Positions 1 to 64,000 of a stretch of DNA of 64,000 nt are shown piece by piece (positions within the stretch are counted from its first letter, which is position 1; each line of letters starts with the position of its first letter). The position numbers and the translations under genes are program-made. Source of the stretch: a phage; assembly GCA_017686895.1 (NCBI GenBank), contig GCA_017686895.1_4521.1. One strand, 5' to 3'. Under the pieces are notes generated by a model, which was not told the origin of the DNA, searched no databases, and saw only the letters and a list, made by a program, of their open reading frames with translations.

Positions 1-1
1 T

Positions 2-322
2 AAAGACCCTGATTGTCGTTTGATACGCAGACCATTTGATTCAGCAGCTCAAGCATGGGCTTGGATTAAATCTAAATCGCCTGGTTATATGTTCTTTGAA
101 GTAGTCGATGACAATGGTATACTGCATCCAGAACCTACAGAAACTATTAATTTCCTTCTGTTTGCTGGTTATGACTGTTATCCTCTTGGTGGTATTGATG
201 ATCTTGTTGCTACAGGAAAAACTGTTGAAGCTCTTCGCGAAATTTATAAAAACGCAGAAGAAAATTTTGACTGGTACCATATTGTTGATGCTCATACCTT
301 TGAAGTGGTGGAACATTCATGA
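2..322 (+). CDS. hypothetical protein, probably 5'-truncated by window edge
   Basis: Track ORF 20..322 begins with TTG; frame stays open to position 2, so the real start is probably upstream of the window. Confidence 0.4.
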   Translation, partial: KDPDCRLIRRPFDSAAQAWAWIKSKSPGYMFFEVVDDNGILHPEPTETINFLLFAGYDCYPLGGIDDLVATGKTVEALREIYKNAEENFDWYHIVDAHTFEVVEHS

Positions 323-609
323 TTCTTTATGCTAAGGTAAAATCCGTTGAGAATGGATATGAAAGCGACCAACGTGCAGCTAAAGCACTAGTCGATGACT
401 ACGGTATTCTGACTAACTTTGAGGTTGAAAAGGTTTATATCGACCGTTCATCTTCACAGGTTAAATTACTCTGTGAAGACAATAAATTTAACACAGTTAA
501 TTTTGATTTCTTTATTGAAACTGAATCAGGCCCTCTTGAATACGATATTTTCAAGAACACTTTGAAATTACGTTGCATTGAATATAATTACATTAATATG
601 GTACGGTGA
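319..609 (+). CDS. hypothetical protein
   Basis: ORF with ATG overlapping upstream stop (ATGA coupling); no recognisable motif. Confidence 0.45.
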   Translation: MILYAKVKSVENGYESDQRAAKALVDDYGILTNFEVEKVYIDRSSSQVKLLCEDNKFNTVNFDFFIETESGPLEYDIFKNTLKLRCIEYNYINMVR

Positions 610-613
610 GTAA

Positions 614-1129
614 ATGAATATTTGTTTAGGCAGTACAATCCCTAAAGGTTACGTAATTGATGTCACTACTTCGGAAAATGACGGCGACAACTATAAAACC
701 AAAACATTATTTGGTGTAGAAGAGCATGAGCTCCAACAGTTTAAATATCTCTTGAAGAAATTTAAGAGTCGTCATTCTAGCACTAAAGCTGAACGTTACT
801 GTGGTAATACACCATTCAGTGATTGCTCGCTTATTATCTACGAATATCTGGTTGAAGGACTGTTCTCAGACCATCTTTATCCAGAATTCATTAAAAAGGT
901 CTTTGATATTGAAGTTGACCTCGGTAATAAATCTGAAGAAGACGAATCACGTGTATTTGACCTGTTCCGTGAGAATGGATATTTAGTATCAGAAGGTCTC
1001 ATTGATATTCTTGGCCATGCTTCCGAATATTATGATTATGATTTCTTGCGTGTAGTTGAATGTGTTGAATTTGCTTATATTGAAGAAGAAATCGTTTTGC
1101 CGACTGTTAAAATGATTGATTTGCTTTAA
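614..1129 (+). CDS. hypothetical protein
   Basis: 171-aa ORF, ATG start 4 nt after upstream stop; acidic C-terminal half; no motif recognised. Confidence 0.5.
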   Translation: MNICLGSTIPKGYVIDVTTSENDGDNYKTKTLFGVEEHELQQFKYLLKKFKSRHSSTKAERYCGNTPFSDCSLIIYEYLVEGLFSDHLYPEFIKKVFDIEVDLGNKSEEDESRVFDLFRENGYLVSEGLIDILGHASEYYDYDFLRVVECVEFAYIEEEIVLPTVKMIDLL

Positions 1130-1208
1130 GAATTATGTGTTATTATTAATTCATACCCTCTATTACCAAAGGTGCTCTAAAGTGCCTTTCATAATAGAAA
1201 GTTATTTA

Positions 1209-1282
1209 GGCCCTGTAGCTCAATGGTTAGCAGCAGTCCCCTCATAAGGGAAAGGTTACCAGTTCGAATCTGGTCCGGGTCA
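1209..1282 (+). tRNA. tRNA with CAU anticodon (Met or lysidine-type Ile)
   Basis: Hand-folded cloverleaf: acceptor GGCCCTG/CCGGGTC (one mismatch), anticodon loop CTCATAA, T-arm ACCAG-TTCGAAT-CTGGT; T4 also has a CAU tRNA next to tRNA-Arg. Confidence 0.7.
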
Positions 1283-1288
1283 TATATT

Positions 1289-1365
<77 letters not shown>

Positions 1366-1383
1366 ATTATAAGTGAGGAAAAT

Positions 1384-1728
1384 ATGAAAGGCAATATTTA
1401 TTTGGTAGTTCATGATTTAACGTTTTATTTTAATGAATATGATACAGTTATTTCTCATCGATTGATTAATTCACTTTATCAGCATGCCGATTACATCTAT
1501 GTTCAAAATGAATTCGGACATTGGAAGTTCATTAAAAACCGTTCAGGGTTAACTAGTTTTGAATACTTTGATCGTAAAGACCTTTTAAACGAAATCCCAT
1601 TGCAACATCGGTTTCAGAAACGTGAATCATTATATTATTGCCGTCATATACCAAACGCCGAATGTGTTAATGAAGCGATTAATCTATGGCGTCGGCGTCG
1701 AGAGCAAATTGATGATATGCCAAAATAA
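1384..1728 (+). CDS. hypothetical protein
   Basis: Track ORF 1336..1728 starts at TTG inside the tRNA; internal ATG at 1384 follows RBS GTGAGGAA. Confidence 0.5.
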   Translation: MKGNIYLVVHDLTFYFNEYDTVISHRLINSLYQHADYIYVQNEFGHWKFIKNRSGLTSFEYFDRKDLLNEIPLQHRFQKRESLYYCRHIPNAECVNEAINLWRRRREQIDDMPK

Positions 1729-2039
1729 GAAGCCGGGTCGCTACCGGTAAGTCGTCGGACTGATGTTCCCTGAGTAAGGACTGGTCTTAATAAATCTTTA
1801 TGATTCGTTAATATCCCCTTACATCACAGCAGAAACGGCGCACAGAATTATCGATTCGAGGAAATATCTTTGCCGTAAGCCGAGTAGCGTTTTTGACGGA
1901 ACGTTCGGATATGGTCGAGATATGGCCTTTTAAAAATATTGAGTAGCGTCAACTGCTTAATAACCGGGTTCGAATCCCGGCGTTTCGTACAAACACTTGC
2001 CTTAGCAGGTGGAACCCCGACAAGGTTACCGCAAGGCTT

Positions 2040-2068
2040 AGCCCCTTCCGAAAGGTTGGGGCTTTTTT
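2040..2068 (+). terminator. intrinsic terminator (GC hairpin + T6)
   Basis: AGCCCCTTCC-GAAA-GGTTGGGGCT followed by TTTTTT. Confidence 0.6.
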
Positions 2069-2112
2069 GCATAATAATAAATAGATAAGTTAATTAACTT
2101 AGGAAAAGTAAC

Positions 2113-2577
2113 ATGAAATCATATGCAGAATTTTTGACTGAACAATCTAGTTCAGATGTAAAAGCCGCTGCGATTGCAGCAATTCAAGCAGGTAAATATT
2201 CTTACAAAGACGCCTCTGATGAAGAACGTTTCCGTTTTATTAGAGATTTTAAAGCCGAAGGTTTTACTAATGCTAATACTGTTAGCCGAGTTTTTAAAAG
2301 CCTAGCTGCATCAGGTGAATTGTTCCAGAAAGCTACAGGTAAAGCACCAGCACCAAAAGCGGGCCCTAAAGCAGCTCAAGAAAAAAATATCGCCAAAGGA
2401 ATTATTTCTAAGTATGAAGCAATTCTTAAAGAACTTTTGGTAATCAAAACTGAAGGCCAGAAACTGGCACGAGCACATAGCTTCAAAGATAATCCTCACG
2501 CTCATAGCCTTGAGTATGTTGAAGATATCCAAAAACTTATTAAAGATCGCATTTGGTCTGCTAAACAAATCAAATAA
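2113..2577 (+). CDS. internal head protein (IP-like) with capsid-targeting leader
   Basis: N-terminus MKSYAEFLTE matches the T4 IPII/IPIII leader MKTYQEF..E cleaved by the prohead protease; own RBS and downstream terminator. Confidence 0.65.
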   Translation: MKSYAEFLTEQSSSDVKAAAIAAIQAGKYSYKDASDEERFRFIRDFKAEGFTNANTVSRVFKSLAASGELFQKATGKAPAPKAGPKAAQEKNIAKGIISKYEAILKELLVIKTEGQKLARAHSFKDNPHAHSLEYVEDIQKLIKDRIWSAKQIK

Positions 2578-2584
2578 CATTCTT

Positions 2585-2612
2585 AGCCCTAGCCAAAAGG
2601 TTGGGGCTTTTT
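2585..2612 (+). terminator. intrinsic terminator
   Basis: AGCCCTAGCC-AAAA-GGTTGGGGCT then TTTTT. Confidence 0.55.
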
Positions 2613-2702
2613 AGTTTGAATCTCTCAGAGAATGCTGTTACTGATAATACCAAAGTAATAAATAATTAATAACCAACCGATAAATTATTTCAAGGATTTT
2701 AA

Positions 2703-3266
2703 ATGAAAACCTACGCCGAATTTTTAACCGAAGCAGCAAAATTACCATCTGAAGCAGATCTTACTAAAGTATTCTTCCACTTGGATCCAAAAGACCGCGG
2801 CGATTTTCTTAAGTGGAAAGCTAAAGCTATTGAAATGTATAACATCGATACTAGTTCTTTTACGATGAGTCAAGAAAATAGTTTCAATAAAGCATTTTTC
2901 AAAATTTCTAAGAAACTGGCATCTGGCACACCGGTTCCTAAATCCGCCTTAGCTACTCCTGAACGTGCACCTGTTAAAATTTCTAAGAATATGTTTGACA
3001 CTAAAAAATACGTCAATGCTTTGAATAAAGCTCTTGATGCATTGGATGATGCAAAGAAGGCAGCCCGTGATCTTCAAGACGTGTACACTGATTTTGATCG
3101 TAAAACTAAAGGTTCTATTTCAAATAGCGAACGCAATAGTGTAAGTGTTTATTCTGATAGCCTTGATGTTCTTGGCGATGCGTATACTGAAATTAAAAAT
3201 CGTATTAACACTGCATCTAAGCTAAAAGCTGCTGCCGAAGCTATAATAACTAAACTAGGTAAATAA
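2703..3266 (+). CDS. internal head protein (IP-like) with capsid-targeting leader
   Basis: N-terminus MKTYAEFLTE; 187 aa; followed by terminator. Confidence 0.65.
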   Translation: MKTYAEFLTEAAKLPSEADLTKVFFHLDPKDRGDFLKWKAKAIEMYNIDTSSFTMSQENSFNKAFFKISKKLASGTPVPKSALATPERAPVKISKNMFDTKKYVNALNKALDALDDAKKAARDLQDVYTDFDRKTKGSISNSERNSVSVYSDSLDVLGDAYTEIKNRINTASKLKAAAEAIITKLGK

Positions 3267-3272
3267 TTTTAA

Positions 3273-3299
3273 AGCCCTATCTAAATGATAGGGCTTTTT
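3273..3299 (+). terminator. intrinsic terminator
   Basis: AGCCCTATC-TAAAT-GATAGGGCT then TTTTT. Confidence 0.6.
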
Positions 3300-3431
3300 G
3301 GTATCTAGGCCTTTCCCGGCCTCTCTAGGCATCATTTAGTTTCTGCCCTTTATAATATATTATCATATCCTTTGATTTCCCCTCCCTGCCCTAGAATTCC
3401 ACAAAACTTTTTAATTTTTTTTCACAAAACT

Positions 3432-3461
3432 GTTTACATCCCTGTTCTTCCGTGGTACTAT
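3432..3461 (+). promoter_or_regulatory. sigma70-type early promoter (approximate coordinates)
   Basis: GTTTAC -35, about 18 bp spacer, TGnTACTAT extended -10. Confidence 0.5.
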
Positions 3462-3503
3462 AAAACTATCAACTACCGATACAGAAAAACCTTGGAGAAT
3501 GAA

Positions 3504-3767
3504 ATGGATAATTACGGTGAACTGTTCAACTTCTTTATGAAATGCGTTCCAGACGATTTCGGACGTACGGTGAATGATATTAAAGTTATTGGACCTGACC
3601 ATCCGATGTTTGAAACTTACGCAGTAATGGGTAATGAAGACGGACAATGGTATACTGTAAAGGTTGTGATTAATATGTTCGCAGCAGAAGGTTATGTTAA
3701 ACTGTCTTCTAAAGTTTACCATGATAATGTCGAAATCGCTGAAGAATATTTCGATAATATGAAATAA
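3504..3767 (+). CDS. hypothetical protein
   Basis: Track ORF 3372..3767; internal ATG at 3504 preceded by GGAGA RBS. Confidence 0.45.
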   Translation: MDNYGELFNFFMKCVPDDFGRTVNDIKVIGPDHPMFETYAVMGNEDGQWYTVKVVINMFAAEGYVKLSSKVYHDNVEIAEEYFDNMK

Positions 3768-3824
3768 ATGCGTACATGGGCTTATGATTGAGATATTATG
3801 AGCCCTATTAATGAGGAGAATATT

Positions 3825-4130
3825 ATGAGTCTTTATACTGAACTGAATAAAAAATCTGAAGAATCTGCTGAAACCATTTTTAAAAACGTGCAAAAGCGTA
3901 TTTTAGAAAAGATGTATAACGCTGCATCTAAAGGTGAAAAATCTTGCCAGTTTCCGATGAGGTGTTCTTCAGATTTATGCGCAAATACTGTTGAATGGCT
4001 GGAAAGTGAAGGTCTTACGGTAGAGAAAAACCCGGCGTCTTCTATTGATGGCGAATCATATATTAGTATTTCTTGGGATAAACCACGTATGAATGAAGGA
4101 CACTACAAGTTGTTAAGTTGGAAAAATTAA
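3825..4130 (+). CDS. hypothetical protein
   Basis: ATG at 3825 preceded by GAGGAG RBS within track ORF 3798..4130. Confidence 0.45.
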   Translation: MSLYTELNKKSEESAETIFKNVQKRILEKMYNAASKGEKSCQFPMRCSSDLCANTVEWLESEGLTVEKNPASSIDGESYISISWDKPRMNEGHYKLLSWKN

Positions 4131-4198
4131 AAATAATGATGTACAAACACCAATGATGGTGATACTATAGGACTTATCAACTACAGAGGAGAAACAAA

Positions 4199-4426
4199 AT
4201 GGCTAAAGTTAGTATTGATGTCGTTGATTATGAATACACCGAAGAAGTTATTCGCAACCGACACCCTGAAGTTCGTATCGATTCAGCCCAAGATTCCAAG
4301 TTTTGGACAACTGAGCTTAATCTGAGTGGTCCTTATGAAGCTGTTAAGAAGTTCATGGTTGAAGAATACTGCGAAGGCATGCACCCAGAAGACGCCGAGT
4401 TTTATGTCAATTTGATTAAAAAATAA
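4199..4426 (+). CDS. hypothetical protein
   Basis: 75-aa ORF with AGAGGAGAA RBS. Confidence 0.5.
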   Translation: MAKVSIDVVDYEYTEEVIRNRHPEVRIDSAQDSKFWTTELNLSGPYEAVKKFMVEEYCEGMHPEDAEFYVNLIKK

Positions 4427-4474
4427 TTTACAAACTCTTGAGAGCAGAGTATAATGCTCTCGTTGGATAATAAA
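4427..4474 (+). repeat. promoter cassette copy 1 (approximate coordinates)
   Basis: ACAAACTCTTGAGAGCAGAGTATAATGCTCTCGTTGGATAATAAA; near-identical copy at about 33837..33882; palindrome GAGAGCA/TGCTCTC flanks the TATAAT. Confidence 0.6.
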
Positions 4475-4496
4475 CCACCAATTGAAAGGTAATAAT

Positions 4497-5090
4497 ATGA
4501 ACACACTGAAGAAACTTGTTGAATTCATCCGCACTAAACTGGGTACTGCTATGGCTAAAAATCTGACTGTCGAAGAACAGTATAACGCAGCCGCAGATAA
4601 GTTGATTACCCAAATCAAAGAACTAAAAACGGCTTCTGTTAAATCTATTAATGAAGAAAAACGTATTCGCGAACTTGTTAATGAAAAGAACAAGCAAGCC
4701 GCTTCTAAGGAACGTGAAATTCGTAAGCTCCTGGCTGAAGGACAAGATGTTACCATGCATGCTAAGCTTGGTCTTCTGTATCGTCGAACTGCCGAACAAC
4801 TTAATACAAAAGCTGACGGTTATGCCGCTATGCGAATTGAAATTGCTCGTAAGGTGGTTGAACTTGATGATGCTCGTCAGAATCTGGCAATCAAACTCGA
4901 ATACATTCGTGAAACTCGAGCAGCCAATGCCCTTGGTATCTCTACGGCTGATGATGTGATTGAAATTGCTGCACTGACTAAGGTTGATATCGAAGACACT
5001 CTGACTCGTGTTGAAACGTTCAATGGCACTCCAGCCGGTGTCGAAACCACTTCTGCTGATGTACAAGAATATATTAACTCTTTGAAATAA
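4497..5090 (+). CDS. hypothetical coiled-coil protein
   Basis: ATG at 4497 within track ORF 4482..5090; heptad-rich, charged sequence. Confidence 0.5.
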
Positions 5091-5098
5091 AATAATAC

Positions 5099-5120
5099 GG
5101 AGGACTCCGGTCCTCCTTTT
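5099..5120 (+). terminator. intrinsic terminator
   Basis: GGAGGAC-TCCG-GTCCTCC then TTTT. Confidence 0.65.
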
Positions 5121-5139
5121 GGATAATAAAGGAGTTAAC

Positions 5140-5736
5140 ATGCGAAACCAAAATAATGATATTGACTCAATGTTCGAAGAGTTCCGAGATAAGGTAAATC
5201 CACCTACGTCTTTAGTTGATTCATTACGATATGTTGCAACCGGACGTAAATGGTACTGGTCATCTTCTTATGAGACAACTGAATATGCAAATAACCGAAA
5301 ATCTTTATTAGCCCCAGGTATCATGATTAATGATATCGGAGCTATTGCTAAACTAGTTGCAGACCATGATATTAGATTCACTGATTTCGTTGCTCCTACG
5401 TGGTCTGTTTGTTGTTTAAACACTGAATGGGAATATATCAGCGAACGCTCTGAAGATTATTATGGTTTTAGAGATAAGCTTCTGAGGTCTAATATGTTTT
5501 ATATCGATACAGAAGTTCTAGTCGATAATAAAAAATACTACTTTACGTTAATCGTCGATTCTGAAACTATGTATGAAGGCAAGCCTTTGCTTAAGAGAGT
5601 TGATGCTTTAAGTGCTATTGATGCGCTTTATGAAACTATGGTTGTTAGTCCTAATTTCACTAACAATTTAATCCTTGAGCAATTTATTATGGAATGTAGA
5701 GAATATGTCAAAGCCAACCCTATACATGCCAAGTAA
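5140..5736 (+). CDS. hypothetical protein with EQFIMECRE motif near C-terminus
   Basis: ATG at 5140 after AAAGGAG RBS; C-terminal region carries the ExF(I/V)xECR tail shared with four downstream genes. Confidence 0.5.
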   Translation: MRNQNNDIDSMFEEFRDKVNPPTSLVDSLRYVATGRKWYWSSSYETTEYANNRKSLLAPGIMINDIGAIAKLVADHDIRFTDFVAPTWSVCCLNTEWEYISERSEDYYGFRDKLLRSNMFYIDTEVLVDNKKYYFTLIVDSETMYEGKPLLKRVDALSAIDALYETMVVSPNFTNNLILEQFIMECREYVKANPIHAK

Positions 5737-6100
5737 GCCCTGGGCGTATGAATACAAGCGTAAATTAATCCCAAATGAAGTACTATTTGGCCCTATTTTA
5801 GCTTTAGCATTTTTAATCTTTATGATTATAGGAGCCGTTTTAGATTCTAGTGAAGTTATATCGTCTGATGCAGCATTTTCATTAATGTTCGTCGCACCAC
5901 TTATTGTACCGTTTTTATTAATGCCTATTAACTGGATGGGATATTGGTACCAAGGACGTCATCACAGGGCCCGATTAAGAGAATGGAAAGTTCAGTGCGC
6001 AAAAGCCCAAGCTCAGTATGATGAAGCTGTTAAAAAGTATGAATATGAAGAAGCTATGGAATTCGTTAAGGAAATAAGATGCAAAAGCCTTAACTCTTAA
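5705..6100 (+). CDS. small membrane protein with EFVKEIRCK tail
   Basis: Two predicted TM helices (LFGPILALAFLIFMIIGAVL, FSLMFVAPLIVPFLLMPINW); start chosen at ATG 5705 (track start 5675 is TTG). Confidence 0.4.
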   Translation: MSKPTLYMPSKPWAYEYKRKLIPNEVLFGPILALAFLIFMIIGAVLDSSEVISSDAAFSLMFVAPLIVPFLLMPINWMGYWYQGRHHRARLREWKVQCAKAQAQYDEAVKKYEYEEAMEFVKEIRCKSLNS

Positions 6101-6141
6101 CCGTATGGCCTTCTCTTGGTGAGAACATTCTAATTTTTATT

Positions 6142-6438
6142 ATGAGTATTGGCATGGGATTTGCCTTTGGATTAGTTGGATTTATTATTGACGGCGTTGT
6201 GTTAGGATTTATAGGGAACACTGGTGGATTCACAGATCAATGGCAGGACTTACGGTATACCCAAGCCTTTGCATCCATCGCATCATTTTGTACTGTAGTC
6301 TATTTTTACTACAATTTTATAAACCATAACAAGAAAAATAAAAAAGTTTACGCTTCTCAAATGATTAGTTATAATGAACTCCTAGCTAGACGTGAAAATG
6401 AAACAATCGAAAACTTTATTAAGGAATGTAGAAAATGA
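6142..6438 (+). CDS. small membrane protein with ENFIKECRK tail
   Basis: Hydrophobic N-terminal half; ends ENFIKECRK. Confidence 0.5.
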   Translation: MSIGMGFAFGLVGFIIDGVVLGFIGNTGGFTDQWQDLRYTQAFASIASFCTVVYFYYNFINHNKKNKKVYASQMISYNELLARRENETIENFIKECRK

Positions 6439-6740
6439 GTAAGATTATTGAAATTAAAGTACCAGAGTTTAATGATGCCAAATCCGCTTCAGATGCAATT
6501 TATAAACTTCTGAATCAAGCTGAACGTATCGAAGAAGAAGCTACAAAGATTGCAGACCAATATGCAGTATCGTTTTCTGTAGGTGATTATGGTAGCGGTC
6601 GTACTTATTATCCTAAGGGTGAAATCGTATCCCAGTGGATGAAAGATGAAATTGAAAATAATGGCGGCGATGTTAAGCGTGAAGGTAATGGATACGTTAT
6701 TACTGAAGGTGCTTGGGTTTCATCTTCTGCGTTGTGCTAA
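6435..6740 (+). CDS. small protein, WVSSS-C tail family member 1
   Basis: Ends GAWVSSSALC; ATGA overlap with upstream gene. Confidence 0.5.
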   Translation: MSKIIEIKVPEFNDAKSASDAIYKLLNQAERIEEEATKIADQYAVSFSVGDYGSGRTYYPKGEIVSQWMKDEIENNGGDVKREGNGYVITEGAWVSSSALC

Positions 6741-6749
6741 GGAATCATT

Positions 6750-7022
6750 ATGTCTAAAGAACAAACCGAACTGGCTGAAGCTGTAGCAAAAATCTATGCA
6801 GTTATTGAGGCTGCCAAAGAAATTGCTGATAAACAAAACACAACATTCGACTTGTATCCAGCTTATGGTATGGGTGGAACGTATTATTCTCCTGGATTCT
6901 TGAAAAAAGAACTTGAGCATTATACCGAACAAGGCAATCCGAATTGGGCCACTGTCAACCAACACTCATATTACACCAGCCTCGAATCAGGTGGTTGGGT
7001 TGCATCTTCTATGGAATGCTAA
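6750..7022 (+). CDS. small protein, WVSSS-C tail family member 2
   Basis: Ends GGWVASSMEC; preceded by TAAGGAATCATTATG junction. Confidence 0.5.
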   Translation: MSKEQTELAEAVAKIYAVIEAAKEIADKQNTTFDLYPAYGMGGTYYSPGFLKKELEHYTEQGNPNWATVNQHSYYTSLESGGWVASSMEC

Positions 7023-7031
7023 GGAAATCAT

Positions 7032-7229
7032 ATGTCTCGTGAATTAGATTGTGCTGTACGTACGGCAGTAGCTGCTCTGGAAAACCTGTTCCAAATTGCA
7101 ACAGAAGAACGCGAAGAAGTTACATTATGGATTGAAGATAACGCAGGTCTGAATCTCCAGGACGCGATCTCATTATCCCACAATAGTATCACTGTTCAAG
7201 GCTGGGTATCATCTAGTTATTCTTGCTAA
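7032..7229 (+). CDS. small protein, WVSSS-C tail family member 3
   Basis: Ends QGWVSSSYSC; preceded by TAAGGAAATCATATG junction. Confidence 0.5.
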   Translation: MSRELDCAVRTAVAALENLFQIATEEREEVTLWIEDNAGLNLQDAISLSHNSITVQGWVSSSYSC

Positions 7230-7233
7230 AACA

Positions 7234-7263
7234 GTTTACAACAAGATAGGGCTATGTTATAGT
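7234..7263 (+). promoter_or_regulatory. early promoter inside a palindrome (approximate coordinates)
   Basis: GTTTAC, 18 bp spacer, TGTTATAGT; -10 flanked by ATAGGGCTA / TAGTCCTAT inverted repeat. Confidence 0.55.
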
Positions 7264-7291
7264 AGTCCTATCAAATTAAATGGAGACAACA

Positions 7292-7532
7292 ATGGTTTAT
7301 TACGAAAGTATCGGAACCGAAGTAGTTGCTAAAACTATTACTCGTGAAAAGTTTGCAAAGATATTCGATATGCGTTATAAAAAAATCTGAACACAAAGGC
7401 ATCCGATTCGAAGATGCGCACTGTACAATTTGCCCTTATAATGAAGACATAAACGGCACAATCGTTCCATTGGTAGAGGCTTCACATGACGACCTCTGGG
7501 ATGAATATAATATCGCATGTCGCGAAATTTAA
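7292..7532 (+). pseudogene. small Cys/His-containing protein gene interrupted by a frameshift at an A7 tract
   Basis: ATG 7292 with good RBS reads 31 codons into A7 run (7379..7385) then stops at 7388..7390; the +1 frame continues as track ORF 7326..7532 (SEHKGIRFEDAHCTICPYNEDINGT...). Confidence 0.4.
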
Positions 7533-7557
7533 GTAATCTAAATTCGAGGAAAATATT

Positions 7558-8514
7558 ATGATGTTAGTTATTGGTTCTCGTGCACTTCACTATCACGGTC
7601 TTATTGATTCTAGCGCTATCAAAAATAGTGATTGGGACTTTATTGCGGACCAATGTTCTTGGAATGCATTCAAAAATCAAATGATGGGTGTATATGTTCA
7701 CCAAGATAACCCTGGTGTCCAAGTTTTCAAATGTTTCCATAATGGACGCGAAACTCATTTTGAAGCATACATCGTTCCGGCTATCACTAACGTTCGCGAA
7801 CTAGTCGGTGAACTCACTCCTGAAGATTTCACGTCTTCTTATGACCTTTTAAAATACGCCAAGAAAAATTTGACTAAAGACCGTTTGAACGGGTTTTACT
7901 GGGCAACTCCTGAGATATGTCTTGCAATTAAGATGTCTCATCGTTTCAAGAAAAATAATCCATTCTTTTTAAAGACTATGAACCATATTCAGTATCTTCG
8001 TGGTAAAGGTGTTACACTGGACGATGAACTTACTGAAATTATGCTGAAACGCCAGAAAGAAACCTTGAACTATGCTCACCCAGTTCTTGACACTTCTAAA
8101 AGCGCATTCTTTAAAGATGACATCTATACGTATGACCATGATACTATTCACGAAGCCATTGCACTAACAGACCGTCCAGCGTATACATTTTATATGAAAG
8201 ATGGTTCTGAAGTCATGACCTCACGCGAGAAGTTCGAATCATTACCAGAAATGGTCAAATTAGCCGGCGTATACGAAGAATCATGTGTACTAGCGTTAGA
8301 ACGTTCTCAGATTCCTAATAACTTTGAAATCCATCCACGTGATAGTTTTATGATGGCATTAGAAAAAGTCTGTACTTCAATCACGTCAGGCTGGTTCCGT
8401 GAATACGCTTGGGAAAACTACAGCAAAGTTGTAAGTATGTACCAAAGCTTAGGACATGACGATTATGTAAAACGTTTTAAACAAAATTTCCATATGGTAA
8501 AACCTTTCAAATAA
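7558..8514 (+). CDS. hypothetical protein
   Basis: 318-aa ORF, ATG-ATG start after GAGGAAAA RBS; N-terminal IGSRALHYHG...DWDF weakly resembles a nucleotidyltransferase motif. Confidence 0.55.
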   Translation: MMLVIGSRALHYHGLIDSSAIKNSDWDFIADQCSWNAFKNQMMGVYVHQDNPGVQVFKCFHNGRETHFEAYIVPAITNVRELVGELTPEDFTSSYDLLKYAKKNLTKDRLNGFYWATPEICLAIKMSHRFKKNNPFFLKTMNHIQYLRGKGVTLDDELTEIMLKRQKETLNYAHPVLDTSKSAFFKDDIYTYDHDTIHEAIALTDRPAYTFYMKDGSEVMTSREKFESLPEMVKLAGVYEESCVLALERSQIPNNFEIHPRDSFMMALEKVCTSITSGWFREYAWENYSKVVSMYQSLGHDDYVKRFKQNFHMVKPFK

Positions 8515-8526
8515 TTTCGCAAAACT

Positions 8527-8556
8527 GTTTACACAATTATAGGACTATGTTATAGT
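8527..8556 (+). promoter_or_regulatory. early promoter inside a palindrome (approximate coordinates)
   Basis: GTTTAC, 18 bp, TGTTATAGT; flanked by ATAGGACTA / TAGTCCTAT. Confidence 0.55.
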
Positions 8557-8584
8557 AGTCCTATTAAAACATGAGGAGAATATT

Positions 8585-8890
8585 ATGAAATTAGGCGAAA
8601 CCAACCGAATTGGTCTTTTAACTATATTTGTATCACTTTTTTACGTAGCTCTTTCTGTTGCAGTATTACAAAAGGCTTACGATATGGATGGTGTTCCTGG
8701 TTTTGTATTCTTATCACCATTTTTATTATTCGTCGGGGCTTTGTTATTATATGCCACGACTAGTTTTGACCATAACGTCTGGGTTAATTATAAATGTAAA
8801 TTGTCTGAAGAAGAACACGCAGAAGCTCGTAAAAAAGCTATTGAATCTACCAATCTAGAAAATTTCATTAAAGAATGTCGAGGAAAATAA
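8585..8890 (+). CDS. small membrane protein with ENFIKECRGK tail
   Basis: Two hydrophobic segments; C-terminal LENFIKECRGK. Confidence 0.5.
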   Translation: MKLGETNRIGLLTIFVSLFYVALSVAVLQKAYDMDGVPGFVFLSPFLLFVGALLLYATTSFDHNVWVNYKCKLSEEEHAEARKKAIESTNLENFIKECRGK

Positions 8891-8891
8891 T

Positions 8892-9578
8892 ATGAATAGT
8901 TCTAAAGTGTTTAATAGTCAAGCTCGTGCAGTAGGTGGTTTTGCTCATAACGTACAAAATGACCAAATCAAAAATGAACCAATGTTCTTTAACTGTGATT
9001 TGAGTTTTGCTTGGGATAACGGCGGTCCTATTACTCGTAGCTTTATTGCCAATCTCCCAATTGATTGGACTAATCAACATGTTGTATTTGATTCTCGGGT
9101 TCATATGCTGATGCCTGGTTGGTATCCTGCTATTCCTGGATATCACCATGACGATGTTCCTCGCCCTGATATTCCAGTCGGCCAACACTTTATTACTGCA
9201 GGACAACCTGACTATGATAACCCTCGTTACCATTCTGAACATATTCTTGGTCTTGTTAACGCTGACGTGTGTCCTACTCATTTTGCAACAGGAACTGCAG
9301 AGTTCAGTCAGATTCCTGATGGCGAACTTATCTATCGCCAATGGCACAAAGAAGTCCTCGAAAAAATTGAAAAAGGTGAACTAGAGAAATGGGAAGCTCC
9401 AGACCGTACTCTTCTTCAGTTTGATTGGCAAACATGGCACACTGGTTCTCGTGCAATTAGTAATGGATGGCGTTGGTTCGGACGTGTATCTCGTAATACA
9501 GACCGAGTTAAAAAGATTACCAATGAAATTCGTGTCAATGCCCAAGTTTATCTGGAATTCCCTATGGAAGGCTGGTAA
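8892..9578 (+). CDS. putative Fe(II)/2-oxoglutarate-dependent oxygenase-like protein
   Basis: Candidate HxD (GYHHDD), distal His (WHTG) and RxS (RVS) in the spacing typical of the 2OG oxygenase fold; motif-level only. Confidence 0.4.
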   Translation: MNSSKVFNSQARAVGGFAHNVQNDQIKNEPMFFNCDLSFAWDNGGPITRSFIANLPIDWTNQHVVFDSRVHMLMPGWYPAIPGYHHDDVPRPDIPVGQHFITAGQPDYDNPRYHSEHILGLVNADVCPTHFATGTAEFSQIPDGELIYRQWHKEVLEKIEKGELEKWEAPDRTLLQFDWQTWHTGSRAISNGWRWFGRVSRNTDRVKKITNEIRVNAQVYLEFPMEGW

Positions 9579-10069
9579 TGATTAACAAAATATATTGGTC
9601 TAATATTGACGACGGCAATGAAGGTATTTCATACTATTCAGTAGATTGGACAGGATGTCCATCCTACTTAGTGAAACGTATTTGTCAAGAATTTAAAATC
9701 GACCAGCCAGCAGGTATTATCGTGAACAGATACATTAATGGATATCAACCTATCGATGAAGTAATACGAACAACTCAAGCTGATCTTGAAAAGTTTTTCA
9801 ATAAGTGTCAATGGATAACAGGATGGATTATATTTGTACCGTCGGTATGGTTTTTTAGTACTAAAGTAAGTGCCTTTGCCATACCAGATATTATCGCTAT
9901 CTTATTAGCATCTACTATCGTAAGTATTATTGGTGGTATTATTGGTGGAGGTACTATAGGCATCATTATTAATCTTGTTAAAAGTAGTTTACAGGAACGT
10001 AAAGACAAGATAAAGGCCAAGAATAATGAAGTTGAACGTTTTATTACCGAATGCAGGAATTTGAGATGA
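9578..10069 (+). CDS. membrane protein with ERFITECRNLR tail
   Basis: TAATG overlap start; Gly/Ile-rich TM segments; conserved tail. Confidence 0.5.
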   Translation: MINKIYWSNIDDGNEGISYYSVDWTGCPSYLVKRICQEFKIDQPAGIIVNRYINGYQPIDEVIRTTQADLEKFFNKCQWITGWIIFVPSVWFFSTKVSAFAIPDIIAILLASTIVSIIGGIIGGGTIGIIINLVKSSLQERKDKIKAKNNEVERFITECRNLR

Positions 10070-10302
10070 GTATAGCAATTTACATTAAATCAGAATCATG
10101 TGATAGTTATCTGTACACATATGATAAAGATGTGTCAGAAGAAAAAATCAAAGACGATCTTAATATGGACCTTGATTTGTTCAGTCCTATTGCAGATTAC
10201 AAACTTGCTGTCTCTAATAGTGAAAGTCCATCTAAAGAAACGCGTATTGAAGAATTTATGTCCGAATTAATGGCCAAATCATGGGACCGAGATGATGAGT
10301 AA
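10066..10302 (+). CDS. hypothetical acidic protein
   Basis: ATG 10066 overlapping upstream stop (ATGA). Confidence 0.45.
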   Translation: MSIAIYIKSESCDSYLYTYDKDVSEEKIKDDLNMDLDLFSPIADYKLAVSNSESPSKETRIEEFMSELMAKSWDRDDE

Positions 10303-10750
10303 GAAAAATAAAGTGAAAGAACTATCAGCCGGTATTATCTTCATGACAAAAGATAAAGAATTATTCATGGGTCGTGTAACTGGTTCTCGTCCTAAAGGTG
10401 CATTAGCTCATCGGTGGGATATTCCTAAAGGCCGTGTCGAACCTGGCGAATCTCCTATCGAAGCCGCTATTCGTGAATGCGAAGAAGAAACTGGGTTTAC
10501 ACAATATGACCCTGCCTTCCTGAAAGACCTAGGTGAACATCATTACTCAGACAATAAGAATATTCATCTGTTCCTATATACCATCCCTGTAGAGCACGAG
10601 CAATTCAGAAACAGTGTTTGTAATTCATATCATACATTCCCGGACGGACGACAGATTCCTGAATTTGATGCATTCGCTCTAATTAAACCTTCTCAATGGG
10701 AATATGTAATGGGCAAATCGTTATATAAGGTGCTCACTACCCTCCTATAA
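10292..10750 (+). CDS. nudE: Nudix hydrolase
   Basis: Nudix box GRVEPGESPIEAAIRECEEETGF; sits immediately upstream of lysozyme e. Confidence 0.85.
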   Translation: MMSKKNKVKELSAGIIFMTKDKELFMGRVTGSRPKGALAHRWDIPKGRVEPGESPIEAAIRECEEETGFTQYDPAFLKDLGEHHYSDNKNIHLFLYTIPVEHEQFRNSVCNSYHTFPDGRQIPEFDAFALIKPSQWEYVMGKSLYKVLTTLL

Positions 10751-10784
10751 GTAATAAATACCTCCTATAAACGTGGGAGGTATT

Positions 10785-11273
10785 ATGAATATATTTGAAA
10801 TGCTTCGTAATGACGAAGGTCTTAGACTGACTTTATACAAAGACACTGAAGGCTTTTGGACGATTGGTATAGGCCATTTAGTAACAAAGAACCCGTCTTT
10901 AGCCGTAGCTAAAGCTGAACTTGACAGAATGATCGGTCGTAAATGCAACGGTACAATTACCCTTGATGAGGCTGAAAAGCTATTTAATGAAGACGTTGAT
11001 AAAGCCGTTCGCGGAATCTTGGGTAATGCTAAACTTAAACCGGTATATGATTCTTTAGATGCGGTTCGTCGATGTGCATTGGTCAATATGGTCTTCCAAA
11101 TGGGTGTAGCAGGCGTTGCTGGTTTTACTAATTCTCTTCGTATGCTTCAACAGAAACGTTGGGATGAAGCGGCAGTAAATCTAGCTCAATCTAAATGGTA
11201 TCGTCAGACACCTAATCGCGCGAAACGCGTAATCTCAACATTTAAAACAGGAACTTGGAAAGCGTATATATGA
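10785..11273 (+). CDS. e: lysozyme (endolysin)
   Basis: [31 protein letters not shown]... nearly colinear with T4 lysozyme as I recall it; start at ATG 10785 after GGGAGG RBS. Confidence 0.95.
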
Positions 11274-11551
11274 AAACATATAGTGAATTTTTATCAGAAT
11301 CTATTCTTAACGAAGCTACTGACACATTTGCAACTAAGCTAGGTGCAGCTTTGGTTGAAGCTGAAAGTCTATTAGCACGTATTTCTGAACTTGCTAGTAA
11401 GATAGATATTCGCAAATTTGAACGTACCAGCGATATCGCTAAGCTTGAAGCCTTGTTGCGTATGTGCGATAAACCAGAGGAAATCGCTAAGAACGGCTCG
11501 CTGATGAAACAACGTCTTGAAAAATATATTTCAGGCGCTTCAGAAAAATAG
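11270..11551 (+). CDS. internal head protein (IP-like) with capsid-targeting leader
   Basis: Starts [10 protein letters not shown]; ATG overlaps lysozyme stop. Confidence 0.6.
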
Positions 11552-11609
11552 TGTTTACTTCCTCCAAGGGTTTTGATACTATACATTCATCAACTACTTG
11601 GAGGAAATT

Positions 11610-12023
11610 ATGACTCGTATCAATTTAACACTTGTTTCTGAACTGTCCGACCAACATCTTATGGCTGAGTATCGTGAATTACCACGCGTATTTGGTGCAG
11701 TCCGTAAACATGTTCAAAACGGTAAACGTGTAAAGGATTTTAAAATCTCTCCAACATTTATCTTAGGCACAGGTCACGTAACATTCTTTTACGACAAACT
11801 CGAATTTTTACGTTTACGTCAAATCGAGCTAATCGCTGAATGTTTGAAACGTGGTTTCAAAATCAAGGACACGACAGTCCAGGATATTTCCGACATCCCT
11901 GCCGAATTTCGTAATAATTATGTCCCGTCCGAAGCGTCCATTGCGATAAGTCAAGCACGCTTAGATGAAAAAATTGCTCAACGTCCGACTTGGTACAAAT
12001 ACTATGGTAAATCAATTTACTAA
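11610..12023 (+). CDS. denV: endonuclease V (pyrimidine-dimer DNA glycosylase)
   Basis: [34 protein letters not shown]... matches T4 EndoV along its length. Confidence 0.95.
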
Positions 12024-12030
12024 GGAAAAA

Positions 12031-12360
12031 ATGAAAACATATCAAGAGTTTATCACTGAAGTTACATTATCTGCGGAACAGAAAGCTGCTATCGAAGAAA
12101 GTAAAAATCCCAAAGTAACATATAAAGTAAATAGTAAAGGCGTTTTTGATGGCTTGGTTCAAGACCCTGAATTGAAAAAAGCTCTTTCTAAAACTAATGC
12201 GTACTTTGCTCCTAAATTTAACACAGCAGGTGTACTTATTGGATTGGATGTATTCAACTCTAAAGGTGTTCTATCTAATGCCTTTGGCTATGCCGCTAAC
12301 AAAATTACCAAAGCCGCATGGGAATCCAATACCAAACAAGCTCAAAAGCCTAGAGTATAA
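12031..12360 (+). CDS. internal head protein (IP-like) with capsid-targeting leader
   Basis: Starts MKTYQEFITE, the same leader as T4 IPII/IPIII. Confidence 0.6.
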   Translation: MKTYQEFITEVTLSAEQKAAIEESKNPKVTYKVNSKGVFDGLVQDPELKKALSKTNAYFAPKFNTAGVLIGLDVFNSKGVLSNAFGYAANKITKAAWESNTKQAQKPRV

Positions 12361-12532
12361 TTCTTGTCTAATAAAGGGAAACGCAACCTCTCCTTATGAA
12401 CGTCGAGTCCTCTGAGTGATGTACCTTTTCCAACCTGTAATAAGGTCGAGCGCAATGCGGTAATGGGTTTACATAGCGAGTCGAAGGACCTAACATGTGC
12501 CACGGAATGGCCCAAACCTTAAGAGAAATAAT

Positions 12533-13072
12533 ATGAGAACATTTTTAACTGGACCTTATCTATCCCTGATGAATGCTTTTACACACCATTCTGATGCTAG
12601 AGTAGAAGAAATTTGTAAGAACGGTTATATCCCACCATTTGAAGACGTACTCAAGCAGTACTGTACACTTCGTTTAGACGGCGGCAGACAATCAGGTAAA
12701 TCAATTGCTGTGACTAACTTTGCTGCTAATTGGCTGTATGATGGTGGAACAGTTATTGTTCTTTCTAATACTTCAGCTTATGCTAAAATTTCTGCTGGTA
12801 ACATTGAAAAAGAATTTTCTCGTTATTCTAGCGATGATATTCGATTCCGTTTGTTTACTGATTCTGTTCGTAGTTTTATTGGCAATGAAGGTTATAAATT
12901 CCGTGGATTAACGCTTTCTCGTATTCTGTATATAATTGACGAGCCTATTAAAGCTCCTGATATGGATAAGATTTACGACATCCATATTAAAACAGTCCAA
13001 CACTGTTGCAAAAGCAAATATTGCATCGGCGGTAATGCTCGTCCTCAATTTTTTGTGATTGGAATGCAATGA
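12533..13072 (+). CDS. hypothetical P-loop protein
   Basis: Walker A-like DGGRQSGKS; start at ATG 12533 after AGAGAAATAAT. Confidence 0.45.
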   Translation: MRTFLTGPYLSLMNAFTHHSDARVEEICKNGYIPPFEDVLKQYCTLRLDGGRQSGKSIAVTNFAANWLYDGGTVIVLSNTSAYAKISAGNIEKEFSRYSSDDIRFRLFTDSVRSFIGNEGYKFRGLTLSRILYIIDEPIKAPDMDKIYDIHIKTVQHCCKSKYCIGGNARPQFFVIGMQ

Positions 13073-13377
13073 TGACCGATATTGAAGTTTTTGAGTATTG
13101 TTATAACAGCCCAGTATGCAATAAAAGGGCCCTTGTAGAAAATTACGAGATTTACCATTTTAAACCTAAACGATATCGTTTGACTAAAGGTCCGTTCGCA
13201 GGGCAGCAAGTTCTTTGTACTGCTCCTAATGCACGGTTGATGACTAGTATTCCGCATTTCAAAATGGAATTTATTGATGGGCCATTTAAGGGATTAATCA
13301 CTCAAAGTTTAATGGCGTTTAATTCCGACCCATTTTTGATTAAAGAACAATCCTGGATAAATTTATTTTCTAATTGA
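13069..13377 (+). CDS. hypothetical protein
   Basis: 102-aa ORF overlapping upstream stop. Confidence 0.45.
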   Translation: MMTDIEVFEYCYNSPVCNKRALVENYEIYHFKPKRYRLTKGPFAGQQVLCTAPNARLMTSIPHFKMEFIDGPFKGLITQSLMAFNSDPFLIKEQSWINLFSN

Positions 13378-13383
13378 GGTTAT

Positions 13384-13746
13384 ATGAAAGCATATCAAAT
13401 TCTTGAAGGCACACACAAAGGCACTATTTATTTTGAAGACGGTACTCAAGCCCGGATTATTGTCTCTAAGACTTTTAAAGAAGACGCTATTGTAGACCCG
13501 GAAATTTTCTACGGTTTGAATGCCCGTGAAATTGAAATTGAACATCAACCTAAAGTTAAAATTGAAGGTGGTCAACACCTGAACGTTAATGTTCTGCGTC
13601 GTGAAACTCTGGAAGATGCAGTTAAGCATCCAGAAAAATATCCGCAGTTGACCATCCGTGTATCCGGTTATGCAGTTCGCTTTAACTCTCTGACTCCGGA
13701 ACAACAGCGCGACGTTATCGCTCGTACCTTTACTGAGAGTCTATAA
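13384..13746 (+). CDS. grcA: autonomous glycyl-radical cofactor (GrcA/YfiD-like)
   Basis: C-terminal ~60 aa ([60 protein letters not shown]) carry the RVSGY glycyl-radical motif and look near-identical to E. coli GrcA as I recall it. Confidence 0.85.
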
Positions 13747-13970
13747 TGGCTAAATTGATTATAGAAGGGTCTGAAGATGTTTTAAAATGTTTTGCCGCCT
13801 GGTTTAGTTGCTCAGGCGAGCAATCATTCATTGAAGCATTTAGAATGGGTGATATTACTGGAAACTATCCGGCAACTGATATCACTGTACGTGGATATGG
13901 TATTAATGAGCCTATCCAATTGGTCGAATATGACCTTGCCACCGATGAGGAAATTCCTTATGTCGATTGA
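13746..13970 (+). CDS. hypothetical protein
   Basis: 74-aa ORF, TAATG overlap start. Confidence 0.4.
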   Translation: MAKLIIEGSEDVLKCFAAWFSCSGEQSFIEAFRMGDITGNYPATDITVRGYGINEPIQLVEYDLATDEEIPYVD

Positions 13971-14226
13971 AGATATTAAAGGCTACAAGCCACATACCGA
14001 CGATAAAATCGGTAAAGTGAACGCTATTAAAGATGCAGAAGTCCGTCTTGGATTGTTGTTTGATGCTCTGATTGAAGAAGCATATATCTTGAAAGAAAAT
14101 GAAACAGAGCAACAAACCAAAGAAGATATGGATGCAGTACAGGCTCTTAAGTATGCTAAGCAACATCTAAAAGAAGCCAGCATGTGGGCCTGTCGTGCAG
14201 TATTTCGACCTGAGGAAAAATACTAA
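13960..14226 (+). CDS. hypothetical protein
   Basis: Internal ATG (MSIEDIKGY...) of track ORF 13792..14226, overlapping upstream stop. Confidence 0.4.
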
Positions 14227-14525
14227 TGGCTCAAATCCTATCAGGCTTTGGAACTCATTATGAAGCATCTAGACGCATAACTGAAAGCAATCCTTTTGGC
14301 CTTGTTCCGAAGCACAAGAAAATTCAAAGCCTTGATGACTTTGAGAACCGCCTATGGGCCCTCTTTAATGAGTACAAGGCATATCTGAAAGAAGACGCTG
14401 ACGATTGTCTTGAAGAAGATGAGATTGCGTATTACGAACAACGCCTTGAACAGCTCAAGAACTTCCATCAGGTTCGTGACGAAGTATCTAAAGCAGTTAA
14501 AAAGTTAATTCCTTTCAAAGAGTAG
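14226..14525 (+). CDS. hypothetical protein
   Basis: 99-aa acidic ORF, TAATG overlap. Confidence 0.45.
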
Positions 14526-14553
14526 TTTACTTCTCCTCTAGTTGTGTTACTAT
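14525..14553 (+). promoter_or_regulatory. early promoter inside a 12-bp perfect palindrome (approximate coordinates)
   Basis: GTTTAC, 17 bp, TGTTACTAT; CTCCTCTAGTTG ... CAACTAGAGGAG inverted repeat whose right arm contains the regB RBS GAGGAG. Confidence 0.55.
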
Positions 14554-14581
14554 AGTCTTGTCAACTAGAGGAGAAATCAAA

Positions 14582-15040
14582 ATGACTATCAATTCGGAAG
14601 TTTTTATCCGCCGTAATAAACTCCGTCGAATCTTTGAAACGGAGTTCCGCAAAATAAATGCCGGTATAAAAGATGCTGCAAAGTCTCTTGGACTACCAGG
14701 CTTTCATATCAAGTATTCTCAACATCTCTTAGATCGTGCCATCCAGAGAGAAATAGATGAGAATTACGTTTTTGAATTATTTCGTAAAGTAAAAAATCAT
14801 GTTAAAGAAGTTGCAGAATTTTTATCAATGCCGGCACGTCCAGATGTTGATGAAGATTTTGTCGAAGGTGTCGAATATCGCCCAGGCCGTTTAGAAATAA
14901 CTGATGGAAATCTTTGGTTAGGACTTACAGTCTGTCGCGAAAATCCAGCATTCAAAATGAAGACTCTTCAATGCAGAATGGCTATTATTAACAGTAAACG
15001 ACTACCAGGAAAAGCTTCTAAAGCAGTGATTAAAATCTAG
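14582..15040 (+). CDS. regB: site-specific endoribonuclease RegB
   Basis: MTINSEVFIRRNKLRR...YSQHLLDRAIQREIDENYVFELF... matches T4 RegB along its length as I recall it. Confidence 0.9.
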   Translation: MTINSEVFIRRNKLRRIFETEFRKINAGIKDAAKSLGLPGFHIKYSQHLLDRAIQREIDENYVFELFRKVKNHVKEVAEFLSMPARPDVDEDFVEGVEYRPGRLEITDGNLWLGLTVCRENPAFKMKTLQCRMAIINSKRLPGKASKAVIKI

Positions 15041-15048
15041 AGGTAAAC

Positions 15049-15591
15049 ATGAGAAAAGCACTACTCGCTGGTCTATTTGCTCTTTCGTTATCAGCACATA
15101 GCTCCGAGCATACTTTTAGTAATGTCCAACTCGATAACTTGAATTATGCTTATCAGTTTGGGGAACAGTTTTCTAAGGACGGAAAATTTAAAACGCATGA
15201 AAATATGCATAAGAAAGGACTTGGATACATAATGGCCGCAATACTATGGCAAGAATCATCCGCAGGTATTAATCTTAAAGATAAGAAAGGTCACCATGCG
15301 TATGGAATGTTCCAAAACTATCTACCAACAATGAGGGCAAGAATTAACCAGCTTGGTTATAATATGACTGATGCCCAAATTAAGAAAATGCTATCTAAGC
15401 GGTCTAATTCAGCAAGATGGGCTTATATCGAATTTTCTTATTGGTTAAATATACATAACGGGGATATAAGAAAAGCTATATCCTCATATAATGCGGGGTG
15501 GAAGACAAGTGCTGGAAGTAAATATGCTTCTGAAGTCCTAGAAAAGGCTAATTACCTTAAATCAAATAAACTACTGGAAATAAAAGAATGA
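15049..15591 (+). CDS. secreted lytic transglycosylase-like protein
   Basis: Signal peptide MRKALLAGLFALSLSAHS; SLT-like ILWQESS and AYGMFQ motifs. Confidence 0.5.
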   Translation: MRKALLAGLFALSLSAHSSEHTFSNVQLDNLNYAYQFGEQFSKDGKFKTHENMHKKGLGYIMAAILWQESSAGINLKDKKGHHAYGMFQNYLPTMRARINQLGYNMTDAQIKKMLSKRSNSARWAYIEFSYWLNIHNGDIRKAISSYNAGWKTSAGSKYASEVLEKANYLKSNKLLEIKE

Positions 15592-15935
15592 CCAAAATGT
15601 TAGCTTTAATAGTTGGCTTGGTTTCATTTAACGCTCTTGCTAATACTACATATACTGATGTAACGGAGTATACAAACAGAACGGCGTCTGATTATTGTGG
15701 TAAAAGTCAAGAGTGTAAAGTAGATTTTTCACAAAAATTGTTATACGCGTATAAAGACGGAGAAAAAGATGGGGCGTCTAGTAGGTTCAAGGCGTCTACC
15801 TTAATTAAAAGATACTATAAAAAATGGCAAATATTAGAATGCTCGGTGGCGGAACCTAAAGATAAGGCAGCATGCAATTCTATGGTGGACCGTCTAGTTG
15901 ACTCTTATACTAGAGGACTTGTAGCAAGTGATTAA
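15588..15935 (+). CDS. secreted hypothetical protein
   Basis: Signal peptide MTKMLALIVGLVSFNALA; Cys-containing mature region. Confidence 0.45.
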   Translation: MTKMLALIVGLVSFNALANTTYTDVTEYTNRTASDYCGKSQECKVDFSQKLLYAYKDGEKDGASSRFKASTLIKRYYKKWQILECSVAEPKDKAACNSMVDRLVDSYTRGLVASD

Positions 15936-16395
15936 AAACTATATCAAGGGCGATATTGTCGCCCTGTTTTCTAAAGGTAATAATATTGCTCATGGGTGCA
16001 ATTGTTTTCATACAATGGGCGCCGGTGTAGCAGGTCAATTAGCAAAGGCTTATCCAAAAATTTTAGAAGCCGATAAACTTCAAACCGAATTCGGAGACGA
16101 GTCTAAACTTGGGACTTATTCGGTTTATGAAAAATATTTTAAGACCCATAAAGCTTATTGCTTTAATCTTTATACACAGTTTGAGCCGGGACCTAATTTT
16201 GAGTACTCTGCTTTAATGAATTGTATAATAGAATTAAATGAATTCGGAAAAAATAAGATAACAAAGCCTGTAATTTATATGCCAAGAATTGGTGCAGGTA
16301 TTGGTGGTGGAAACTGGGATGTCATCGAAGAGATTTTAGATACGTATTCCACTAAACTAGAAATTGTGATTGTTGATTGGGAACCATTGTTATGA
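15928..16395 (+). CDS. macro-domain-like protein (ADP-ribose binding/hydrolase family, tentative)
   Basis: HGCNCFHTMGAGVAGQLAKAYP resembles the TARG1/MacroD-type glycine-rich loop; GTG start. Confidence 0.45.
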   Translation: MIKNYIKGDIVALFSKGNNIAHGCNCFHTMGAGVAGQLAKAYPKILEADKLQTEFGDESKLGTYSVYEKYFKTHKAYCFNLYTQFEPGPNFEYSALMNCIIELNEFGKNKITKPVIYMPRIGAGIGGGNWDVIEEILDTYSTKLEIVIVDWEPLL

Positions 16396-16598
16396 GCCAA
16401 ACAAAAATTCTTACAGGTGCTAAATGCGAAAAATGCGAATGGCCTGTAGTATTTGCTCTATGCAATGACGAAATGGCCTGTGATTTTGATTATTGGTGTT
16501 ACTGTTCGAACAAAGGTTGTAGCAATCATAAAGGTGAAGGGTTTTACTCAGGATTTTACCCTTACCCAGATTTCGTTAAAGAAGGTGAACCTAAATGA
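16392..16598 (+). CDS. small Cys-rich (zinc-binding) protein
   Basis: CEKCEW and CYCSNKGC pairs; ATGA overlap. Confidence 0.45.
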   Translation: MSQTKILTGAKCEKCEWPVVFALCNDEMACDFDYWCYCSNKGCSNHKGEGFYSGFYPYPDFVKEGEPK

Positions 16599-16777
16599 AA
16601 TTGACTAAAGAAGAGAAAACTAAACTGTTCGAACTTATCCATGACCTATTGGATGAGCAAGCAGCCACTAATGCGTACGATGAATATGCTCCTTTAACAG
16701 ACGAAGAATATCAAGCATTGATGGAATCATTTGACAGGAAAGAACAAGAACTCATTGACTACGTGAATTCACTATAA
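16595..16777 (+). CDS. hypothetical acidic protein
   Basis: 60-aa ORF, ATGA overlap. Confidence 0.45.
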   Translation: MKLTKEEKTKLFELIHDLLDEQAATNAYDEYAPLTDEEYQALMESFDRKEQELIDYVNSL

Positions 16778-16786
16778 GGGACTCTT

Positions 16787-17368
16787 ATGGCTAGTTTAAT
16801 TTTTACCTATGCCGCTATGAACGCTGGTAAGTCTGCTTCATTACTTACTGCCGCACATAACTATAAAGAACGTGGCATGGGTGTATTAGTTCTTAAACCG
16901 GCTATTGATACTCGCGATTCAAAAGGTGAAATAGTCTCCCGTATTGGTATTCGTCAGGATGCCAATATAATTACAAAAGACATGGATATCTTTGAATTTT
17001 ATAAATGGGCTGCAGCACAAAAGGATATTCACTGTGTATTTGTTGACGAAGCTCAGTTCTTAACTACTGAAAAGGTGTATCAACTTAGTCGTATTGTTGA
17101 CATATACAATGTGCCGGTAATGGCATACGGACTACGAACAGATTTTAAAGGTAATCTATTTGAAGGTTCTCAAGCATTAATGGCTATTGCCGATAAGCTT
17201 GTTGAACTTAAAGGTGTCTGTCATTGTGGTAAAAAGGCCACTATGGTAGCTAGAGTCACGGAAGATGGACTTCCAATTACAGATGGTGGACAAATTGAAA
17301 TTGGTGATACCGATAGATATGTGTCGTTATGCCGGAAGCATTGGAATGATTTGACAGGGTTGTTATAA
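16787..17368 (+). CDS. tk: thymidine kinase
   Basis: MASLIFTYAAMNAGKSASLL P-loop, zinc ribbon CHCGKKA...LCRKH; 193 aa, colinear with T4 Tk. Confidence 0.95.
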   Translation: MASLIFTYAAMNAGKSASLLTAAHNYKERGMGVLVLKPAIDTRDSKGEIVSRIGIRQDANIITKDMDIFEFYKWAAAQKDIHCVFVDEAQFLTTEKVYQLSRIVDIYNVPVMAYGLRTDFKGNLFEGSQALMAIADKLVELKGVCHCGKKATMVARVTEDGLPITDGGQIEIGDTDRYVSLCRKHWNDLTGLL

Positions 17369-17371
17369 ATA
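17364..17371 (+). promoter_or_regulatory. late promoter core TATAAATA
   Basis: Exact T4 late-promoter octamer about 25 bp upstream of the ORF at 17396. Confidence 0.5.
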
Positions 17372-17395
17372 CTAATATCTAACCAAGAGGTATAT

Positions 17396-17608
17396 ATGCA
17401 GCAATTAAACGAAAGACAACTTCGTAATCTTACTGTAACCCAATTGGATGAAATCCGAAGAGAATTAGGACATTCTATTTCTCATTTAAACGAGGATATC
17501 CGTCAAACTGGTTCTAAAGCTGATTATACACGCAAGCGCAAGCTGGAAAAATACCTCGAAGATGTTAAGGCCGTCCAAAGGCGAAAAATAAATACTGGCC
17601 AAAATTAA
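17396..17608 (+). CDS. hypothetical basic protein
   Basis: 70-aa ORF with AAGAGG RBS directly upstream of rI. Confidence 0.5.
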
Positions 17609-17620
17609 CAGGAGGCCTAT

Positions 17621-17923
17621 ATGGCCTTAAGAGCGATAGCCATTGTGGCGATGCTGGGGTTTTTTGCAGCAACGACTCCTATTGTTGGCACTGCATATGT
17701 TGACCCATACTTTGATAACTTTATGGAATCAGGGATTAAAAACGTATATACTTTGTTCGAAATTCAAAATGTTGAGAATTCTGAAAAATTTTATAAGTAT
17801 ATGGCAAAGCATTACAAAAATAGCCCCTGTGATGATGCATTTGAATGCCAGGAACAAGGCATAAAAACTGCCAGACAATTTGCTGAGTTCATGAAAATAA
17901 AATTAGAGCCTACATCTATCTAA
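17621..17923 (+). CDS. rI: lysis-inhibition regulator rI
   Basis: MALRAIAIVAMLGFFAA... then DPYFDNFMESGIKNVYTLFE...; resembles T4 RI in length and sequence. Confidence 0.9.
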   Translation: MALRAIAIVAMLGFFAATTPIVGTAYVDPYFDNFMESGIKNVYTLFEIQNVENSEKFYKYMAKHYKNSPCDDAFECQEQGIKTARQFAEFMKIKLEPTSI

Positions 17924-17929
17924 TTTACT

Positions 17930-17958
17930 AGCCCCTTCCTTATGGTTGGGGCTTTTTT
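17930..17958 (+). terminator. intrinsic terminator
   Basis: AGCCCCTTCC-TTAT-GGTTGGGGCT then TTTTTT. Confidence 0.6.
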
Positions 17959-17968
17959 GTATCTATCA

Positions 17969-17997
17969 GTTTACTTCTCCGCAGGTTGTGTTATAGT
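17969..17997 (+). promoter_or_regulatory. early promoter (approximate coordinates)
   Basis: GTTTAC, 17 bp, TGTTATAGT. Confidence 0.5.
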
Positions 17998-18024
17998 AGC
18001 CCTTACTTACTAGAGGAGAACGTT

Positions 18025-18204
18025 ATGACACGTAAAGAAAAGATTTCTAAGTTAATGTTTTTAATTGAAGAGTACGCTAATGCGGTATCTGATTGGGAAA
18101 ATGCTCATGGTTGCGAAGATGGAGACATCGACATTAACAGAGCTATGAAAAAGATGGCTGACGCCCACACCGAATTGCAAATGTATGTTAACGAGATTAT
18201 GTGA
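18025..18204 (+). CDS. hypothetical protein
   Basis: ATG 18025 after AGAGGAGAA RBS. Confidence 0.45.
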   Translation: MTRKEKISKLMFLIEEYANAVSDWENAHGCEDGDIDINRAMKKMADAHTELQMYVNEIM

Positions 18205-18211
18205 GGACATT

Positions 18212-18418
18212 ATGCTTTACGATTATACTGGAAAATCTGAAGACGGTGTACTTGAACTTTTACCTGAAAGCGCTGAAGATGATGATATGGTGGTGATGTT
18301 TTGTAAAAATGGCCCTGGGGATAAGGGATGGATTTATCTTCGTCAAGAAAATGACCTAATTGTTTTGGACCCTAAACAAGTTGAAGAACTTTATCAACAT
18401 TTAAAACACAATCGGTAG
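18212..18418 (+). CDS. hypothetical protein
   Basis: ATG 18212 after GTGAGGA RBS. Confidence 0.45.
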   Translation: MLYDYTGKSEDGVLELLPESAEDDDMVVMFCKNGPGDKGWIYLRQENDLIVLDPKQVEELYQHLKHNR

Positions 18419-18447
18419 TTTACATCTTGGTAGGACTATGATATAGT
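18418..18447 (+). promoter_or_regulatory. early promoter inside a palindrome (approximate coordinates)
   Basis: GTTTAC, 18 bp, TGATATAGT; TAGGACTA / TAGTCCTA inverted repeat. Confidence 0.5.
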
Positions 18448-18475
18448 AGTCCTATCAAAACGAACGGAGAACAAA

Positions 18476-18586
18476 ATGAAACTTTTGCTTATCGCTTATG
18501 TTGTAGTACAATACAATTATCCGATGTTTACTTATAACGTGGTAAACGGCATAGTGAATCTTATTGAAACGAGTATGGTAAAATGA
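18476..18586 (+). CDS. small hydrophobic ORF (36 aa)
   Basis: ATG after ACGGAGAA RBS; below the 60-aa track cut-off; hand-counted. Confidence 0.3.
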   Translation: MKLLLIAYVVVQYNYPMFTYNVVNGIVNLIETSMVK

Positions 18587-18762
18587 CCCGTGAACAAGCT
18601 AATAAATTGATGGACCTTATCCGTGATTTACGTGAAGCCGATTCAGATTTGAATGATGTAGCTTATCATGCAGTAAATGATAACGAAGACTTTTATGAAA
18701 AACAGGTTGATGCTTGTCTGAATGATTTGGTGAATTTTGTTGAAACTTTAATTGGTGAATAA
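18583..18762 (+). CDS. small acidic ORF (59 aa)
   Basis: ATGA overlap with preceding small ORF; ends 1 nt before next gene; hand-counted. Confidence 0.35.
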   Translation: MTREQANKLMDLIRDLREADSDLNDVAYHAVNDNEDFYEKQVDACLNDLVNFVETLIGE

Positions 18763-18763
18763 T

Positions 18764-19294
18764 ATGAAAATTGTAATTGAAACAACCGAGTTGTTTGGTG
18801 ATTTATGTATCGAAAAACGTGGTTATGTGTATGTTCTGACACAAGAAGATGATTCTGTTACTATTCTTCCTATGGAACTGGACAAGATTTTGAAACTCAA
18901 TCCGCCCGGCCATGCATCTGTAATTAACATCGATGAAGACCTTCAAGTTCGTTTTTATCACGGTCTTTATAGCGGGGTTAATATCGAAACAGAAGATGAA
19001 TGCCTTTCTATTAATAATTGGAAAACATTCGTCACTAAGGTGAAAGAATTAATGGAATCTGAAACAGCCAAAAAGGCCAAACTTCAATGGGCTAAATGCC
19101 GTAATGCTTTTATTACAAATCAGGACCGCCCTGACTATACAACAGTCCTAGGCGTTAATCCTTCTTATGAAGACGGTGATGTCGTAGTTATTCGCCAAAT
19201 TGATGACCTTCGTCAACATATCGTTACATTAGACAAAGATGAAGCAGTTGCTCTTAAAGCTTATCTTGATTCTATTATCCCAACTTTGAAATAA
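18764..19294 (+). CDS. hypothetical protein
   Basis: ATG 18764 within track ORF 18752..19294. Confidence 0.5.
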   Translation: MKIVIETTELFGDLCIEKRGYVYVLTQEDDSVTILPMELDKILKLNPPGHASVINIDEDLQVRFYHGLYSGVNIETEDECLSINNWKTFVTKVKELMESETAKKAKLQWAKCRNAFITNQDRPDYTTVLGVNPSYEDGDVVVIRQIDDLRQHIVTLDKDEAVALKAYLDSIIPTLK

Positions 19295-19303
19295 GGAATT
19301 ATT

Positions 19304-19777
19304 ATGATTATCAATGAAAACTCTTGGCACTTTAAAATTTATGCCGCGTTTAATAGTACATGGAATCGTCCGAAAACGTTGTGTGCTTATTTTTGGAAAA
19401 CGTTTCTCCCGGTATTGTTTGTTTCGATTATTGGATTTGCGATTTTAGCAGCGGCCACAATCGTTGGCCATGAAATTTTAACTAAATTCTTTGTCTTTAG
19501 TAGTTTATGGTCATTGGTTCCGGCCTCAATTGGTGTAGGTGTTTTATTCATTGCATTATGTGTTGGTATTTCTATAGTTTTAGTATTAGGCATACCGTGG
19601 CTAATCGACTTATATAGAGAGCGGAAGTATTATAAAGAAATTGAGCTCATTGCGCAAAACCAAGAACGAATTAAAAATGGACTTGAGCCTATTGAACGTA
19701 AGAAATCATTAATAGGTGAATACCTTAAAGCTCGTAAAGAAAAAGTCTGTCCTACTCTTGAATATAAGGCTAAATAA
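19304..19777 (+). CDS. membrane protein
   Basis: Three hydrophobic helices followed by a charged C-terminal tail. Confidence 0.5.
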   Translation: MIINENSWHFKIYAAFNSTWNRPKTLCAYFWKTFLPVLFVSIIGFAILAAATIVGHEILTKFFVFSSLWSLVPASIGVGVLFIALCVGISIVLVLGIPWLIDLYRERKYYKEIELIAQNQERIKNGLEPIERKKSLIGEYLKARKEKVCPTLEYKAK

Positions 19778-20763
19778 TGAAAACGATTGTTAAGGCTTAC
19801 TTTGGTAGCCACCTTTATGGAACGTCTACTCCTGAATCTGACGTTGATTTTAAAGAAATTTATGTCCCTCATGCTCGTGATATTTTGACCGGTAACGTTA
19901 AAGAACATATGAGCAAGAACACGAATAACACATCTTCTAAGAACACAAAAGACGACGTAGACCATGAGTTGTATAGTCTCAAATATTTCTTTAAACTAGC
20001 TGCAGATGGTGAAACCGTCGCATTAGATATGCTTCACACTCCACCGAGTCTAGTAGTTAAATCTGATTTGCCTGATGTATGGAAGTATATTCAAGATAAC
20101 AGATCTCGTTTCTATACCACTAACATGAAATCTTATTTAGGGTATGTCCGTAAGCAAGCTTCTAAATATGGCGTCAAGGGTTCTCGTCTGGCTGTTCTCC
20201 GCCAAGCCCTTAAACGTTCTAATGAATGGGGACAATACTTTGACAACGGTGCAGTAATTCGTTTATCACATATGAAGAATGTTCTGCCTATAGGTGAATT
20301 TGCTTCGTGGATTGAAACCGAAAACGAGAAAACAGGTAAGCAAACATTCTATAATCTGTTAGACCGTAAATTCCAAGACACGTTAACCAATAAAGAGTTC
20401 AATGCCATCCTGGTTAAACTGGAAGAGAACTATGGTGAACGTGCTCGTAAGGCAGAAGCTAACGAAGGTATTGATTGGAAAGCATTGAGTCATGCATGCC
20501 GTGGTGGACTTCAGCTCTTAGAAATTTACAAAACCGGCGACCTGGTTTACCCGCTTCAGGATGCTCCATTTATTCTCGATGTTAAGCTTGGTAAACATAC
20601 GTTTAAAACCGTACAGGAATTCTTAGAAGATATCGTTGACCAAGTTGAACATGCCGCAGAACAAGCCGCTAAGAACGGTATGCAGCAAAAAGTAGATATG
20701 AGTTTCTGGGATGACTTCCTTGAGCAAGTCTACTTAGAAAACCACAATTCATACTATAAATGA
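19777..20763 (+). CDS. nucleotidyltransferase-fold protein (pol-beta superfamily motif)
   Basis: GSHLYGTSTPESDVDF fits hG[GS]x9-13DhD; 328 aa. Confidence 0.5.
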   Translation: MKTIVKAYFGSHLYGTSTPESDVDFKEIYVPHARDILTGNVKEHMSKNTNNTSSKNTKDDVDHELYSLKYFFKLAADGETVALDMLHTPPSLVVKSDLPDVWKYIQDNRSRFYTTNMKSYLGYVRKQASKYGVKGSRLAVLRQALKRSNEWGQYFDNGAVIRLSHMKNVLPIGEFASWIETENEKTGKQTFYNLLDRKFQDTLTNKEFNAILVKLEENYGERARKAEANEGIDWKALSHACRGGLQLLEIYKTGDLVYPLQDAPFILDVKLGKHTFKTVQEFLEDIVDQVEHAAEQAAKNGMQQKVDMSFWDDFLEQVYLENHNSYYK

Positions 20764-20765
20764 TA

Positions 20766-20783
20766 AGGGCCTTCGGGCCCTTT
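20766..20783 (+). terminator. intrinsic terminator
   Basis: AGGGCC-TTCG-GGCCCT then TT. Confidence 0.6.
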
Positions 20784-20870
20784 AGGGGGTCAAAATATTT
20801 TTAAAAAGTAGTGTACATGCTTTTAGGATATGTTATTATAGGACCTATCAAAACAAGAGGAGAAAACAAA

Positions 20871-21089
20871 ATGAAAACCAAAATGTTAGAAATGATTCGT
20901 GAAGCTGGTGATAAAGGTCTTATGGTTAACACTCGTAATGCAGACCAACGTCAAGCATTCGGTGAACTGAAATCTAAAGGTCTGGTTAAAGCATCCTTGG
21001 GAATCGGTAATGCATTACGAGTCACTTTGACTCCTGCCGGTAAAGCAGTGTTCTTTCAACCTCTTACCAAAAAATCTCGTCGCAAATAA
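20871..21089 (+). CDS. hypothetical small basic protein
   Basis: ATG 20871 after AAGAGGAGAA RBS. Confidence 0.45.
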   Translation: MKTKMLEMIREAGDKGLMVNTRNADQRQAFGELKSKGLVKASLGIGNALRVTLTPAGKAVFFQPLTKKSRRK

Positions 21090-21159
21090 TTGTTTACTTT
21101 TGCTTTAAACATGTTATTATAGACCTATCGAAACGAAATGAGTAAATTTGGAGAATAAA

Positions 21160-22140
21160 ATGTTCAACGTTCAAATCAAAAAAGGTATCTATCGTAATAA
21201 CGAAATCTCTGGTTCTTATGTTGCCACAAAGACATGGTTCCCGGCAAAGCTTAATCCTGAATGTTCCCACTTAGGTGACGGTAAAATTTTCGTTATGATT
21301 GATGGTTCTGAACGTGGAGTATGGGTCTTCAAATCAGACATCGTAATGGAAGGAGTTGAGACGTCACCAGTTGCAGTTGTTGAAAGCACTGAAGATATGA
21401 AAACTCGTATCAACAAACGCTTTAAAGTAATGAACATGATGACGAATGGCATTATTGATGGCAAAATTCGTTCACTCATTATTTCAGGTGCAGCTGGTAT
21501 TGGTAAGACGTATTCTCTGGATAAAGCACTTAATAATGCTAATGATAATGGTTTCATCAAATACAAAAGCATTAATGGTAAAATCTCCAGTATTGGCCTT
21601 TACGAACAACTTTGGCTCAACCGTGATGAAGACAGCGTTCTCTTAATCGATGACGTTGACGTATTCTCAGATATGGACATCCTGAACCTTCTTAAAGCAG
21701 CATTAGATACCGGAGATAAACGCAAAGTTTGTTGGAGCACTGCGTCATCTTATCTCGAGGATAAGGGTATTGATAAAGAATTTGAGTTTGAAGGTACTAT
21801 CGTTTTCATTACAAACGTTGATATCGATAAAGAGTTAGAACGGGGTTCGAAACTTGCTCCACACCTTCAAGCTTTAGTATCTCGTTCAGTGTATCTCGAC
21901 CTTGGAGTACACTCTAATGAAGAGATTATGGTTCGAGTTGAAGATGTAATATTATCTACTGATATGATGCAGAAACGTGGCTTGACTGATGCTGAAACGT
22001 ATAAAGCATTGTCCTGGATGAAGGCTAATGTATCTCGTCTTCGCAATGTATCATTACGTACGGCTCTTTATGTAGCAGATTTTATTTCAACTGATAAAGA
22101 TGGTTGGGAGGAAATCTCTGAAGTAACTTTATTGAAATAA
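21160..22140 (+). CDS. P-loop ATPase
   Basis: Walker A GAAGIGKT and Walker B LLIDDVD. Confidence 0.5.
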   Translation: MFNVQIKKGIYRNNEISGSYVATKTWFPAKLNPECSHLGDGKIFVMIDGSERGVWVFKSDIVMEGVETSPVAVVESTEDMKTRINKRFKVMNMMTNGIIDGKIRSLIISGAAGIGKTYSLDKALNNANDNGFIKYKSINGKISSIGLYEQLWLNRDEDSVLLIDDVDVFSDMDILNLLKAALDTGDKRKVCWSTASSYLEDKGIDKEFEFEGTIVFITNVDIDKELERGSKLAPHLQALVSRSVYLDLGVHSNEEIMVRVEDVILSTDMMQKRGLTDAETYKALSWMKANVSRLRNVSLRTALYVADFISTDKDGWEEISEVTLLK

Positions 22141-22278
22141 GCTTACAGGAAGTTCTGAGGTAACAAAAGCCATAAAGATGAATAATCATATGGCTTACCT
22201 CAAAGAAGGACACCAGGAACCTACTGAGGGCATAGAAATATTTAAAAATAATGATGTACAAATCAAAGAGGATATGTT

Positions 22279-22566
22279 ATGGATTTTATGCAAAAAATTA
22301 AAGCCGCAGTCGAACTCTATGCCCATCGTATGGTTAGTTCTACAATGCAATATAGCGAGGAGGTTCGCCAGGACTCTTCCTTGAAAGGAAAAACTAAAGC
22401 CTTAATTACCTTAGATCATTTGCAAAAGAGTGCCATAGAGATGCTCCAGTACGACAAGGATGCGTATAAGAAAGAACAGGAAGAGAAACTTAAATCTGAA
22501 AAATTACAAAAAATCCCGAAGTCGGTTTGGTTCAGTGGAAAAAATACCGAAAAAAGTTTCTTTTAG
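22279..22566 (+). CDS. hypothetical protein
   Basis: 95-aa ORF; weak RBS. Confidence 0.4.
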   Translation: MDFMQKIKAAVELYAHRMVSSTMQYSEEVRQDSSLKGKTKALITLDHLQKSAIEMLQYDKDAYKKEQEEKLKSEKLQKIPKSVWFSGKNTEKSFF

Positions 22567-22568
22567 TT

Positions 22569-22597
22569 GTTTACAAGGTCTATGATTATGTTATTAT
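22569..22597 (+). promoter_or_regulatory. early promoter inside a palindrome (approximate coordinates)
   Basis: GTTTAC, 17 bp, TGTTATTAT; AGGTCTAT / ATAGACCT inverted repeat. Confidence 0.55.
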
Positions 22598-22624
22598 AGA
22601 CCTATCAACTACTGGAGGTAAAAC

Positions 22625-23152
22625 ATGAACGCTAAAGATATTTTCAACCTGGTAAATTATAACGACGGTAAATTTAAATCTGAAGCACAAAGCAAGTTCT
22701 TTAATGACGTTGCTTATGGTAACGAGATTACCGTAGACGGAGGTCAGATTTTCAAATCTCGCTGGAATTGGATTGTTATCATCGATTCAGTTGGAATTGT
22801 GGAAGTCTACAAAAACACTAACAAAAAACGTACATTATTCTGGTCTCGTGAAACTAACGAGCAGTACAAAAAGGATAAAGCATCTCGTTTATCCAAAGTA
22901 ACCCAGGAAGATATCGACTTCATTAAGAAAGATATCGAGATGTACGAAAATTTAATCGCTGAAGACCAGGCAGTACTCGATAAGTTTGATGAAATTAAAG
23001 CTTCTCGTGAAATCCCTGACTTCATGAAAGAAACAGTAAACGAACGATACGCTCTCACTTCAGAACGTATTGCAAACTATACAAAACAGAAAGCAGAACG
23101 TATTAGTACTCTTCGGAAATTTGAAGAACGTTTAAAGACGGTTCACGCATAA
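22625..23152 (+). CDS. hypothetical protein
   Basis: 175-aa ORF after CTGGAGG RBS. Confidence 0.5.
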   Translation: MNAKDIFNLVNYNDGKFKSEAQSKFFNDVAYGNEITVDGGQIFKSRWNWIVIIDSVGIVEVYKNTNKKRTLFWSRETNEQYKKDKASRLSKVTQEDIDFIKKDIEMYENLIAEDQAVLDKFDEIKASREIPDFMKETVNERYALTSERIANYTKQKAERISTLRKFEERLKTVHA

Positions 23153-23154
23153 AC

Positions 23155-23179
23155 GCTTTACCCAAGGACGGGTTATAAT
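23155..23179 (+). promoter_or_regulatory. candidate MotA-type middle promoter (approximate coordinates)
   Basis: GCTTTA box, 12-13 bp, TATAAT. Confidence 0.4.
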
Positions 23180-23214
23180 GGTTTTGAGTTCCAATTCAAT
23201 CTGAGGAAATAGTT

Positions 23215-24210
23215 ATGAGCATTACATCTGATGCGGTAAAACATGAAATTAACGGTTTATGTGCTTCACAGATTAAAGTGTGGTTTAAAGACCATAACGA
23301 TCGCAGAGCACTTAATTATGAGCAAATTGCTATCCAAGTTCATCAATTACTGACTAGTAAATTTGATTTTCATATGCCGTCTGAAATCTATACTAATCTG
23401 CCGCGAGCACTTATTAAAGCGTGTAAAGGTTATGGAAAATCAATGGCTGACGGAATCTTCAGCGCGCTGAATAAACTTAACGTTCTGTCAATGATTAACT
23501 CTAACAACATCCTGCGTAATCTAGGACGTACTGATTTGTTCGGTCGTGAACAGTGTAAAATGCCTTTGAAATGGATTGTTGCTCATCTTAACGAGAACCA
23601 AACACGTTTTATGGCCGTAACAGCACGTTTACAAATGGGCCTAGATCGTCAGATGAACTTTAAAACTCATCCACGTTATTCAGGTTCAACTGACTTTTAT
23701 AAATGTGAGCTTCAAAAGGTCGGTGGCAAAACCGTCTTAGTAGTTCGTGTAACGTTTGAAGGACGACGTCAAGGATATTTTGACATAATCGGCTCCGGTC
23801 TTAAACATTGTGGATTTATCGACGAAGTTAATATCAAGCGAGACGGCATTGGATACCGTATTGGGTATGTTTGTACTCTTAAAGAAGAGATTTCAGGACC
23901 AGCACCAGGACTAAAAGACGTTAGATATAAAGACGAGCTCGTTGAAGAAATAAAAGAAGTTGAATATGATATCAACCAAGAAGATGCTCTTAAAGACCTT
24001 ATTGACGAACTAAACCAAGACGTTATTCCGGTTCAGAAATTTGAATCAAAACATGCTGAGCAAATCAAATACTTTGAAGCTTTGATTAATGAACTTAATG
24101 TAACTATTCAACAGACTGACGATGAAATCTCACGATTAGCAGGCTTAAATGGTAAAAATAAAACAGAACGAGCTAATCTTATTCAGGTAGTAAAACTTCT
24201 TAAGGAATGA
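23215..24210 (+). CDS. hypothetical protein with C-terminal coiled coil
   Basis: 331-aa ORF. Confidence 0.5.
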   Translation: MSITSDAVKHEINGLCASQIKVWFKDHNDRRALNYEQIAIQVHQLLTSKFDFHMPSEIYTNLPRALIKACKGYGKSMADGIFSALNKLNVLSMINSNNILRNLGRTDLFGREQCKMPLKWIVAHLNENQTRFMAVTARLQMGLDRQMNFKTHPRYSGSTDFYKCELQKVGGKTVLVVRVTFEGRRQGYFDIIGSGLKHCGFIDEVNIKRDGIGYRIGYVCTLKEEISGPAPGLKDVRYKDELVEEIKEVEYDINQEDALKDLIDELNQDVIPVQKFESKHAEQIKYFEALINELNVTIQQTDDEISRLAGLNGKNKTERANLIQVVKLLKE

Positions 24211-24239
24211 TGTACAACCAAGGATGGTTGGAGTATAAT
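24211..24239 (+). repeat. promoter cassette TACAACCAAGGATGGTTGGAGTATAAT, copy 1 (approximate coordinates)
   Basis: Identical copy at about 25231..25259; hairpin CAACCA-AGGA-TGGTTG directly upstream of TATAAT. Confidence 0.6.
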
Positions 24240-24265
24240 AAATTTTTCAACATGAGGAATATAAA

Positions 24266-25225
24266 ATGGCTTTTATTACACGTAGAGAACTTATCAAAGA
24301 ATTTACCTCGAACGCATATACTCCAGGACCTAATCCTATCCGTATGCCTGTAAAGACTCCTGAAGAGATTGAGGAAATCTGTTCATATTATGGGATTACT
24401 TCTCGTATGTTTACCCAATTTGAATGCGTTACTAACACACCCGTTAAAGAGTTCATTAAAAATGGTGAGTTCAGCCGTTTATTGGCCAAACAGAAACTTC
24501 GTAATTTTTGTATTGGCGGTGAAGGTCAATATTTCGCTAAGCAGTTCCGGAATAACCTTAACAATCTGATGGCCATTGCTTCTCGTATTCGTCCTCAAGC
24601 AATTAACATGAAACATTTGAAATATACTTACGATAAGTTAGAAATCATGGTTATCAGTGAGAATGAGTTCACTCTTACGTATAAACCTAAGAATGATAAC
24701 GTTGCTCGTGTATTCCACCAAGCGTTGGAAGTGTTAGGTGATAATATCCACCAGATTAAAGCAATTTATTCTCGTGAGCTTAATATTATCGACCCTATCA
24801 AGAATAAGGGCCATATCGCTATCCAGGCTCGTGTATCTATTGGTAAAAAGGTTCCTGCGCCATGGTGGCACAAAGACTCCGAATATTATCAAAATCTTAA
24901 AAAGGAAAATGCATTGTTTGAAGCATCGCTTACTGGGACCCCAATTGAACAGGCCGAAGTCCTAAGTGCTTATTCTACTTCGGGTAAATCAATGTTTAAA
25001 GGTTTGCCAAATGTGTGCAAACTGTCTGCAGTAAAACTAAATGTTTCTAATGACCTTCTTCCGGTCGAAGATTACCATTACAATCAAATCAAGGCCACTA
25101 TGGACCAACTGTCTGTTGAACTTGACAAAGCACAAGCTAAGCTTCGTGATGCTCAAAGTGTTGTAACGAATCTCCAGTTGCAGTATTCTAAACTTTTTAA
25201 CGCAATGAATGCATTAAAATCATAA
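24266..25225 (+). CDS. hypothetical protein with C-terminal coiled coil
   Basis: 319-aa ORF. Confidence 0.5.
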   Translation: MAFITRRELIKEFTSNAYTPGPNPIRMPVKTPEEIEEICSYYGITSRMFTQFECVTNTPVKEFIKNGEFSRLLAKQKLRNFCIGGEGQYFAKQFRNNLNNLMAIASRIRPQAINMKHLKYTYDKLEIMVISENEFTLTYKPKNDNVARVFHQALEVLGDNIHQIKAIYSRELNIIDPIKNKGHIAIQARVSIGKKVPAPWWHKDSEYYQNLKKENALFEASLTGTPIEQAEVLSAYSTSGKSMFKGLPNVCKLSAVKLNVSNDLLPVEDYHYNQIKATMDQLSVELDKAQAKLRDAQSVVTNLQLQYSKLFNAMNALKS

Positions 25226-25230
25226 AATAG

Positions 25231-25259
25231 TTTACAACCAAGGATGGTTGGAGTATAAT
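25231..25259 (+). repeat. promoter cassette TACAACCAAGGATGGTTGGAGTATAAT, copy 2 (approximate coordinates)
   Basis: Same 27-bp sequence as at about 24211..24239. Confidence 0.6.
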
Positions 25260-25287
25260 GAATCTATCTTAACGAGAGGAAAATATT

Positions 25288-26238
25288 ATGACACGTTCAC
25301 ATTACATTGAATACTTTGCAGGTCTTATCGCTAACGTTCATGCCCAACGTGCTTCTGGTGCACTAGGATTTGATGTTCCACACCGAGATGTAGTAAGTGG
25401 TATTCTTCGCGATTTTGGTACATACATAGGCCAAGAAAATCATATCTGTAAAGATACTCAGAATGCGTATTCTCATTCATTAGGGACACTGCTTCAATGG
25501 TTCAAACGTTCTCGTTTATTATCTTCTACTGTAGCTCGCGATAACATTAAAAACTTTATGAAACCGAGCTTTATTAAATCTGTGACATCTAAAACTGATT
25601 TGGTTGAATTCACTATTGTTAATGATGTTAAAAAGACTCATTTGGCTGATTGGTTATCTACCATTCCTGAAACTAAATTCGCTGATAAATTTGCTTGTGA
25701 ATTCAATAACCAAGTGAATATGCTTTTTAAACATTCTCGTAAATTATTCACGGGCGGTGATGGTCGTACAAATAAAGTTCATGTTAAAGATTGGGTTACT
25801 GCAGTATTCAAACCGACCGGTAATGGTAACGCATCATTATCAATTGATATCCAGGTTCCTTATTACTACTCACGTAATCTCGGTACCATGAAAGCTGAAG
25901 AAATTAATAAGCATAACAAAACCGTTCGTTCATTGTCTTATAAACTTATTACATTGTTAGAGACTATGGATGTTGTTGAAACGTTCGACGAATCCGAAGA
26001 TAACGGTTCAATGTTATACAGTTCTCGCACCCGAATTAAGCTGAAGAACCCTAACGAGTATAAACTTAAGACTATTAAAGAACCTAAAGTAGAAAAAGTT
26101 GACAACTTGAGCGAAGAACGTGAATATCTCAAATCTCGTCTGAAAGAAGTCGAAGCCCAGATTAAAGAACAGACTAAATCGTTAAAAGCTCTGAATGCGA
26201 AAGCGGACGGTTTACGAAATGCCATTGAGTTGTTATAA
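25288..26238 (+). CDS. hypothetical protein with C-terminal coiled coil
   Basis: 316-aa ORF. Confidence 0.5.
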   Translation: MTRSHYIEYFAGLIANVHAQRASGALGFDVPHRDVVSGILRDFGTYIGQENHICKDTQNAYSHSLGTLLQWFKRSRLLSSTVARDNIKNFMKPSFIKSVTSKTDLVEFTIVNDVKKTHLADWLSTIPETKFADKFACEFNNQVNMLFKHSRKLFTGGDGRTNKVHVKDWVTAVFKPTGNGNASLSIDIQVPYYYSRNLGTMKAEEINKHNKTVRSLSYKLITLLETMDVVETFDESEDNGSMLYSSRTRIKLKNPNEYKLKTIKEPKVEKVDNLSEEREYLKSRLKEVEAQIKEQTKSLKALNAKADGLRNAIELL

Positions 26239-26543
26239 TGAAACTACGTCTTTTAGAGGATATTGATATGAGCACTAATCATGGCTTGGTTAAGTTTATT
26301 GACGATAGTTCAAAGATTGAATTTGTTCAGCGAGATAAAATCCACGGTGAAGAAGAGTTCGTTCCTCCAGCATGGAACGAAATAATGAAAATGGTTGAAC
26401 GACGTGAAAATGCTGCCAAATCGGCAGCAAAACATCCATGTCCGGAATGTGGAACTATCCAAGTCCAACTGGTTAACTGGACCACTGATAACTTGAAATT
26501 GAAATGCCGTAAATGCTTCCACAAATTTGAGAGAATATTATAA
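26238..26543 (+). CDS. zinc-ribbon protein
   Basis: CPECG ... CRKC pairs; TAATG overlap. Confidence 0.45.
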   Translation: MKLRLLEDIDMSTNHGLVKFIDDSSKIEFVQRDKIHGEEEFVPPAWNEIMKMVERRENAAKSAAKHPCPECGTIQVQLVNWTTDNLKLKCRKCFHKFERIL

Positions 26544-26956
26544 TGAGATATAGCCTTCGTTGTTTTATCGCAGCTTTAGTTTTTTCCGTTATTCCATTCA
26601 TTTGGAACAGTCAGAATACTTACATGGAAACTAAAGTAATTCCTGTGGAGGTAGTGGAATTAATCTCAGGCCAATCTACAGGAAAATATTCTAAATTAGA
26701 ATTTATTGCAGTCTATAAAGATGAGCAAGGACGAGTTTTTGACAGGCGTGTATCACCGTCGTTTTATACGCTTCTGAATAAAGGTGATACGATAGCTATA
26801 GAAATTCGTGAGATGGATATCAAACAAACTACTAAAGATAACTTGATTTGGTTCTTTGGTACAGTGTTGTTGGTTTCTATCTGTATCACAGGTTTTATTA
26901 CATGTATTGTATTTGGCATTGCATATTTAATCGATGAAAGGAAAAATAATGTTTAA
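26543..26956 (+). CDS. membrane protein
   Basis: N-terminal and C-terminal hydrophobic helices. Confidence 0.45.
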   Translation: MRYSLRCFIAALVFSVIPFIWNSQNTYMETKVIPVEVVELISGQSTGKYSKLEFIAVYKDEQGRVFDRRVSPSFYTLLNKGDTIAIEIREMDIKQTTKDNLIWFFGTVLLVSICITGFITCIVFGIAYLIDERKNNV

Positions 26957-27212
26957 AGTGTACGGGTATGACTCTACTATTCATAAATGCATTTATTGTG
27001 ATAATGCGAAACGATTGCTGACTGTTAAGAAACAGCCATTCGAATTCATTAATGTTATGCCAGAGAAAGGTGTATTTGATGAAGAAAAAATTGACGAGCT
27101 TCTGAATAAACTAGGACGTGAATCACAAGTTGGATTGACTATGCCTCAAGTATTTGCTCCTGATGGAAGTCATATTGGTGGATTTGACCAACTGCGAGAA
27201 TATTTTAAATGA
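26949..27212 (+). CDS. nrdC: glutaredoxin/thioredoxin NrdC
   Basis: MFKVYGYDSTIHKCIYCDNAKRLL ... CxxC redox motif; colinear with T4 NrdC as I recall it. Confidence 0.9.
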   Translation: MFKVYGYDSTIHKCIYCDNAKRLLTVKKQPFEFINVMPEKGVFDEEKIDELLNKLGRESQVGLTMPQVFAPDGSHIGGFDQLREYFK

Positions 27213-27505
27213 GTATTGATTTAATTTTCCCGGGCCCTTATGATCAGGGCGAATTAGAAGCTTTGTTATATCAAGAAATGTGTTCTAGTGCTAAGAACGA
27301 TATCCAATATGCTATCGATAATCCATGGGGTGAATTTCGTATATTAATGGGTAATCGAATCATAGGTGTTCAATGGCGATTCGTTGGTCTTGAACCTGAA
27401 GACTACGAAGAAAACGAGCACGGTGACTGGATTCCTGTTGGTGAATATCACTGGGAATACGGTGGTCCTGATTTCGAAGTTTCCTGTGCCTGGGTAGAAC
27501 AATAA
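27209..27505 (+). CDS. hypothetical protein
   Basis: 98-aa ORF, ATGA overlap. Confidence 0.45.
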   Translation: MSIDLIFPGPYDQGELEALLYQEMCSSAKNDIQYAIDNPWGEFRILMGNRIIGVQWRFVGLEPEDYEENEHGDWIPVGEYHWEYGGPDFEVSCAWVEQ

Positions 27506-27523
27506 ACTGCGAGAATATTTTAA

Positions 27524-27859
27524 ATGAACGATATTGATTTCGCCAAAGCATATAAATTTGTAGCAACTCTTCTCGGTCCTGACGCTCCTACTAAGCTTGA
27601 AGTTTTAAATTCTATTCCGACTTCATTGGTTCGAGATGCTGAAATATGGACATGGGACGACCCGGCTGTTTGTGAAGATCTGTACATTCTGATGAATGAC
27701 ATGATGGTTAAAAAGCCTGAAACAATGGTTACTATTACTGTTGAAGAATATAATCGCCTGCAAGCCATTGAAGAGCTTCTGTGGAACATTGAATGTGACC
27801 TGCCGTCAGGGCTAGAATCCTGGATTGATTATGAAGAGCTCAATAAACTCCGGGGTTAA
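27524..27859 (+). CDS. hypothetical protein
   Basis: 111-aa ORF. Confidence 0.45.
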   Translation: MNDIDFAKAYKFVATLLGPDAPTKLEVLNSIPTSLVRDAEIWTWDDPAVCEDLYILMNDMMVKKPETMVTITVEEYNRLQAIEELLWNIECDLPSGLESWIDYEELNKLRG

Positions 27860-27987
27860 ACCGTGGTATTCTGCTCGATGGGAGACTGTCGAGCCAGACG
27901 TCGAAACAGTTTACAACGACGAAGAAACATGTTATGATGAACCTACAGTAAACGATATGATTGATTTAGAAATGGGAAGAGATTATT

Positions 27988-28158
27988 ATGCAAGTTAAAT
28001 TATTGTACCGTTTATTAAAAAATGGCAAGCACGATTGGTATTTGCTTATTAAAACCGATCCAAATTTTTTCTCCGGACAACCATTTACGGTTCGTCCTAC
28101 TAAACGTCAGCTTCGCAAAGCTAAACGTTCTCATCGTAACTTTTATAGAGAATATTGA
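27988..28158 (+). CDS. small basic protein with VRPTKRQLR tail (56 aa)
   Basis: Hand-identified below track cut-off; tail shared with the ORF at 57032. Confidence 0.3.
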   Translation: MQVKLLYRLLKNGKHDWYLLIKTDPNFFSGQPFTVRPTKRQLRKAKRSHRNFYREY

Positions 28159-28159
28159 T

Positions 28160-28573
28160 ATGAATATTTCTGAAACTCGCGGTAAATGGTTCAAGATTGT
28201 TAAAGAAGACGAAGAACTACAAGTCAAGTTTCCTGAATTAAAGAAAGGAACAATCCTCAAGGTAATTGGTACTACTACCGAAGATGGTTATGGCGACCAT
28301 GGCATTATCGAAGTGATGTTGAACACAGGTGAGAAACTTTGCATCTATGACCGTGATACTTCTCTTTGGTGCTTCTGGGAATCCCATTCAATAGATGAAC
28401 TCGAAGAAATTGACCAAGTAGTTTGTGATGGTGGACTTGGTGAATTCGAAGGTGAACGTATTTCTTATGCTTTAGCTAAATTAGCTGGTCAAGAAAATAA
28501 TGACGGTTATGAAGGTAATCTGATGCAAGCCGCCGCGGAATACATTGAATATTTAGAACGACGTTTAAGTTAA
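28160..28573 (+). CDS. hypothetical protein
   Basis: ATG 28160 (MNISETRGKW...) inside track ORF 28022..28573, whose N-terminal extension looks non-protein-like. Confidence 0.45.
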   Translation: MNISETRGKWFKIVKEDEELQVKFPELKKGTILKVIGTTTEDGYGDHGIIEVMLNTGEKLCIYDRDTSLWCFWESHSIDELEEIDQVVCDGGLGEFEGERISYALAKLAGQENNDGYEGNLMQAAAEYIEYLERRLS

Positions 28574-28608
28574 TAAATACCCTTATCTATTTAAGGTAAG
28601 GGTTTATT

Positions 28609-29082
28609 ATGTTATTATCTGGCAAATTATACAAAGAAGAAAAACAAAAATTTTATGATGCACAGAACGGTAAGTGTCCTATTTGCCACCGTGAATTAGA
28701 CCCTGATGTTCAAGGTAACCATCTTGACCACAACCACGAGTTAAACGGGCCAAAAGCCGGTAGAGTTCGTGGATTACTCTGTAATCTGTGCAACGCAGCA
28801 GAAGGCCAAATGAAGCATAAGTTCAACCGTTCTGGTCTTAAAGGTCAAAACGTTGATTACCTCGAATGGCTTGAAGCTCTTCTTGCTTATTTGAAACAAG
28901 ATTATTCTGATAATAATATCCATCCTAATTTTGTTCCAGACAAAACTAAAGAGTTCTCAAGACTAGGTAAAGAGGAAATGATGGCTGAGATGCTTCAAAG
29001 AGGATTTGAATATACTGAATCTGATACTAAAACACAATTAATAGCTTCATTCAAAAAGCAGCTTAGAAAGAGTTTAAAATGA
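28609..29082 (+). CDS. 49: endonuclease VII (Holliday junction resolvase)
   Basis: GKCPICHRELDPDVQGNHLDHNHELNGPKAGRVRGLLCNLCN ... colinear with T4 gp49, 157 aa. Confidence 0.95.
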   Translation: MLLSGKLYKEEKQKFYDAQNGKCPICHRELDPDVQGNHLDHNHELNGPKAGRVRGLLCNLCNAAEGQMKHKFNRSGLKGQNVDYLEWLEALLAYLKQDYSDNNIHPNFVPDKTKEFSRLGKEEMMAEMLQRGFEYTESDTKTQLIASFKKQLRKSLK

Positions 29083-30896
29083 AAATTGAAAAAGAAATTG
29101 AAGGATTAATTTATAAAACTAATAAAGATCTTTTGAACGAGAATGCTAATAAAGATTCTCGTGTTTTTCCAACTCAACGGGACCTTATGGCTGGTATTGT
29201 GTCTAAGCACATTGCCAAAAATATGGTCCCGTCTTTTATTATGAATGCGCATGAAAGTGGAATTATCCACATGCATGATATTGATTATTCTCCTGCTCTT
29301 CCGTTTACTAATTGTTGTTTAGTCGATTTAAAGGGGATGCTTGAGAACGGATTTAAATTAGGCAATGCTCAAATTGAAACGCCTAAATCGATTGGTGTTG
29401 CTACTGCAATTATGGCACAAATTACTGCACAAGTTGCTTCACATCAGTATGGCGGAACTACATTTGCGAATGTCGATAAAGTTCTTTCTCCTTATGTTAA
29501 ACGTACATACGCTAAACATGTTGAAGATGCAGAAAAATGGCAAATCGCTGATGCGTTGAATTATGCTCAATCCAAAACAGAAAAAGATGTATACGATGCA
29601 TTCCAAGCTTATGAATATGAAGTAAATACTCTCTTTAGTTCAAACGGACAAACGCCTTTTGTAACAATTACATTTGGTACGGGAACCGATTGGACTGAAC
29701 GAATGATTCAGAAAGCAATTCTTAAAAATCGTATTAAAGGTCTCGGTCGTGACGGAATAACTCCTATTTTTCCTAAACTTGTTATGTTTGTTGAAGAAGG
29801 TGTTAATCTTTATAAAGATGATCCAAACTATGATATTAAACAACTTGCGTTAGAATGTGCAAGCAAAAGAATGTATCCTGACATTATTTCGGTTAAGAAT
29901 AATAAAGCTATTACTGGTTCTTCAGTTCCGGTTTCTCCAATGGGCTGCCGTAGTTTCTTGAGCGTATGGAAAGATTCGACTGGTAATGAAATTCTTGATG
30001 GACGTAATAATCTCGGTGTTGTAACACTGAATCTTCCTCGCATCGCATTAGATTCTTATATTGGAACACAGTTCAATGAACAGAAATTTGTTGAATTATT
30101 CAATGAACGAATGGATTTATGTTTTGAAGCTTTGATGTGTAGAATTAGTTCCTTAAAAGGAGTTAAAGCGACTGTTGCTCCTATTCTTTACCAAGAAGGT
30201 GCATTCGGGGTTCGTCTTAAACCTGATGACGATATAATTGAGTTATTTAAAAACGGTAGAAGTTCAGTGTCTTTAGGATACATCGGTATTCATGAATTGA
30301 ATATTCTTGTTGGTCGTGATATTGGACAAGAAATTTTAACTAAAATGAATGCTCATCTTAAACAGTGGACCGAAAGAACTGGATTTGCTTTTAGTTTATA
30401 TTCTACTCCTGCTGAAAACTTGTGTTATCGTTTCTGTAAACTTGATACAGAAAAATATGGAAGCGTAAAAGATGTTACCGATAAAGGCTGGTACACTAAT
30501 AGTTTCCACGTTTCAGTAGAAGAAAATATTACTCCGTTTGAAAAGATTTCTCGTGAAGCGCCATATCATTTCATTGCGACAGGTGGTCACATTTCTTATG
30601 TTGAACTTCCTGATATGAAAAATAACCTAAAAGGTCTTGAGGCCGTGTGGGATTATGCTGCACAACATTTAGATTATTTTGGTGTTAATATGCCAGTAGA
30701 TAAATGTTTTACATGCGGAAGTACTCATGAAATGACTCCTACTGAAAACGGATTTGTTTGTTCAGTTTGTGGAGAAACTGATCCTAAAAAGATGAACACT
30801 ATAAGAAGGACATGCGGTTATTTGGGAAATCCGAACGAACGCGGATTTAATCTCGGTAAAAATAAAGAAATCATGCATAGGGTTAAACACCAATGA
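29079..30896 (+). CDS. nrdD: anaerobic ribonucleoside-triphosphate reductase
   Basis: 605 aa; C-terminal zinc ribbon CFTCGSTHE..CSVCGE and glycyl-radical motif RTCGYLG; uninterrupted, no intron. Confidence 0.95.
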   Translation: MKIEKEIEGLIYKTNKDLLNENANKDSRVFPTQRDLMAGIVSKHIAKNMVPSFIMNAHESGIIHMHDIDYSPALPFTNCCLVDLKGMLENGFKLGNAQIETPKSIGVATAIMAQITAQVASHQYGGTTFANVDKVLSPYVKRTYAKHVEDAEKWQIADALNYAQSKTEKDVYDAFQAYEYEVNTLFSSNGQTPFVTITFGTGTDWTERMIQKAILKNRIKGLGRDGITPIFPKLVMFVEEGVNLYKDDPNYDIKQLALECASKRMYPDIISVKNNKAITGSSVPVSPMGCRSFLSVWKDSTGNEILDGRNNLGVVTLNLPRIALDSYIGTQFNEQKFVELFNERMDLCFEALMCRISSLKGVKATVAPILYQEGAFGVRLKPDDDIIELFKNGRSSVSLGYIGIHELNILVGRDIGQEILTKMNAHLKQWTERTGFAFSLYSTPAENLCYRFCKLDTEKYGSVKDVTDKGWYTNSFHVSVEENITPFEKISREAPYHFIATGGHISYVELPDMKNNLKGLEAVWDYAAQHLDYFGVNMPVDKCFTCGSTHEMTPTENGFVCSVCGETDPKKMNTIRRTCGYLGNPNERGFNLGKNKEIMHRVKHQ

Positions 30897-31363
30897 ATTA
30901 TGATAGATTTTATCCTTGCGATTTTGTTAATGGCCCTGGTTGCAGGGTCGTTCTTTTCGTTACAGGTTGTTTGCATAAATGCGAAGGGTGTTATAATAAA
31001 TCAACATGGAACGCTAGAAATGGTGCTCCATTCACTGGAGAGACACTAGAACAATTAATTGAATGTTTGAATAATGATTATATAGAAGGATTAACTATAA
31101 CCGGAGGAGACCCTCTCTATCCTGATAACCGAGATGTTATTCACTCTGTAGTTCAAACTATTAAAAATCTTTATCCCAATAAAAGCATTTGGTTGTGGAC
31201 AGGATATAAGTTTGAAGATATTAAACAGCTAGAAATGCTTAAATATGTTGATGTTATTATTGATGGGAAGTATGAGAAAAATCTTCCGACCAAAAAGTTG
31301 TGGCGAGGATCAGATAATCAGCGACTTTGGTCAAATACCGATGGGGTGTGGAAACATGATTAA
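30893..31363 (+). CDS. nrdG: anaerobic RNR activating enzyme (radical SAM)
   Basis: CLHKCEGC radical SAM cysteine motif; ATGA overlap with nrdD. Confidence 0.9.
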   Translation: MNYDRFYPCDFVNGPGCRVVLFVTGCLHKCEGCYNKSTWNARNGAPFTGETLEQLIECLNNDYIEGLTITGGDPLYPDNRDVIHSVVQTIKNLYPNKSIWLWTGYKFEDIKQLEMLKYVDVIIDGKYEKNLPTKKLWRGSDNQRLWSNTDGVWKHD

Positions 31364-31474
31364 ATTGAATTACATTATGGATACTATAAATGATATGATT
31401 TTTCATTTTGGTCCAGAATTTTATTCGCAATATGGTTTGCTTATCAACGCTTGGTTAATTAATTAAGGGTAAAT

Positions 31475-31690
31475 ATGTATAAATTTCGTAAAGGTTTAGC
31501 TGATTTTCTTACAACTGTAACATTCTTTCTGTTTATGGCAGTTGGAGCTATTTTTCTTATTCCTTTTACTGGTGTATTTTTCGTGATTAGTTTAATTTCT
31601 CCAGAAAAGGGCTTATCTTCTAATGAGTTCAATGAGCGTCTGGATAAAATTACTAACAAACTGAATTCTGTTCTTGATAAAAAGGCTTAA
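31475..31690 (+). CDS. small membrane protein
   Basis: Two hydrophobic helices. Confidence 0.4.
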   Translation: MYKFRKGLADFLTTVTFFLFMAVGAIFLIPFTGVFFVISLISPEKGLSSNEFNERLDKITNKLNSVLDKKA

Positions 31691-31692
31691 TT

Positions 31693-32010
31693 ATGATTAG
31701 TTTTGAGCGGTATGTGGTAGAGAGTTGGAAGGGGTTTGATATGTTCGGTAATGACTATTATTTTTACGAATGTAATCTAAATCCTAGTTTTTGGGCTGGA
31801 CGTGAACGAGATCTCGAAGAAATTAATGCTCGTGCCGAATTGTTAGGTGAACTGCCTACAGTTTATTTTACATTTGATGAATCCGGCTTCGTTATCCAGG
31901 TTTATTTTCCTGAAGAAAACTCGGGTGAGGATTCGGTTAATCCTCCTTATTGGGCTTACCAAGGAATTATTTCTCGTGGAACAAAACTCGAACTTAAAGA
32001 ACAAGATTGA
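31693..32010 (+). CDS. hypothetical protein
   Basis: 105-aa ORF. Confidence 0.45.
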   Translation: MISFERYVVESWKGFDMFGNDYYFYECNLNPSFWAGRERDLEEINARAELLGELPTVYFTFDESGFVIQVYFPEENSGEDSVNPPYWAYQGIISRGTKLELKEQD

Positions 32011-32299
32011 AATTTATGGCATCCCTGAAGAAGTTGGACGTTGTCCAGGATGTTATACTGTTACAAAACTTTTAAAGGAGCTCAATGCTCCTTATACATT
32101 TTATAAAGTCCTCACTAATAATGGTAAGATTGAATATGACCGTCCTTTAATCGTATCTCTTGCTAAACGTGCAGGATTCACTTCACTTAATATTCGTTAT
32201 CCTGTCATATTTTTAAATGATAAGAAACAAAAGAATATTGCAGAGTTTAAAAAGTCCTTGATTTCATTAGGATACGACTCTGATATCATAGAAGATTGA
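31976..32299 (+). CDS. nrdH: glutaredoxin-like protein (NrdH-like), start uncertain
   Basis: IEIYGIPEEVGRCPGCYTVTKLL thioredoxin-fold CxxC; by T4 synteny nrdH lies next to nrdG; no in-frame ATG near the domain, GTG at 31976 assumed. Confidence 0.5.
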   Translation: MEQNSNLKNKIEIYGIPEEVGRCPGCYTVTKLLKELNAPYTFYKVLTNNGKIEYDRPLIVSLAKRAGFTSLNIRYPVIFLNDKKQKNIAEFKKSLISLGYDSDIIED

Positions 32300-32322
32300 C
32301 CAGGTGCCGCCTGGTCTTCTTT
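32298..32322 (+). terminator. candidate intrinsic terminator
   Basis: GACCAGG-TGCCG-CCTGGTC then T-rich tract. Confidence 0.5.
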
Positions 32323-32464
32323 ATCCTATTTCTAATATAATCCATTAGAATCTTCACTTCACTATCTCCTTGTGCCCCTCTCAAATCAAAAATATTTTCA
32401 TAAACCAGTTTACATCCTCGATAGATATGTTAAGATTAAACCATCTGCTATAGAGGAAAACAAA

Positions 32465-32647
32465 ATGACAATTGAAGATAAAGAAATTAAGGTTGACCAG
32501 TATTATTCTGTCAATGGTAATGCAGTACGGATAACCAGAGTTTCAAGCCTGGATGTTTGGTACCGTTCAATCAAATATCCAGAAATTGGTGAAATGCTTT
32601 GTGACCGTAGTATCTTCTGTTCAATTGCGAAGGAAATTAAGCCATGA
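32465..32647 (+). CDS. hypothetical protein
   Basis: ATG 32465 after GAGGAAAA RBS. Confidence 0.4.
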   Translation: MTIEDKEIKVDQYYSVNGNAVRITRVSSLDVWYRSIKYPEIGEMLCDRSIFCSIAKEIKP

Positions 32648-32892
32648 TTAGTTTAGATTCAAAGAAGGTTGTTCTAACCCTTAAAGTTAATGACGAGCAT
32701 CCGGTATTCATTACCATTTCAGATTTGCATGTTGAAATTGCTAATGGCGTTCGTACTTATCAAGCAAATAAAACTCATTGGGATTATATCCCGATGTTGA
32801 CGCTTACTCAGCGTTTAGAATCAATCGGTCTTAAAGACCTTTCAGTAAGTGAAGTGAATTTTATCAAACGTGTCGTATCAATCAACCTCTGA
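32644..32892 (+). CDS. hypothetical protein
   Basis: 82-aa ORF, ATGA overlap. Confidence 0.45.
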   Translation: MISLDSKKVVLTLKVNDEHPVFITISDLHVEIANGVRTYQANKTHWDYIPMLTLTQRLESIGLKDLSVSEVNFIKRVVSINL

Positions 32893-32899
32893 GGTACTT

Positions 32900-33193
32900 A
32901 TGGGTAAAACATATCGTCGTAAAGATTTGAAAGTTCGCGATTATGACTATTTTGGTAAGCGTAAAGCTCCTGACGGTGTTAGCCACAAAGACATGGTTGA
33001 AAACATTTTCCGCTCAGATAAATGGAAACGTATGAAAGGAGTTGATTCTGAAGTCAAGAATGAAATGAATCGACAACTCCGCAAAGAGGTTCGTAAGTTG
33101 AAAAAAGATGTTTACAGTAAAGAAGAGTATGATTATAATACTTCTCATACTGAAGCCAAACGTAAAGCTAACGAATGTTATCGTTACAGTTGA
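32900..33193 (+). CDS. hypothetical basic protein
   Basis: ATG 32900 within track ORF 32870..33193. Confidence 0.45.
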   Translation: MGKTYRRKDLKVRDYDYFGKRKAPDGVSHKDMVENIFRSDKWKRMKGVDSEVKNEMNRQLRKEVRKLKKDVYSKEEYDYNTSHTEAKRKANECYRYS

Positions 33194-33200
33194 GGAAATT

Positions 33201-33335
33201 ATGAATATTAAACGAATGCTTTTTAAGCAAGGATTATATACTTTAAATGTTAATCCAAAGGGTGATACAACTAAATGGTCTGTAAATGACTGGATTAAGT
33301 TCATCGATGAAAATGGGGCGTGGAATACAAAATGA
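33201..33335 (+). CDS. small hypothetical protein (44 aa)
   Basis: ATG 33201 after GAGGAAATT RBS. Confidence 0.35.
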   Translation: MNIKRMLFKQGLYTLNVNPKGDTTKWSVNDWIKFIDENGAWNTK

Positions 33336-33532
33336 ATCCTGAATCTATGTTATCGCAAAAGCTTCGTGAAGAACGTGCCGAATTCTTTGCCAATATGAAA
33401 CTCAACGGCGTTGAGGATGAAGACTTCTTACGCTGGTTCTGGATTTACAAATACAAAGAATGCCAGCACGCTGTACTATTGACTTGTGCAGCTATGTACG
33501 AAGGCTGGAAAGGCGCTAAAAAGTTCGGTTAA
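33332..33532 (+). CDS. hypothetical protein
   Basis: ATGA overlap start. Confidence 0.45.
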   Translation: MNPESMLSQKLREERAEFFANMKLNGVEDEDFLRWFWIYKYKECQHAVLLTCAAMYEGWKGAKKFG

Positions 33533-33595
33533 TAATGTACAACGATAGGACGACATGTTATTATCTTCCTATCGTCTTAAAATGAGGAAAATATC

Positions 33596-33835
33596 ATGGC
33601 CCAAGAATTAGATTTTATCAAATTCAAAAAACACCTCGACGTTAAAATTGGGGATTCAATTGTTAGGATTGAGTATGACATTTTAACAGATGCTATTACT
33701 GTTAGTTGTGATGGAAATAGTTTCAGCTTCGATACAACCGAAAACAAATACCCAATCTATAAAGGCATCTTTGATATGGGTGTTGATATTACTCCACGTG
33801 ATACAAATTACTTACTTTTCATGCTTAAAAAATAA
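33596..33835 (+). CDS. hypothetical protein
   Basis: 79-aa ORF after GAGGAAAA RBS. Confidence 0.45.
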   Translation: MAQELDFIKFKKHLDVKIGDSIVRIEYDILTDAITVSCDGNSFSFDTTENKYPIYKGIFDMGVDITPRDTNYLLFMLKK

Positions 33836-33836
33836 T

Positions 33837-33882
33837 ATACAACTCTTGAGAGATGAGTATAATTCTCTCGTTGGATAATAAA
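33837..33882 (+). repeat. promoter cassette copy 2 (approximate coordinates)
   Basis: ATACAACTCTTGAGAGATGAGTATAATTCTCTCGTTGGATAATAAA; palindrome GAGAGA/TCTCTC flanks TATAAT; copy of the element at about 4427..4474. Confidence 0.6.
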
Positions 33883-33900
33883 ATAACCGAGGAAAATAAT

Positions 33901-34233
33901 ATGTCTACTAAAATCAAAAACGTAGTTAATTCTTTCGCTTTCGATAAAGTTGTTGCTCTTCTGGAATCCGGCAATATTGTTACTCCTCAAGTTCTTGACG
34001 CGTGGGAATTCCGTCTTTATGAAATCATGCAAAAACACGACCAGAAAATTGGACGTAATTCTATTCGCGAAATTCTAGTGCAATATATTCTTTCTGAATT
34101 TGACGTTGCTGCATTTGGTGTTGAATCTAAAGCTTATCAGAAACATGAAATCTCTGAAAAGACTATCCGTCGTATGAAAAATCAACGTAAGAAAAAATTC
34201 GTTGACCTTAAAATTGTTAAGGCGGTAAAATGA
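33901..34233 (+). CDS. hypothetical protein
   Basis: ATG 33901 after CCGAGGAAAA RBS. Confidence 0.5.
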   Translation: MSTKIKNVVNSFAFDKVVALLESGNIVTPQVLDAWEFRLYEIMQKHDQKIGRNSIREILVQYILSEFDVAAFGVESKAYQKHEISEKTIRRMKNQRKKKFVDLKIVKAVK

Positions 34234-34457
34234 GCGTATTAACAGAAACTTTGATTAATGACCTGCGTCTAGCTGGTTACGAAGTTGGTACAAATAGCCT
34301 AGGTCTTCCTCAGATTGAAGGTCCTGGATTTATTCTAGAATACGAATTCAAACAATGGTGGTTATATGCTACGGTTGATGATGCATTGAATATTGATTTC
34401 GTCGACCAATTTGATTCATTGGATGCTGCTTTATTTGCCGCAAAGGAAATAGAATGA
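34230..34457 (+). CDS. hypothetical acidic protein
   Basis: 75-aa ORF, ATGA overlap. Confidence 0.45.
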   Translation: MSVLTETLINDLRLAGYEVGTNSLGLPQIEGPGFILEYEFKQWWLYATVDDALNIDFVDQFDSLDAALFAAKEIE

Positions 34458-34546
34458 AACTATCTCGAATCGCTATAACCGAAGAAAAGTATGGTGAATT
34501 TTAAGTCGACAACTTTATGAAAGTTACGTATCTTTGATAGTATCTC

Positions 34547-34581
34547 GTGCTTTAAGATAGGTCTCTAAATATTATGATATA
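34547..34581 (+). promoter_or_regulatory. promoter upstream of gene 55: MotA-like box plus extended -10 in a palindrome (approximate coordinates)
   Basis: TGCTTTA box, then TGATATAAT flanked by ATAGGTCT / AGACCTAT. Confidence 0.4.
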
Positions 34582-34612
34582 ATAGACCTATGAATTGAGC
34601 TAAGAGGTACTT

Positions 34613-35170
34613 ATGACTGAACAAAAACCTAAAAATAACTATGTGAATAATAAAGAGCTTCTCGCCGCTATAATCGAGTGGAAAAAGGAGCTCTTAAATA
34701 ATAAAGACCCAAACAAAATTATTCGTCAGAATGATACCATCGGTTTAGCAATTATGCTTATCGCCGAAGGCCTGTCCAAACGTTTCAACTTTTCAGGATA
34801 TACCCAGTCTTGGAAGCAGGAGATGATTGCAGATGGGATTGAAGCCTCTATTAAGGGACTTCATAATTTCGACGAAACTAAGTACAATAACCCACATGCA
34901 TACATAACTCGAGCTTGTTTTAATGCTTTTGTCCAACGTATCAAAAAAGAACGTAAGGAAGTTGCAAAGAAATATAGTTACTTCGTTCATAATGTCTACG
35001 ACAGTCATGACGATGATATGGTAGCGTTGGTAGATGAAACGTTTATTCAAGACATCTACGATAAAATGACGCATTATGAAGAATCCGCTTATAAAGCTCC
35101 TGGGGCTGAAAAGAAGGAAGTTGTTAGCGATTCGCCTAGTTTGGATTTTTTATATGAGGATGACAATTGA
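34613..35170 (+). CDS. 55: late-transcription sigma factor gp55
   Basis: 185 aa; [28 protein letters not shown] ... matches T4 gp55 nearly throughout as I recall it. Confidence 0.95.
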
Positions 35171-35369
35171 CATCTCTAACTACTTAGAAGAACCTTTTGA
35201 CGAAGCAATCCCTTATTTGGTAAAACTGTTGGGTCGTGAATTTAAAATTAATTTTGACATCGACCCTTTGAACCCACATGACGTGTCATTTTCAATAAAT
35301 GGGACTCCAGTTGAGTACGAGTTCTGTATTGAAGAGGATGGACGTTTTTATTTTAATTTAATGAGATAA
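35160..35369 (+). CDS. hypothetical protein
   Basis: Internal ATG of track ORF 35076..35369, overlapping the end of gene 55. Confidence 0.35.
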
Positions 35370-35370
35370 T

Positions 35371-35694
35371 ATGACTACCGATATTATTGAAAATAAAGAA
35401 GCAGAAGATGCAGTAGCTAAAATGCTACAAGAAATCCAAAAGAAAAATGAAGCTGAAGCACGTAAAAAATCCGAAAAGATTCTTAAAAAGAATCGTTTTG
35501 AACTAAACCGTCTTTATGCACATGCTCAAGAAGCAGCAATTCAAAACAACTTCGAAGCTTACGAATATGCTATTAAGAAATCTCGGGATATTCTACGACA
35601 ACCATATAATGACAAGTTAATTAAAATCCAGTGGATTACTACTCGTCAGGCTATTGAGGACATCATTAATGGCGCTAGTTCAAACAAAGTTTAA
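35371..35694 (+). CDS. hypothetical protein
   Basis: 107-aa ORF. Confidence 0.45.
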   Translation: MTTDIIENKEAEDAVAKMLQEIQKKNEAEARKKSEKILKKNRFELNRLYAHAQEAAIQNNFEAYEYAIKKSRDILRQPYNDKLIKIQWITTRQAIEDIINGASSNKV

Positions 35695-35875
35695 ACGTCT
35701 GAAGCTGAACGCAGGGTTCACCCTTAAATTGGGAGGTCCTCTTTGTGTTAAAATTTCTGAAAAGGAATATCACGACGGTTCTATTACAGAAATTTGTCCG
35801 CCTATTGTAAAGGCGGACCCAAAACAACTCGTGTGGGTCGATTCATTTCAAGTTAAGAAATGGTGGAAACGATGA
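35669..35875 (+). CDS. hypothetical protein
   Basis: ATG 35669 after GAGGA RBS within track ORF 35654..35875. Confidence 0.4.
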   Translation: MALVQTKFKRLKLNAGFTLKLGGPLCVKISEKEYHDGSITEICPPIVKADPKQLVWVDSFQVKKWWKR

Positions 35876-35914
35876 GAGAAATCGATTTAGGTATTTTCTG
35901 AGAGGTGCTTATGC

Positions 35915-36088
35915 GTGACGAACATCCCGACTTCTGAAAATTTCGATAAAATCCGTAAAGGCAAAGCAGAAAGAACGAGACGTTTTAAAGAGTCTTATGA
36001 TAAAGCTAAAGCCGAAGGAACTATTACATACAAGCCCATTCGATTTAAAAGTTCAAATGAGCCTCTGTACGGTGTACTATGTGGATAG
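35915..36088 (+). CDS. possible small basic ORF (57 aa, GTG start)
   Basis: Hand-identified; ends at the hairpin terminator; weak support. Confidence 0.25.
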   Translation: MTNIPTSENFDKIRKGKAERTRRFKESYDKAKAEGTITYKPIRFKSSNEPLYGVLCG

Positions 36089-36111
36089 GAACTCTTCGGA
36101 GTTCCTTTTTT
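36088..36111 (+). terminator. intrinsic terminator
   Basis: GGAACTC-TTCG-GAGTTCC then TTTTTT. Confidence 0.65.
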
Positions 36112-36157
36112 GCTTTATAAACGGATGATAGAATGAATTAACTAATGAGGAAATAAT

Positions 36158-37177
36158 ATGAAAATTTTGCACTTAGGCGACTTCCATATCGGAGTCAAAC
36201 AAGACGACCCATGGGTTCAAGATATTCAACGTGATGGTATTCGACAAGCAATTGAATACTCTAAGAAACACGGGATTAAAACTTGGATTCAGTACGGTGA
36301 TTGGTTTGACGTCCGTAAAGCAATAACACATCGTACAATGGAATTCAATCGTGAAATCGTTGATATGATTTCTAAAGCAGGCATTCACGTTCATGTCACG
36401 ATAGGAAACCATGACATGGCGTTTAAGAATACAATAACACCTAACACTGTTTCTGAATTGTTAACTCAATTTGAAAACTTTACTATTTACGAGCATCCAA
36501 CTACTGTAGATTTTGACGGATGTCTGATTGATATCGTTCCATGGATGTGTGAAGAAAATACAGGTGAAATCTTAGAGCACATCAAGACTTCTTCTGCTGC
36601 GTATTGTGTTGGTCACTGGGAACTGAACGGCTTTTATTTCTATAAAGGAATGAAGTCCCATGGGCTTGAACCTGATTTCTTAAAGACTTATAAACAAGTC
36701 TGGTCCGGCCACTTCCACACAATCTCTGAAGCTGCTAACGTCAAATATATTGGGACACCATGGACCCTTACTGCAGGTGATGAGAATGATCCTCGCGGAT
36801 TCTGGGTATTTGACACTGACGTTGAACGTATGGAATTTATTCCTAATGAAACAACATGGCATCGACGAATCACTTATCCATTTAAAGGCAAAATCAATTA
36901 TTCTGATTATACTAATCTAGCCGTACGTGTTATAGTATCAGAAATTGATTCAGAGTTGACTAAGTTTGAATCTGAACTTGAAAAAGTAGTTCACTCTCTT
37001 CGTATGGTTTCTAAAGTTGATAACAGTGTTGAATCTGATGACGACCAGGAAATCGAGATTAAATCACTTCAAGATATCATTAAAGAATATATTGACGCGA
37101 TTCCAGATATCTCAGACGAAGACAGAGAAGCGCTGGTCAAATATTCCAACGAACTTTATATTGAGGCAACACAATGA
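36158..37177 (+). CDS. 47: recombination nuclease subunit gp47 (Mre11/SbcD-like)
   Basis: MKILHLGDFHIG phosphoesterase motif I, GNHD motif; 339 aa as in T4. Confidence 0.95.
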   Translation: MKILHLGDFHIGVKQDDPWVQDIQRDGIRQAIEYSKKHGIKTWIQYGDWFDVRKAITHRTMEFNREIVDMISKAGIHVHVTIGNHDMAFKNTITPNTVSELLTQFENFTIYEHPTTVDFDGCLIDIVPWMCEENTGEILEHIKTSSAAYCVGHWELNGFYFYKGMKSHGLEPDFLKTYKQVWSGHFHTISEAANVKYIGTPWTLTAGDENDPRGFWVFDTDVERMEFIPNETTWHRRITYPFKGKINYSDYTNLAVRVIVSEIDSELTKFESELEKVVHSLRMVSKVDNSVESDDDQEIEIKSLQDIIKEYIDAIPDISDEDREALVKYSNELYIEATQ

Positions 37178-37431
37178 CTTTAGATGAATTTAATAATGCT
37201 GGGCTCGGGCTTGAAGTTGAAATAGACGTTAAAGATGATGATGGATTCGAGAACACTATCAAGTATTGGATTGAGCCATTACGCGTTGAAGGCAATGAAG
37301 TTAAAGCAGTTCATGTCTGCACCGACTGGGCTATTGAATTTAGCTTTAATATAATGGACAACGATACTCCTGGCTCTATTCTTAAAATGGCTGAAGCGTG
37401 TATTGAGGATGCGTATAATGACGAAGACTGA
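37174..37431 (+). CDS. hypothetical acidic protein
   Basis: ATGA overlap with gene 47. Confidence 0.5.
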   Translation: MTLDEFNNAGLGLEVEIDVKDDDGFENTIKYWIEPLRVEGNEVKAVHVCTDWAIEFSFNIMDNDTPGSILKMAEACIEDAYNDED

Positions 37432-37657
37432 CTATGAAATCCATCGTCACGAATTTAGTATTGGTGACGGTTATATTGGTATCGTTGAATGGACTGAGAA
37501 TTACGAGGAATCAACTCCTCGTTTCTTTGGAACAATGTATGTTACCTGTGAGTACGCACCAGGTGTTGTTATGTATGCAGAACTAGATGAATATTTTGCT
37601 GATAGGGATGACATGTTAAAATATGTAGAGGACTTCACTCGAAGAGAATACATATGA
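37418..37657 (+). CDS. hypothetical protein
   Basis: ATG 37418 after GAGGA RBS. Confidence 0.45.
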   Translation: MTKTDYEIHRHEFSIGDGYIGIVEWTENYEESTPRFFGTMYVTCEYAPGVVMYAELDEYFADRDDMLKYVEDFTRREYI

Positions 37658-39342
37658 AATCATTTAAATTAAATCGTGTTCGTTATCAAAACATCATGTC
37701 GGTAGGTGGGAATCCTATTGATATCCAATTAGATAAAGTCCAAAAGACATTAATCACTGGTAAAAATGGTGGTGGTAAATCTACGATGTTAGAAGCCATT
37801 ACTTTCGGACTTTTCGGTAAACCATTTCGTGATGTTAAGAAAGGACAAATCATTAATAGCACGAACAAGAAAGAGCTCTTAGTTGAGCTTTGGATGGAAT
37901 TCGATGATAAAAAATACTTCATTAAACGAGGCCAAAAGCCCAATATTTTCGAAATCTCCGTTGACGGTGTTCGTCTTGATGAATCTGCCAGCAGTCGTGA
38001 CTTCCAAGAAGAATTTGAACGTAGCATCGGAATGTCATACGCGTCTTTTAAACAGATCGTTGTGCTTGGGACGGCAGGGTATACCCCTTTCATGGCTCTT
38101 AGCACCCCTGCTCGCAGAAAGCTTGTTGAAGACTTATTAGAAGTTGGAACACTAGCTGAAATGGATAAAATCAATAAGTCTCAAGTTCGAGAACTTAATT
38201 CCCAGGGACAAGTTCTCGATGCCAAGAAAGATGGTATTATCCAACAAATTAAGATTTATAACGAGAATATCGAGCGTCAAAAGAAATTATCTGGCGATAA
38301 TGTAGCGCGTCTACAGAATATGTATGACGACCTAGCCAAAGAAGCTCGTTCATTAAAGGCTGAAATCGAAGAAGCTAATGAGCGTCTACTTAATATCGTT
38401 CTTGACGAAGACCCTACTGAGGCATTCAACAAGATCGGACAAGAAGCATTCTTGATTAAATCTAAAATTGACTCATATAACAAAGTTATTAAGATGTATC
38501 ATGATGGCGGTACATGTCCTACTTGTGCATCACAGTTGCACCAGGGTGATCCTATTGTCTCTAAGATTACCGATAAGCTTCATGAATGTAATCACTCATT
38601 CGAGCAACTTACCTGCCACAGAGATAATCTGAGTGTCCTAGTGGACGAATATAGAGCTAATGTTAAGACTAAGCAGGACCTTGCATCTGATATTCGTACC
38701 AAGAAACAAGCAATGATTGCCACTATTGATAAAGCTAAGAAAGTTAAAGCTGCAATAGAACAAGCCTCGGCGGAATTTATCGACCATGCCGATGAGATAG
38801 CTTTGCTTCAAAAAGAACTTGATAAAATCATTAAAACAAAATCGGATATCGTTCTTGAAAAATACCATCGTGGTATTATCACAGATATGTTAAAAGATTC
38901 TGGTATTAAAGGTGCTATCATTAAAAAATATGTGCCTCTGTTCAACAAGCAGATTAACCATTACCTTAAAATCATGGAAGCTGATTACGTGTTTTCTATT
39001 GACGAAGAATTCAATGAATCTATAAAATCACGTGGCCGTGAAGAGTTCAGTTATGCTTCATTTAGTCAAGGCGAAAAAGCGCGTATCGATATCGCATTGT
39101 TGTTTACATGGCGAGATATTGCTGAAAAGGTCTCTGGTGTTAGAATCAATACATTAATTATGGACGAAGTCATGGATTCCGCGACTGATTCTGAAGGTAT
39201 TAAAGCTATTTCAACAATTCTTAACTCTCTAACCGATGCAAACGTGTTTATAATTAGTCACAGAGACCATGACCCACAAGCTTATGGACAACATCTTCAA
39301 ATGAGCAAAGTTGGACGATTTACTGTAATGACTGTTTCATAA
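37654..39342 (+). CDS. 46: recombination nuclease subunit gp46 (Rad50/SbcC-like ATPase)
   Basis: Walker A GKNGGGKST, zinc hook CPTCAS, C-terminal signature and D-loop region; 562 aa. Confidence 0.95.
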   Translation: MKSFKLNRVRYQNIMSVGGNPIDIQLDKVQKTLITGKNGGGKSTMLEAITFGLFGKPFRDVKKGQIINSTNKKELLVELWMEFDDKKYFIKRGQKPNIFEISVDGVRLDESASSRDFQEEFERSIGMSYASFKQIVVLGTAGYTPFMALSTPARRKLVEDLLEVGTLAEMDKINKSQVRELNSQGQVLDAKKDGIIQQIKIYNENIERQKKLSGDNVARLQNMYDDLAKEARSLKAEIEEANERLLNIVLDEDPTEAFNKIGQEAFLIKSKIDSYNKVIKMYHDGGTCPTCASQLHQGDPIVSKITDKLHECNHSFEQLTCHRDNLSVLVDEYRANVKTKQDLASDIRTKKQAMIATIDKAKKVKAAIEQASAEFIDHADEIALLQKELDKIIKTKSDIVLEKYHRGIITDMLKDSGIKGAIIKKYVPLFNKQINHYLKIMEADYVFSIDEEFNESIKSRGREEFSYASFSQGEKARIDIALLFTWRDIAEKVSGVRINTLIMDEVMDSATDSEGIKAISTILNSLTDANVFIISHRDHDPQAYGQHLQMSKVGRFTVMTVS

Positions 39343-39344
39343 AC

Positions 39345-39368
39345 GCTTTAACATGATGTGGTTATAAT
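39345..39368 (+). promoter_or_regulatory. promoter with GCTTTA box and TATAAT inside a palindrome (approximate coordinates)
   Basis: GCTTTA, 12 bp, TATAAT flanked by GATGTGGT / ACCACATC. Confidence 0.4.
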
Positions 39369-39396
39369 GACCACATCAAATTAAATGGAGAACAAC

Positions 39397-39585
39397 ATGG
39401 AGTATTCAACCGGACAACATCTTCTTGTTGTCCCTGAAATTAAAAAATATGTTTTGACCAATATGTTTTCAGGTGAAGAACATATTGTTACTGAACAAAT
39501 GCTCAAATCTGCTTTTAAAGATGAGTATAATAAAATAATGTCTAATCGCAATTCCGCATGGACAGTTACCGACTTCTACGAATAA
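39397..39585 (+). CDS. hypothetical small protein
   Basis: ATG 39397 after ATGGAGAA RBS. Confidence 0.45.
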   Translation: MEYSTGQHLLVVPEIKKYVLTNMFSGEEHIVTEQMLKSAFKDEYNKIMSNRNSAWTVTDFYE

Positions 39586-39597
39586 GAGAGAAATAAT

Positions 39598-40014
39598 ATG
39601 TTTACTACTGCTAAAGGTTTTACCGCTGCTGATCTGAAAGTTACTTCTATCCGTACTGACGCTAACCCGCATAACCATAATCGTGTTCGTAAAGCATGGG
39701 TCCTGCATTGTGATGACGCAAGTGCTAAAAAGCTTCAATCTTTGCCACAAGAAACTCGTTTTATGATTTATGGTTTTATTGATAACGATGTATCTGATAT
39801 GTGGATTCATCTGATGCGTAAGCACTATAAAGATTCTATTGAAGCAGGTGGAAAAATCGTTCTTGATAAAGATGGTTCTGAGCGCCTGGAAGATTTCTAC
39901 TGTGTTGATGCCGACGAACAATTAATTGCAGCTGGCGAAATTGTTGCTTCTAAAATTCCAGAATATATTGAATCACTGCCTGAAGCTATTAAAAAGCAGA
40001 TGGTCGCTGCTTGA
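39598..40014 (+). CDS. rpbA: RNA polymerase-binding protein (assigned by position)
   Basis: 138-aa ORF between 46 and 45, where T4 has rpbA; sequence identity not verified. Confidence 0.5.
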   Translation: MFTTAKGFTAADLKVTSIRTDANPHNHNRVRKAWVLHCDDASAKKLQSLPQETRFMIYGFIDNDVSDMWIHLMRKHYKDSIEAGGKIVLDKDGSERLEDFYCVDADEQLIAAGEIVASKIPEYIESLPEAIKKQMVAA

Positions 40015-40019
40015 TAATT

Positions 40020-40910
40020 ATGAATTTAATATATCTTATAACCTTTTATAATCGTGAGATTAAAAATGAATACCCGTGTTATTATATAGGTTCTAAAGTT
40101 TCGTGTCATTTTAATGGAAAGGATATTATTGAAGATTCTACCGGTAAAATATATACCGGTAGTGTTAATTCCTCGTATTCTCCTTTATATAACAGATTAA
40201 TAGACCAAGGCGAATATTCTGTAAAAATTTTAGGCGAAACCACATTAGACCCTAGAAGAATAGAAAGACTATTCCAACTCAATGTTAAAGCCGTTTCAAA
40301 TGAAAAATATTTTAATAAGGCTTATGCTAACGAGAAGTCTAGAATATCAGCTAAAGGATATGCACCGTATAAAAATTTAAAAACAGGCAAAATAGTAAAA
40401 CTTTCTAAAAACGAAATAAACGAAGATTACGTCGGTGTTAGAAAAAATTGCAAATTGTCGGAGAATCATTTAAACGCAATTAGAGAATTTCAAAAAACAT
40501 ATTGGACCAAAGAACGAAGAGAGAAAGTTTCTATTCGTTCTAAAAAAATGTTTAACGATAGAGATTTTGCTTTAAAATTTAAAGATATAATGAATTCTCC
40601 TAATGTTAAAGATAAAATAAAAATATCTAAAACATTGTATTGGTCTAAACCTGAAAATAGAGCAAAGGCCTCTATCGCAGCTTCGAAAAGAAATGCAACC
40701 AAAGAATTTAAGGATAAATTCAGAAAATCTAAAGCTAGAGGTACATGGATATTTCATGAACAAAAATTAAAGGAATTGTGGATTGCTTTAGGAAAACCAA
40801 GTTATATTACATTTAGAAAACATGCAATTCAGCATGGTTTTAATGATGAATCATACCAAGGTGCTATCCGGTCTTGGACAAATTATTATGCTAATAGGAA
40901 ACCTAAATGA
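40020..40910 (+). mobile_element. free-standing GIY-YIG homing endonuclease gene (seg-like)
   Basis: N-terminus MNLIYLITFYNREIKNEYPCYYIGS gives the GIY-(10 aa)-YIG spacing; Lys-rich C-terminal DNA-binding region; markedly AT-rich; inserted between rpbA and 45. Confidence 0.6.
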
Positions 40911-41593
40911 AACTTAGCCGTGAAACCGTAAATATTCTGAAAAACTTCGCTTCTATTAACTCTGGCATTCTGCTGAGTCAAGGTAAATTTATTATGACTC
41001 GTGCAGTTAATGGCACCACTTATGCGGAAGCAAATATCTCTGATGAAATTGATTTTGACGTAGCACTTTATGATTTGAATAGCTTCTTAAGCATTTTGAG
41101 TCTAGTGTCTGACGATGCTGAAATTTCAATGCACACTGATGGTAATATTAAAATTGCAGACACACGTTCCACAGTTTATTGGCCTGCCGCTGACAAGAGC
41201 ACCATTGTTTTTCCTAATAAGCCAATTCAATTCCCAGTGGCTTCTGTGATTACTGAAATTAAAGCCGAAGACCTTCAACAATTGCTTCGAGTTTCACGTG
41301 GTCTTCAAATTGATACAATTGCTATTACAAATAAAGATGGTAAAATTGTTATCAATGGCTATAATAAAGTTGAAGATTCTGGACTAACTCGTCCTAAGTA
41401 TTCTTTGACTCTTACCGATTATGATGGTTCTAACAACTTTAACTTCGTAATCAATATGGCTAATATGAAAATCCAGCCAGGTAACTATAAAGTAATGTTG
41501 TGGGGAGCTGGTGATAAAGTTGCAGCCAAGTTTGAAAGCTCTCAAGTAAGTTATGTTATTGCAATGGAAGCCGATTCTACTCACGACTTCTAA
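40907..41593 (+). CDS. 45: sliding clamp gp45
   Basis: 228 aa; MKLSRETVNILKNFASINSGILL ... matches T4 gp45. Confidence 0.95.
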   Translation: MKLSRETVNILKNFASINSGILLSQGKFIMTRAVNGTTYAEANISDEIDFDVALYDLNSFLSILSLVSDDAEISMHTDGNIKIADTRSTVYWPAADKSTIVFPNKPIQFPVASVITEIKAEDLQQLLRVSRGLQIDTIAITNKDGKIVINGYNKVEDSGLTRPKYSLTLTDYDGSNNFNFVINMANMKIQPGNYKVMLWGAGDKVAAKFESSQVSYVIAMEADSTHDF

Positions 41594-41668
41594 GTCAAAG
41601 CTTTACGTTTAATGTAGTACGATTATGGAGGAGAAATCCTCCAGATTAATGATAATGAGGAAAATTAC

Positions 41669-42631
41669 ATGATTACTATCAATTCCAAAGAACACATTCT
41701 AGAACAGAAATATCGTCCTTCTTCCATTGACGAATGTATTCTGCCTGCGTATGACCATGAAACATTCAAGTCTTTAGTATCTAAAGGAAAACTTCCTCAT
41801 ATTATTTTGCACTCTCCTTCTCCTGGTACCGGTAAAACAACCGTAGCAAAAGCATTATGTAATGATATCAATGCCGAAATGATGTTCGTCAACGGCTCTG
41901 ATTGTAAGATTGATTTTGTGCGTGGTCCGTTAACTGCATTCGCTCGTTCAGTCTCAATGGAAGGCAAGCCTAAAGTTATTGTTATTGATGAATTCGACCG
42001 TAGTGGTCTCGCCGAATCACAACGTCACCTTCGTACGTTTATGGAAGAATTCTCTAGTAACTGCTCTATTGTTATTACTGCTAACAACATCGATGGAATT
42101 ATTGAACCATTACGTAGTCGTTGTCGAGTTATCGAATTCGGACGTCCAACCGAAGAAGATAAAATCTCGATGATGAAGAAAATGATTCATCGTATGGTTG
42201 AAATCTGTAAGAACGAAAATATCGAAATCGCTGATATGAAAGTTGTTGCAGCTCTGGTTAAAAAGAACTTCCCGGACTTTCGTCGCACAATCGGCCAATT
42301 AGACCAGTACTCGTCTAAAGGTGTTCTTGATGCAGGTATTCTGTCTATCGTAACTAATGATCGTGGCACAGTCTCTGATGTTATTGAAGCAATGAAGAAC
42401 AAAGATATCAAACAACTTCGTGCATTAGCTCCAAAATATGCTGCAGATTATTCATGGTTCATCGATAAATTAGTTTCAGAATGTTACGACCAAGTTGCAC
42501 CTGGTAAAAGTATTATTTCGCTTTACGAAATTGCAGGCGAAAATAATAAGTTTCATGGACTAGCAAGTAATATTGAATTACATGTTATGTATATGCTTCT
42601 TCAACTGACCTGTGAACTGACTTGGAAATAA
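41669..42631 (+). CDS. 44: clamp loader large subunit gp44
   Basis: Walker [11 protein letters not shown], Walker [12 protein letters not shown] motif LRSRC. Confidence 0.95.
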
Positions 42632-42632
42632 T

Positions 42633-43196
42633 ATGAACTTATTCGATGATGACGTCCAGCTTAACGAGCACCAAATTGCATGGAAGTCTAATGACGCTGA
42701 TGCGATTCAAAAATGTGCTGATATGTTTAAAGAAAAACCTGAGAATGAATTCTTTAAAATCATTAATGCTATTAATGAAAAGAAATCTATGTCAATTGCT
42801 CAGGTCGACTACTCAAAATTTATGGTTGAGAACTCATTATCCCAGTTTCCAGAATGTATGCCAGCTGTTTACATGATGAACTTAGTCGGTTCTGAATTAA
42901 GCGATGAAGCGCACTTCAACTATATGATGGCGGCAATTCCGCGTGGTCGTCGATTCTCTAAATGGGCTAAACTAGTCGAAGACACTTCAGAGTTACTAGT
43001 TATCAAACTGTTGATGAAACATTACACAATCAACATGAATGACGCCACTGAGTATAAGCGGCTCCTTGAAAAAAATAACAAGTTGCCAATAGTCCTTAAA
43101 GAACTGAAGGCCATGGTCACTGATGAATTTCTCAAAGAAGTTACCAAAAACGTGAAAGAACAAAAACAATTTAAAAAATTAGCATTGGAATGGTAA
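42633..43196 (+). CDS. 62: clamp loader small subunit gp62
   Basis: 187 aa; [19 protein letters not shown]... resembles T4 gp62. Confidence 0.9.
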
Positions 43197-43198
43197 AA

Positions 43199-43567
43199 AT
43201 GATTGAAATTAAATTGAAGAACCCCGAAGATTTTCTGAAAGTCAAAGAGACTTTGACCCGTATGGGCATCGCTAATAACAAGGATAAAGTCCTTTACCAG
43301 TCTTGTCATATCCTCCAAAAGCAAGGTAAATATTACATCGTCCACTTTAAAGAAATGCTGCGTATGGACGGACGTCAGGTTGATATTGATGGTGAAGACT
43401 ATCAGCGACGTGATTCGATTGCTCAGTTGCTTGAAGACTGGGGCTTGATTGTTATTGAAGACTCTGCTCGTGAAGATCTATTTAGCCTGACTAATAACTT
43501 CCGAGTTATCTCTTTTAAACAGAAAGATGACTGGACTTTGAAAGCAAAATATACAATTGGTAATTAA
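43199..43567 (+). CDS. regA: translational repressor RegA
   Basis: MIEIKLKNPEDFLKVKETLTRMGIANNKDKVLYQSCHILQK...; 122 aa; start at ATG 43199 (track start 43190 is GTG). Confidence 0.9.
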   Translation: MIEIKLKNPEDFLKVKETLTRMGIANNKDKVLYQSCHILQKQGKYYIVHFKEMLRMDGRQVDIDGEDYQRRDSIAQLLEDWGLIVIEDSAREDLFSLTNNFRVISFKQKDDWTLKAKYTIGN

Positions 43568-43572
43568 AGCAA

Positions 43573-43591
43573 TGGGACTTCGGTCCCATTT
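43573..43591 (+). terminator. intrinsic terminator
   Basis: TGGGAC-TTCG-GTCCCA then TTT; a TATAAT follows at about 43596. Confidence 0.65.
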
Positions 43592-43648
43592 GGAGTATAA
43601 TGAGTTCATCAACAAACAAAAGACAATAACTCGTCTAAAGGAAATTAA

Positions 43649-46360
43649 ATGAAAGAATTTTACTTAACGGTTGAACAGATTGGTGATTCAATTTTTGAAC
43701 GTTACATCGATTCTAATGGCCGTGAACGTACTCGTGAAGTAGAATATAAACCATCACTGTTTGCTCATTGTCCAGAAAGTCAGGCTACGAAATATTTCGA
43801 TATCTACGGTAAGCCGTGTACTCGTAAGTTGTTCGCTAATATGCGTGATGCCTCCCAATGGATTAAACGCATGGAAGATATCGGACTTGAAGCACTTGGC
43901 ATGGACGATTTCAAATTGGCGTATTTGTCTGACACTTATAACTATGAAATCAAATACGACCATACAAAAATTCGTGTGGCTAACTTCGACATCGAAGTAA
44001 CATCTCCGGATGGGTTCCCTGAGCCGTCACAAGCAAAACATCCAATTGATGCTATCACCCATTATGACTCAATTGATGACAGGTTCTACGTATTTGATCT
44101 ATTGAATTCTCCATATGGTAATGTAGAAGAATGGTCTATTGAAATCGCTGCTAAGCTTCAAGAACAAGGTGGTGATGAAGTTCCATCTGAAATTATCGAT
44201 AAAATCATTTATATGCCATTCGATAATGAAAAAGAATTGTTGATGGAATATCTCAACTTCTGGCAACAGAAAACTCCTGTCATTTTGACTGGATGGAACG
44301 TTGAGTCATTTGATATTCCATATGTGTATAACCGAATCAAGAATATTTTTGGCGAATCTACTGCGAAACGTTTATCACCACATCGTAAAACTCGTGTTAA
44401 AGTTATCGAAAACATGTATGGTTCTCGTGAAATCATTACATTGTTCGGTATCTCTGTTCTTGATTATATCGACCTTTACAAAAAATTCTCTTTCACAAAC
44501 CAACCGTCGTATTCTCTGGATTACATTTCAGAATTTGAATTGAATGTCGGTAAACTGAAATATGACGGTCCTATTTCTAAACTTCGTGAAAGTAATCACC
44601 AACGATATATTTCTTATAACATTATCGACGTGTATCGTGTATTGCAAATTGATGCTAAACGCCAGTTCATCAACTTGAGTTTGGACATGGGTTATTATGC
44701 TAAGATACAGATTCAATCTGTGTTTAGCCCAATTAAAACATGGGATGCTATTATTTTTAATAGCCTTAAAGAGCAGAACAAGGTGATTCCACAAGGTCGT
44801 TCTCACCCGGTTCAACCTTATCCTGGCGCTTTTGTTAAGGAACCTATTCCAAATCGATACAAATATGTAATGAGTTTCGACCTTACATCTCTGTATCCAA
44901 GTATTATTCGCCAAGTGAATATTAGCCCAGAAACAATAGCAGGAACGTTTAAAGTAGCTCCATTGCATGATTATATTAACGCAATCGCTGAACGTCCTTC
45001 AGATGTGTACAGTTGCTCTCCTAACGGCATGATGTATTATAAAGACCGTGACGGTGTAGTTCCAACCGAAATCACCAAGGTCTTTAATCAACGTAAAGAA
45101 CATAAAGGTTATATGCTTGCTGCTCAACGTAACGGTGAAATAATTAAAGAGGCATTGCATAATCCTAATCTTTCTGTTGATGAACCATTAGATGTTGATT
45201 ATCGTTTCGACTTCACTGACGAGATTAAAGAAAAGATTAAAAAGTTGTCTGCTAAATCTCTTAATGAAATGTTGTTTAGAGCTCAACGTACTGAAGTTGC
45301 AGGTATGACTGCCCAAATTAACCGTAAATTGCTCATCAACTCGCTTTATGGTGCACTTGGCAACGTTTGGTTCCGTTATTACGATTTGCGTAATGCTACT
45401 GCAATCACAACATTTGGTCAAATGGCTTTACAATGGATTGAACGTAAAGTTAATGAATATCTGAATGAAGTTTGTGGTACAGAAGGTGAAGCTTTCGTTC
45501 TTTATGGTGATACAGACTCTATTTACGTATCTGCTGATAAAATTATCGATAAGGTTGGTGAATCTAAATTCCGTGATACCAACCATTGGGTAGACTTCTT
45601 AGATAAGTTCGCACGTGAACGTATGGAACCAGCTATTGATAAAGGTTTCCGTGAAATGTGTGAATACATGAACAATAAACAACACTTAATGTTCATGGAC
45701 CGAGAAGCTATCGCTGGTCCTCCGCTTGGTTCTAAAGGTATTGGTGGATTCTGGACTGGTAAGAAACGTTATGCATTAAACGTGTGGGATATGGAAGGAA
45801 CTAGATACGCTGAGCCTAAACTCAAAATCATGGGTCTAGAGACTCAGAAATCTTCGACCCCTAAAGCAGTACAGAAAGCTCTTAAAGAATGTATTCGTCG
45901 TATGCTTCAAGAAGGTGAAGAATCATTACAAGAATATTTTAAAGAGTTTGAAAAAGAATTCCGTCAATTGAATTATATTAGCATCGCGTCGGTATCTTCT
46001 GCGAATAACATTGCTAAATATGATGTAGGTGGATTCCCTGGTCCTAAATGTCCGTTCCATATTCGTGGAATTCTGACATATAACCGAGCTATCAAAGGTA
46101 ATATTGATGCTCCACAAGTTGTAGAAGGTGAAAAAGTATATGTTCTGCCTTTACGTGAAGGAAACCCATTCGGTGATAAATGTATCGCATGGCCTTCTGG
46201 TACTGAAATCACAGATTTAATTAAAGACGACGTACTTCATTGGATGGACTACACTGTTCTCCTTGAGAAGACATTTATTAAACCACTTGAAGGATTCACA
46301 TCAGCAGCGAAACTCGATTACGAGAAGAAAGCATCTCTGTTCGATATGTTCGATTTTTGA
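43649..46360 (+). CDS. 43: DNA polymerase gp43 (family B, 3'-5' exonuclease)
   Basis: 903 aa; exo motifs FDIE and YNIIDV, polymerase motifs DxxSLYPS, KILINSLYG, YGDTDS. Confidence 0.97.
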   Translation: MKEFYLTVEQIGDSIFERYIDSNGRERTREVEYKPSLFAHCPESQATKYFDIYGKPCTRKLFANMRDASQWIKRMEDIGLEALGMDDFKLAYLSDTYNYEIKYDHTKIRVANFDIEVTSPDGFPEPSQAKHPIDAITHYDSIDDRFYVFDLLNSPYGNVEEWSIEIAAKLQEQGGDEVPSEIIDKIIYMPFDNEKELLMEYLNFWQQKTPVILTGWNVESFDIPYVYNRIKNIFGESTAKRLSPHRKTRVKVIENMYGSREIITLFGISVLDYIDLYKKFSFTNQPSYSLDYISEFELNVGKLKYDGPISKLRESNHQRYISYNIIDVYRVLQIDAKRQFINLSLDMGYYAKIQIQSVFSPIKTWDAIIFNSLKEQNKVIPQGRSHPVQPYPGAFVKEPIPNRYKYVMSFDLTSLYPSIIRQVNISPETIAGTFKVAPLHDYINAIAERPSDVYSCSPNGMMYYKDRDGVVPTEITKVFNQRKEHKGYMLAAQRNGEIIKEALHNPNLSVDEPLDVDYRFDFTDEIKEKIKKLSAKSLNEMLFRAQRTEVAGMTAQINRKLLINSLYGALGNVWFRYYDLRNATAITTFGQMALQWIERKVNEYLNEVCGTEGEAFVLYGDTDSIYVSADKIIDKVGESKFRDTNHWVDFLDKFARERMEPAIDKGFREMCEYMNNKQHLMFMDREAIAGPPLGSKGIGGFWTGKKRYALNVWDMEGTRYAEPKLKIMGLETQKSSTPKAVQKALKECIRRMLQEGEESLQEYFKEFEKEFRQLNYISIASVSSANNIAKYDVGGFPGPKCPFHIRGILTYNRAIKGNIDAPQVVEGEKVYVLPLREGNPFGDKCIAWPSGTEITDLIKDDVLHWMDYTVLLEKTFIKPLEGFTSAAKLDYEKKASLFDMFDF

Positions 46361-46400
46361 TATAATACCATGGACGGTAAACTAATTAAATGAGAGAAAT

Positions 46401-47036
46401 ATGAAAACTACACCAATCACTATCGCTATTGACGCAATCGTAAAACAAGCTTCTTCTTTGGCTACTATGGCCAAAGTAATTAGTCAAAACCCTGCTCGTT
46501 ATAATGCTATTCTAGAAACTCTTCGACGCCCTGGACTGAGTAATTATGAAAGCCGAGTAATTATTACAGGTGTTGGTAAGAACGCTAATATCGCAACTAA
46601 AGCTTCCGAGACTTTTGCTTCACTAGGTATTCCTAGCATGTATTTGAACACCGGGCATTATTCTCATGGCGACGCAGGGTTTATTGCACCTAATGATGTA
46701 TTAGTTCACATCAGTCGTTCTGGTAAGACTGAAGAAATGATAGGTGTTGCTAAACATCTTCGTATGATTCGTCCTCAGGTTAAACAGATTCTGTTACATT
46801 GTAACCCTGACATTCCGCAAGAATACGAAGCTCTTTTTGATTATACGTTCTGTACAGGCATCGCGGTAGAGGTTGATGAGAATTCTCTGGCTCCGACCAT
46901 GTCCACTACATTGTTGTTAGCGCTTATCGATACGTTTGCTATCAACCTTTCGTCTGAACGTGGATTTACCTCTAATGACTTCCTTAAGTTCCACCCTGGT
47001 GGTGCACTAGGTGCCATGTTACGAGGCGAACAATGA
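46401..47036 (+). CDS. SIS-domain phosphosugar isomerase (KdsD/GutQ-like arabinose-5-phosphate isomerase without CBS domains)
   Basis: RVIITGVGKNANIATK, HISRSGKTEE and C-terminal FLKFHPGGALGAMLRG match the KdsD-type SIS domain as I recall it; 211 aa. Confidence 0.8.
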   Translation: MKTTPITIAIDAIVKQASSLATMAKVISQNPARYNAILETLRRPGLSNYESRVIITGVGKNANIATKASETFASLGIPSMYLNTGHYSHGDAGFIAPNDVLVHISRSGKTEEMIGVAKHLRMIRPQVKQILLHCNPDIPQEYEALFDYTFCTGIAVEVDENSLAPTMSTTLLLALIDTFAINLSSERGFTSNDFLKFHPGGALGAMLRGEQ

Positions 47037-47176
47037 AAGCAATAACAATAGGACTTTTACTATTGATGCTTGTCATGACTATCTACTGGAGCTTAACGGC
47101 TCCAGTAATGATTCCGACTCTTATAATCGGATGGATTATGATTGGACTACAAACAAAGTATGAATGCTTTAACTAG
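47033..47176 (+). CDS. small two-helix membrane protein (47 aa)
   Basis: MKAITIGLLLLMLVMTIYWSLTAPVMIPTLIIGWIMIGLQTKYECFN; ATGA overlap with SIS gene; hand-identified. Confidence 0.35.
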   Translation: MKAITIGLLLLMLVMTIYWSLTAPVMIPTLIIGWIMIGLQTKYECFN

Positions 47177-47189
47177 AATAGTGTACAAT
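47165..47189 (+). promoter_or_regulatory. candidate MotA-type middle promoter
   Basis: TGCTTTA box, 12 bp, TACAAT, about 28 bp upstream of ATG 47218. Confidence 0.45.
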
Positions 47190-47217
47190 ACACCTACTTA
47201 CCAATGAGGACCACAAC

Positions 47218-48903
47218 ATGAAAAAAGCTGTTATTCTTGGTGCTGGACTGGCAACTCGTTTGTATCCAATAACGCACCATATTCCTAAGGTGCTTGTTAA
47301 CTATAAACAAGACACTATTCTGAGCAATTTGTATACAATTTATTCTGACCTTGGTGCAGATGAAATTATTGTAGTAGTTCATTCAAAATTTGTTGAAACT
47401 GTTCGAGCTTATTGTGAGCAAGAAGGGTTCAATGTGACTATTCGTACAGTTGATGAAGCGTATGGTTCTGCTTATGCTCTTGCTAAATTATACAAAGATT
47501 TAGATGGCCATAACGTAATTGTTAACTGGTGTGATATTATTCCTGATTTTGGTTCATGGTCTTGGAATGTTAACGCAATCTATGTTAAGGGTGATGAATG
47601 TCGATATAATTTCGATGGTGAAAATATCACTAACGTAGGTTCAACAGGCGGTAATGTTGTAGGAATTTATCAGTTCAAAGACTGGGAATTCTATATGGGT
47701 TCTACTGATGAGGAAATTCATGAATACTGCAAAGGGCGTGATTTCGTAGAATTCCTTTACGGCAGTGCATTCAATAAATCAGAGCTTATGAATCTAATTG
47801 ATTTAGGTGATATGCCTAAACTTGAAAAAGCTCATGAAGTTCGTGAACTTAATCGTAGTTTTAATGCAGTTGAAATTGGTGAAGAAACTGTAACTAAATT
47901 CGCATTAACCGAACAGGGACGAGCTCTTCAGAAAGATGAGATTTCGTGGTATCTTAAAGTGAAATCAGATTCAGTTCCTCAGTTAGTTTCTGTTAATGAA
48001 AATAACTTTGAAATGGAACGCATTAAAGGTAAGCCAGCATTTGAATATATTAAATCCAAATCAAGTCTTGCTCGTCCACAAATTGTTGATGCAATTTTAG
48101 ATGCACTGAAATTCAGCACAGACACTTATTTTGTAAGTCCTGAAACTGTTCGTCGTGATTTCACTAAAGAATTCTATACGAAAGTTATTGATCGTTGTGA
48201 AAGCATTCAACCATTGATTGATTCATTTGGTAAAATCACACATGTGAACTACACTAAGATTGGACGTCTGAAGCCAATGCTGAAACAAGCTTTAGAACAC
48301 CTTATTCGTTATCATAACCGTTCTCAGGGACAGTACTCTGTTATTCATGGTGACCCGAACTTCAGTAATACTATGATTACTGATAACGGCGAAGTCAAGT
48401 TTATCGACCCTCGTGGATATTTTGGCGAAACCAAGATTTACGGGCCAAAATTGTACGATGAAGCTAAAGTGCTTTATGCTGTTTCAGGTTATGATGAATT
48501 CAATGCTAATCCGACCTGGGGACAGTTTACTATTGATGAAACAACTTGTAATGTGACTATTAACATCAATCCATTAATTTACAAATATGGAAAGATGAGT
48601 TCGTTTAACGAGTATCATCATTTGGCGGTGGCAATTATCTGGATTGCATTAGGTGGTTATTTCAAGAATAATCCACTTAAAGCGGTAGCCGCATATTATA
48701 AAGGTATGGAACTTCTGACTAAGCAATTACGCAACATGGGCCGTGTACTTCAAGACGGCTCTATTAGTTATGACGTAGCAGAACCTGTAACGGCTACTCT
48801 GATTACAAAAAATCCTGGTAAATGGGTACTAACTGATAAAGAAACTGGTGTTTCCTATCGTCCAATCGGTGGCGATATCACTCATCAATGGGAACGAATC
48901 TAA
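47218..48903 (+). CDS. bifunctional sugar-phosphate nucleotidyltransferase / APH-ChoK-fold kinase
   Basis: N-terminal AVILGAGLATRLYPITHHIPKVLV (sugar nucleotidyltransferase G-x-G-x-R-L-x-P-x-T motif); C-terminal VIHGDPNFSNTMI and FIDPRGYFG (aminoglycoside/choline kinase Brenner and DxE-like motifs). Confidence 0.75.
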   Translation: MKKAVILGAGLATRLYPITHHIPKVLVNYKQDTILSNLYTIYSDLGADEIIVVVHSKFVETVRAYCEQEGFNVTIRTVDEAYGSAYALAKLYKDLDGHNVIVNWCDIIPDFGSWSWNVNAIYVKGDECRYNFDGENITNVGSTGGNVVGIYQFKDWEFYMGSTDEEIHEYCKGRDFVEFLYGSAFNKSELMNLIDLGDMPKLEKAHEVRELNRSFNAVEIGEETVTKFALTEQGRALQKDEISWYLKVKSDSVPQLVSVNENNFEMERIKGKPAFEYIKSKSSLARPQIVDAILDALKFSTDTYFVSPETVRRDFTKEFYTKVIDRCESIQPLIDSFGKITHVNYTKIGRLKPMLKQALEHLIRYHNRSQGQYSVIHGDPNFSNTMITDNGEVKFIDPRGYFGETKIYGPKLYDEAKVLYAVSGYDEFNANPTWGQFTIDETTCNVTININPLIYKYGKMSSFNEYHHLAVAIIWIALGGYFKNNPLKAVAAYYKGMELLTKQLRNMGRVLQDGSISYDVAEPVTATLITKNPGKWVLTDKETGVSYRPIGGDITHQWERI

Positions 48904-49289
48904 TGCACCGTGTAGAAAACATGCTTAATCTTTGTTTTGATGTCGATGATTGTATAACAGAGTGGAATAACAATCGTGATTACGTGAACTTCAAACCAGA
49001 CGTCGAAATGGTGTCTGCCATTAATGCCCTGTATGATGCAGGGCATACCATAACGCTTTACACTGCTCGTGGTATGAAGTCAGTAGGTCCTGGTCGTATA
49101 GCAATTGACATTCTCCCAAGTCTGATTCAGAACTTGGCAAACATTGGCTTGAAGTACCATAATTTGCTAACACATAAACCAGTATATGATTGGATTATCG
49201 ACGACAAAGCTATGCGTCCTGACGAATTCAAAGCTCTTATGAATAAAGGCGAATTCGAAACATTTAAATCATATAAACCGAATCTATAA
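48903..49289 (+). CDS. HAD-superfamily phosphatase
   Basis: Motif I FDVDDCIT (DxDxT), motif III-like K-x-DWIIDDK; TAATG overlap with upstream gene. Confidence 0.65.
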   Translation: MHRVENMLNLCFDVDDCITEWNNNRDYVNFKPDVEMVSAINALYDAGHTITLYTARGMKSVGPGRIAIDILPSLIQNLANIGLKYHNLLTHKPVYDWIIDDKAMRPDEFKALMNKGEFETFKSYKPNL

Positions 49290-49335
49290 TAATTTAAGTA
49301 AGACCTGCAAAAACCATCGCATCAATTAACGCGAG

Positions 49336-50505
49336 ATGCAAAAAATGAATACTTTTAAAATCGGAACGAATTTTGATTTAGCTCTTCTTGATAAAATCGT
49401 AGAGCTCAATAAAACCTATCCTAATAGCTTGATAAACGAAGTATATGGCTCTACAAGAGAAATGGCTTTTGTAGCAGCCAGACCTGATTTTAGGCTTCCT
49501 GACGTTGACAAAAAGATGTTAGAAGATTACGTTAAACGTTGTAACGAATTAGGTATTTGCTTTAACTATACACTCAACACGATAAATCCTGGTTCAAAAA
49601 GAGAACTAGTTGAGTGGAAGAAGAAAGCTATTCAGGATTATGTTCAGTATCTTTGGTCAATAGGCGTATGGCGTATTACTATCGCTAACCCTGTTGTTAT
49701 GGAAATTGTTCGTGAAGTCAATAAAGATATTGAGATTGAAGTTTCAACAATTCTACATGTCGATGCGGTAACTCAAATCAAATACTTACATGACCAATAT
49801 AACATCAAAAAGGTCTGTTGCGGAATTCATAAGAACCGTTCAGTTTCTTTCCTGAAGCGTGCAGCAGAGTTTTGCAATAAGAACAATATAATATTTGAAG
49901 TTCTTGTAAATGAGTTCTGTTCTAATGCTGGTAAAGGGTATACAACACATTGTAGTTATCGTGACTCTTGCTATATTTTCCATAGTACTGATGTTACAGC
50001 TGATGATGCTAAATCCTTAAATGGATATCCAATGCAACACTGCATTAAAGCTCGTGATACAGACCCATTTAACTGGTTGAGAACTCGTTTTGTTCGTCCT
50101 CAAGATTTGAAACTTTATAATGATATTGGTATCACTCAATTCAAAGTTTCAGGACGTACAGGTAGCACAGACTACATTTTGAAAGTTCTTGAAGCATACG
50201 CTTCTGAAAAGTTTGAAGGTAATTTGTTAGAACTGTGGAAGCCTTTAGAGACTATTTTCACTCTTGAAAATGAGACTGAGTTTTCACATACAGTAAATAT
50301 TGAAACCTCTTTGTTAGATGGCTTTTTAGAAAAAAGGTGGTTCAGACATCCAGATTTTGATTGTGCTAATGAAATCTGTGGGTCAACGTGTACATATTGT
50401 GAAAGGTATTATAAACGTCAATTATCTAAAAACGGGTTAGCAGAAAACTCCATATCTATTATTGATATAACTAACTCTGATGACGCTTTGAGGTACCCGG
50501 AATGA
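49336..50505 (+). CDS. Cys-rich protein with peptidase-U32-like features (tentative)
   Basis: EVLVNEFCSNAGKGYTTHCSYRDSC resembles the U32 signature region; many cysteines including C-terminal CGSTCTYC (Cx3Cx2C); family not confirmed. Confidence 0.3.
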   Translation: MQKMNTFKIGTNFDLALLDKIVELNKTYPNSLINEVYGSTREMAFVAARPDFRLPDVDKKMLEDYVKRCNELGICFNYTLNTINPGSKRELVEWKKKAIQDYVQYLWSIGVWRITIANPVVMEIVREVNKDIEIEVSTILHVDAVTQIKYLHDQYNIKKVCCGIHKNRSVSFLKRAAEFCNKNNIIFEVLVNEFCSNAGKGYTTHCSYRDSCYIFHSTDVTADDAKSLNGYPMQHCIKARDTDPFNWLRTRFVRPQDLKLYNDIGITQFKVSGRTGSTDYILKVLEAYASEKFEGNLLELWKPLETIFTLENETEFSHTVNIETSLLDGFLEKRWFRHPDFDCANEICGSTCTYCERYYKRQLSKNGLAENSISIIDITNSDDALRYPE

Positions 50506-50741
50506 TTTCTAGAAAAAGTTTTAATTATAAACTTAACGAAGAGATTTTGACTATGAAACTGAACACTAACGAACAAATTCTTAAAAAGGCCCTTATGGGC
50601 CTGTTTGAAACCAAAGCGGCTAAAGTGATTAAAGAACCTGTTCAATTGGAATACTACACTGATGCATTCCTTCATAGTGTTCTTGGAAGTATAGATTCTG
50701 AAGCTTTACGTTATATCAACATTGTCAAGAAATTCAAATAA
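50502..50741 (+). CDS. hypothetical protein
   Basis: 79-aa ORF, ATGA overlap. Confidence 0.4.
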   Translation: MISRKSFNYKLNEEILTMKLNTNEQILKKALMGLFETKAAKVIKEPVQLEYYTDAFLHSVLGSIDSEALRYINIVKKFK

Positions 50742-50764
50742 GCTTTATGAATTGAGTATATAAT
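50742..50764 (+). promoter_or_regulatory. candidate middle promoter (approximate coordinates)
   Basis: GCTTTA box, 11 bp, TATAAT, about 20 bp upstream of ATG 50784. Confidence 0.4.
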
Positions 50765-50783
50765 AAATTGTATTGAGGTAAAT

Positions 50784-51500
50784 ATGGGAAAACATAACAC
50801 AATGAAATATATCAAAGCCGCAGATTTTCAAACCGCATTTAAAGCAGTCAATCGTGAAATTTTAGAAAACCCCGAATTCGTAACTGATTCTCGTATTGGA
50901 CGTTGTAATGAAATTGGGTCTATGACAGTAGTTGTTGACACTCCATCATCATTCAAAATGACCGACCCACGTATTAACCGCATCTCTTATGAATATGCCG
51001 AAGACTTCTGGAAGTTTATGATTTCTGGTGGTACCAACGCAGAAGAAGCGTTTAAGGCATATCCTAATGTCGCTAAATTTATTTCTAAACCAAAATCAGA
51101 TGTTTTGCCGGCGAACTTCAACACTTTCTATGGTCCTCGCATTGCGGCCCAATTACCAACTCTTCTAAAAGAACTTAAAGAAAAACCTAACTCTCGAAGA
51201 GTTGTGTTCCAAATTCTAGAAAGTTCTGATCAGGCTTTGCTTGATTCGGACGAAACACTTGAATATCCATGTACTGACTCAGTAACTTATTATATTCGTG
51301 ATGGTAAGCTTTATACCCACTGTCATATGCGTTCTCAGAACTGTGCTGTTGTTATGCAGTTGGATTTTTATCTCCAAGGAAAATTACTTCATTATATCGC
51401 TAACGAATGCGGTGTAGAAGTTGGTGATTATACTCATACCATGGTAAGTGCCCATGTGTTTGAACGTGATTTTGATTATGTTAAAGGATTCCTTGACTAA
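50784..51500 (+). CDS. 42: thymidylate-synthase-fold pyrimidine hydroxymethylase (dCMP hydroxymethylase-like, divergent)
   Basis: PNSRRVVFQI, catalytic-Cys region YPCTDSVTYYIRDGKLYTHCHMRSQN and VSAHVFERDF align to the PDSRRGIMIY / MCTNTVQYLIRD..NMRSND / GSLHVYSRHF blocks of T4 gp42 as I recall them. Confidence 0.65.
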   Translation: MGKHNTMKYIKAADFQTAFKAVNREILENPEFVTDSRIGRCNEIGSMTVVVDTPSSFKMTDPRINRISYEYAEDFWKFMISGGTNAEEAFKAYPNVAKFISKPKSDVLPANFNTFYGPRIAAQLPTLLKELKEKPNSRRVVFQILESSDQALLDSDETLEYPCTDSVTYYIRDGKLYTHCHMRSQNCAVVMQLDFYLQGKLLHYIANECGVEVGDYTHTMVSAHVFERDFDYVKGFLD

Positions 51501-52399
51501 TGGCTATTTTCCGCGTACCAATCTTGAGTATGCGGTCTTATGAAACTGGACAGTATGCTATCCTTAAGGATGGCAACTTCCAACTTCATTTGCACCGTGC
51601 TAATCCAGGTGATGTGATTACATATCCACGTAATGCATCTGATATTAAAGAATGCGAACGTCTTTTCCCAGAATTTAAGTTTGTTCCATTATGGTATAAA
51701 GATAACGCGTATAACACTCGTAAATATTTCTGGTCTGAAAATGAATTTGTGGTTGATTCATTAATTGCTTATTATGATTGTGATTTTCTAATCACAGATA
51801 TCACCGGATATGACGGCGCTTTTGATGTGGAATTCAATTTCAATATCACTGCAGACCCTAATAAACCACGTTTTTATATTGACGAATTCTTAAAAACTGA
51901 TATGTTGTCGGTTAATCGTTCACTTCAAACTACTGTGTTGAATGAACGTCAAAAAGAAGTGCTGGTTAACGCAGGTGCAGATGGTAATAAGATTATCGTA
52001 ACGCAGAAAGTTATACGTCCTTCCATCATGCAGCGTCTTGTAGGTGATTTGGCTCCTATTCATCTAGATGGTATTTTTCATCCATTTCGAATTAGTGACC
52101 CGTGCTATCGTTTTGAACAAGTGGTTGAATGTGCAATTCAATTAGGCCAACCGCTTTATATAACCGATCCAAATAATAGCTTCGACAGAAATAAGTATCC
52201 TGAAGAAGCATTGATTCGAATTTTTAAACCAACTAAAACTGAGTACTATCAAATTCTTAAAGGACGTCCGAAGATTCAATATTTCGAAAATCCTGAAGAA
52301 GTATTCCATCCAGGTCTTGGTGAGTTCATCTACTTTAATGCTTTAATTTCTTCGCCGTATAATATACCTAAATATGAAGATGTCGTAATCGAGGAATAA
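51500..52399 (+). CDS. hypothetical protein at the beta-gt position
   Basis: 299-aa ORF with no recognised motif; TAATG overlap with hydroxymethylase; occupies the slot of T4 beta-glucosyltransferase. Confidence 0.3.
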   Translation: MAIFRVPILSMRSYETGQYAILKDGNFQLHLHRANPGDVITYPRNASDIKECERLFPEFKFVPLWYKDNAYNTRKYFWSENEFVVDSLIAYYDCDFLITDITGYDGAFDVEFNFNITADPNKPRFYIDEFLKTDMLSVNRSLQTTVLNERQKEVLVNAGADGNKIIVTQKVIRPSIMQRLVGDLAPIHLDGIFHPFRISDPCYRFEQVVECAIQLGQPLYITDPNNSFDRNKYPEEALIRIFKPTKTEYYQILKGRPKIQYFENPEEVFHPGLGEFIYFNALISSPYNIPKYEDVVIEE

Positions 52400-52400
52400 A

Positions 52401-52949
52401 ATGGCTAAAATTATTTTAGTAGATGGCCCGGATAATGCTGGTAAAACAACTTTCATTAATGACATAATGGAAATTAGTGAAAGATATGTAAAGATTGATT
52501 TCCCTAAACGAACAGTTGATGGACGTTTCGATGTTAAGTCTCGAAATGAAGTTGGCTGTTTCGAAACTATGTTGAATTATTTAGACCCTACTAAGATTTA
52601 TCTATTAGACCGTGGATATATTAGTAACTGGGTTTATGGACGTATTCGACAAGATGCGGACTCGGTTCTTGACGTTTATGAACAGGATTATGTTCGTCTT
52701 TGCCAAAACCATGATGTGTTCACAATTATTTTAACACGTAACGAAATGACTGAAAGTTTTGAAGACGACCTTATTACTTTGTCTTCATTCGGTTTTAATA
52801 CAGTAATTTCACATTTTGAAGAGTTTGCAATTCATAACGAAATCCAAACGTATCAATTACTTAATCATGATGGTGCTAACAAAGTTATAGGATTTAATGC
52901 AAGCGAACGTAATAATTTGATTACAGAAATCATCAAATGGGCTCGTTAA
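52401..52949 (+). CDS. thymidylate-kinase-like P-loop nucleotide kinase
   Basis: Walker A ILVDGPDNAGKTT and DRGYISNWVYG (Tmk DR-Y-like motif). Confidence 0.6.
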   Translation: MAKIILVDGPDNAGKTTFINDIMEISERYVKIDFPKRTVDGRFDVKSRNEVGCFETMLNYLDPTKIYLLDRGYISNWVYGRIRQDADSVLDVYEQDYVRLCQNHDVFTIILTRNEMTESFEDDLITLSSFGFNTVISHFEEFAIHNEIQTYQLLNHDGANKVIGFNASERNNLITEIIKWAR

Positions 52950-53047
52950 GAGCCATTTAAAGTTTTAAATGCTGTATAACCCTTAGTATATAATCATCTT
53001 ATCTTTTAAACATGAGTAAAATATAATGATGCCTATGGAAAAATACA

Positions 53048-54220
53048 ATGTCTGATTTAAAATCTCGTCTGATTAAAGCTTCTACTTCTAAAATGACTGC
53101 AGACTTGACTAAGTCTAAGCTGTTTAATAATCGTGATGAAGTCCCTACTCGTATTCCAATGTTGAATATTGCACTAGGTGGTGCACTGAATGCAGGGTTG
53201 CAATCAGGCTTAACTATTTTTGCTGCTCCTTCTAAACATTTTAAAACGTTGTTTGGGCTGACCATGGTTGCAGCATATATGAAGAAATATAAAGATGCAA
53301 TCTGTTTGTTTTATGACTCAGAATTCGGTGCTTCAGAATCTTACTTCCGTTCGATGGGTGTTGATTTAGACCGTGTAGTTCATACTCCGATTCAATCCGT
53401 CGAACAACTTAAAGTTGATATGACTAATCAGCTTGACGCGATTGAACGCGGCGATAAAGTTATTATCTTTATCGATTCAATCGGTAATACTGCATCTAAG
53501 AAAGAAACCGAAGATGCGTTGAACGAGAAAGTTGTAGGTGATATGTCTCGTGCTAAGGCACTTAAATCTCTTTTCCGTATTGTGACTCCTTATCTGACTA
53601 TTAAAGATATTCCGTGTGTTGCAATTAACCATACTGCAATGGAAATTGGCGGATTGTATCCTAAAGAGATTATGGGCGGTGGTACAGGTATTCTTTATTC
53701 CGCCAACACGGTATTTTTTATCTCTAAACGTCAGGTTAAAGAAGGTACAGAATTGACCGGTTATGACTTCACGTTGAAAGCAGAAAAATCTCGTACAGTT
53801 AAAGAGAAATCTACTTTCCCGATCACGGTTAATTTCGACGGTGGTATCGACCCATTCAGTGGCTTGTTAGAAATGGCAACTGAAATCGGTTTTGTGGTTA
53901 AGCCTAAAGCTGGTTGGTATGCTCGCGAATTCCTTGACGAAGAAACAGGTGAAATGATTCGTGAAGAAAAATCATGGCGTGCTAAAGCTACTGATTGTGT
54001 AGAATTCTGGGGACCTTTGTTTAAACATAAGCCTTTCCGTGACGCAATTGAAACTAAATATAAACTAGGTGCTATCTCTTCTATTAAAGAAGTTGATGAC
54101 GCTGTTAACGACCTTATTAATTGCAAAGCAACAACTAAAGTTCCGGTTAAAACTTCTAATGCTCCGTCTGCAGCAGATATAGAAAACGACCTTGACGAAA
54201 TGGAAGATTTCGATGAATAA
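53048..54220 (+). CDS. uvsX: RecA-like recombinase UvsX
   Basis: MSDLKSRLIKASTSKMTADLTKSKLFNN ... Walker A and L1/L2 regions; 390 aa, colinear with T4 UvsX. Confidence 0.97.
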   Translation: MSDLKSRLIKASTSKMTADLTKSKLFNNRDEVPTRIPMLNIALGGALNAGLQSGLTIFAAPSKHFKTLFGLTMVAAYMKKYKDAICLFYDSEFGASESYFRSMGVDLDRVVHTPIQSVEQLKVDMTNQLDAIERGDKVIIFIDSIGNTASKKETEDALNEKVVGDMSRAKALKSLFRIVTPYLTIKDIPCVAINHTAMEIGGLYPKEIMGGGTGILYSANTVFFISKRQVKEGTELTGYDFTLKAEKSRTVKEKSTFPITVNFDGGIDPFSGLLEMATEIGFVVKPKAGWYAREFLDEETGEMIREEKSWRAKATDCVEFWGPLFKHKPFRDAIETKYKLGAISSIKEVDDAVNDLINCKATTKVPVKTSNAPSAADIENDLDEMEDFDE

Positions 54221-54554
54221 TCTCGATGATTTAAATCTAGAAATCGTTGATGAATCCCCTTCTTCGGAAGGGGAGGACATTCGCAAAGAACGAGTGTTTA
54301 ATGAATCTCTTAAAATTATCCGTTCAGCAATGGAAAATGTCATTCAAGAGATTCTGATTACACTTGAAGACGGTTCCCATCATATAGTCTATATTACAAA
54401 ACTAGACTGGGTTGATGGTAAAATCGTAATGGACTTTGCAGTTCTTGACCAGGACAGAAAAGCAGAACTTGCACCACACGTTGAAAAATGTGTTACAATG
54501 CAAGTACAACAAGCTTTTAATGAACGAACCAAGAAAAAATTTAAATTCTTTTAA
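54213..54554 (+). CDS. 40: head vertex assembly chaperone gp40 (by synteny)
   Basis: ATG 54213 overlapping uvsX end; lies between uvsX and 41 as in T4. Confidence 0.7.
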   Translation: MNNLDDLNLEIVDESPSSEGEDIRKERVFNESLKIIRSAMENVIQEILITLEDGSHHIVYITKLDWVDGKIVMDFAVLDQDRKAELAPHVEKCVTMQVQQAFNERTKKKFKFF

Positions 54555-54563
54555 GGAGTTATC

Positions 54564-56006
54564 GTGGTAGAAATTATTTTGTCTCATCTAGTATACGACC
54601 AGGCTTATTTTTCTAAGGTCTGGCCTTATATGGATTCTGACTATTTTGAGCGTGGACCGGCAAAAAATGTCTTTAAAATTATAAAGAGCCACGTTAACGA
54701 ATATAATGCAATGCCATCTATCAATGCGTTAAAGGTGGCTTTAGATAACAGTTCTTTAACTGAAGCCGAATATAAAGGAACTTCAGACCTAATTGAAAAA
54801 TTGGCTGATACTCCTGAAGACCATGAATGGTTGGTTAAAGAAACTGAGAAATATATCCAGCAAAAAGCGATGTATAATGCTACATCCAAAATCATTGAGA
54901 TTCAGTCTAATGCTGAACTACCTCCGGAACAACGTAACAAGAAAATGCCTGACGTAGGAGCTATTCCTGATATTATGCGTCAAGCACTTTCAATTTCGTT
55001 CGATAGTTATGTTGGGCATGACTGGATGGAAGACTATGAAGCACGTTGGCTTTCTTATCTAAATAAAGCACGTAAGGTCCCGTTCAAATTAAACATTTTG
55101 AATAAAATCACCAAAGGCGGCGCAGAAACAGGTACACTAAACGTTTTAATGGCTGGTGTTAACGTCGGTAAATCTTTAGGCCTTTGTTCACTTGCTGCAG
55201 ATTATCTTCAAACAGGTCATAATGTTCTTTATATTTCCATGGAAATGGCTGAAGAAGTTTGTGCTAAGCGTATAGATGCAAACATGCTTGACGTATCACT
55301 CGATGATATCGATGATGGTAACATATCTTATGCTGAATATAAAGCCAAGATGGAAAAATGGCGTTCAAAAACAACATTAGGACGTTTAGTAGTTAAACAG
55401 TATCCTACTGGCGGAGCTAATGCTAATACATTCCGTGCATTGCTTAATGAGTTAAAACTTAAGAAGAACTTTGTGCCATCTGTAATCATGGTTGATTACT
55501 TAGGTATTTGTGGGTCTTGTCGTATCAGAGTTTACACTGAAAATAGCTACACATTAGTTAAAGCTATCGCAGAAGAACTTCGTGCATTAGCAGTAGAATC
55601 TGAAACAGTTCTATGGACTGCAGCTCAAGTAGGACGTGCAGCATGGGATGCTTCAGACATGAACATGAGTGATATCGCAGAATCAGCAGGTTTACCAGCA
55701 ACGGCAGATTTCATGTTGGCTGTAATTGAAACCGAAGAACTTGCACAAGCTGAACAACAACTTATCAAACAAATCAAATCACGATACGGCGATAAGAATA
55801 AGTGGAATAAATTCCTGATGGGTGTACGTAAAGGCAATCAGAAATGGGTTGAGATTGAGCAAGAAGGCATGAACACACCTAACACAGTAAATGAAAACGC
55901 AGGTGCTCAGATGCGTCAGGCAGAGGTGAATCGTACGGAACGCGTAGGTAAAGCCAAAGCAACACGTGCTGACCTAGATAGCTTAGCCAATGAGTTAAAA
56001 TTTTAA
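54564..56006 (+). CDS. 41: replicative DNA helicase gp41
   Basis: GTG start after AAGGAG RBS; VEIILSHLVYDQAYFSKVWPYMDS ... Walker A GVNVGKS; 480 aa. Confidence 0.95.
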   Translation: MVEIILSHLVYDQAYFSKVWPYMDSDYFERGPAKNVFKIIKSHVNEYNAMPSINALKVALDNSSLTEAEYKGTSDLIEKLADTPEDHEWLVKETEKYIQQKAMYNATSKIIEIQSNAELPPEQRNKKMPDVGAIPDIMRQALSISFDSYVGHDWMEDYEARWLSYLNKARKVPFKLNILNKITKGGAETGTLNVLMAGVNVGKSLGLCSLAADYLQTGHNVLYISMEMAEEVCAKRIDANMLDVSLDDIDDGNISYAEYKAKMEKWRSKTTLGRLVVKQYPTGGANANTFRALLNELKLKKNFVPSVIMVDYLGICGSCRIRVYTENSYTLVKAIAEELRALAVESETVLWTAAQVGRAAWDASDMNMSDIAESAGLPATADFMLAVIETEELAQAEQQLIKQIKSRYGDKNKWNKFLMGVRKGNQKWVEIEQEGMNTPNTVNENAGAQMRQAEVNRTERVGKAKATRADLDSLANELKF

Positions 56007-56012
56007 TAAAAA

Positions 56013-56031
56013 GGAGACTTCGGTCTCCTTT
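56013..56031 (+). terminator. intrinsic terminator
   Basis: GGAGAC-TTCG-GTCTCC then TTT. Confidence 0.65.
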
Positions 56032-56035
56032 CGGG

Positions 56036-56065
56036 GTTTACATCTTCCTCTAGGCATGATATGAT
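56036..56065 (+). promoter_or_regulatory. early promoter (approximate coordinates)
   Basis: GTTTAC, 18 bp, TGATATGAT. Confidence 0.5.
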
Positions 56066-56094
56066 GTACTTACACAAACCAAGAGGAAAACATT

Positions 56095-56469
56095 ATGAAT
56101 ATGTCTCAAGCAATTTTTACTGCAATCACCGAAAACACAACTGTTGAAGTAGTTTCTCCGCTGGCAACCTACGTTATTCTTGCTCCTAAAACTATTGTAT
56201 CTCGTATGGAAAACACAGGCAAACGTATCGTACAAATAGTTGGAGCTGGAAATCAAAAACTTGATTATCTACGAACCATCAAAGCTTACGAACATTTCCA
56301 ACTCGAAAAAGGTTCTCCTATCCAGGTAGAACTCGTAAATGGTGATATCGTTCGAGCAATGTTCCATCATTTCTATGCATTGAATGACCCATCTAAAGCG
56401 GTTCGTTTAATTGCATATGACGCAAACCAAAACGAAATCAACGCAGATATATCTAAATTACATTTTTAA
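56095..56469 (+). CDS. hypothetical protein
   Basis: 124-aa ORF after AGAGGAAAA RBS. Confidence 0.5.
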   Translation: MNMSQAIFTAITENTTVEVVSPLATYVILAPKTIVSRMENTGKRIVQIVGAGNQKLDYLRTIKAYEHFQLEKGSPIQVELVNGDIVRAMFHHFYALNDPSKAVRLIAYDANQNEINADISKLHF

Positions 56470-56498
56470 GTTTACTTCTCCAGTAGTTGTGTTATTAT
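56470..56498 (+). promoter_or_regulatory. early promoter inside a 12-bp perfect palindrome (approximate coordinates)
   Basis: GTTTAC, 17 bp, TGTTATTAT; CTCCAGTAGTTG ... CAACTACTGGAG inverted repeat with RBS in the right arm. Confidence 0.55.
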
Positions 56499-56524
56499 AG
56501 ACCTATCAACTACTGGAGAACAAA

Positions 56525-56842
56525 ATGAAAACCATCGATTGTAAAGCAGAATTTAAGATTTTTTATCACGGTTCAAGTAGTTCAGCTAACATCGAAAACA
56601 TGCTTTGTCCTCCTGAAGAAACAGGAGTTCTGTCTGAAACTGGACGTAAGAAAAACTTGGATCGTGTATTCTTTACTGAAGATATCGGTTTAGCAAAGAT
56701 TTATGCAGGACGAGCAGCACGCTCTTATGGAGGTGAACCACGTCTCTATCGAGTAATTTCTCCGGTAGATGTAGTTCAAATGAATGATACTAAAGGCGCT
56801 ACAGTTTATCACGCTGAATGGGCATTTTGCGAGGAAATATGA
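56525..56842 (+). CDS. hypothetical protein
   Basis: 105-aa ORF. Confidence 0.5.
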   Translation: MKTIDCKAEFKIFYHGSSSSANIENMLCPPEETGVLSETGRKKNLDRVFFTEDIGLAKIYAGRAARSYGGEPRLYRVISPVDVVQMNDTKGATVYHAEWAFCEEI

Positions 56843-57030
56843 GCAAATTAACTAAAGTTACTTTTATCGGTTGGTTTAAAAGCGGTGAGATGTTCACTAA
56901 AGATATCATGTTATCAGGTGATCGCGAAGAAATCGAGTGGGTTACGGTACAACTTGCTGAAGTGAACAATGCATTAGTTAAAGCATTTATTAATGACGAG
57001 AAAGTTTTTGAAGCTGATTTCAGAGGATAA
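56839..57030 (+). CDS. hypothetical protein
   Basis: ATGA overlap start within track ORF 56818..57030. Confidence 0.45.
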   Translation: MSKLTKVTFIGWFKSGEMFTKDIMLSGDREEIEWVTVQLAEVNNALVKAFINDEKVFEADFRG

Positions 57031-57031
57031 T

Positions 57032-57244
57032 ATGTATTCAACTGTGTTTAAACCATCAACATACGAATTTGCATCAACTACACAATGGAAAGCTCTTATT
57101 CTGGAAGGATGGGAACTAATGATGGACTGCGAAGCATCTGAAAAGTTTCCACACGGCAAAGTGGACTTCGTTAAATTTGCTGTACGTCCGACTAAACGAC
57201 AGATTCGTCAAGAAAAACGCAAATTTCGAAAAAGTTTAAAATAG
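57032..57244 (+). CDS. small basic protein with VRPTKRQIR tail
   Basis: ATG 57032 within track ORF 56993..57244; tail resembles the ORF at 27988. Confidence 0.45.
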   Translation: MYSTVFKPSTYEFASTTQWKALILEGWELMMDCEASEKFPHGKVDFVKFAVRPTKRQIRQEKRKFRKSLK

Positions 57245-57246
57245 CT

Positions 57247-57276
57247 GTTTACAAGCACCACATACTGTGTTACTAT
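57247..57276 (+). promoter_or_regulatory. early promoter (approximate coordinates)
   Basis: GTTTAC, 18 bp, TGTTACTAT. Confidence 0.5.
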
Positions 57277-57304
57277 CTTTCTATCAACTACAGAGGAAAT
57301 TGAA

Positions 57305-57673
57305 ATGAAAAAATTAATCGCTTTAGCAATGGTATTTGGATTAACCGGATGTGGTGCCCATGGCTTTATCCCTAATAACGTCGGCCAATTGATTTACAAT
57401 CCGAATGTTAAACAGTACGACCAACCTAAAGTTGAAGTGGAAGACCCGGTTACTGTAGGTAATCGAATGATTCAAGCTGATGCCCATGCTCAACGTTATC
57501 GTGACTCTGATACCGTAGCATTGTCAAAAGAACAACGCGTTAAAGAACATTGTCTACAGGCTACTGAAATCGCATTCATTCGCTATGTTGAAACAACTGG
57601 TAAAGAGCCTACCCAGAAACAAATCGCGAATAACTACGTCCAGTGTATTGAACGTTTAAACAAATTTAATTAA
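57305..57673 (+). CDS. lipoprotein
   Basis: Signal peptide with lipobox LTGC (MKKLIALAMVFGLTGCGA). Confidence 0.55.
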   Translation: MKKLIALAMVFGLTGCGAHGFIPNNVGQLIYNPNVKQYDQPKVEVEDPVTVGNRMIQADAHAQRYRDSDTVALSKEQRVKEHCLQATEIAFIRYVETTGKEPTQKQIANNYVQCIERLNKFN

Positions 57674-57676
57674 TTG

Positions 57677-57706
57677 GTTTACACCAAAGTTAAAATAAGA
57701 TACTAT
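57677..57706 (+). promoter_or_regulatory. early promoter (approximate coordinates)
   Basis: GTTTAC, 18 bp, TACTAT. Confidence 0.5.
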
Positions 57707-57734
57707 AAACATAACAAATCAAGAGGAAATTAAC

Positions 57735-57983
57735 ATGGAATTATTCGTAGCTAGTTCAGTAGCAGTTTTAATCGCAGGTATTGGTTCAATCATCATTTAC
57801 ATGTTGCCTTGGGTAATCGCACTTATTCGTGGCACAAAAAGCACAACAGCAATCTTCTTTGTATCTTTACTCTTTAACTGGACGATGGTTGGTTGGATTG
57901 GAACTTTAATTTGGTCTATCGTTGCCGAAAAGAAATCTGCTCAGCAGCCTCAACAAGTAATTATTATTCGCGAAAAAGAATAA
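57735..57983 (+). CDS. superinfection immunity (Imm)-family membrane protein
   Basis: YMLPWVIALIRG ... FNWTMVGWIGTLIWSIV resembles the Imm family pattern as I recall it; two TM helices. Confidence 0.5.
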   Translation: MELFVASSVAVLIAGIGSIIIYMLPWVIALIRGTKSTTAIFFVSLLFNWTMVGWIGTLIWSIVAEKKSAQQPQQVIIIREKE

Positions 57984-58046
57984 ACTTGTTTACATTATAG
58001 ATGGACTATAGTATAGTAGTCCTATCAAATTAACTAAGGAGTTAAA

Positions 58047-58340
58047 ATGAAAAAGTTATCATTGGCAGCAATCTTACTTGCAGTATCATGTGCACCGGCT
58101 CCAGTTACGGCAGGTTATGATAAAGACCTCTGTGAGTGGTCAATGACTGCAAATCAAGAAGATGTTGAACAACAAATCTTCTCTGATATCATGAACATCA
58201 CTAAACGAGACCGTCCTAATATGGTTAATAAAGTTGTTGAACAACTTAAGTCTGGCGGTATCATGCAGTACAATTATGTTTTGTATTGTGACCCTAATTT
58301 CGATAACAAAGATATCGTAACCGAAATCACAGGTGAATAA
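58047..58340 (+). CDS. sp: spackle periplasmic protein
   Basis: Signal peptide then AGYDKDLCEWSMTANQEDVEQQI ... SGGIMQYNYVLYCD, matching T4 Sp as I recall it. Confidence 0.85.
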   Translation: MKKLSLAAILLAVSCAPAPVTAGYDKDLCEWSMTANQEDVEQQIFSDIMNITKRDRPNMVNKVVEQLKSGGIMQYNYVLYCDPNFDNKDIVTEITGE

Positions 58341-58341
58341 T

Positions 58342-58992
58342 ATGATTTATTACATGCACAAAAACGCACCATTTAAATATGGTAAATTTCCTAATGCACA
58401 ATGTTATAATATAACGCCGAACGAAAATAATAACGGATATCATATTGGTGTAATTTTTGTAATTGTTAAAGATAACGAAATCGTTGCCTGGGCCGATTTT
58501 AAAGGTACAACATATGATGTTAATCCTGTGCCTTTCACATATTACAATATAATGGATTTGGCATATGATTATAATTGGTTTAATCATGACGCGTTGGCTC
58601 ATATTGAAGGTGTAGGATTTGACATCTCTTATTCTAGCTATTCATTATGTCCTATGAGCAGGGCTCATGGTAAAGATGCATCATATCTTTCATTTCGGAA
58701 ACGTGTAAACTTCAAACGTAGTACAGAGTATGTTGGCGGACTCTTTGTTAAAGATAATAAAATAACCCGTATTAGTTATCCTTTAAGTGTAGGTCAAAAA
58801 GATGTTGATGTTGATTTAGACTTAACTGAAAATAACATTAATCGTATTGCTTCTGTATATTTTGATATCGATGAAAAAATTGTAGTGTGTGGATACGAAT
58901 TACCACCTGAAGAAAAGGCTGAAGCAGTTGAAGTCGAATTAGAAATTTCTGTTGATGACCAAATATTTAATGCATTTATGAATCGAGGTTAA
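58342..58992 (+). CDS. hypothetical protein
   Basis: ATG 58342 two nt after sp stop. Confidence 0.5.
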   Translation: MIYYMHKNAPFKYGKFPNAQCYNITPNENNNGYHIGVIFVIVKDNEIVAWADFKGTTYDVNPVPFTYYNIMDLAYDYNWFNHDALAHIEGVGFDISYSSYSLCPMSRAHGKDASYLSFRKRVNFKRSTEYVGGLFVKDNKITRISYPLSVGQKDVDVDLDLTENNINRIASVYFDIDEKIVVCGYELPPEEKAEAVEVELEISVDDQIFNAFMNRG

Positions 58993-58993
58993 A

Positions 58994-59191
58994 ATGACTA
59001 CTGCAATTTGCACTGGTTCTAAAATTAGTGTTTTTACAAGTTTTGAAGATTATGAAGTTGTTTCAAAACACCAACGCCATATTAGCGTAAAAGCTAATGA
59101 CGGTGTAATTTGGAATATTCCACAGTATGAAGGCACTACATATGAAGTCACAGATATAAATGGTGACAAAGCAATCTTTGTAATTGATTAA
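58994..59191 (+). CDS. hypothetical protein
   Basis: 65-aa ORF. Confidence 0.45.
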   Translation: MTTAICTGSKISVFTSFEDYEVVSKHQRHISVKANDGVIWNIPQYEGTTYEVTDINGDKAIFVID

Positions 59192-59210
59192 ATATACTCA
59201 GGAGGTACCT

Positions 59211-59678
59211 ATGGGTATTATTAACACTGCAATAGATTCTGTTTACGCATATAAGTTTATTCGACTAATGCAAAAACCTTTTACTGAATGGAAAGCGTAT
59301 GAAGCCAAAATCATCGATGAACGTGGGAGTGTTCTTAAACGCCCTTCCACTCCTGAAGAGAAAGCGGCTTATACACCTTTTCATGCTTCAGTTCGTTCAA
59401 TGAAGCGAATGATGAGCACTGTTCCAGGTCTTAATGGAATGGCCTCAATGATGTCTGCCTGGAGTGCTGTAGCTTCACGCTATAACATTACGGAAGAACA
59501 ACAGAAAGAAATATTTAAAGAACTCCCTTTATTTGAGGATATGGTTGCTGGTGATTCAGGTGGCAGCCCTCAAGCTATTGCATCAGGAACAACTACAGGT
59601 GCAGTAGTAAATAAAGGTCCAGAACAAATTCCTTCCAAGAAAAGAAAGCGAATTAAAGTAAATATTAATAAGTTGTGA
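59211..59678 (+). CDS. hypothetical protein
   Basis: ATG 59211 after CAGGAGG RBS. Confidence 0.45.
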   Translation: MGIINTAIDSVYAYKFIRLMQKPFTEWKAYEAKIIDERGSVLKRPSTPEEKAAYTPFHASVRSMKRMMSTVPGLNGMASMMSAWSAVASRYNITEEQQKEIFKELPLFEDMVAGDSGGSPQAIASGTTTGAVVNKGPEQIPSKKRKRIKVNINKL

Positions 59679-59717
59679 TATGATGGCCTTATTAATTTAA
59701 GGCCTCTGGAGAATACT

Positions 59718-60740
59718 ATGGCTGAATGGATAGATAATGAATTTGCTTATCGTGCGTTTTCTCACCTACCTCGTTTTAGACAAATCAATAATTCAAGCAC
59801 ATTTAAATTAACATTTCGATGTCCAGTTTGTGGCGACTCCCAGACAGATGCAATGAAAGCTCGCGGATGGTATTATGGTGGAACTCCAGGTAATGTGCAT
59901 TGCTATAACTGTCAATATCATAATACAATTTCCGGATACTTAAAAGAGTATGATGAAGAGCTTTATCGCGAATATCTAATGGAAGTTCGTAAAGAAAAAG
60001 CTAGAATGGAACCAAAGATTGAAAAGGTTCCTGAAGCTAAGCCGGAACCAGAGAAAAAGACTATAAATTCTTTGCCGTCTTGTTCTCGTCTGGACAAGCT
60101 GCCCGAAGAGCATCCTATTGTGAAATATGTTAAGTCTCGGTGTATTCCTAAAGAATCATGGAACAGATTATGGTTCACATTAGAATGGCCTAAATTGGTC
60201 AACAAGATTCAACCTGGTACGTATAAGAAAGAGATTCCCGAACCACGTTTAGTGATTCCTATTTTTAATAAAGATGGGAAGGCCGAGTCATTCCAAGGAC
60301 GTGCACTTCGTAAAGATGCTCCTCAGAAATATATCACTATTAAAGCGTTTGAGTCTGCAACAAAAATTTATGGTGTTGAACGTGTTAAGGAAGGGGACGT
60401 CTGGGTAATGGAAGGCCCTATTGATAGTTTATTCATACCCAATGCAATCGCTATTACAGGCGGCTCGATAGATTTAGATGTGGTACCATTTAAAGAACGT
60501 CGGGTATGGGTAATGGATAATGAACCTAGGCATCCGGATACTATAGCTCGTATGAAGCGATTAGTTGATGCAGGCGAACGTGTCATGTTCTGGGACCGAG
60601 CTCCATGGAGATCAAAGGATGTGAATGATATGGTAATGAAAGAAAATGCAACACCACAAGAAATTTTAGAATATATGAAACAGAATATTTCAAGTGGGTT
60701 GCATGCTAAAATGAGATTATCTCGTTATTCGAAGATTTAA
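59718..60740 (+). CDS. 61: DNA primase gp61
   Basis: Zinc ribbon CPVCGDS..CYNC, TOPRIM-like VMEGPIDSLF; 340 aa. Confidence 0.93.
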   Translation: MAEWIDNEFAYRAFSHLPRFRQINNSSTFKLTFRCPVCGDSQTDAMKARGWYYGGTPGNVHCYNCQYHNTISGYLKEYDEELYREYLMEVRKEKARMEPKIEKVPEAKPEPEKKTINSLPSCSRLDKLPEEHPIVKYVKSRCIPKESWNRLWFTLEWPKLVNKIQPGTYKKEIPEPRLVIPIFNKDGKAESFQGRALRKDAPQKYITIKAFESATKIYGVERVKEGDVWVMEGPIDSLFIPNAIAITGGSIDLDVVPFKERRVWVMDNEPRHPDTIARMKRLVDAGERVMFWDRAPWRSKDVNDMVMKENATPQEILEYMKQNISSGLHAKMRLSRYSKI

Positions 60741-60934
60741 ACAAGCCCTATAATAGCAAAGGCCAAATCAACTACAGTATCCAATGGAACAGAAGGAACT
60801 ATAATACCATGGGCAACTAACAATGGTGCAATCCCGAAGTTCCATGAAATAATGCCACCTACAACTATTGCAGCGATGGCAGTTTTCTTTTTATTGCCTT
60901 TAATAGCGTTGATTAACGACGGAAGTTTAAACAT
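60737..60934 (-). CDS. small membrane protein encoded on the minus strand
   Basis: Minus-strand ORF with strong RBS (AAGGAG 6 nt before ATG on the reverse complement); two hydrophobic segments; convergent with gene 61. Confidence 0.45.
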   Translation of the reverse strand: MFKLPSLINAIKGNKKKTAIAAIVVGGIISWNFGIAPLLVAHGIIVPSVPLDTVVDLAFAIIGLV

Positions 60935-61022
60935 AATATCTCCTTAGTTACCTATTATTTATTACGCTTTATAAAATTAATGTTAGAATTAACTCTCTTA
61001 TACTGAATTGAAAGGAAAAATA

Positions 61023-61544
61023 ATGGCGCACTTTAATGAATGTTCACAACTTATTTCTGGTGTTGATAAAGCAGAAGAAGTTTATTTTAATGCTCTGATT
61101 CACGAAGATAAAGACCCACTTCAGGTAATGCTTGATATGCAGAAATCTTTACAGGTTCGTCTGGCAAATGACAAGCCTGAACATAACAAACATCCTGATG
61201 AATTGGCTACTGCTGGTGATGTTGTTGATTGGCTGCGTAATCAGAAAGATTATATTGATGATGAATTCCGTGAACTGTTGACTTCACTTGGTGGTATGAG
61301 CAATGGTGAAAAAGCCGCCAGCAGTGTATGGAAGCCTTGGAAAGCACAACATGCTGAATATCGAAATCGTCGTATCGATGAACTGTCTCCTGAAGACCAG
61401 CTTGAAATTAAATTTGAGATGATTGATATTCTTCATTTCGTTCTGAATATGTTCCAAGGTCTGGGTCTTTCTGCTGAAGAAATCTTTAAACTTTACTACT
61501 TGAAAAACCAACACAACTTTGAACGTCAGGATAATGGTTACTAA
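61023..61544 (+). CDS. 56: dCTP pyrophosphatase gp56 (MazG-like)
   Basis: MAHFNECSQLISGVDKAEE ... ETAGDVVDWLRNQKDYIDDEFRELLTSLG resembles T4 gp56 throughout. Confidence 0.9.
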   Translation: MAHFNECSQLISGVDKAEEVYFNALIHEDKDPLQVMLDMQKSLQVRLANDKPEHNKHPDELATAGDVVDWLRNQKDYIDDEFRELLTSLGGMSNGEKAASSVWKPWKAQHAEYRNRRIDELSPEDQLEIKFEMIDILHFVLNMFQGLGLSAEEIFKLYYLKNQHNFERQDNGY

Positions 61545-61550
61545 TTAAGT

Positions 61551-61558
61551 TATAAATA
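61551..61558 (+). promoter_or_regulatory. late promoter core TATAAATA upstream of soc
   Basis: Exact octamer about 32 bp before the soc ATG; soc is a late gene in T4. Confidence 0.55.
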
Positions 61559-61589
61559 CACCTGTAATTAAACAACAAAGGAGTTAATT

Positions 61590-61826
61590 ATGGGTGGTTA
61601 TGTAAACATCAAAACCTTTACGCATCCTGCTGGTGAAGGCAAAGAAGTTAAAGGTATGGAAGTTTCTGTTCCGTTTGAGATTTATTCAAACGAACATCGG
61701 ATTGCAGATTCTCATTACCAAATCTTTCCATCAGAAAAGGCAGCTTATTCTACTGTAGTTTCTAATGCAGCTGACTGGAAAACTAAGAACGCTGAAATGT
61801 TTACCCCTACACCAGTAAGTGGTTAA
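61590..61826 (+). CDS. soc: small outer capsid protein Soc
   Basis: GYVNIKTF ... HYQIFPSEKAAYSTV resembles T4 Soc; 78 aa. Confidence 0.85.
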   Translation: MGGYVNIKTFTHPAGEGKEVKGMEVSVPFEIYSNEHRIADSHYQIFPSEKAAYSTVVSNAADWKTKNAEMFTPTPVSG

Positions 61827-61835
61827 ATAATTTAA

Positions 61836-61859
61836 GGAATCCTTCGGGATTCCTTTTTT
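61836..61859 (+). terminator. intrinsic terminator
   Basis: GGAATCC-TTCG-GGATTCC then TTTTTT. Confidence 0.65.
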
Positions 61860-61869
61860 CGTTTCTAGA

Positions 61870-61899
61870 GTTTACATCCACTAAAAACTATGTTAAGAT
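61870..61899 (+). promoter_or_regulatory. early promoter (approximate coordinates)
   Basis: GTTTAC, 18 bp, TGTTAAGAT. Confidence 0.5.
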
Positions 61900-61927
61900 A
61901 TTCTTACTTACTCAAGAGGAGAACATT

Positions 61928-62155
61928 ATGTTAAATCGTTGGATTAAACCTAATAACACATTAGGTGCTTTGATTGCTCAAGAAGTTTCGTTGAAATACG
62001 GCCTTGGATATTATGATGACGTAGTCGTACACTCATTCATGATGGATGGTGAAGACGTCAAATTTAATGCCGAAATCCGTTGGGATGATGGTGGTGTTCG
62101 TTTTGTTCGAGGAACAATTAATGCTTACGATGCTGAAGAAGTTATTTGTTGTTAA
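61928..62155 (+). CDS. hypothetical protein
   Basis: 75-aa ORF after CAAGAGGAGAA RBS. Confidence 0.45.
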   Translation: MLNRWIKPNNTLGALIAQEVSLKYGLGYYDDVVVHSFMMDGEDVKFNAEIRWDDGGVRFVRGTINAYDAEEVICC

Positions 62156-62168
62156 ACCAGGCGAAGGT

Positions 62169-62357
62169 ATGATGCCTATTCCTGATACACATGAAAAAAG
62201 TTGGGAATATATTGGTGACGGCATGATGGAAGAAGTTATTCGTCCTAAGTCTGCTTCAAGCTCTTCAAGTTATAATCATTCTTACGTATCATCCTGGTCT
62301 GGAGATTCTGGTTCAAGTTATTCTGATTGTAGTTCGGACTCAGGGAGCTGCGAATGA
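62169..62357 (+). CDS. small protein with Ser/Cys-rich low-complexity tail
   Basis: ATG-ATG start; tail SASSSSSYNHSYVSSWSGDSGSSYSDCSSDSGSCE. Confidence 0.4.
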   Translation: MMPIPDTHEKSWEYIGDGMMEEVIRPKSASSSSSYNHSYVSSWSGDSGSSYSDCSSDSGSCE

Positions 62358-62533
62358 ACAGAATAGTAAAATGGTTTAAAAGCTGGAATGATGGAGTCGG
62401 ACCAGAAGATTGGTTAGATGCTCTTGAAGAGAATATGGCTAAAGAATTCCAGAAACATGAAGAAAAACTCGTCGAAGATGAAGGCGAACGTATTGTAAAA
62501 CTTTATATGGGTGAACCATCGAGGAAATTATAA
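62354..62533 (+). CDS. small acidic ORF (59 aa)
   Basis: ATGA overlap upstream and TAATG overlap downstream; hand-identified below track cut-off. Confidence 0.3.
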   Translation: MNRIVKWFKSWNDGVGPEDWLDALEENMAKEFQKHEEKLVEDEGERIVKLYMGEPSRKL

Positions 62534-62997
62534 TGGATGCTATGTTATTTAAAATGTATTTGCTTGAAGCCAAGTCATTTAAACATATACCAGTAGAAGA
62601 TAAGACTCCACTAGAAATAGCTATTCTCATTAACAAAAGTCTAAATAATCCGCAATATATCGTAGAAGAATTCTGCAAATTGCAGATTCCTAAAGGTTAC
62701 AAAATTCGTGTAGAGCGAGTTGGAGCTATTACTCATTCTAAAAATTCTCCGTTTAGTCTTGAAGAAGGCATAAAGGACTTAGGGTATGAATCTACAGAAA
62801 ATGCTGTTTATGTGAATCCTGAAAAGCGTTTAGACCTGTTTGAAAAGCGAGACCATACGTATTTTGCCAAAAAATACTTTATTACATCATTAGCAGATTT
62901 AATCCATTTGCAACGAGCTATTTGGAAATTTTTTAAGACAAAAGGTGTAGCACTAGAAACATTCTCTGAACCTGCTAGTTTTTATTTAGGTGAATAA
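62533..62997 (+). CDS. hypothetical protein
   Basis: 154-aa ORF. Confidence 0.5.
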   Translation: MDAMLFKMYLLEAKSFKHIPVEDKTPLEIAILINKSLNNPQYIVEEFCKLQIPKGYKIRVERVGAITHSKNSPFSLEEGIKDLGYESTENAVYVNPEKRLDLFEKRDHTYFAKKYFITSLADLIHLQRAIWKFFKTKGVALETFSEPASFYLGE

Positions 62998-62998
62998 T

Positions 62999-63178
62999 AT
63001 GGACCTTATGAGTATGTTTGACGAGCCTGAAGTTGAGGCTCCTAAAGTGCATCGTAGTGAACTTGTTGATGAACTAGATAGTATTATACAACGACACGGC
63101 TTTAGTTTACCATTAGATGTCCTGAAAGACCTCGCCTCTTATTATGATGACCCTCCACCATGGAGTCCTTGGAAATGA
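62999..63178 (+). CDS. hypothetical acidic protein
   Basis: ATG 62999 within track ORF 62990..63178. Confidence 0.45.
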   Translation: MDLMSMFDEPEVEAPKVHRSELVDELDSIIQRHGFSLPLDVLKDLASYYDDPPPWSPWK

Positions 63179-63339
63179 AAGAGAAATTGAAAGAGAAATT
63201 CTTACTAGAAATCAAGGAAAAAGACTTTGAGACATGGTATCGAATGGTGAAAGGGTTGACATTGCTTTTTAAAGCATCGTTATTCGTGTTAGAACAACCT
63301 GGCCCTGATGGACCTTTAGTAGGAAAGCTTAAAAAGTAG
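63175..63339 (+). CDS. small ORF (54 aa)
   Basis: ATGA overlap; hand-identified below track cut-off. Confidence 0.3.
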   Translation: MKEKLKEKFLLEIKEKDFETWYRMVKGLTLLFKASLFVLEQPGPDGPLVGKLKK

Positions 63340-63367
63340 TTTACATTCCCTCCTCTCGTGTTATGAT
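63339..63367 (+). promoter_or_regulatory. early promoter (approximate coordinates)
   Basis: GTTTAC, 17 bp, TGTTATGAT. Confidence 0.5.
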
Positions 63368-63394
63368 AGGCTTATCTTTAAATGGAGGTCTATC

Positions 63395-63976
63395 ATGACA
63401 TGTCAATCTGAACTTCAAGAACGCGAATATCTCGCAGCACTAATTGATGATAAATTCACTAAACAAGAACAAAACATTCTCTGGGCTTGCACTGATTATA
63501 AGGAAGACCCGGATTTCCACTATGAATTAGACCATCTTGTTCGTAAGCATATGACTTCTACAGTACCAGTAGAACTCTACCGTGGTGTAACTCCAGAAGA
63601 AGTAGAACGTCTTTCCCTTCTTTCTGTTGGATGTCATTGGTCTCCCGGACGAGTAACATCGTTTACAACAGACTTTGGTACGGCCAGACAGTTCTCTGGG
63701 AGTTGGGAATATCAAACGTACACTATTCTTAGTCTCAGGAATGCTCCGTTCATTTTCGATTACTACCAAAACATGGTTAACATTGTACTCGCCGGAAAGA
63801 ACCCTAAGCATGTTATGGAAGAAAAACGTGTTGACGTCCTAGATATGATTGAATCTGAACAAGAATACATGGTCTCAGGTATCTCTAGATTTGAGATTGT
63901 AGAAATTGAAGACTTAGAATATGACCCTTTATCTCGGTTATACAAAATCATTCATTTGAAAATGTTGAATTTTTAG
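63395..63976 (+). CDS. ADP-ribosyltransferase (ModA/ModB-like)
   Basis: Candidate R-S-E triad: LYRG, SFTTD, EQEYMVSG; 193 aa; sits where T4 has modA/modB relative to soc and 56. Confidence 0.55.
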   Translation: MTCQSELQEREYLAALIDDKFTKQEQNILWACTDYKEDPDFHYELDHLVRKHMTSTVPVELYRGVTPEEVERLSLLSVGCHWSPGRVTSFTTDFGTARQFSGSWEYQTYTILSLRNAPFIFDYYQNMVNIVLAGKNPKHVMEEKRVDVLDMIESEQEYMVSGISRFEIVEIEDLEYDPLSRLYKIIHLKMLNF

Positions 63977-64000
63977 TGTACAAACTCTTCCGATGATGAT

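Follow-up and report, generated by a model that had tools for sequence, protein, structure and literature searches.

The open reading frame at positions 8892–9578 on the plus strand of the window (the whole 64,000-nucleotide stretch of phage DNA analysed here) begins with ATG, ends with TAA, and encodes a protein of 228 aa; it is a genuine gene of a T4-like coliphage. Over bases 7500–10800, the window shares 99.4% identity with Escherichia phages CCU7 and TH12 and 95–99% with many Tequatrovirus records. A Shine-Dalgarno sequence, GAGG, can be read at 8880–8883 (+), 8 nt 5′ of the start codon. The stop codon of the preceding gene (8888–8890) lies 1 nt from the ATG, and the TAA overlaps the ATG of the following gene (TAATG at 9576–9580), so that the gene is part of a densely packed run of genes that share its strand. 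A candidate promoter of the T4 early type (TTTACA and a TG-extended TATAGT, 17 nt apart) is found by consensus match at 8528–8556 (+) and resembles the T4 early-promoter consensus. It would drive a 101-aa membrane protein, the 228-aa protein, and a 163-aa membrane protein. Promoter-like sites are mildly enriched, with 33 found as compared to 21.9±4.8 expected from shuffles. Because the promoter is a consensus match only, early expression is a point that we infer from it, and the gene is probably transcribed early. The window holds two identical promoter-like sites of this composition, one at 7235–7263 (+), upstream of an ORF cluster at 7280/7326, and the one at 8528–8556, upstream of the gene for the 101-aa membrane protein.

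The gene lies within a block of ∼3.1 kb (6435–9578) that is missing from T4 between e.3 and e.2/nudE. T4 e.6, e.5, e.4, and e.3 have their counterparts in window ORFs at 4482–6438; our initial expectation that the 228-aa protein was T4 e.6 was ruled out, since the T4 e-region contains no homologue of it. The block that T4 is without also includes three tandem paralogous small ORFs at 6435–6740, 6750–7022, and 7032–7229 (+; 101, 90, and 65 aa), which have in common a YGxGxTYY motif and a C-terminal G-W-V-S/A-S-S-x-x-C. Further downstream, at 7558–8514 (+), is a gene for a 318-aa protein with DUF7277 (E = 1e-26) and DUF7275 (E = 4e-79) domains, which the T4 e-region likewise does not carry. The 101-aa membrane-protein gene (8585–8890) alone separates this DUF7275 gene from the 228-aa gene, and the pairing of the two occurs in many T4-like phages, not in distant clades. 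Small predicted membrane proteins are encoded at 6142–6438, 8585–8890, and 9578–10069 (+), all with the C-terminal motif E-(N/R)-F-I-(K/T)-E-C-R and all matching phrog_2203 or phrog_9798, and they form a paralogous family on both sides of the gene; the 163-aa member has an N-terminus similar to T4 e.2, and the 98-aa member is similar to T4 e.3. Coupling of the 228-aa protein to these flanking membrane proteins was considered and rejected, as it is conserved only in close relatives. The only tRNA genes found in the 64-kb window, tRNA-Met(CAT) at 1209–1282 and tRNA-Arg(TCT) at 1289–1365 (+), lie ∼7.5 kb upstream of the gene; the annotated T4 stretch has eight.

Our alignment A2 contains 90 sequences, the window protein and 89 relatives at 32–82% identity. 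The original prediction had picked out an HxD…H…RxS arrangement in the motifs GYHHDD, WHTG, and RVS, and the three are present as described: G83-Y-H85-H86-D87-D88 (codons H85 to D88 at 9144–9155), W182-H183-T-G (H183 codon at 9438–9440), and R198-V-S200 (codons at 9483–9491). Seven of the 228 positions are invariant in A2, namely G83, H85, D87, H183, R194, R198, and W228. H85, D87, H183, R194, and R198 are thus each found in 90/90 sequences, as compared to 45/90 with His at position 86 and 70/90 with Asp at position 88, and therefore H85 and D87, not H86 and D88, are the predicted metal ligands. R194 is a second invariant arginine, 11 residues past H183, and R198 lies 15 residues past it. Position 200 carries Ser in 57 sequences and Thr in 31 (88/90 together), F196 is kept in 87/90, and the R-x-S of the original prediction holds across the family as R-x-S/T. 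Also conserved, in 81 or more of the 90 sequences, are D67, R69, H71, R91, Q105, P106, H117, T129, F131, N211, R214, Y220, and G227.

The probability that H85, D87, H183, and R198 should all be among 7 invariant positions of 228 is ∼3e-7 (7×6×5×4/(228×227×226×225)), and, judging from the alignment, the motif arrangement goes well past anything that chance would give. Short H-x-D, H, and R-x-S patterns are nonetheless common by chance, and the evidence for the original prediction had been graded weak by its own author, so a chance motif in a spurious or nonenzymatic ORF has to be weighed. This explanation is refuted by the 1292 homologues conserved over their full length (E≤1e-3 in a large protein collection), by the invariance of the motif residues, by a confident fold prediction and structural matches (see below), and the ribosome-binding site and tight operon packing also speak against it; we regard its probability as negligible.

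The fold itself was the point on which the original prediction was to be checked, a double-stranded beta-helix (DSBH) being expected. An AlphaFold2 model built with A2 as input (mean pLDDT of 95.3, pTM of 0.91) is a DSBH, and its Foldseek matches in the PDB are mostly of the PhyH type. The model contains the core of eight strands that characterizes the superfamily: strand I (residues 65–73), an irregular strand II (about residues 78–85), strand III (116–122), strand IV (129–138), strand V (165–168), strand VI (173–178), strand VII (182–185), and strand VIII (192–201), with a helix (147–160) between strands IV and V. In DSBH oxygenases, the iron triad and the residue that binds the C5 carboxylate of 2-oxoglutarate (2OG) stand at canonical strand positions, H-x-D following strand II, the distal His within strand VII, and a basic residue on strand VIII some 9–15 residues past the distal His. 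The (near-)invariant motif residues of the 228-aa protein occupy these same positions in the model, and the 2OG-oxygenase reading is thereby borne out at the level of fold and residue placement. H85-x-D87 (9144–9152, +), which lies within a family motif P-x-I-P-G-W/Y-H-x-D at the end of strand II, is predicted to provide the first two ligands of a 2-His-1-carboxylate triad, and H183 (9438–9440, +), on strand VII, is the predicted distal His. The segment R194-W-F-G-R198-V-S200 (9471–9491, +) on strand VIII, with its arginines at +11 and +15, is the predicted clamp for the 2OG C5 carboxylate; R194, F196, R198, and S200 alternate along the modeled strand and hence would face the same side.

Strands II and III are separated by a family-specific insert (residues 86–116; 9147–9239, +), recognized from conservation, gaps, and the model, where residues 86–115 form a loop with a short helix (100–103) at a pLDDT of 84–87. 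R91, Q105, P106, and H117 in this region are each kept in 85–89 of the 90 sequences, and residues 97–101 are an additional insertion present only in the T4-like clade. We consider this insert a probable substrate lid.

Comparison with known structures places PhyH-type Fe(II)/2OG oxygenases (PF05721 clan) as the nearest structural neighbors of the 228-aa protein, with solved examples in EasH (4nao), the ectoine hydroxylase EctD (4nmi), proline hydroxylase H11 (7dzz), ColD (8xpf), EvdO2 (4xac), HygX (4zpi), and GriE (5nci). A Foldseek search of the PDB returned HygX, GriE, EvdO2, H11, and EctD, at E-values of just about 1e-3 and TM of 0.3–0.4; among viral models, the proteins that match well come from phages and giant viruses and are uncharacterised, and below them stand weak matches to PhyH and other 2OG oxygenases. 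Fold comparison scores are 8.2 for ColD and TlxI, 8.1 for EvdO2 and ThoJ, 7.9 for the viral prolyl hydroxylase vCPH, 7.8 for PHD, 7.1 for ALKBH3, 7.0 for ALKBH5, and 6.3 for AlkB, so that, as far as the model can tell, the nearest folds are small-molecule oxygenases, by a small margin only. The spacing of 11 residues between H183 and R194 is also that of PhyH, EctD, and TauD, and the 15 residues from H183 to R198-x-S200 equal the distance from H243 to R258-x-S260 in DAOCS. An R-x-S on strand VIII is common to the 228-aa protein and the RxS-type oxygenases (IPNS/DAOCS/flavonoid, PF03171). The prolyl 4-hydroxylase/PHD group, including vCPH of PBCV-1 (5c5t), differs in that the 228-aa protein has no PF13640 match, and no substrate link to this group was found; in collagen P4H, the 2OG-binding residue is a Lys located 10 residues past the His.

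Sequence models do not place the protein in any established enzyme family. Pfam, NCBIfam, and PADLOC gave no match for the 228-aa protein; the PhyH HMM (PF05721) gave none at E≤1, nor at its gathering threshold; and the HMMs of PF03171, PF13640, PF13532 (AlkB-like), and PF13759 did not match the window protein either. Thus the protein is not filed in PF05721, although PhyH enzymes are its nearest structural neighbors. When the 90 relatives were scanned singly, one reached PhyH at E = 0.068 and three weakly matched the cupin domain AraC_binding (E = 0.003). PF13759 (2OG-FeII_Oxy_5) appeared below its cut-off, at E = 0.007, in the degenerate second domain of a duplicated relative (P0264). Sequence and profile searches of the PDB yielded no significant match. 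Matches to IPP isomerase (E = 0.13–0.9) and YhbH (E = 0.34) were judged to be due to chance, and BesD (6nie), at a nonsignificant E of 0.85, was the sole PDB profile match to align functional motifs, over the distal His and the following Arg (f-H-R-g-x-P…g-w-R-w-F in the family, l-H-R-T-I-P…T-R-I-I in BesD; in general f-H-R-x-x-P…R-x-F/I-x). The BesD, PhyH, and 2OG-FeII_Oxy_5 matches may be taken as weak, convergent hints of a 2OG oxygenase. BesD-type amino-acid halogenases/hydroxylases differ from the family in one respect, as a Gly replaces the carboxylate ligand in BesD whereas D87 is invariant here; an Fe/2OG halogenase of the SyrB2/BesD type (H-x-A/G) is therefore ruled out for the PHROG 1843 protein.

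The failure of 2OG-oxygenase sequence models to recognize the protein, together with the AraC_binding matches of three family members and the presence of the cupins YjgK and DUF4867 among the Foldseek matches, could instead indicate a DSBH/cupin fold that lacks 2OG-dependent oxygenase activity, such as a metal-binding protein, an isomerase/epimerase, a 2OG-independent oxidase of the IPNS/ACCO type, or a noncatalytic binder or inhibitor. Loss of the triad need not abolish the fold, as several relatives show: P0135, P0169, P0224, P0256, and P0264 are tandem duplications in which the first copy retains H-x-D…H…R and the second, dead copy is without H-x-D. However, the signature is never lost from the N-terminal copy of such duplicated proteins, and across the 90 sequences H-x-D…H is conserved together with the Arg and Ser/Thr signature of strand VIII; so complete a signature is hard to explain without 2OG chemistry, and we consider a DSBH protein lacking such chemistry very improbable. 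The evidence from sequence and model argues that the 228-aa protein is very probably an active Fe(II)/2OG-dependent oxygenase of the phage-specific PHROG 1843 family. The tandem relatives amount to a built-in active/inactive pair and for this reason hint that the single-domain proteins may work as dimers; the TlxI-TlxJ heterodimer is a known active/inactive pair in the superfamily with which the duplicated relatives can be compared. Otherwise, the relatives provided no informative domain fusions, the longer ones being tandem duplications or proteins with unannotated N-terminal extensions.

Membership in PHROG 1843 (phrog_1843, “unknown function”) extends over the full length of the protein, with residues 1–228 aligned to positions 1–222 of the 222-position profile at E = 9.6e-98. 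An exhaustive profile search returned at least 738 clusters at 50% identity, 127 of them with E≤1e-30. Among phage genomes, 473 records carry the gene. Its T4-like carriers infect Escherichia, Shigella, Klebsiella, Citrobacter, Enterobacter, Serratia, Edwardsiella, and Aeromonas and include RB69 (RB69ORF132c); a 50-kb Stenotrophomonas phage (H52) has a copy at 70% identity, and relatives at ∼30% identity are found in phages of Mycobacterium, Gordonia, Bacillus, Cronobacter, Pectobacterium, Erwinia, and Yersinia. A survey of bacteria and archaea, with one genome for each of 185,579 species, gave 23 loci only. Several of these adjoin phage-type replication genes or are short contigs and so resemble DNA of prophages or phages; the idea that bacterial chromosomes carry homologues in a metabolic setting was accordingly rejected. 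Given 473 phage records against 23 loci in 185,579 species, the family is essentially phage-borne. Decayed copies also exist: Escherichia phage a20 (H63) keeps just residues 166–228, in Aeromonas phage 65 the gene is split into pieces of 143 and 86 aa, and Aeromonas phages 44RR2.8t.2 and L9-6 have 73-aa fragments that correspond to phrog_23363. Because T4 does without the gene and some phages hold decayed copies, the oxygenase is dispensable.

A search of the accessible literature found nothing on the PHROG 1843 family and no experiment on any member. The database labels of the relatives are mostly “hypothetical protein,” but some Aeromonas-phage copies are named “Phytanoyl-CoA dioxygenase family protein” in UniRef, and the orthologue carries the label “2OG-Fe(II) oxygenase” in one Klebsiella phage record. 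The call at the level of the fold has therefore already been made by automated pipelines.

To examine genomic context, we collected 109 loci, in which the protein falls into 22 clades, and clustered all ORFs within 6 kb on each side. No partner gene is conserved across the 22 clades in these flanks, and no neighbor is common to more than 4 of them, from which the enzyme appears to act alone and not in a multistep pathway. The recurrent neighbors are generic phage genes, encoding HNH endonuclease, primase/helicase, dCMP deaminase, macro domain, NAMPT, ThyX, and MazG proteins. The oxygenase is the best-conserved protein of its neighborhood at the loci compared (L003, L014, L017, L018, L021, and L023). 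It is 82% identical to the Aeromonas-phage copies, as compared to 45% for the DUF7275 protein, and in Klebsiella and Citrobacter phages (L003, L014, L021, and L023) its identity is 78–83%, as compared to 59–63% for NudE and 68–76% for lysozyme. By these sequence comparisons, the gene is under unusually strong purifying selection; high conservation, taken with the 70% identical Stenotrophomonas copy, points to strong constraint, horizontal transfer, or both.

Full-length conservation so far above that of the neighbors would be expected of a protein in contact with a conserved macromolecule, and the several (near-)invariant arginines would suit such a partner. The main alternative thus keeps the chemistry proposed above and changes only the substrate: the enzyme could modify a macromolecule, either as a hydroxylase of a universal host protein such as a translation factor or ribosomal protein (as do PPHD and YcfD/RoxA) or as an AlkB-like demethylase or modifier of DNA, RNA, or tRNA, in the service of host takeover or repair. 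AlkB/ALKBH demethylases and the phage TET/JBP-like dioxygenases, which act on nucleic acids, have both superfamily and chemistry in common with the 228-aa protein. In Mycobacterium phage PegLeg (L002, 168–5681) an RtcB-like RNA ligase, a MazG gene, and a tRNA cluster precede the homologue, the ligase lying just upstream of it, and in Gordonia phage Lozinak (L006, 2327–4666) the homologue again comes directly after an RtcB-like RNA ligase; in the two phages RtcB and a tRNA cluster are found 1–4 kb upstream of the homologue. This proximity, and the tRNA genes ∼7.5 kb upstream in the window, would favor this alternative. However, tRNAs are near the gene in only 9 of 42 diverse loci and RtcB neighbors are confined to actinophage clades, and a general link to tRNA or RNA repair was rejected on the former count. 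The best structural matches are moreover PhyH-type small-molecule enzymes, the protein has no extra nucleic-acid-binding domain, and the spacings from H183 to the two arginines are 11 and 15, as compared to 17 and 23 from the distal His in AlkB. On balance, a macromolecule-modifying oxygenase is a serious possibility, to which we give somewhat less than an even chance. Some of the enzymes of the AlkB and TET/JBP-like groups are encoded by viruses or phages, phage TET being an instance (PMC8256090).

Returning to our preferred reading of the 228-aa protein as an active, phage-specific Fe(II)/2OG oxygenase, its mechanism can be proposed by analogy with the superfamily. The sequence and model establish that the gene is real, what fold it encodes, and how its ligand residues are conserved and placed; metal and 2OG binding, catalysis, early expression, and the class of substrate are inferred. 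Fe(II) would be held by H85, D87, and H183 inside the double-stranded beta-helix, and 2OG would chelate the iron, while S200 and one or both of R194 and R198, on strand VIII, would grip the C5 carboxylate of 2OG; of the two arginines, one may contact 2OG while an acidic group of the substrate is bound by the other. Splitting of O2 would release succinate and CO2 and form an Fe(IV) = O species, which would hydroxylate or otherwise oxidize a C-H bond of a substrate held beneath the family-specific lid (86–116) and the N-terminal region. The enzyme would stand alone, with no dedicated partner gene, and is dispensable to the phage.

With regard to the substrate, the likeliest candidate in our view is a negatively charged molecule that is ubiquitous and occurs in bacteria of very different kinds. 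Its occurrence in very different bacteria is suggested by the conservation of the protein, its spread into unrelated phages, and its relatives in phages of Gram-positive hosts, and an anionic character is suggested by the extra conserved arginines R69, R91, and R214, each kept in 84–89 of the 90 sequences. A free metabolite or a nucleotide-type small molecule is a tentative choice that falls short of even odds; a nucleic acid seems doubtful, and a conserved host protein more doubtful still.

Fe(II)/2OG oxygenases are known for DNA/RNA demethylation, protein hydroxylation, and metabolite tailoring, and the known phage examples, the TET/JBP-like enzymes, underlie DNA hypermodification. Our result is a solid annotation at the level of the fold and brings no surprise. 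The class of enzyme is an ordinary one for phages, and nothing in the present evidence implies an unusual mechanism. A further, unlikely reading is that this phage-specific oxygenase alters a universal host molecule as a device of takeover or counter-defense. It might, for example, oxidatively inactivate a nucleotide-derived immune signal or metabolite, or hydroxylate a conserved component of translation or RNA repair. Such an activity would explain the conservation of the protein above its neighbors, its spread in unrelated phages of Proteobacteria, Actinobacteria, and Firmicutes, and why no partner gene is needed, and, if true, would constitute a new biological role of 2OG oxygenases in phage infection. 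Identification of the substrate would provide an annotation for more than a thousand “hypothetical proteins” and could reveal an oxygen- and 2OG-dependent step in the interaction between phage and host.

Follow-up and report, generated by a model that had tools for sequence, protein, structure and literature searches.

The open reading frame at 13384-13746 of the window (the whole 64,000-nucleotide stretch of phage DNA analysed here) is, with a probability of about 0.9 as judged from sequence comparisons, the Mosigvirus (RB69-type) ortholog of T4 vs.6, whose product Y06I is an autonomous glycyl radical cofactor, and a mosaic with an Escherichia-derived 3' half. The gene itself is already known and already annotated. 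It was conserved in every T4-like genome compared by Nolan et al. 2006 (PMC1524935); in our search of a phage collection at least 80% of it was covered in 829 phage records, and many RefSeq phage records name it 'autonomous glycyl radical cofactor GrcA'.

The vs.6 gene and its protein family

Over its first 25 kb the window has 95-98% identity to RB69-like phages (genus Mosigvirus, T-even), and the annotated regions of RB69, T4 and O157 typing phage 3 show the window's own gene order, denV-vs.8-vs.7-vs.6-vs.5-vs.4-regB-vs.1-vs-tk.4-tk. The T4-type Vs.6 orthologous group is recognised by its place between vs.7 and vs.5, within the early denV-regB region, and by a phage-type N-terminus, the latter common to T4, RB69, Mineola, Slopekvirus and UPEC03; the window copy has both. 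The features of this region, together with two tRNAs, are:

13069-13377, plus strand: vs.7 ortholog, upstream neighbour in the same operon-like run (ORF and synteny; 75.2% nucleotide identity to T4 vs.7)
13376-13379, plus strand: Shine-Dalgarno GAGG with the ATG 4 nt downstream, overlapping the vs.7 TGA stop at 13375-13377 (direct reading)
13384-13746, plus strand: vs.6 or phage grcA, T4 Y06I ortholog, a 120-aa autonomous glycyl radical cofactor (ORF, profile, BLASTP and synteny evidence)
13657-13671, plus strand: RVSGY motif; G95, at 13666-13668, is the counterpart of E. coli GrcA G102, which bears the radical, and of PflB G734 (alignment)
13746-13970, plus strand: vs.5 ortholog, downstream neighbour with overlapping stop and start (ORF and synteny)
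1209-1282: tRNA-Met (CAT), with an annotated counterpart at the corresponding position of RB69 and of O157 typing phage 3
1289-1365: tRNA-Arg (TCT), likewise matching a tRNA annotated at the same place in both phages

The gene runs from an ATG start to a TAA stop through 120 codons. Since its Shine-Dalgarno sequence overlaps the stop of vs.7, and its own stop shares bases with the ATG of the following gene vs.5 (TAATG), vs.6 lies in a tightly packed same-strand run. A scan of 11500-15200 for sigma-70-like sites found 9, fewer than the 11.4 found in shuffles, and gave no usable promoter.

The sequence-only reading had described a GrcA-like glycyl-radical spare part with a C-terminal 60 residues nearly identical to E. 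coli GrcA/YfiD, RVSGY included, and a differing N-terminal half. This description holds in full. Residues E61-L120 are identical to GrcA/YfiD E68-L127 at 60/60 positions, including R92-V-S-G95-Y96, and BLASTP against E. coli GrcA (annotated E. coli chromosome, L001:447-827) returned 74/100 identities (E=7e-53). Pfam Gly_radical (PF01228) was detected on residues 59-101 (E=2e-18). The NCBIfam GrcA equivalog (TIGR04365, IPR011140) scored 159.1 bits over residues 18-120; the curated cutoff of 170, a scoring threshold for bacterial GrcA and no functional criterion, was not reached because the N-terminal half has diverged. In the PDB, the YfiD NMR structure 6owr ranked first (E=2e-42) and PFL next, its residues 696-759 matching Vs.6 residues 57-120 (E=3e-26). 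Vs.6 has the hallmarks of GrcA/YfiD, namely a small stand-alone protein, a C-terminal Gly_radical domain, RVSGY and a homologous N-terminal half.

The N-terminal halves differ, with 15/41 aligned residues identical (37%), yet when compared alone they are still significantly similar (BLASTP E=7e-7). Therefore, the phage gene descends from a full-length grcA captured long ago, and the same homology rules out an origin by joining a host fragment to an unrelated phage peptide. A search of 5426 E. coli genomes with the phage-type 5' half gave no match. This half is conserved across Tequatro-, Mosig-, Jiaoda-, Slopek- and Pseudotevenvirus; its N-terminus is common to these five Straboviridae genera and occurs in a weaker form in T5-like phages. 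By its substitution rates, the N-terminal half is under purifying selection within phages (window vs T4: dN 0.046, dS 0.39, dN/dS about 0.12; window vs Mineola: dN 0.18, dS about 2).

Comparison with the known proteins places the window copy next to T4 Vs.6 (Y06I, NP_049730), which is likewise of 120 aa, has 113/120 residues identical and sits at the same place in the vs.8-vs.7-vs.6-vs.5-vs.4-regB run. The seven substitutions, T4 vs window, are T21I, A35S, I36F, N46H, H54P, K57T and R73H. The mosaic layout is also alike, the E. coli-type 3' half beginning at the identical point; the synonymous drift from E. coli grcA is 7/177 nt in the window copy, mostly GC to AT, as opposed to 3/177 in T4. 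E. coli GrcA/YfiD (P68066; 6owr) resembles the window protein in being a stand-alone protein of ~14 kDa whose radical domain is 100% identical over 60 residues and whose N-terminal half can be aligned (ARxIV.K..F.ED..V...RE..E..P.V). However, the window protein is 7 residues shorter and its first ~20 residues are unrelated, and the gene is set in a lytic phage operon, whereas E. coli grcA lies beside ung. The C-terminal glycyl-radical domain of PflB (residues 696-759), which is the fold segment that the spare part replaces, is shared with the window protein, but 12/59 residues and 44/177 nt differ and PflB is a 760-aa enzyme. Finally, the radical domain of the short GrcA2/GrcA3 proteins (NCBIfam NF008341 and NF038360, about 80 aa) matches that of the window protein at 96-107 bits; these families are without most of the N-terminal half, whereas the window protein has a full-length conserved one.

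PFL or NrdD as the partner of Vs.6

According to Wagner et al. 2001 (Knappe group), as related in PMC8683613, the PFL-activating enzyme puts a glycyl radical on both E. coli YfiD and T4 Y06I, and the two proteins form a complex with PFL cleaved by O2 at G734 and restore its activity; in the same account, they were then the sole two biochemically validated spare-part proteins. Residues 1-60 of YfiD are disordered, yet are required for binding to cleaved PFL and for efficient activation, and the radical is carried by residues 61-127 (PMC8683613). Thus, the ability of GrcA to repair oxygen-damaged pyruvate formate-lyase, which the sequence-only reading had named, is reported for the T4 ortholog itself in the account of Wagner et al. 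given there. PFL rescue by the window allele would be expected by orthology (94% identity to T4 Y06I) and extends a known role rather than proposing a new one.

The following scheme is envisaged. The Vs.6 protein would be made from the early vs-regB gene run, and the host radical-SAM activase PflA would install the radical on G95 within RVSGY. Activated Vs.6 would dock onto host PFL cleaved by O2 at G734 and stand in for the lost C-terminal radical domain, upon which the conversion of pyruvate to acetyl-CoA and formate would resume. Once host gene expression has been shut off by the phage, fermentative energy and the supply of acetyl-CoA could in this way be sustained in a gut host under micro-oxic conditions, and the benefit to the phage would presumably be that PFL is sustained during infection. 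The conserved, phage-specific N-terminal half may alter which form of PFL is recognised, or how.

A different partner is suggested by two further genes of the window:

29079-30896, plus strand: nrdD, anaerobic ribonucleotide reductase (PF13597, 2.5e-171; context only)
30893-31363, plus strand: nrdG, its activase (Fer4_12, 3.5e-49; context only)

NrdD is a glycyl radical enzyme and, like PFL, is cleaved by O2. Vs.6 would then be a spare part for, or a regulator of, the phage NrdD, with its radical installed by the phage NrdG, a reading we regard as very improbable. Both genes are indeed present in the window, as had been noted earlier, but their proximity to vs.6 is loose: they lie downstream of it, beginning after 15.3 kb and more than 30 intervening ORFs, and are not adjacent. 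Elsewhere, in Aeromonas phage Ah1 (MG250483; L092:1297-1680), a vs.6 homolog does lie directly after nrdD-nrdG and before nrdC-nrdH, and a role in nucleotide metabolism was suggested from a shared Pfam domain in an early comparative paper (PMC1524935). However, BLASTP of Vs.6 against the window NrdD found no detectable similarity (best E=6.1), the C-terminal glycyl-radical region of NrdD included. The radical domain of Vs.6 is instead 100% identical to that of GrcA and about 80% identical to the C-terminus of PflB (47/59 residues), so that the sequence points to PFL/PflA and not to NrdD/NrdG. In addition, T4 Y06I works with PFL and PFL-AE in the account of Wagner 2001 given in PMC8683613. For the window phage, a spare part for NrdD is therefore rejected on the missing similarity between the two proteins; in other phages it is a distant prospect given the gene order of Ah1, where the association of vs.6 with nrd genes may be meaningful.

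Two side observations concern these genes. The radical domain of the Ah1 homolog is more diverged, 17/59 residues differing from the window copy. The window nrdD (29079-30896) reads through 605 codons as one continuous ORF, so that the window phage appears to have the intron-less form of a gene that in T4 is interrupted by a group I intron with I-TevIII.

Mosaic structure and direction of transfer

A nucleotide-level comparison with host grcA, which had been proposed as a check on the sequence-only reading, gave a mosaic: synonymous sites are saturated upstream of 13561 and have a dS of 0.18 downstream of it. The gene divides as follows:

13384-13561, plus strand: phage-lineage 5' half, residues 1-59 and the first base of codon 60 (dS 1.38, dN 0.83 vs E. 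coli)
13562-13736, plus strand: Escherichia-derived patch, glycyl-radical domain, from the rest of I60 to T117 (breakpoint test, blastn, NJ)
13737-13746, plus strand: phage-native 3' tail, the third base of the E118 GAG codon followed by AGT CTA TAA, overlapping the vs.5 start codon (nucleotide alignment)

In all of the 5426 complete E. coli genomes, matches to the gene are confined to its 3' part (nt 133-363, 90%), because the mismatch rate falls abruptly within that part. Thus, in a codon alignment with E. coli grcA, there are 97/178 mismatches (about 54%) up to gene nt 178 and 7/182 thereafter. The maximum chi-square breakpoint is at the same nt 178 (window 13561; chi2=112, permutation p<=0.0005); between E. 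coli and Salmonella grcA this test found no breakpoint (p=0.36). With the halves split at G62 (window 13567), slightly off the breakpoint, the window copy differs from E. coli grcA with dS 1.38 and dN 0.83 in the 5' half and dS 0.18 and dN 0 in the 3' half, where T4 and RB69 have dS values of 0.05 and 0.09. For scale, the dS of this 3' segment between E. coli and other bacteria is 1.04 for Salmonella, 0.73 for Klebsiella, 0.36 for Citrobacter amalonaticus and 0.05 for another Escherichia species. The capture from an enterobacterial host that had been called recent is accordingly recent for the 3' half, which falls within Escherichia, but not for the 5' half.

Local searches agree with this division. 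When 12400-14700 was compared with the E. coli grcA locus by blastn, 13562-13751 alone was matched (95.8%, 190 nt) and the flanks had no match. The patch has four synonymous differences from E. coli grcA, at 13590, 13632, 13648 and 13704. Compared with 80 bacterial grcA genes, the 177-nt segment of the window has 7/177 nt differences from E. coli and 20/177 from the closest genus other than Escherichia. At its other end, the last three sense codons, GAG AGT CTA, are common to the RB69, Slopekvirus and Pseudotevenvirus copies and absent from host grcA. Between T4 and the window, the neighbouring genes are 73-86% identical and the vs.6 5' half 89.9%, whereas the 3' half, at 95.7%, is the highest of the region. 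With E. coli grcA as the query, an identity of 95% or more over nt 200-384 was found in 639 phage records, the best of them having 99.5%; among the matches listed, 25/25 begin at E. coli grcA nt 200.

In NJ bootstraps, with 37 taxa, of the 177-nt segment, which is a small evolutionary sample, T4, RB69, the window and IMG/VR T-even-type phages formed a clade with Escherichia grcA in 495/500 replicates at all sites and in 388/500 at third positions only. Inside this clade the order is looser: the phages were monophyletic in 286/500, and they were nearer to E. coli than to Escherichia sp. MOD1 in 275/500, which rests on essentially one site.

Two sources of a host-like 3' half were tried and rejected. 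pflB as the donor differs at 44/177 nt, vs 7 for grcA, and convergence through codon bias fails on Salmonella and Citrobacter grcA, which have equal codon preferences, yet differ at 13-36 sites.

It might also be argued that the whole gene was captured once, long ago, and that purifying selection and shared codon preference, with no recombination, kept its 3' half host-like. An ancient full-length capture did occur, as the homology of the N-terminal halves indicates; furthermore, the radical-domain protein is nearly invariant across Enterobacterales and E. coli grcA uses strongly preferred codons. Nevertheless, we consider a single ancient capture extremely unlikely as the whole explanation. 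At synonymous sites, bacteria with an identical protein segment are 20-36/177 nt from the phage, as against 7 for E. coli and 3 for T4 vs E. coli, and the contrast between the dS values of the two halves of one gene speaks against it as well. Moreover, sister phages with related N-terminal halves (IMG/VR L100-L103, Slopekvirus, Pseudotevenvirus) keep the protein while being 29-42 nt from every host.

The same phages bear on the direction of transfer. If the 3' half of grcA in an Escherichia ancestor had been replaced by a T-even phage copy, the synonymous states specific to the E. coli lineage, some of them A/T-ending, would be common to the phages, as they are. Four lines of evidence make this reverse transfer scarcely credible and together indicate host-to-phage transfer. 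First, the E. coli 3' half is no farther from Citrobacter, Salmonella and Klebsiella (dS 0.36/1.04/0.73) than the 5' half is (0.56/0.79/0.99). Second, the phage-type 5' half is absent from E. coli. Third, the window-specific changes are AT-biased, 6 being GC to AT vs 1 AT to GC, as expected after import into a genome of 37% GC. Fourth, the unpatched phage lineages are remote from all hosts (~30-40 nt), so that E. coli would be an outlier had a phage been the donor, and this is not observed. The preferred reading, that the 3' half was copied from an Escherichia grcA well after Escherichia split from Citrobacter and Salmonella, is supported by these comparisons.

As for the mode of transfer, phage sequence flanks 13562-13736 on both sides, and the segment is therefore an internal patch, as from gene conversion, and not an end capture. 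It was most likely acquired by homeologous recombination. The 5' edge of the patch lies where the invariant part of the protein begins, and may mark the limit up to which phage and host DNA retained enough similarity for recombination.

Of the 16265 matching places in E. coli, six are on plasmid-labelled records. Separately, in five E. coli records the best place is 95-99% identical to the phage gene, vs ~90% for normal grcA; these might be due to short alignments or to T4-like phage sequence within the assemblies.

Radical domains of other phages and their meaning

The comparisons raise the question of whether such replacement recurs. We would give even odds to the proposal that grcA of the current host has replaced the radical-domain half more than once, in separate events, via short-patch homeologous recombination, with the phage N-terminal half kept. 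The sequences point to at least two independent patches with one common 5' edge, one from Escherichia to Tequatrovirus/Mosigvirus and one from a Klebsiella/Pseudocitrobacter-like host to Jiaodavirus. Thus, over the first 165 nt of the segment, T4 has 1 difference from E. coli grcA, and Mineola (Jiaodavirus, a Klebsiella phage) has 9 differences from Pseudocitrobacter grcA and at least 20 from other phage lineages. Mineola also has the Klebsiella/Salmonella-type LLDAVEH where E. coli has LEDAVKH. On this evidence Jiaodavirus looks like a second, independent host-type patch. The T-even patch may stem from one acquisition followed by phage-phage spread or from several acquisitions, given the modest bootstrap for phage monophyly reported above.

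General tracking of the host by all phage copies, however, is unsupported by the Salmonella, Yersinia, Hafnia and remote-lineage comparisons. With Salmonella grcA as the query, no phage was above 83.8%. Yersinia phage fPS-90 (Tequatrovirus-like) is 98.9% identical to E. coli grcA and not of its own host's type, and in the Klebsiella-query search Hafnia phage IsaacDaniel, also Tequatrovirus-like, groups with E. coli phages. In Slopekvirus, Pseudotevenvirus, the MNAYQILNG lineage, T5-like and jumbo phages, the 3' halves are 29-50 nt from every sampled host. A description of host-derived patching of vs.6 was looked for in the full-text literature, with incomplete coverage, and none was found.

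Several further copies were noted along the way. UPEC03 (E. coli; L087:1360-1722) and Slopekvirus KLB3 (Klebsiella; L088:1360-1722) are sister lineages with similar N-terminal halves. Their radical domains differ exactly at the host-distinguishing LEDAVKH/LLDAVEH residues, and nearby synonymous sites are not host-like, at ~30 nt from either host; this pattern could reflect a very short conversion tract or convergent adaptation.

Two annotated genes depart from the usual frame. In Morganella phage vB_Mm5 (PP397179; L089:1063-1716), the GrcA-like protein is annotated with 217 aa, and the usual N-terminus, MYGYQVKTGKHTGTIFI, lies ~88 residues in with no stop before it; the extra N-terminal stretch reflects either fusion to an upstream ORF or an incorrectly called start. 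In Salmonella phage SE24 (T5-like; L090:2815-3183), an in-frame stop falls inside the conserved GGQHLN motif of the GrcA-like gene (GG*HLN), and the annotation splits the gene into two ORFs named 'pyruvate formate-lyase' and 'ribonucleotide reductase subunit'. An intact frame of 127-151 aa is present in about 30 other T5-like IMG/VR contigs, and their N-terminus, KAYQNLKSG, resembles the T4-type MKAYQILEG.

Among IMG/VR contigs, three of jumbo-phage size (L119, L122 and L123; 345-357 kb) encode a GrcA-like protein with a T4-like N-terminal half, MTIKAIQIL.GEHEGTI...ARVIVSKTL.ED, and with 3' halves 38-47 nt from any sampled host. A viral lineage represented by L112-L118 and L120 (33-154 kb) has a more host-like GrcA N-terminal half, SIWLIE.NKARCLVAKEV. 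The grcA genes nearest to its 3' halves are mostly from Pasteurellaceae, chiefly Haemophilus parainfluenzae, at 30-39 differences, and these contigs are possibly phages of Pasteurellaceae. Contig L121 (19 kb) carries a full-length host-type grcA with the N-terminus ITKASNEALLNSFWLLD, 16/177 nt from Yersinia grcA, and seems to be bacterial DNA, or the flank of a prophage, classified as viral.

With the gene and its biochemical function on record from 2001, the window does not present a new kind of system, and the recent patch from Escherichia in the radical domain adds a neat evolutionary detail. The gene is nevertheless a clean worked example of a lytic phage carrying a metabolic repair part for a host enzyme, in which the part that fits the host enzyme and its activase has been refreshed from the host chromosome while the phage N-terminal half was retained under selection. 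It could be used for dating host-to-phage gene flow in T-even phages, and it suggests swaps of N- and C-terminal halves for studying how spare parts recognise damaged PFL. If true, recurrent overwriting would amount to a natural, datable entry of chromosomal DNA into strictly lytic hmC phages.

Follow-up and report, generated by a model that had tools for sequence, protein, structure and literature searches.

The window analysed is a stretch of 64,000 nucleotides of phage DNA (GenBank assembly GCA_017686895.1). The region of interest, whose sequence matches those of Escherichia phages TH12 and CCU7 at ~99% identity and for which T4 gene names are annotated in LR027383, had been described in an original prediction, made from the letters alone, as a coupled block of three genes following regB. 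This description held: three open reading frames (ORFs) were found on the + strand at exactly the predicted coordinates (Table 1), specifying proteins of 180 residues (vs.1), 115 residues (vs) and, from a GTG start, 155 residues (tk.4). Stop and start codons overlapped at each junction (ATGA between vs.1 and vs, GTGATTAA between vs and tk.4, and ATGA between tk.4 and tk.3), and regB was located immediately 5′ of vs.1 (Pfam REGB_T4, 7e-69). The mechanical ORF call placed the start of regB at a TTG (position 14558), while homology favours the ATG at 14582. The three proteins were 83% (Vs.1), 67% (Vs) and 85% (Tk.4) identical to those of T4, and homologues at the protein level were detected in 2053, 796 and 2800 phage records, respectively; the ORFs are therefore not a product of chance. 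In this Mosigvirus-type T4-like phage, the interval contains the orthologues of vs.1, vs and tk.4, which are known T4 genes and non-essential. They belong to a single tightly packed, translationally coupled run extending from regB to tk, within which they probably form two functional units. No RNA family was found by Rfam within positions 13000–18500, and the scan for promoters and terminators was uninformative, promoter-like sites being fewer than in shuffled sequence.

Table 1. Features of the vs.1–vs–tk.4 region and its neighbours, with positions numbered along the window
Feature	Coordinates	Strand	Evidence
regB, site-specific endoribonuclease, upstream neighbour	14582..15040	+	Pfam REGB_T4 7.2e-69; annotated regB in LR027383
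vs.1 orthologue, exported (predicted) GH23/SLT-like putative lytic transglycosylase	15049..15591	+	83% identity to T4 Vs.1
Vs.1 Sec signal peptide (predicted), MRKALLAGLFALSLSAHS then SEH	15049..15102	+	pattern kept across 36 homologues
Vs.1 Glu69-Ser70 codons, predicted catalytic E-S motif	15253..15258	+	codons checked; E69 invariant
vs orthologue, 'valyl-tRNA synthetase modifier', small four-helix bundle (predicted)	15588..15935	+	67% to T4 Vs; PHROG 1256 6.5e-35
Vs Sec signal peptide (predicted), MTKMLALIVGLVSFNALA then NTT	15588..15641	+	pattern kept in all 36 family members
Vs four invariant Cys codons: C37 (15696), C43 (15714), C85 (15840), C96 (15873)	15696..15875	+	invariant in Vs alignment
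tk.4 orthologue (= AdfM), predicted cytoplasmic orphan macrodomain, 155 residues, no signal peptide	15928..16395	+	85% to T4 Tk.4; Pfam Macro
Tk.4 Asn25 codon	16000..16002	+	invariant in Tk.4 alignment; equivalent to T. aquaticus DarG Asn22 and PhiKZ AdfM Asn23
Tk.4 Gln84 codon	16177..16179	+	catalytic-Lys position of TARG1 K84, DarG K80 and PhiKZ AdfM K78 (MAFFT, hhalign)
tk.3, downstream neighbour, 68-residue Cys-rich zinc-binding protein	16392..16598	+	Pfam Phage_zn_bind 4.6e-29

Vs.1 is specified as a 180-residue precursor with a predicted mature form of 162 residues (18.7 kDa, pI 9.6). The SLT-like motifs originally noted in it, WQESS and AYGMFQ, were confirmed: the former contains Glu69 and the latter Gly86 and Gln89, all of which were invariant in an alignment of 36 homologues, as were N90, Y147, N148, G150 and Y159, with position 70 occupied by either Ser or Thr. 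When the motif pattern of family-1 enzymes was sought (E-S, then G-[LM]-x-Q and [AS]-Y-N-x-G; Pfam PF01464 family), it was found as E69-S70, G86-M-F-Q89 and S146-Y147-N148-A-G150, and the homologues kept the catalytic motif residues down to 40% identity. The AF2 model (pLDDT 90, with low values confined to the signal segment) showed the all-alpha catalytic fold typical of lysozyme-like proteins, and all of its top Foldseek matches in the PDB were GH23 enzymes, with weak E-values (0.015). Agreement with the SLT profile was partial. Pfam SLT matched 33 of the 36 family members at E≤0.01 (best 1.3e-7), which, together with the Foldseek result, upheld the proposed fold; the Vs.1 of this phage, however, scored 18.8 bits, below the gathering threshold of 21.3, and a sequence profile of the family found no SLT chain in the PDB. 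Vs.1 is most likely a small GH23 family-1, SLT-type lytic transglycosylase. A cleavable Sec signal peptide would direct it to the periplasm, where Glu69 would serve as the single acid/base catalyst in cutting the MurNAc-GlcNAc bond of peptidoglycan. Its identity to known GH23 family-1 enzymes (EtgA, MltE and the catalytic domain of Slt70) is only ~12–20%; the closest comparison is with the small, signal-peptide-bearing 'specialised' enzymes EtgA and MltE, from which it differs in an extra N-terminal helix and a loop (residues 40–58) specific to the Vs.1 family. Unlike its GH23 relatives, Vs.1 is the product of an early gene of a lytic phage, and is neither a virion protein nor an endolysin; its activity is predicted.

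The first two proteins of the block had been taken to be secreted, and this was supported by what was found at their N-termini. Export signals were called by a heuristic scan of 36 Vs.1 homologues, 36 Vs homologues and 56 downstream ORFs, combined with comparative patterns; the features sought were a basic n-region, an h-region of 10–15 residues, and small residues at positions –3/–1. Vs.1 and Vs both have one or two Lys/Arg residues at the N-terminus, a hydrophobic core of 10–13 residues and a small –3/–1 site (ALA/NT in Vs); in Vs.1, the K/R n-region is followed by a 13-residue core and an A-H-S site (AHS/SE). The pattern was present in 36/36 homologues of Vs.1 and 36/36 of Vs, despite drift of the sequence in the signal region. 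Among distant Vs homologues encoded at the same gene position, which were confirmed by hhalign (98%, E-values of 1e-13 to 1e-14), one clade has the lipoprotein lipobox LSGC, which is sensible only for an exported protein. The export signals of Vs.1 and Vs look real, and both proteins are predicted to leave the cytoplasm.

The original prediction had also grouped the second protein with the cell-wall-active ones. No evidence was found for that assignment. The protein is orthologous to T4 Vs (PHROG 1256, PF26829), annotated as a valyl-tRNA synthetase modifier, to which it is 67% identical and equal in length and gene position. The precursor has 115 residues (12.9 kDa) and the predicted mature form 97 (11.0 kDa). 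Its AF2 model (pLDDT 87) has four helices, and comparison of this structure with others returned no specific fold relatives. Translation of Vs begins at a codon overlapping the stop of vs.1; the product is most likely exported, and would form an 11-kDa four-helix bundle in which the four invariant cysteines probably pair as two disulfides. Classical work assigns T4 Vs a cytoplasmic partner, ValRS. The sequence features of Vs (a signal peptide, four cysteines, lipoprotein variants and coupling to Vs.1) point instead to the periplasm; they predict export, whereas ValRS binding would call for a cytoplasmic location. This clash between export signal and cytoplasmic annotation is the sole new point to emerge, the genes themselves being known.

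The association between vs.1 and vs was examined in 70 Vs.1 loci. The distance between the Vs.1 stop and the start of the following ORF was –8 to +7 nt in 56 of them; two of these 56 ORFs were truncated, and the 54 of full length specified products of 99–122 residues with a signal sequence and exactly four cysteines after residue 22. The Vs HMM matched 50 of these ORFs. The pair is also kept in Acinetobacter phage PhT2, where neither regB nor tk.4 lies next to it. In Kuttervirus S118, a gene unrelated to Vs follows the Vs.1-like ORF. Since even distantly related T4-like phages keep the two genes side by side and coupled, Vs probably partners or regulates Vs.1 in the envelope. In transposon insertion data for T4 grown in LB, the average number of reads per TA site was 26.6 for vs and 22.6 for vs.1, while values for the neighbouring genes ranged from 128 (tk, the lowest) through 179 (regB) and 290 (tk.4) to 767 (tk.3, the highest). 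In M9, the log2 fold change was –2.19 for vs (padj 0) and –0.87 for vs.1 (p 0.0055), with tk.4 unchanged. The fitness signature common to vs.1 and vs could be due to polarity, with insertions in vs.1 also affecting vs.

A macrodomain had been proposed for the third protein, and this fold was found. Tk.4 matched Pfam Macro (PF01661) with 28.3 bits (gathering score 22; E 1.9e-6). All 20 aligned homologues matched this family, and the ADP-ribose-binding loops M-G-A-G and I-G-x-G are conserved. Profile searches of the PDB returned BT1257 (4.9e-16), TARG1 (7e-15) and Mycobacterium tuberculosis DarG (1e-11), along with SCO6735 and Poa1p; the best sequence and profile matches were human TARG1/OARD1, yeast Poa1p and Bacteroides BT1257 (2FG1). 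The macro part of Tk.4 was also matched by the PADLOC model of DarG (PDLC02990, 9e-9), and the PADLOC and NCBIfam DarG models aligned to residues 5–153. Judged by its sequence, Tk.4 is a genuine macrodomain and belongs to the TARG1/DarG/BT1257 clade. Plasmid matches to Tk.4 were stand-alone macro proteins or SLOG-fused proteins, none of them annotated as DarG. The 154-residue gp005 of the Felix O1-like phage UAB_69, encoded beside Vs.1, was considered as a sign of conserved linkage between Vs.1 and a macrodomain, and set aside as not macrodomain-like, the HGCNC motif being absent on reading.

The T4 protein named AdfM is T4 Tk.4: this protein and the Tk.4 of the present phage are 85% identical over all 155 residues and alike in Asn25, Gln84 and their position between vs and tk.3, with no difference of substance, the copy described here being the orthologue in a Mosigvirus-type genome. 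Tk.4 has its clade and active-site Asn in common with DarG (T. aquaticus 5M31/5M3E and M. tuberculosis 5M3I) and with PhiKZ gp104, but lacks the C-terminal DarT-binding domain; it covers positions 4–146 of the 338 of the NCBIfam DarG model NF048014, and its score of 31.9 bits falls far short of the cutoff (250). No darT gene lies adjacent to tk.4, its neighbours being vs and tk.3. The catalytic Lys and Asp of TARG1 and DarG are also absent from Tk.4: the Lys84/Asp125 dyad of TARG1 is replaced by Gln84/Gly126, and Gln84 stands where DarG has K80 and PhiKZ gp104 (AdfM) K78. Gln was found at position 84 in 17 of 18 T4-type homologues, T4 included, and BT1257 also has Gln at the Lys position.

With respect to function, deletion of tk.4 sensitises T4 to host DarTG2, for which the gene was named adfM (preprint, bioRxiv 10.1101/2025.11.20.689424). 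PhiKZ AdfM strips ADP-ribose from DarT2-modified DNA in vitro, and its N23A mutant has reduced activity (PMC13309987). The T4 phenotype suggests Tk.4 to be an eraser of host-written DNA ADP-ribosylation, and by analogy with T4, where the genetics reported in that preprint place it with DarG and PhiKZ AdfM in the role of antidote to DarT2, the best-supported target in this phage would be host-made DNA ADP-ribosylation rather than marks made by Mod or Alt. Tk.4, as a relative of the antitoxin DarG, would shield the DNA of the replicating phage from DarT2, the toxin of the host; its most likely mode of action is to strip ADP-ribose from thymidines or to neutralise it there. Since T4-type AdfM lacks the Lys of DarG, TARG1 and PhiKZ AdfM, the resistance of T4 to DarTG2 would have to involve a different macrodomain chemistry, or binding rather than hydrolysis.

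Other readings of each of the three proteins were weighed. Vs.1 might be a catalytically dead or non-lytic binder of peptidoglycan, such as a sensor in the envelope or a protein that anchors Vs, which would agree with its weak similarity to Pfam SLT, with the lack of a PDB match for the sequence profile, with the risk of premature lysis that an active periplasmic murein hydrolase expressed early would carry, and with its being non-essential. The invariance of each family-1 catalytic motif residue in homologues as distant as those described above is, however, the pattern expected if selection favours catalysis, and makes a dead enzyme improbable. Vs, in turn, might be the cytoplasmic ValRS binder of its annotation; its N-terminus would then be no export signal (or a fraction only would be exported), its cysteines would bind metal, and its place beside vs.1 would be synteny passed down with no bearing on function. 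The annotation is uniform across phage records, and classical studies of T4 vs and its ~10-kDa factor, both genetic and biochemical, fit this account. Muller and Marchin are cited in PMC8076793. The literature also reports that T4 lacking vs is impaired in minimal medium, a condition under which the capacity for translation could be important, and the modelled topology places the four cysteines near one end of the bundle, an arrangement compatible with a metal (zinc) site. Against this, every homologue retains the signal pattern while the sequence of the region drifts, one clade has changed to a lipobox, the ~10-kDa factor matches the predicted mature form rather than the precursor, and in the 56 loci the gene is strictly coupled to that of a predicted exported enzyme. 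A cytoplasmic Vs is, on these grounds, doubtful. A bolder reading, less likely than not, would make Vs primarily a periplasmic protein, exported and held by disulfide bonds (in one clade, a lipoprotein of the outer membrane), and a dedicated partner of Vs.1 (its regulator, inhibitor or localiser). The pair would then be a conserved early unit of T4-like phages for envelope remodelling, of importance when nutrients are poor, and the ValRS label would be secondary, or assigned to the wrong ORF.

It had further been suggested that the phage encodes both a writer and an eraser of ADP-ribosylation. The components are there: the Mod-like ADP-ribosyltransferase announced at position 63395 was confirmed (ORF 63395–63976, PHROG 832 'RNA polymerase ADP-ribosylase', 9.5e-37), as was the macrodomain; the evidence from T4, however, gives the latter a different target, the marks made by host DarTG2. 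Tk.4 might still balance the phage's own Alt, ModA and ModB by taking ADP-ribose, or RNA-linked ADP-ribose, off host proteins. Besides the Mod-like enzyme in the window, this would accord with the action of cellular members of the TARG1/Poa1p clade on protein- or metabolite-linked ADP-ribose, and with the absence of the DarG catalytic Lys, which means that the chemistry need not be DarG-like. Such a role is nonetheless unlikely, since the sole experimental phenotype of T4 tk.4 is a specific sensitisation to DarTG2, insertions in tk.4 are neutral in LB and M9 when DarTG2 is absent, macrodomains of this type occur across many genera (2800 phage records, counted by Tk.4 homology alone), and mod and alt are not linked to tk.4 in the genome. 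Nor did the notion of a three-gene module survive. That cell-wall action and removal of ADP-ribose serve one process might be read from the overlapping start and stop codons throughout, and from the conservation of the order regB-vs.1-vs-tk.4 in enterobacterial T-even phages. The overlaps, however, run on into tk.3 and tk.2, and are ordinary T4 gene packing; in ~23 of the 48 Tk.4 loci examined neither Vs.1 nor Vs lay within 3 kb; phage PhT2 has the pair without Tk.4; the predicted compartments differ (periplasm versus cytoplasm), as do the T4 phenotypes (M9 versus DarTG2). A single module is very improbable. Because Vs follows Vs.1 in 56 of 70 loci, and Tk.4 often occurs without either, the conserved unit would be the exported Vs.1–Vs pair, with tk.4 a separate, predicted cytoplasmic counter-defence gene.

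Taken together, the evidence computed here (orthology, folds and motifs, the features of the export signals, and the conservation of the gene pair) and the anti-DarTG2 and minimal-medium phenotypes taken from the T4 literature, indicate that the locus probably comprises an exported Vs.1–Vs pair, in which Vs.1 is a putative periplasmic transglycosylase, and a separate cytoplasmic anti-DarT2 macrodomain, Tk.4, all of them orthologues of T4 proteins. Since these genes are copies of T4 vs.1, vs and tk.4, the original observation is sound, though most of it was known before: in gene content nothing here is new for T4-like phages, in which SLT and A1pp were already hinted at in a 2006 paper (PMC1524935). 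The block should be annotated as vs.1, vs and tk.4 (adfM), and not as a new secreted/ADP-ribose module. What it brings into question is the cytoplasmic annotation of Vs as a valyl-tRNA synthetase modifier, which has been carried for fifty years; should Vs prove to act in the envelope, the phenotype of vs in minimal medium and the part that an early murein enzyme of the periplasm plays in T4 infection would become one directly testable question.

The window is genomic DNA of a T4-like phage, and its segment 14558-17368 shares ∼99% identity with the Escherichia phages TH12, CCU7 and relatives. The three ORFs that the original prediction had placed in one coupled block after regB lie exactly at the predicted positions, and are the orthologues of T4 vs.1, vs and tk.4 (see the table below); in the T4-named relative LR027383 (Mosigvirus) the order is vs.3, regB, vs.1, vs, tk.4, tk.3, tk.2, tk, rI.1, rI. 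Consecutive genes overlap by ATGA (vs.1/vs), GTGATTAA (vs/tk.4) and ATGA (tk.4/tk.3). Since the overlaps run on past the block, tk.3 and tk.2 overlapping likewise, the coupling is real yet is the usual packing of T4 early genes. The prediction of an SLT-like secreted protein, a second secreted protein and a macrodomain-like protein was confirmed; as all three T4 genes have published annotations or hints, the finding is already known. The analysis demonstrated the orthology, the folds and motifs, the export-signal patterns and the conservation of the Vs.1-Vs pair.

Coordinates of the features discussed (window positions unless a locus in another phage is named)
Feature	Position	Product	Remarks
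Inverted repeat	14531-14575		just upstream of regB
vs.1 orthologue	15049-15591	180 aa	83% identity to T4 Vs.1 (NC_000866)
vs orthologue	15588-15935	115 aa	67% identity to T4 Vs (NC_000866)
tk.4 orthologue	15928-16395	155 aa, GTG start	85% identity to T4 Tk.4 (NC_000866)
Terminator-like hairpin	15947-15965		20 nt into the tk.4 coding sequence
tk.3	16392-16598	68 aa, Cys-rich	'phage zinc binding domain' PF23895, 4.6e-29
rI.1	17396-17608		just downstream of tk
rI	17621-17923		antiholin family PF24205, 5.7e-24; PHROG 'lysis inhibition'; just downstream of tk
Mrh	62533-62997		PHROG 1234; upstream of the Mod-like ORF
Mod-like ORF	63395-63976		PHROG 832 'RNA polymerase ADP-ribosylase', 9.5e-37; PHROG 26695
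Vs clade with LSGC then Lys	L018, L020, L021, L023, L024: about 2262-2588; L087-L089, L091, L112		
Third signal-peptide ORF	L018: 2585-3004; L013: 2604-3008; L054: 2582-3007	133-145 aa	absent from the window

Some features of the surroundings were also recorded. The ∼209-nt gene RB32ORF111c, found in the tk.3-tk.2 interval of LR027383 and many close relatives, is absent from the window (junction near 16595), so that many near-identical matches are split into two aligned pieces. Because rI lies close downstream of tk, three proteins predicted to be envelope-targeted (Vs.1, Vs and RI) fall within 3 kb. The repeat before regB is a perfect 14-bp inverted repeat (CTCCTCTAGTTG... / ...CAACTAGAGGAG); as RNA it folds with -21.3 kcal/mol (z = -4.4), pairing the regB Shine-Dalgarno GGAG, and its loop contains a TATAGT -10-like hexamer with GTTTAC upstream. 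Transcripts begun further upstream would have the regB ribosome site hidden by this fold, while one begun inside the loop would expose it. The hairpin within tk.4 (AGGGCGATATTGTCGCCCT, then GTTTTCT) spans the conserved K-G-D-I-V-A-L-F codons, and may be a coding by-product or a weak decoupler of the vs.1-vs pair from tk.4.

Vs.1 matched PHROG 600 (3.7e-67), a family without a function label, and Pfam SLT with E = 1.3e-3, a score slightly under the gathering cutoff. Among 128 homologues gathered, 36 were aligned (identity down to 40%); Glu69 (in W-Q-E-S-S), Gly86 and Gln89 (in A-Y-G-M-F-Q), Tyr147-Asn148-x-Gly150 and Tyr159 were invariant. Family-1 lytic transglycosylases (GH23) are defined by the motifs E-S, G-L-M-Q, A-Y-N-A-G and Tyr, to which the invariant residues correspond. 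A marginal SLT match of all vs.1 orthologues had been published in 2006 in a comparison of T4-like genomes (PMC1524935). The N-terminus, with a predicted site between MRKALLAGLFALSLSAHS and SEH, is laid out in n-, h- and c-regions as a Sec signal peptide is, and this pattern is kept in 36/36 homologues although the residues differ; the protein does look secreted. The predicted mature form has 162 aa, 18.7 kDa and a pI of 9.6. Vs.1 would be exported and cleave glycan strands via Glu69. In T4 it is non-essential, insertions being found at 46 of 52 TA sites.

T4 Vs, labelled 'valyl-tRNA synthetase modifier' in all annotations, is the orthologue of what had been noted as a second secreted protein. 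The family is small (7 matches in 1.8 billion representative proteins, 43 by profile, 796 phage records). A signal-peptide pattern takes up the first 18-25 residues of each of the 36 members aligned and closes with a small-x-small site (in the window, MTKMLALIVGLVSFNALA before NTT); Cys37, Cys43, Cys85 and Cys96 are invariant, and the C-terminal S-M-V-D-R-L-V-D-S-Y-x-R-G-L is conserved. Related phages with no Vs by tblastn, or with a 28% match only, have a 106-108-aa protein in its position, which hhalign aligned to Vs with 98% probability (E 1e-13 to 1e-14), the four Cys included. In one clade a lipoprotein signal (...ALSGC followed by K) replaces the SPase-I site; in L023 and L091 a frameshift or stop has broken this gene into 65-aa and 61-aa pieces. 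Since a lipobox is meaningful for exported proteins only, we regard this clade as the best comparative evidence for an extracytoplasmic Vs family, and the predicted secretion of the second protein seems sound. The purified Vs factor, of ∼10 kDa, fits the predicted mature form (97 aa, 11.0 kDa) better than the 12.9-kDa precursor. Vs would be exported, disulfide-bonded and act together with Vs.1; this conflicts with a cytoplasmic partner, the host valyl-tRNA synthetase, unless the factor was mis-assigned, Vs has two locations or the two associate only once cells are broken.

The reading of all three genes as one module held only in part. When the ORF following Vs.1 was inspected at 70 viral-contig loci, 56 had a start -8 to +7 nt from the Vs.1 stop, with Vs.1 identities from 100% to about 42%. 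These ORFs encode 99-122 aa (two are truncated) with a hydrophobic N-terminus and exactly four Cys after residue 22, and 50 of the 56 matched the Vs HMM (E ≤ 6e-5). Acinetobacter phage PhT2 has the pair without adjoining regB or tk.4, followed by two further signal-sequence ORFs and rI. Tk.4, at 48 loci, was in a T4-like context in about 25, while in about 23 none of Vs.1, Vs, RegB and Tk lay within 3 kb. Vs.1 and Vs are therefore a conserved, translationally coupled and apparently exported pair, while tk.4, a cytoplasmic gene, has a distribution of its own and happens to adjoin them in T-even phages. A third signal-peptide ORF occurs in several related phages: in those of Enterobacter/Citrobacter type it separates the Vs-like gene from tk.4, and in PhT2 it follows the Vs-like gene. 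It has 2 Cys, a mature N-terminus W-E/D-x-L/I-P-G-Y-P and no match in Pfam.

The literature describes vs.1, vs and tk.4 as non-essential in T4, vs mattering in minimal medium. In a T4 transposon table (bioRxiv 10.1101/2025.11.20.689424, supplementary file 7, Data S8, LB versus M9), insertions in vs and vs.1 had mean read counts per TA site of 26.6 and 22.6 in the LB control, the neighbours ranging from 128 (tk) through 179 (regB), 290 (tk.4) and 652 (vs.3) to 767 (tk.3). In M9, vs was depleted (log2FC -2.19, adjusted p 0), vs.1 gave -0.87 (p 0.0055, adjusted 0.155) and tk.4 was unchanged (-0.07). This profile agrees with the split between the pair and tk.4; vs.1 insertions that are polar on vs could produce it as well. 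In the same data, though with no bearing on this block, insertions in a-gt (-1.04) and b-gt (-0.64) were also depleted in M9, and those in dda (+1.71), nrdA/nrdB and td enriched, so vs is one of several medium-dependent genes.

The macro fold of Tk.4 was borne out by a Pfam Macro match over threshold. As a single sequence it matched, in the PDB, BT1257 (6.5e-11), yeast Poa1p, SCO6735, Thermus aquaticus and Mycobacterium tuberculosis DarG, and TARG1; a profile of 18 phage homologues matched BT1257 (4.9e-16), TARG1 (7e-15), SCO6735 (6e-12), M. tuberculosis DarG (1.2e-11) and Poa1p (1.5e-11). DarG models matched the macro part only (PADLOC 9e-9, NCBIfam 8e-8), the NCBIfam score of 31.9 bits being far under the 250-bit cutoff. 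A further factor in T4 against DarTG2, a host defence with toxin DarT2 and antitoxin DarG, had been predicted (PMC11825919). In a 2025 preprint, tk.4 was the single T4 gene whose transposon insertions were depleted when the library was grown on a host with DarTG2, and its clean deletion sensitised T4 to DarTG2, hence the name adfM (10.1101/2025.11.20.689424); the likely role of Tk.4 is thereby settled.

The window protein, T4 Tk.4, 16 other homologues, PhiKZ gp104 and human TARG1 (100% identical to PDB 2LGR) were aligned. Asn25 aligns to the active-site Asn and is invariant, Gly126 aligns to TARG1 Asp125, and Gln84 aligns to the catalytic Lys (TARG1 K84, PhiKZ K78, DarG K80), Gln being present in 17 of the 18 T4-type proteins, T4 included, and in BT1257. 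Tk.4 is therefore an orphan macrodomain that works like a DarG but lacks three of its defining features: this Lys, the domain at the C-terminus and an adjacent darT. Without the Lys, it would remove or mask ADP-ribose linked to thymidine by some other mechanism. The phage had been proposed to encode both a writer and an eraser of ADP-ribosylation. This may still hold, since a Mod-like ADP-ribosyltransferase is present by its PHROG matches (local Pfam and NCBIfam gave none), but the available evidence points instead to DNA ADP-ribosylation of host origin as what Tk.4 acts on. Two points merit follow-up: T4-type AdfM lacks the catalytic Lys, and Vs carries export signals and is strictly paired with Vs.1, in conflict with its annotation.
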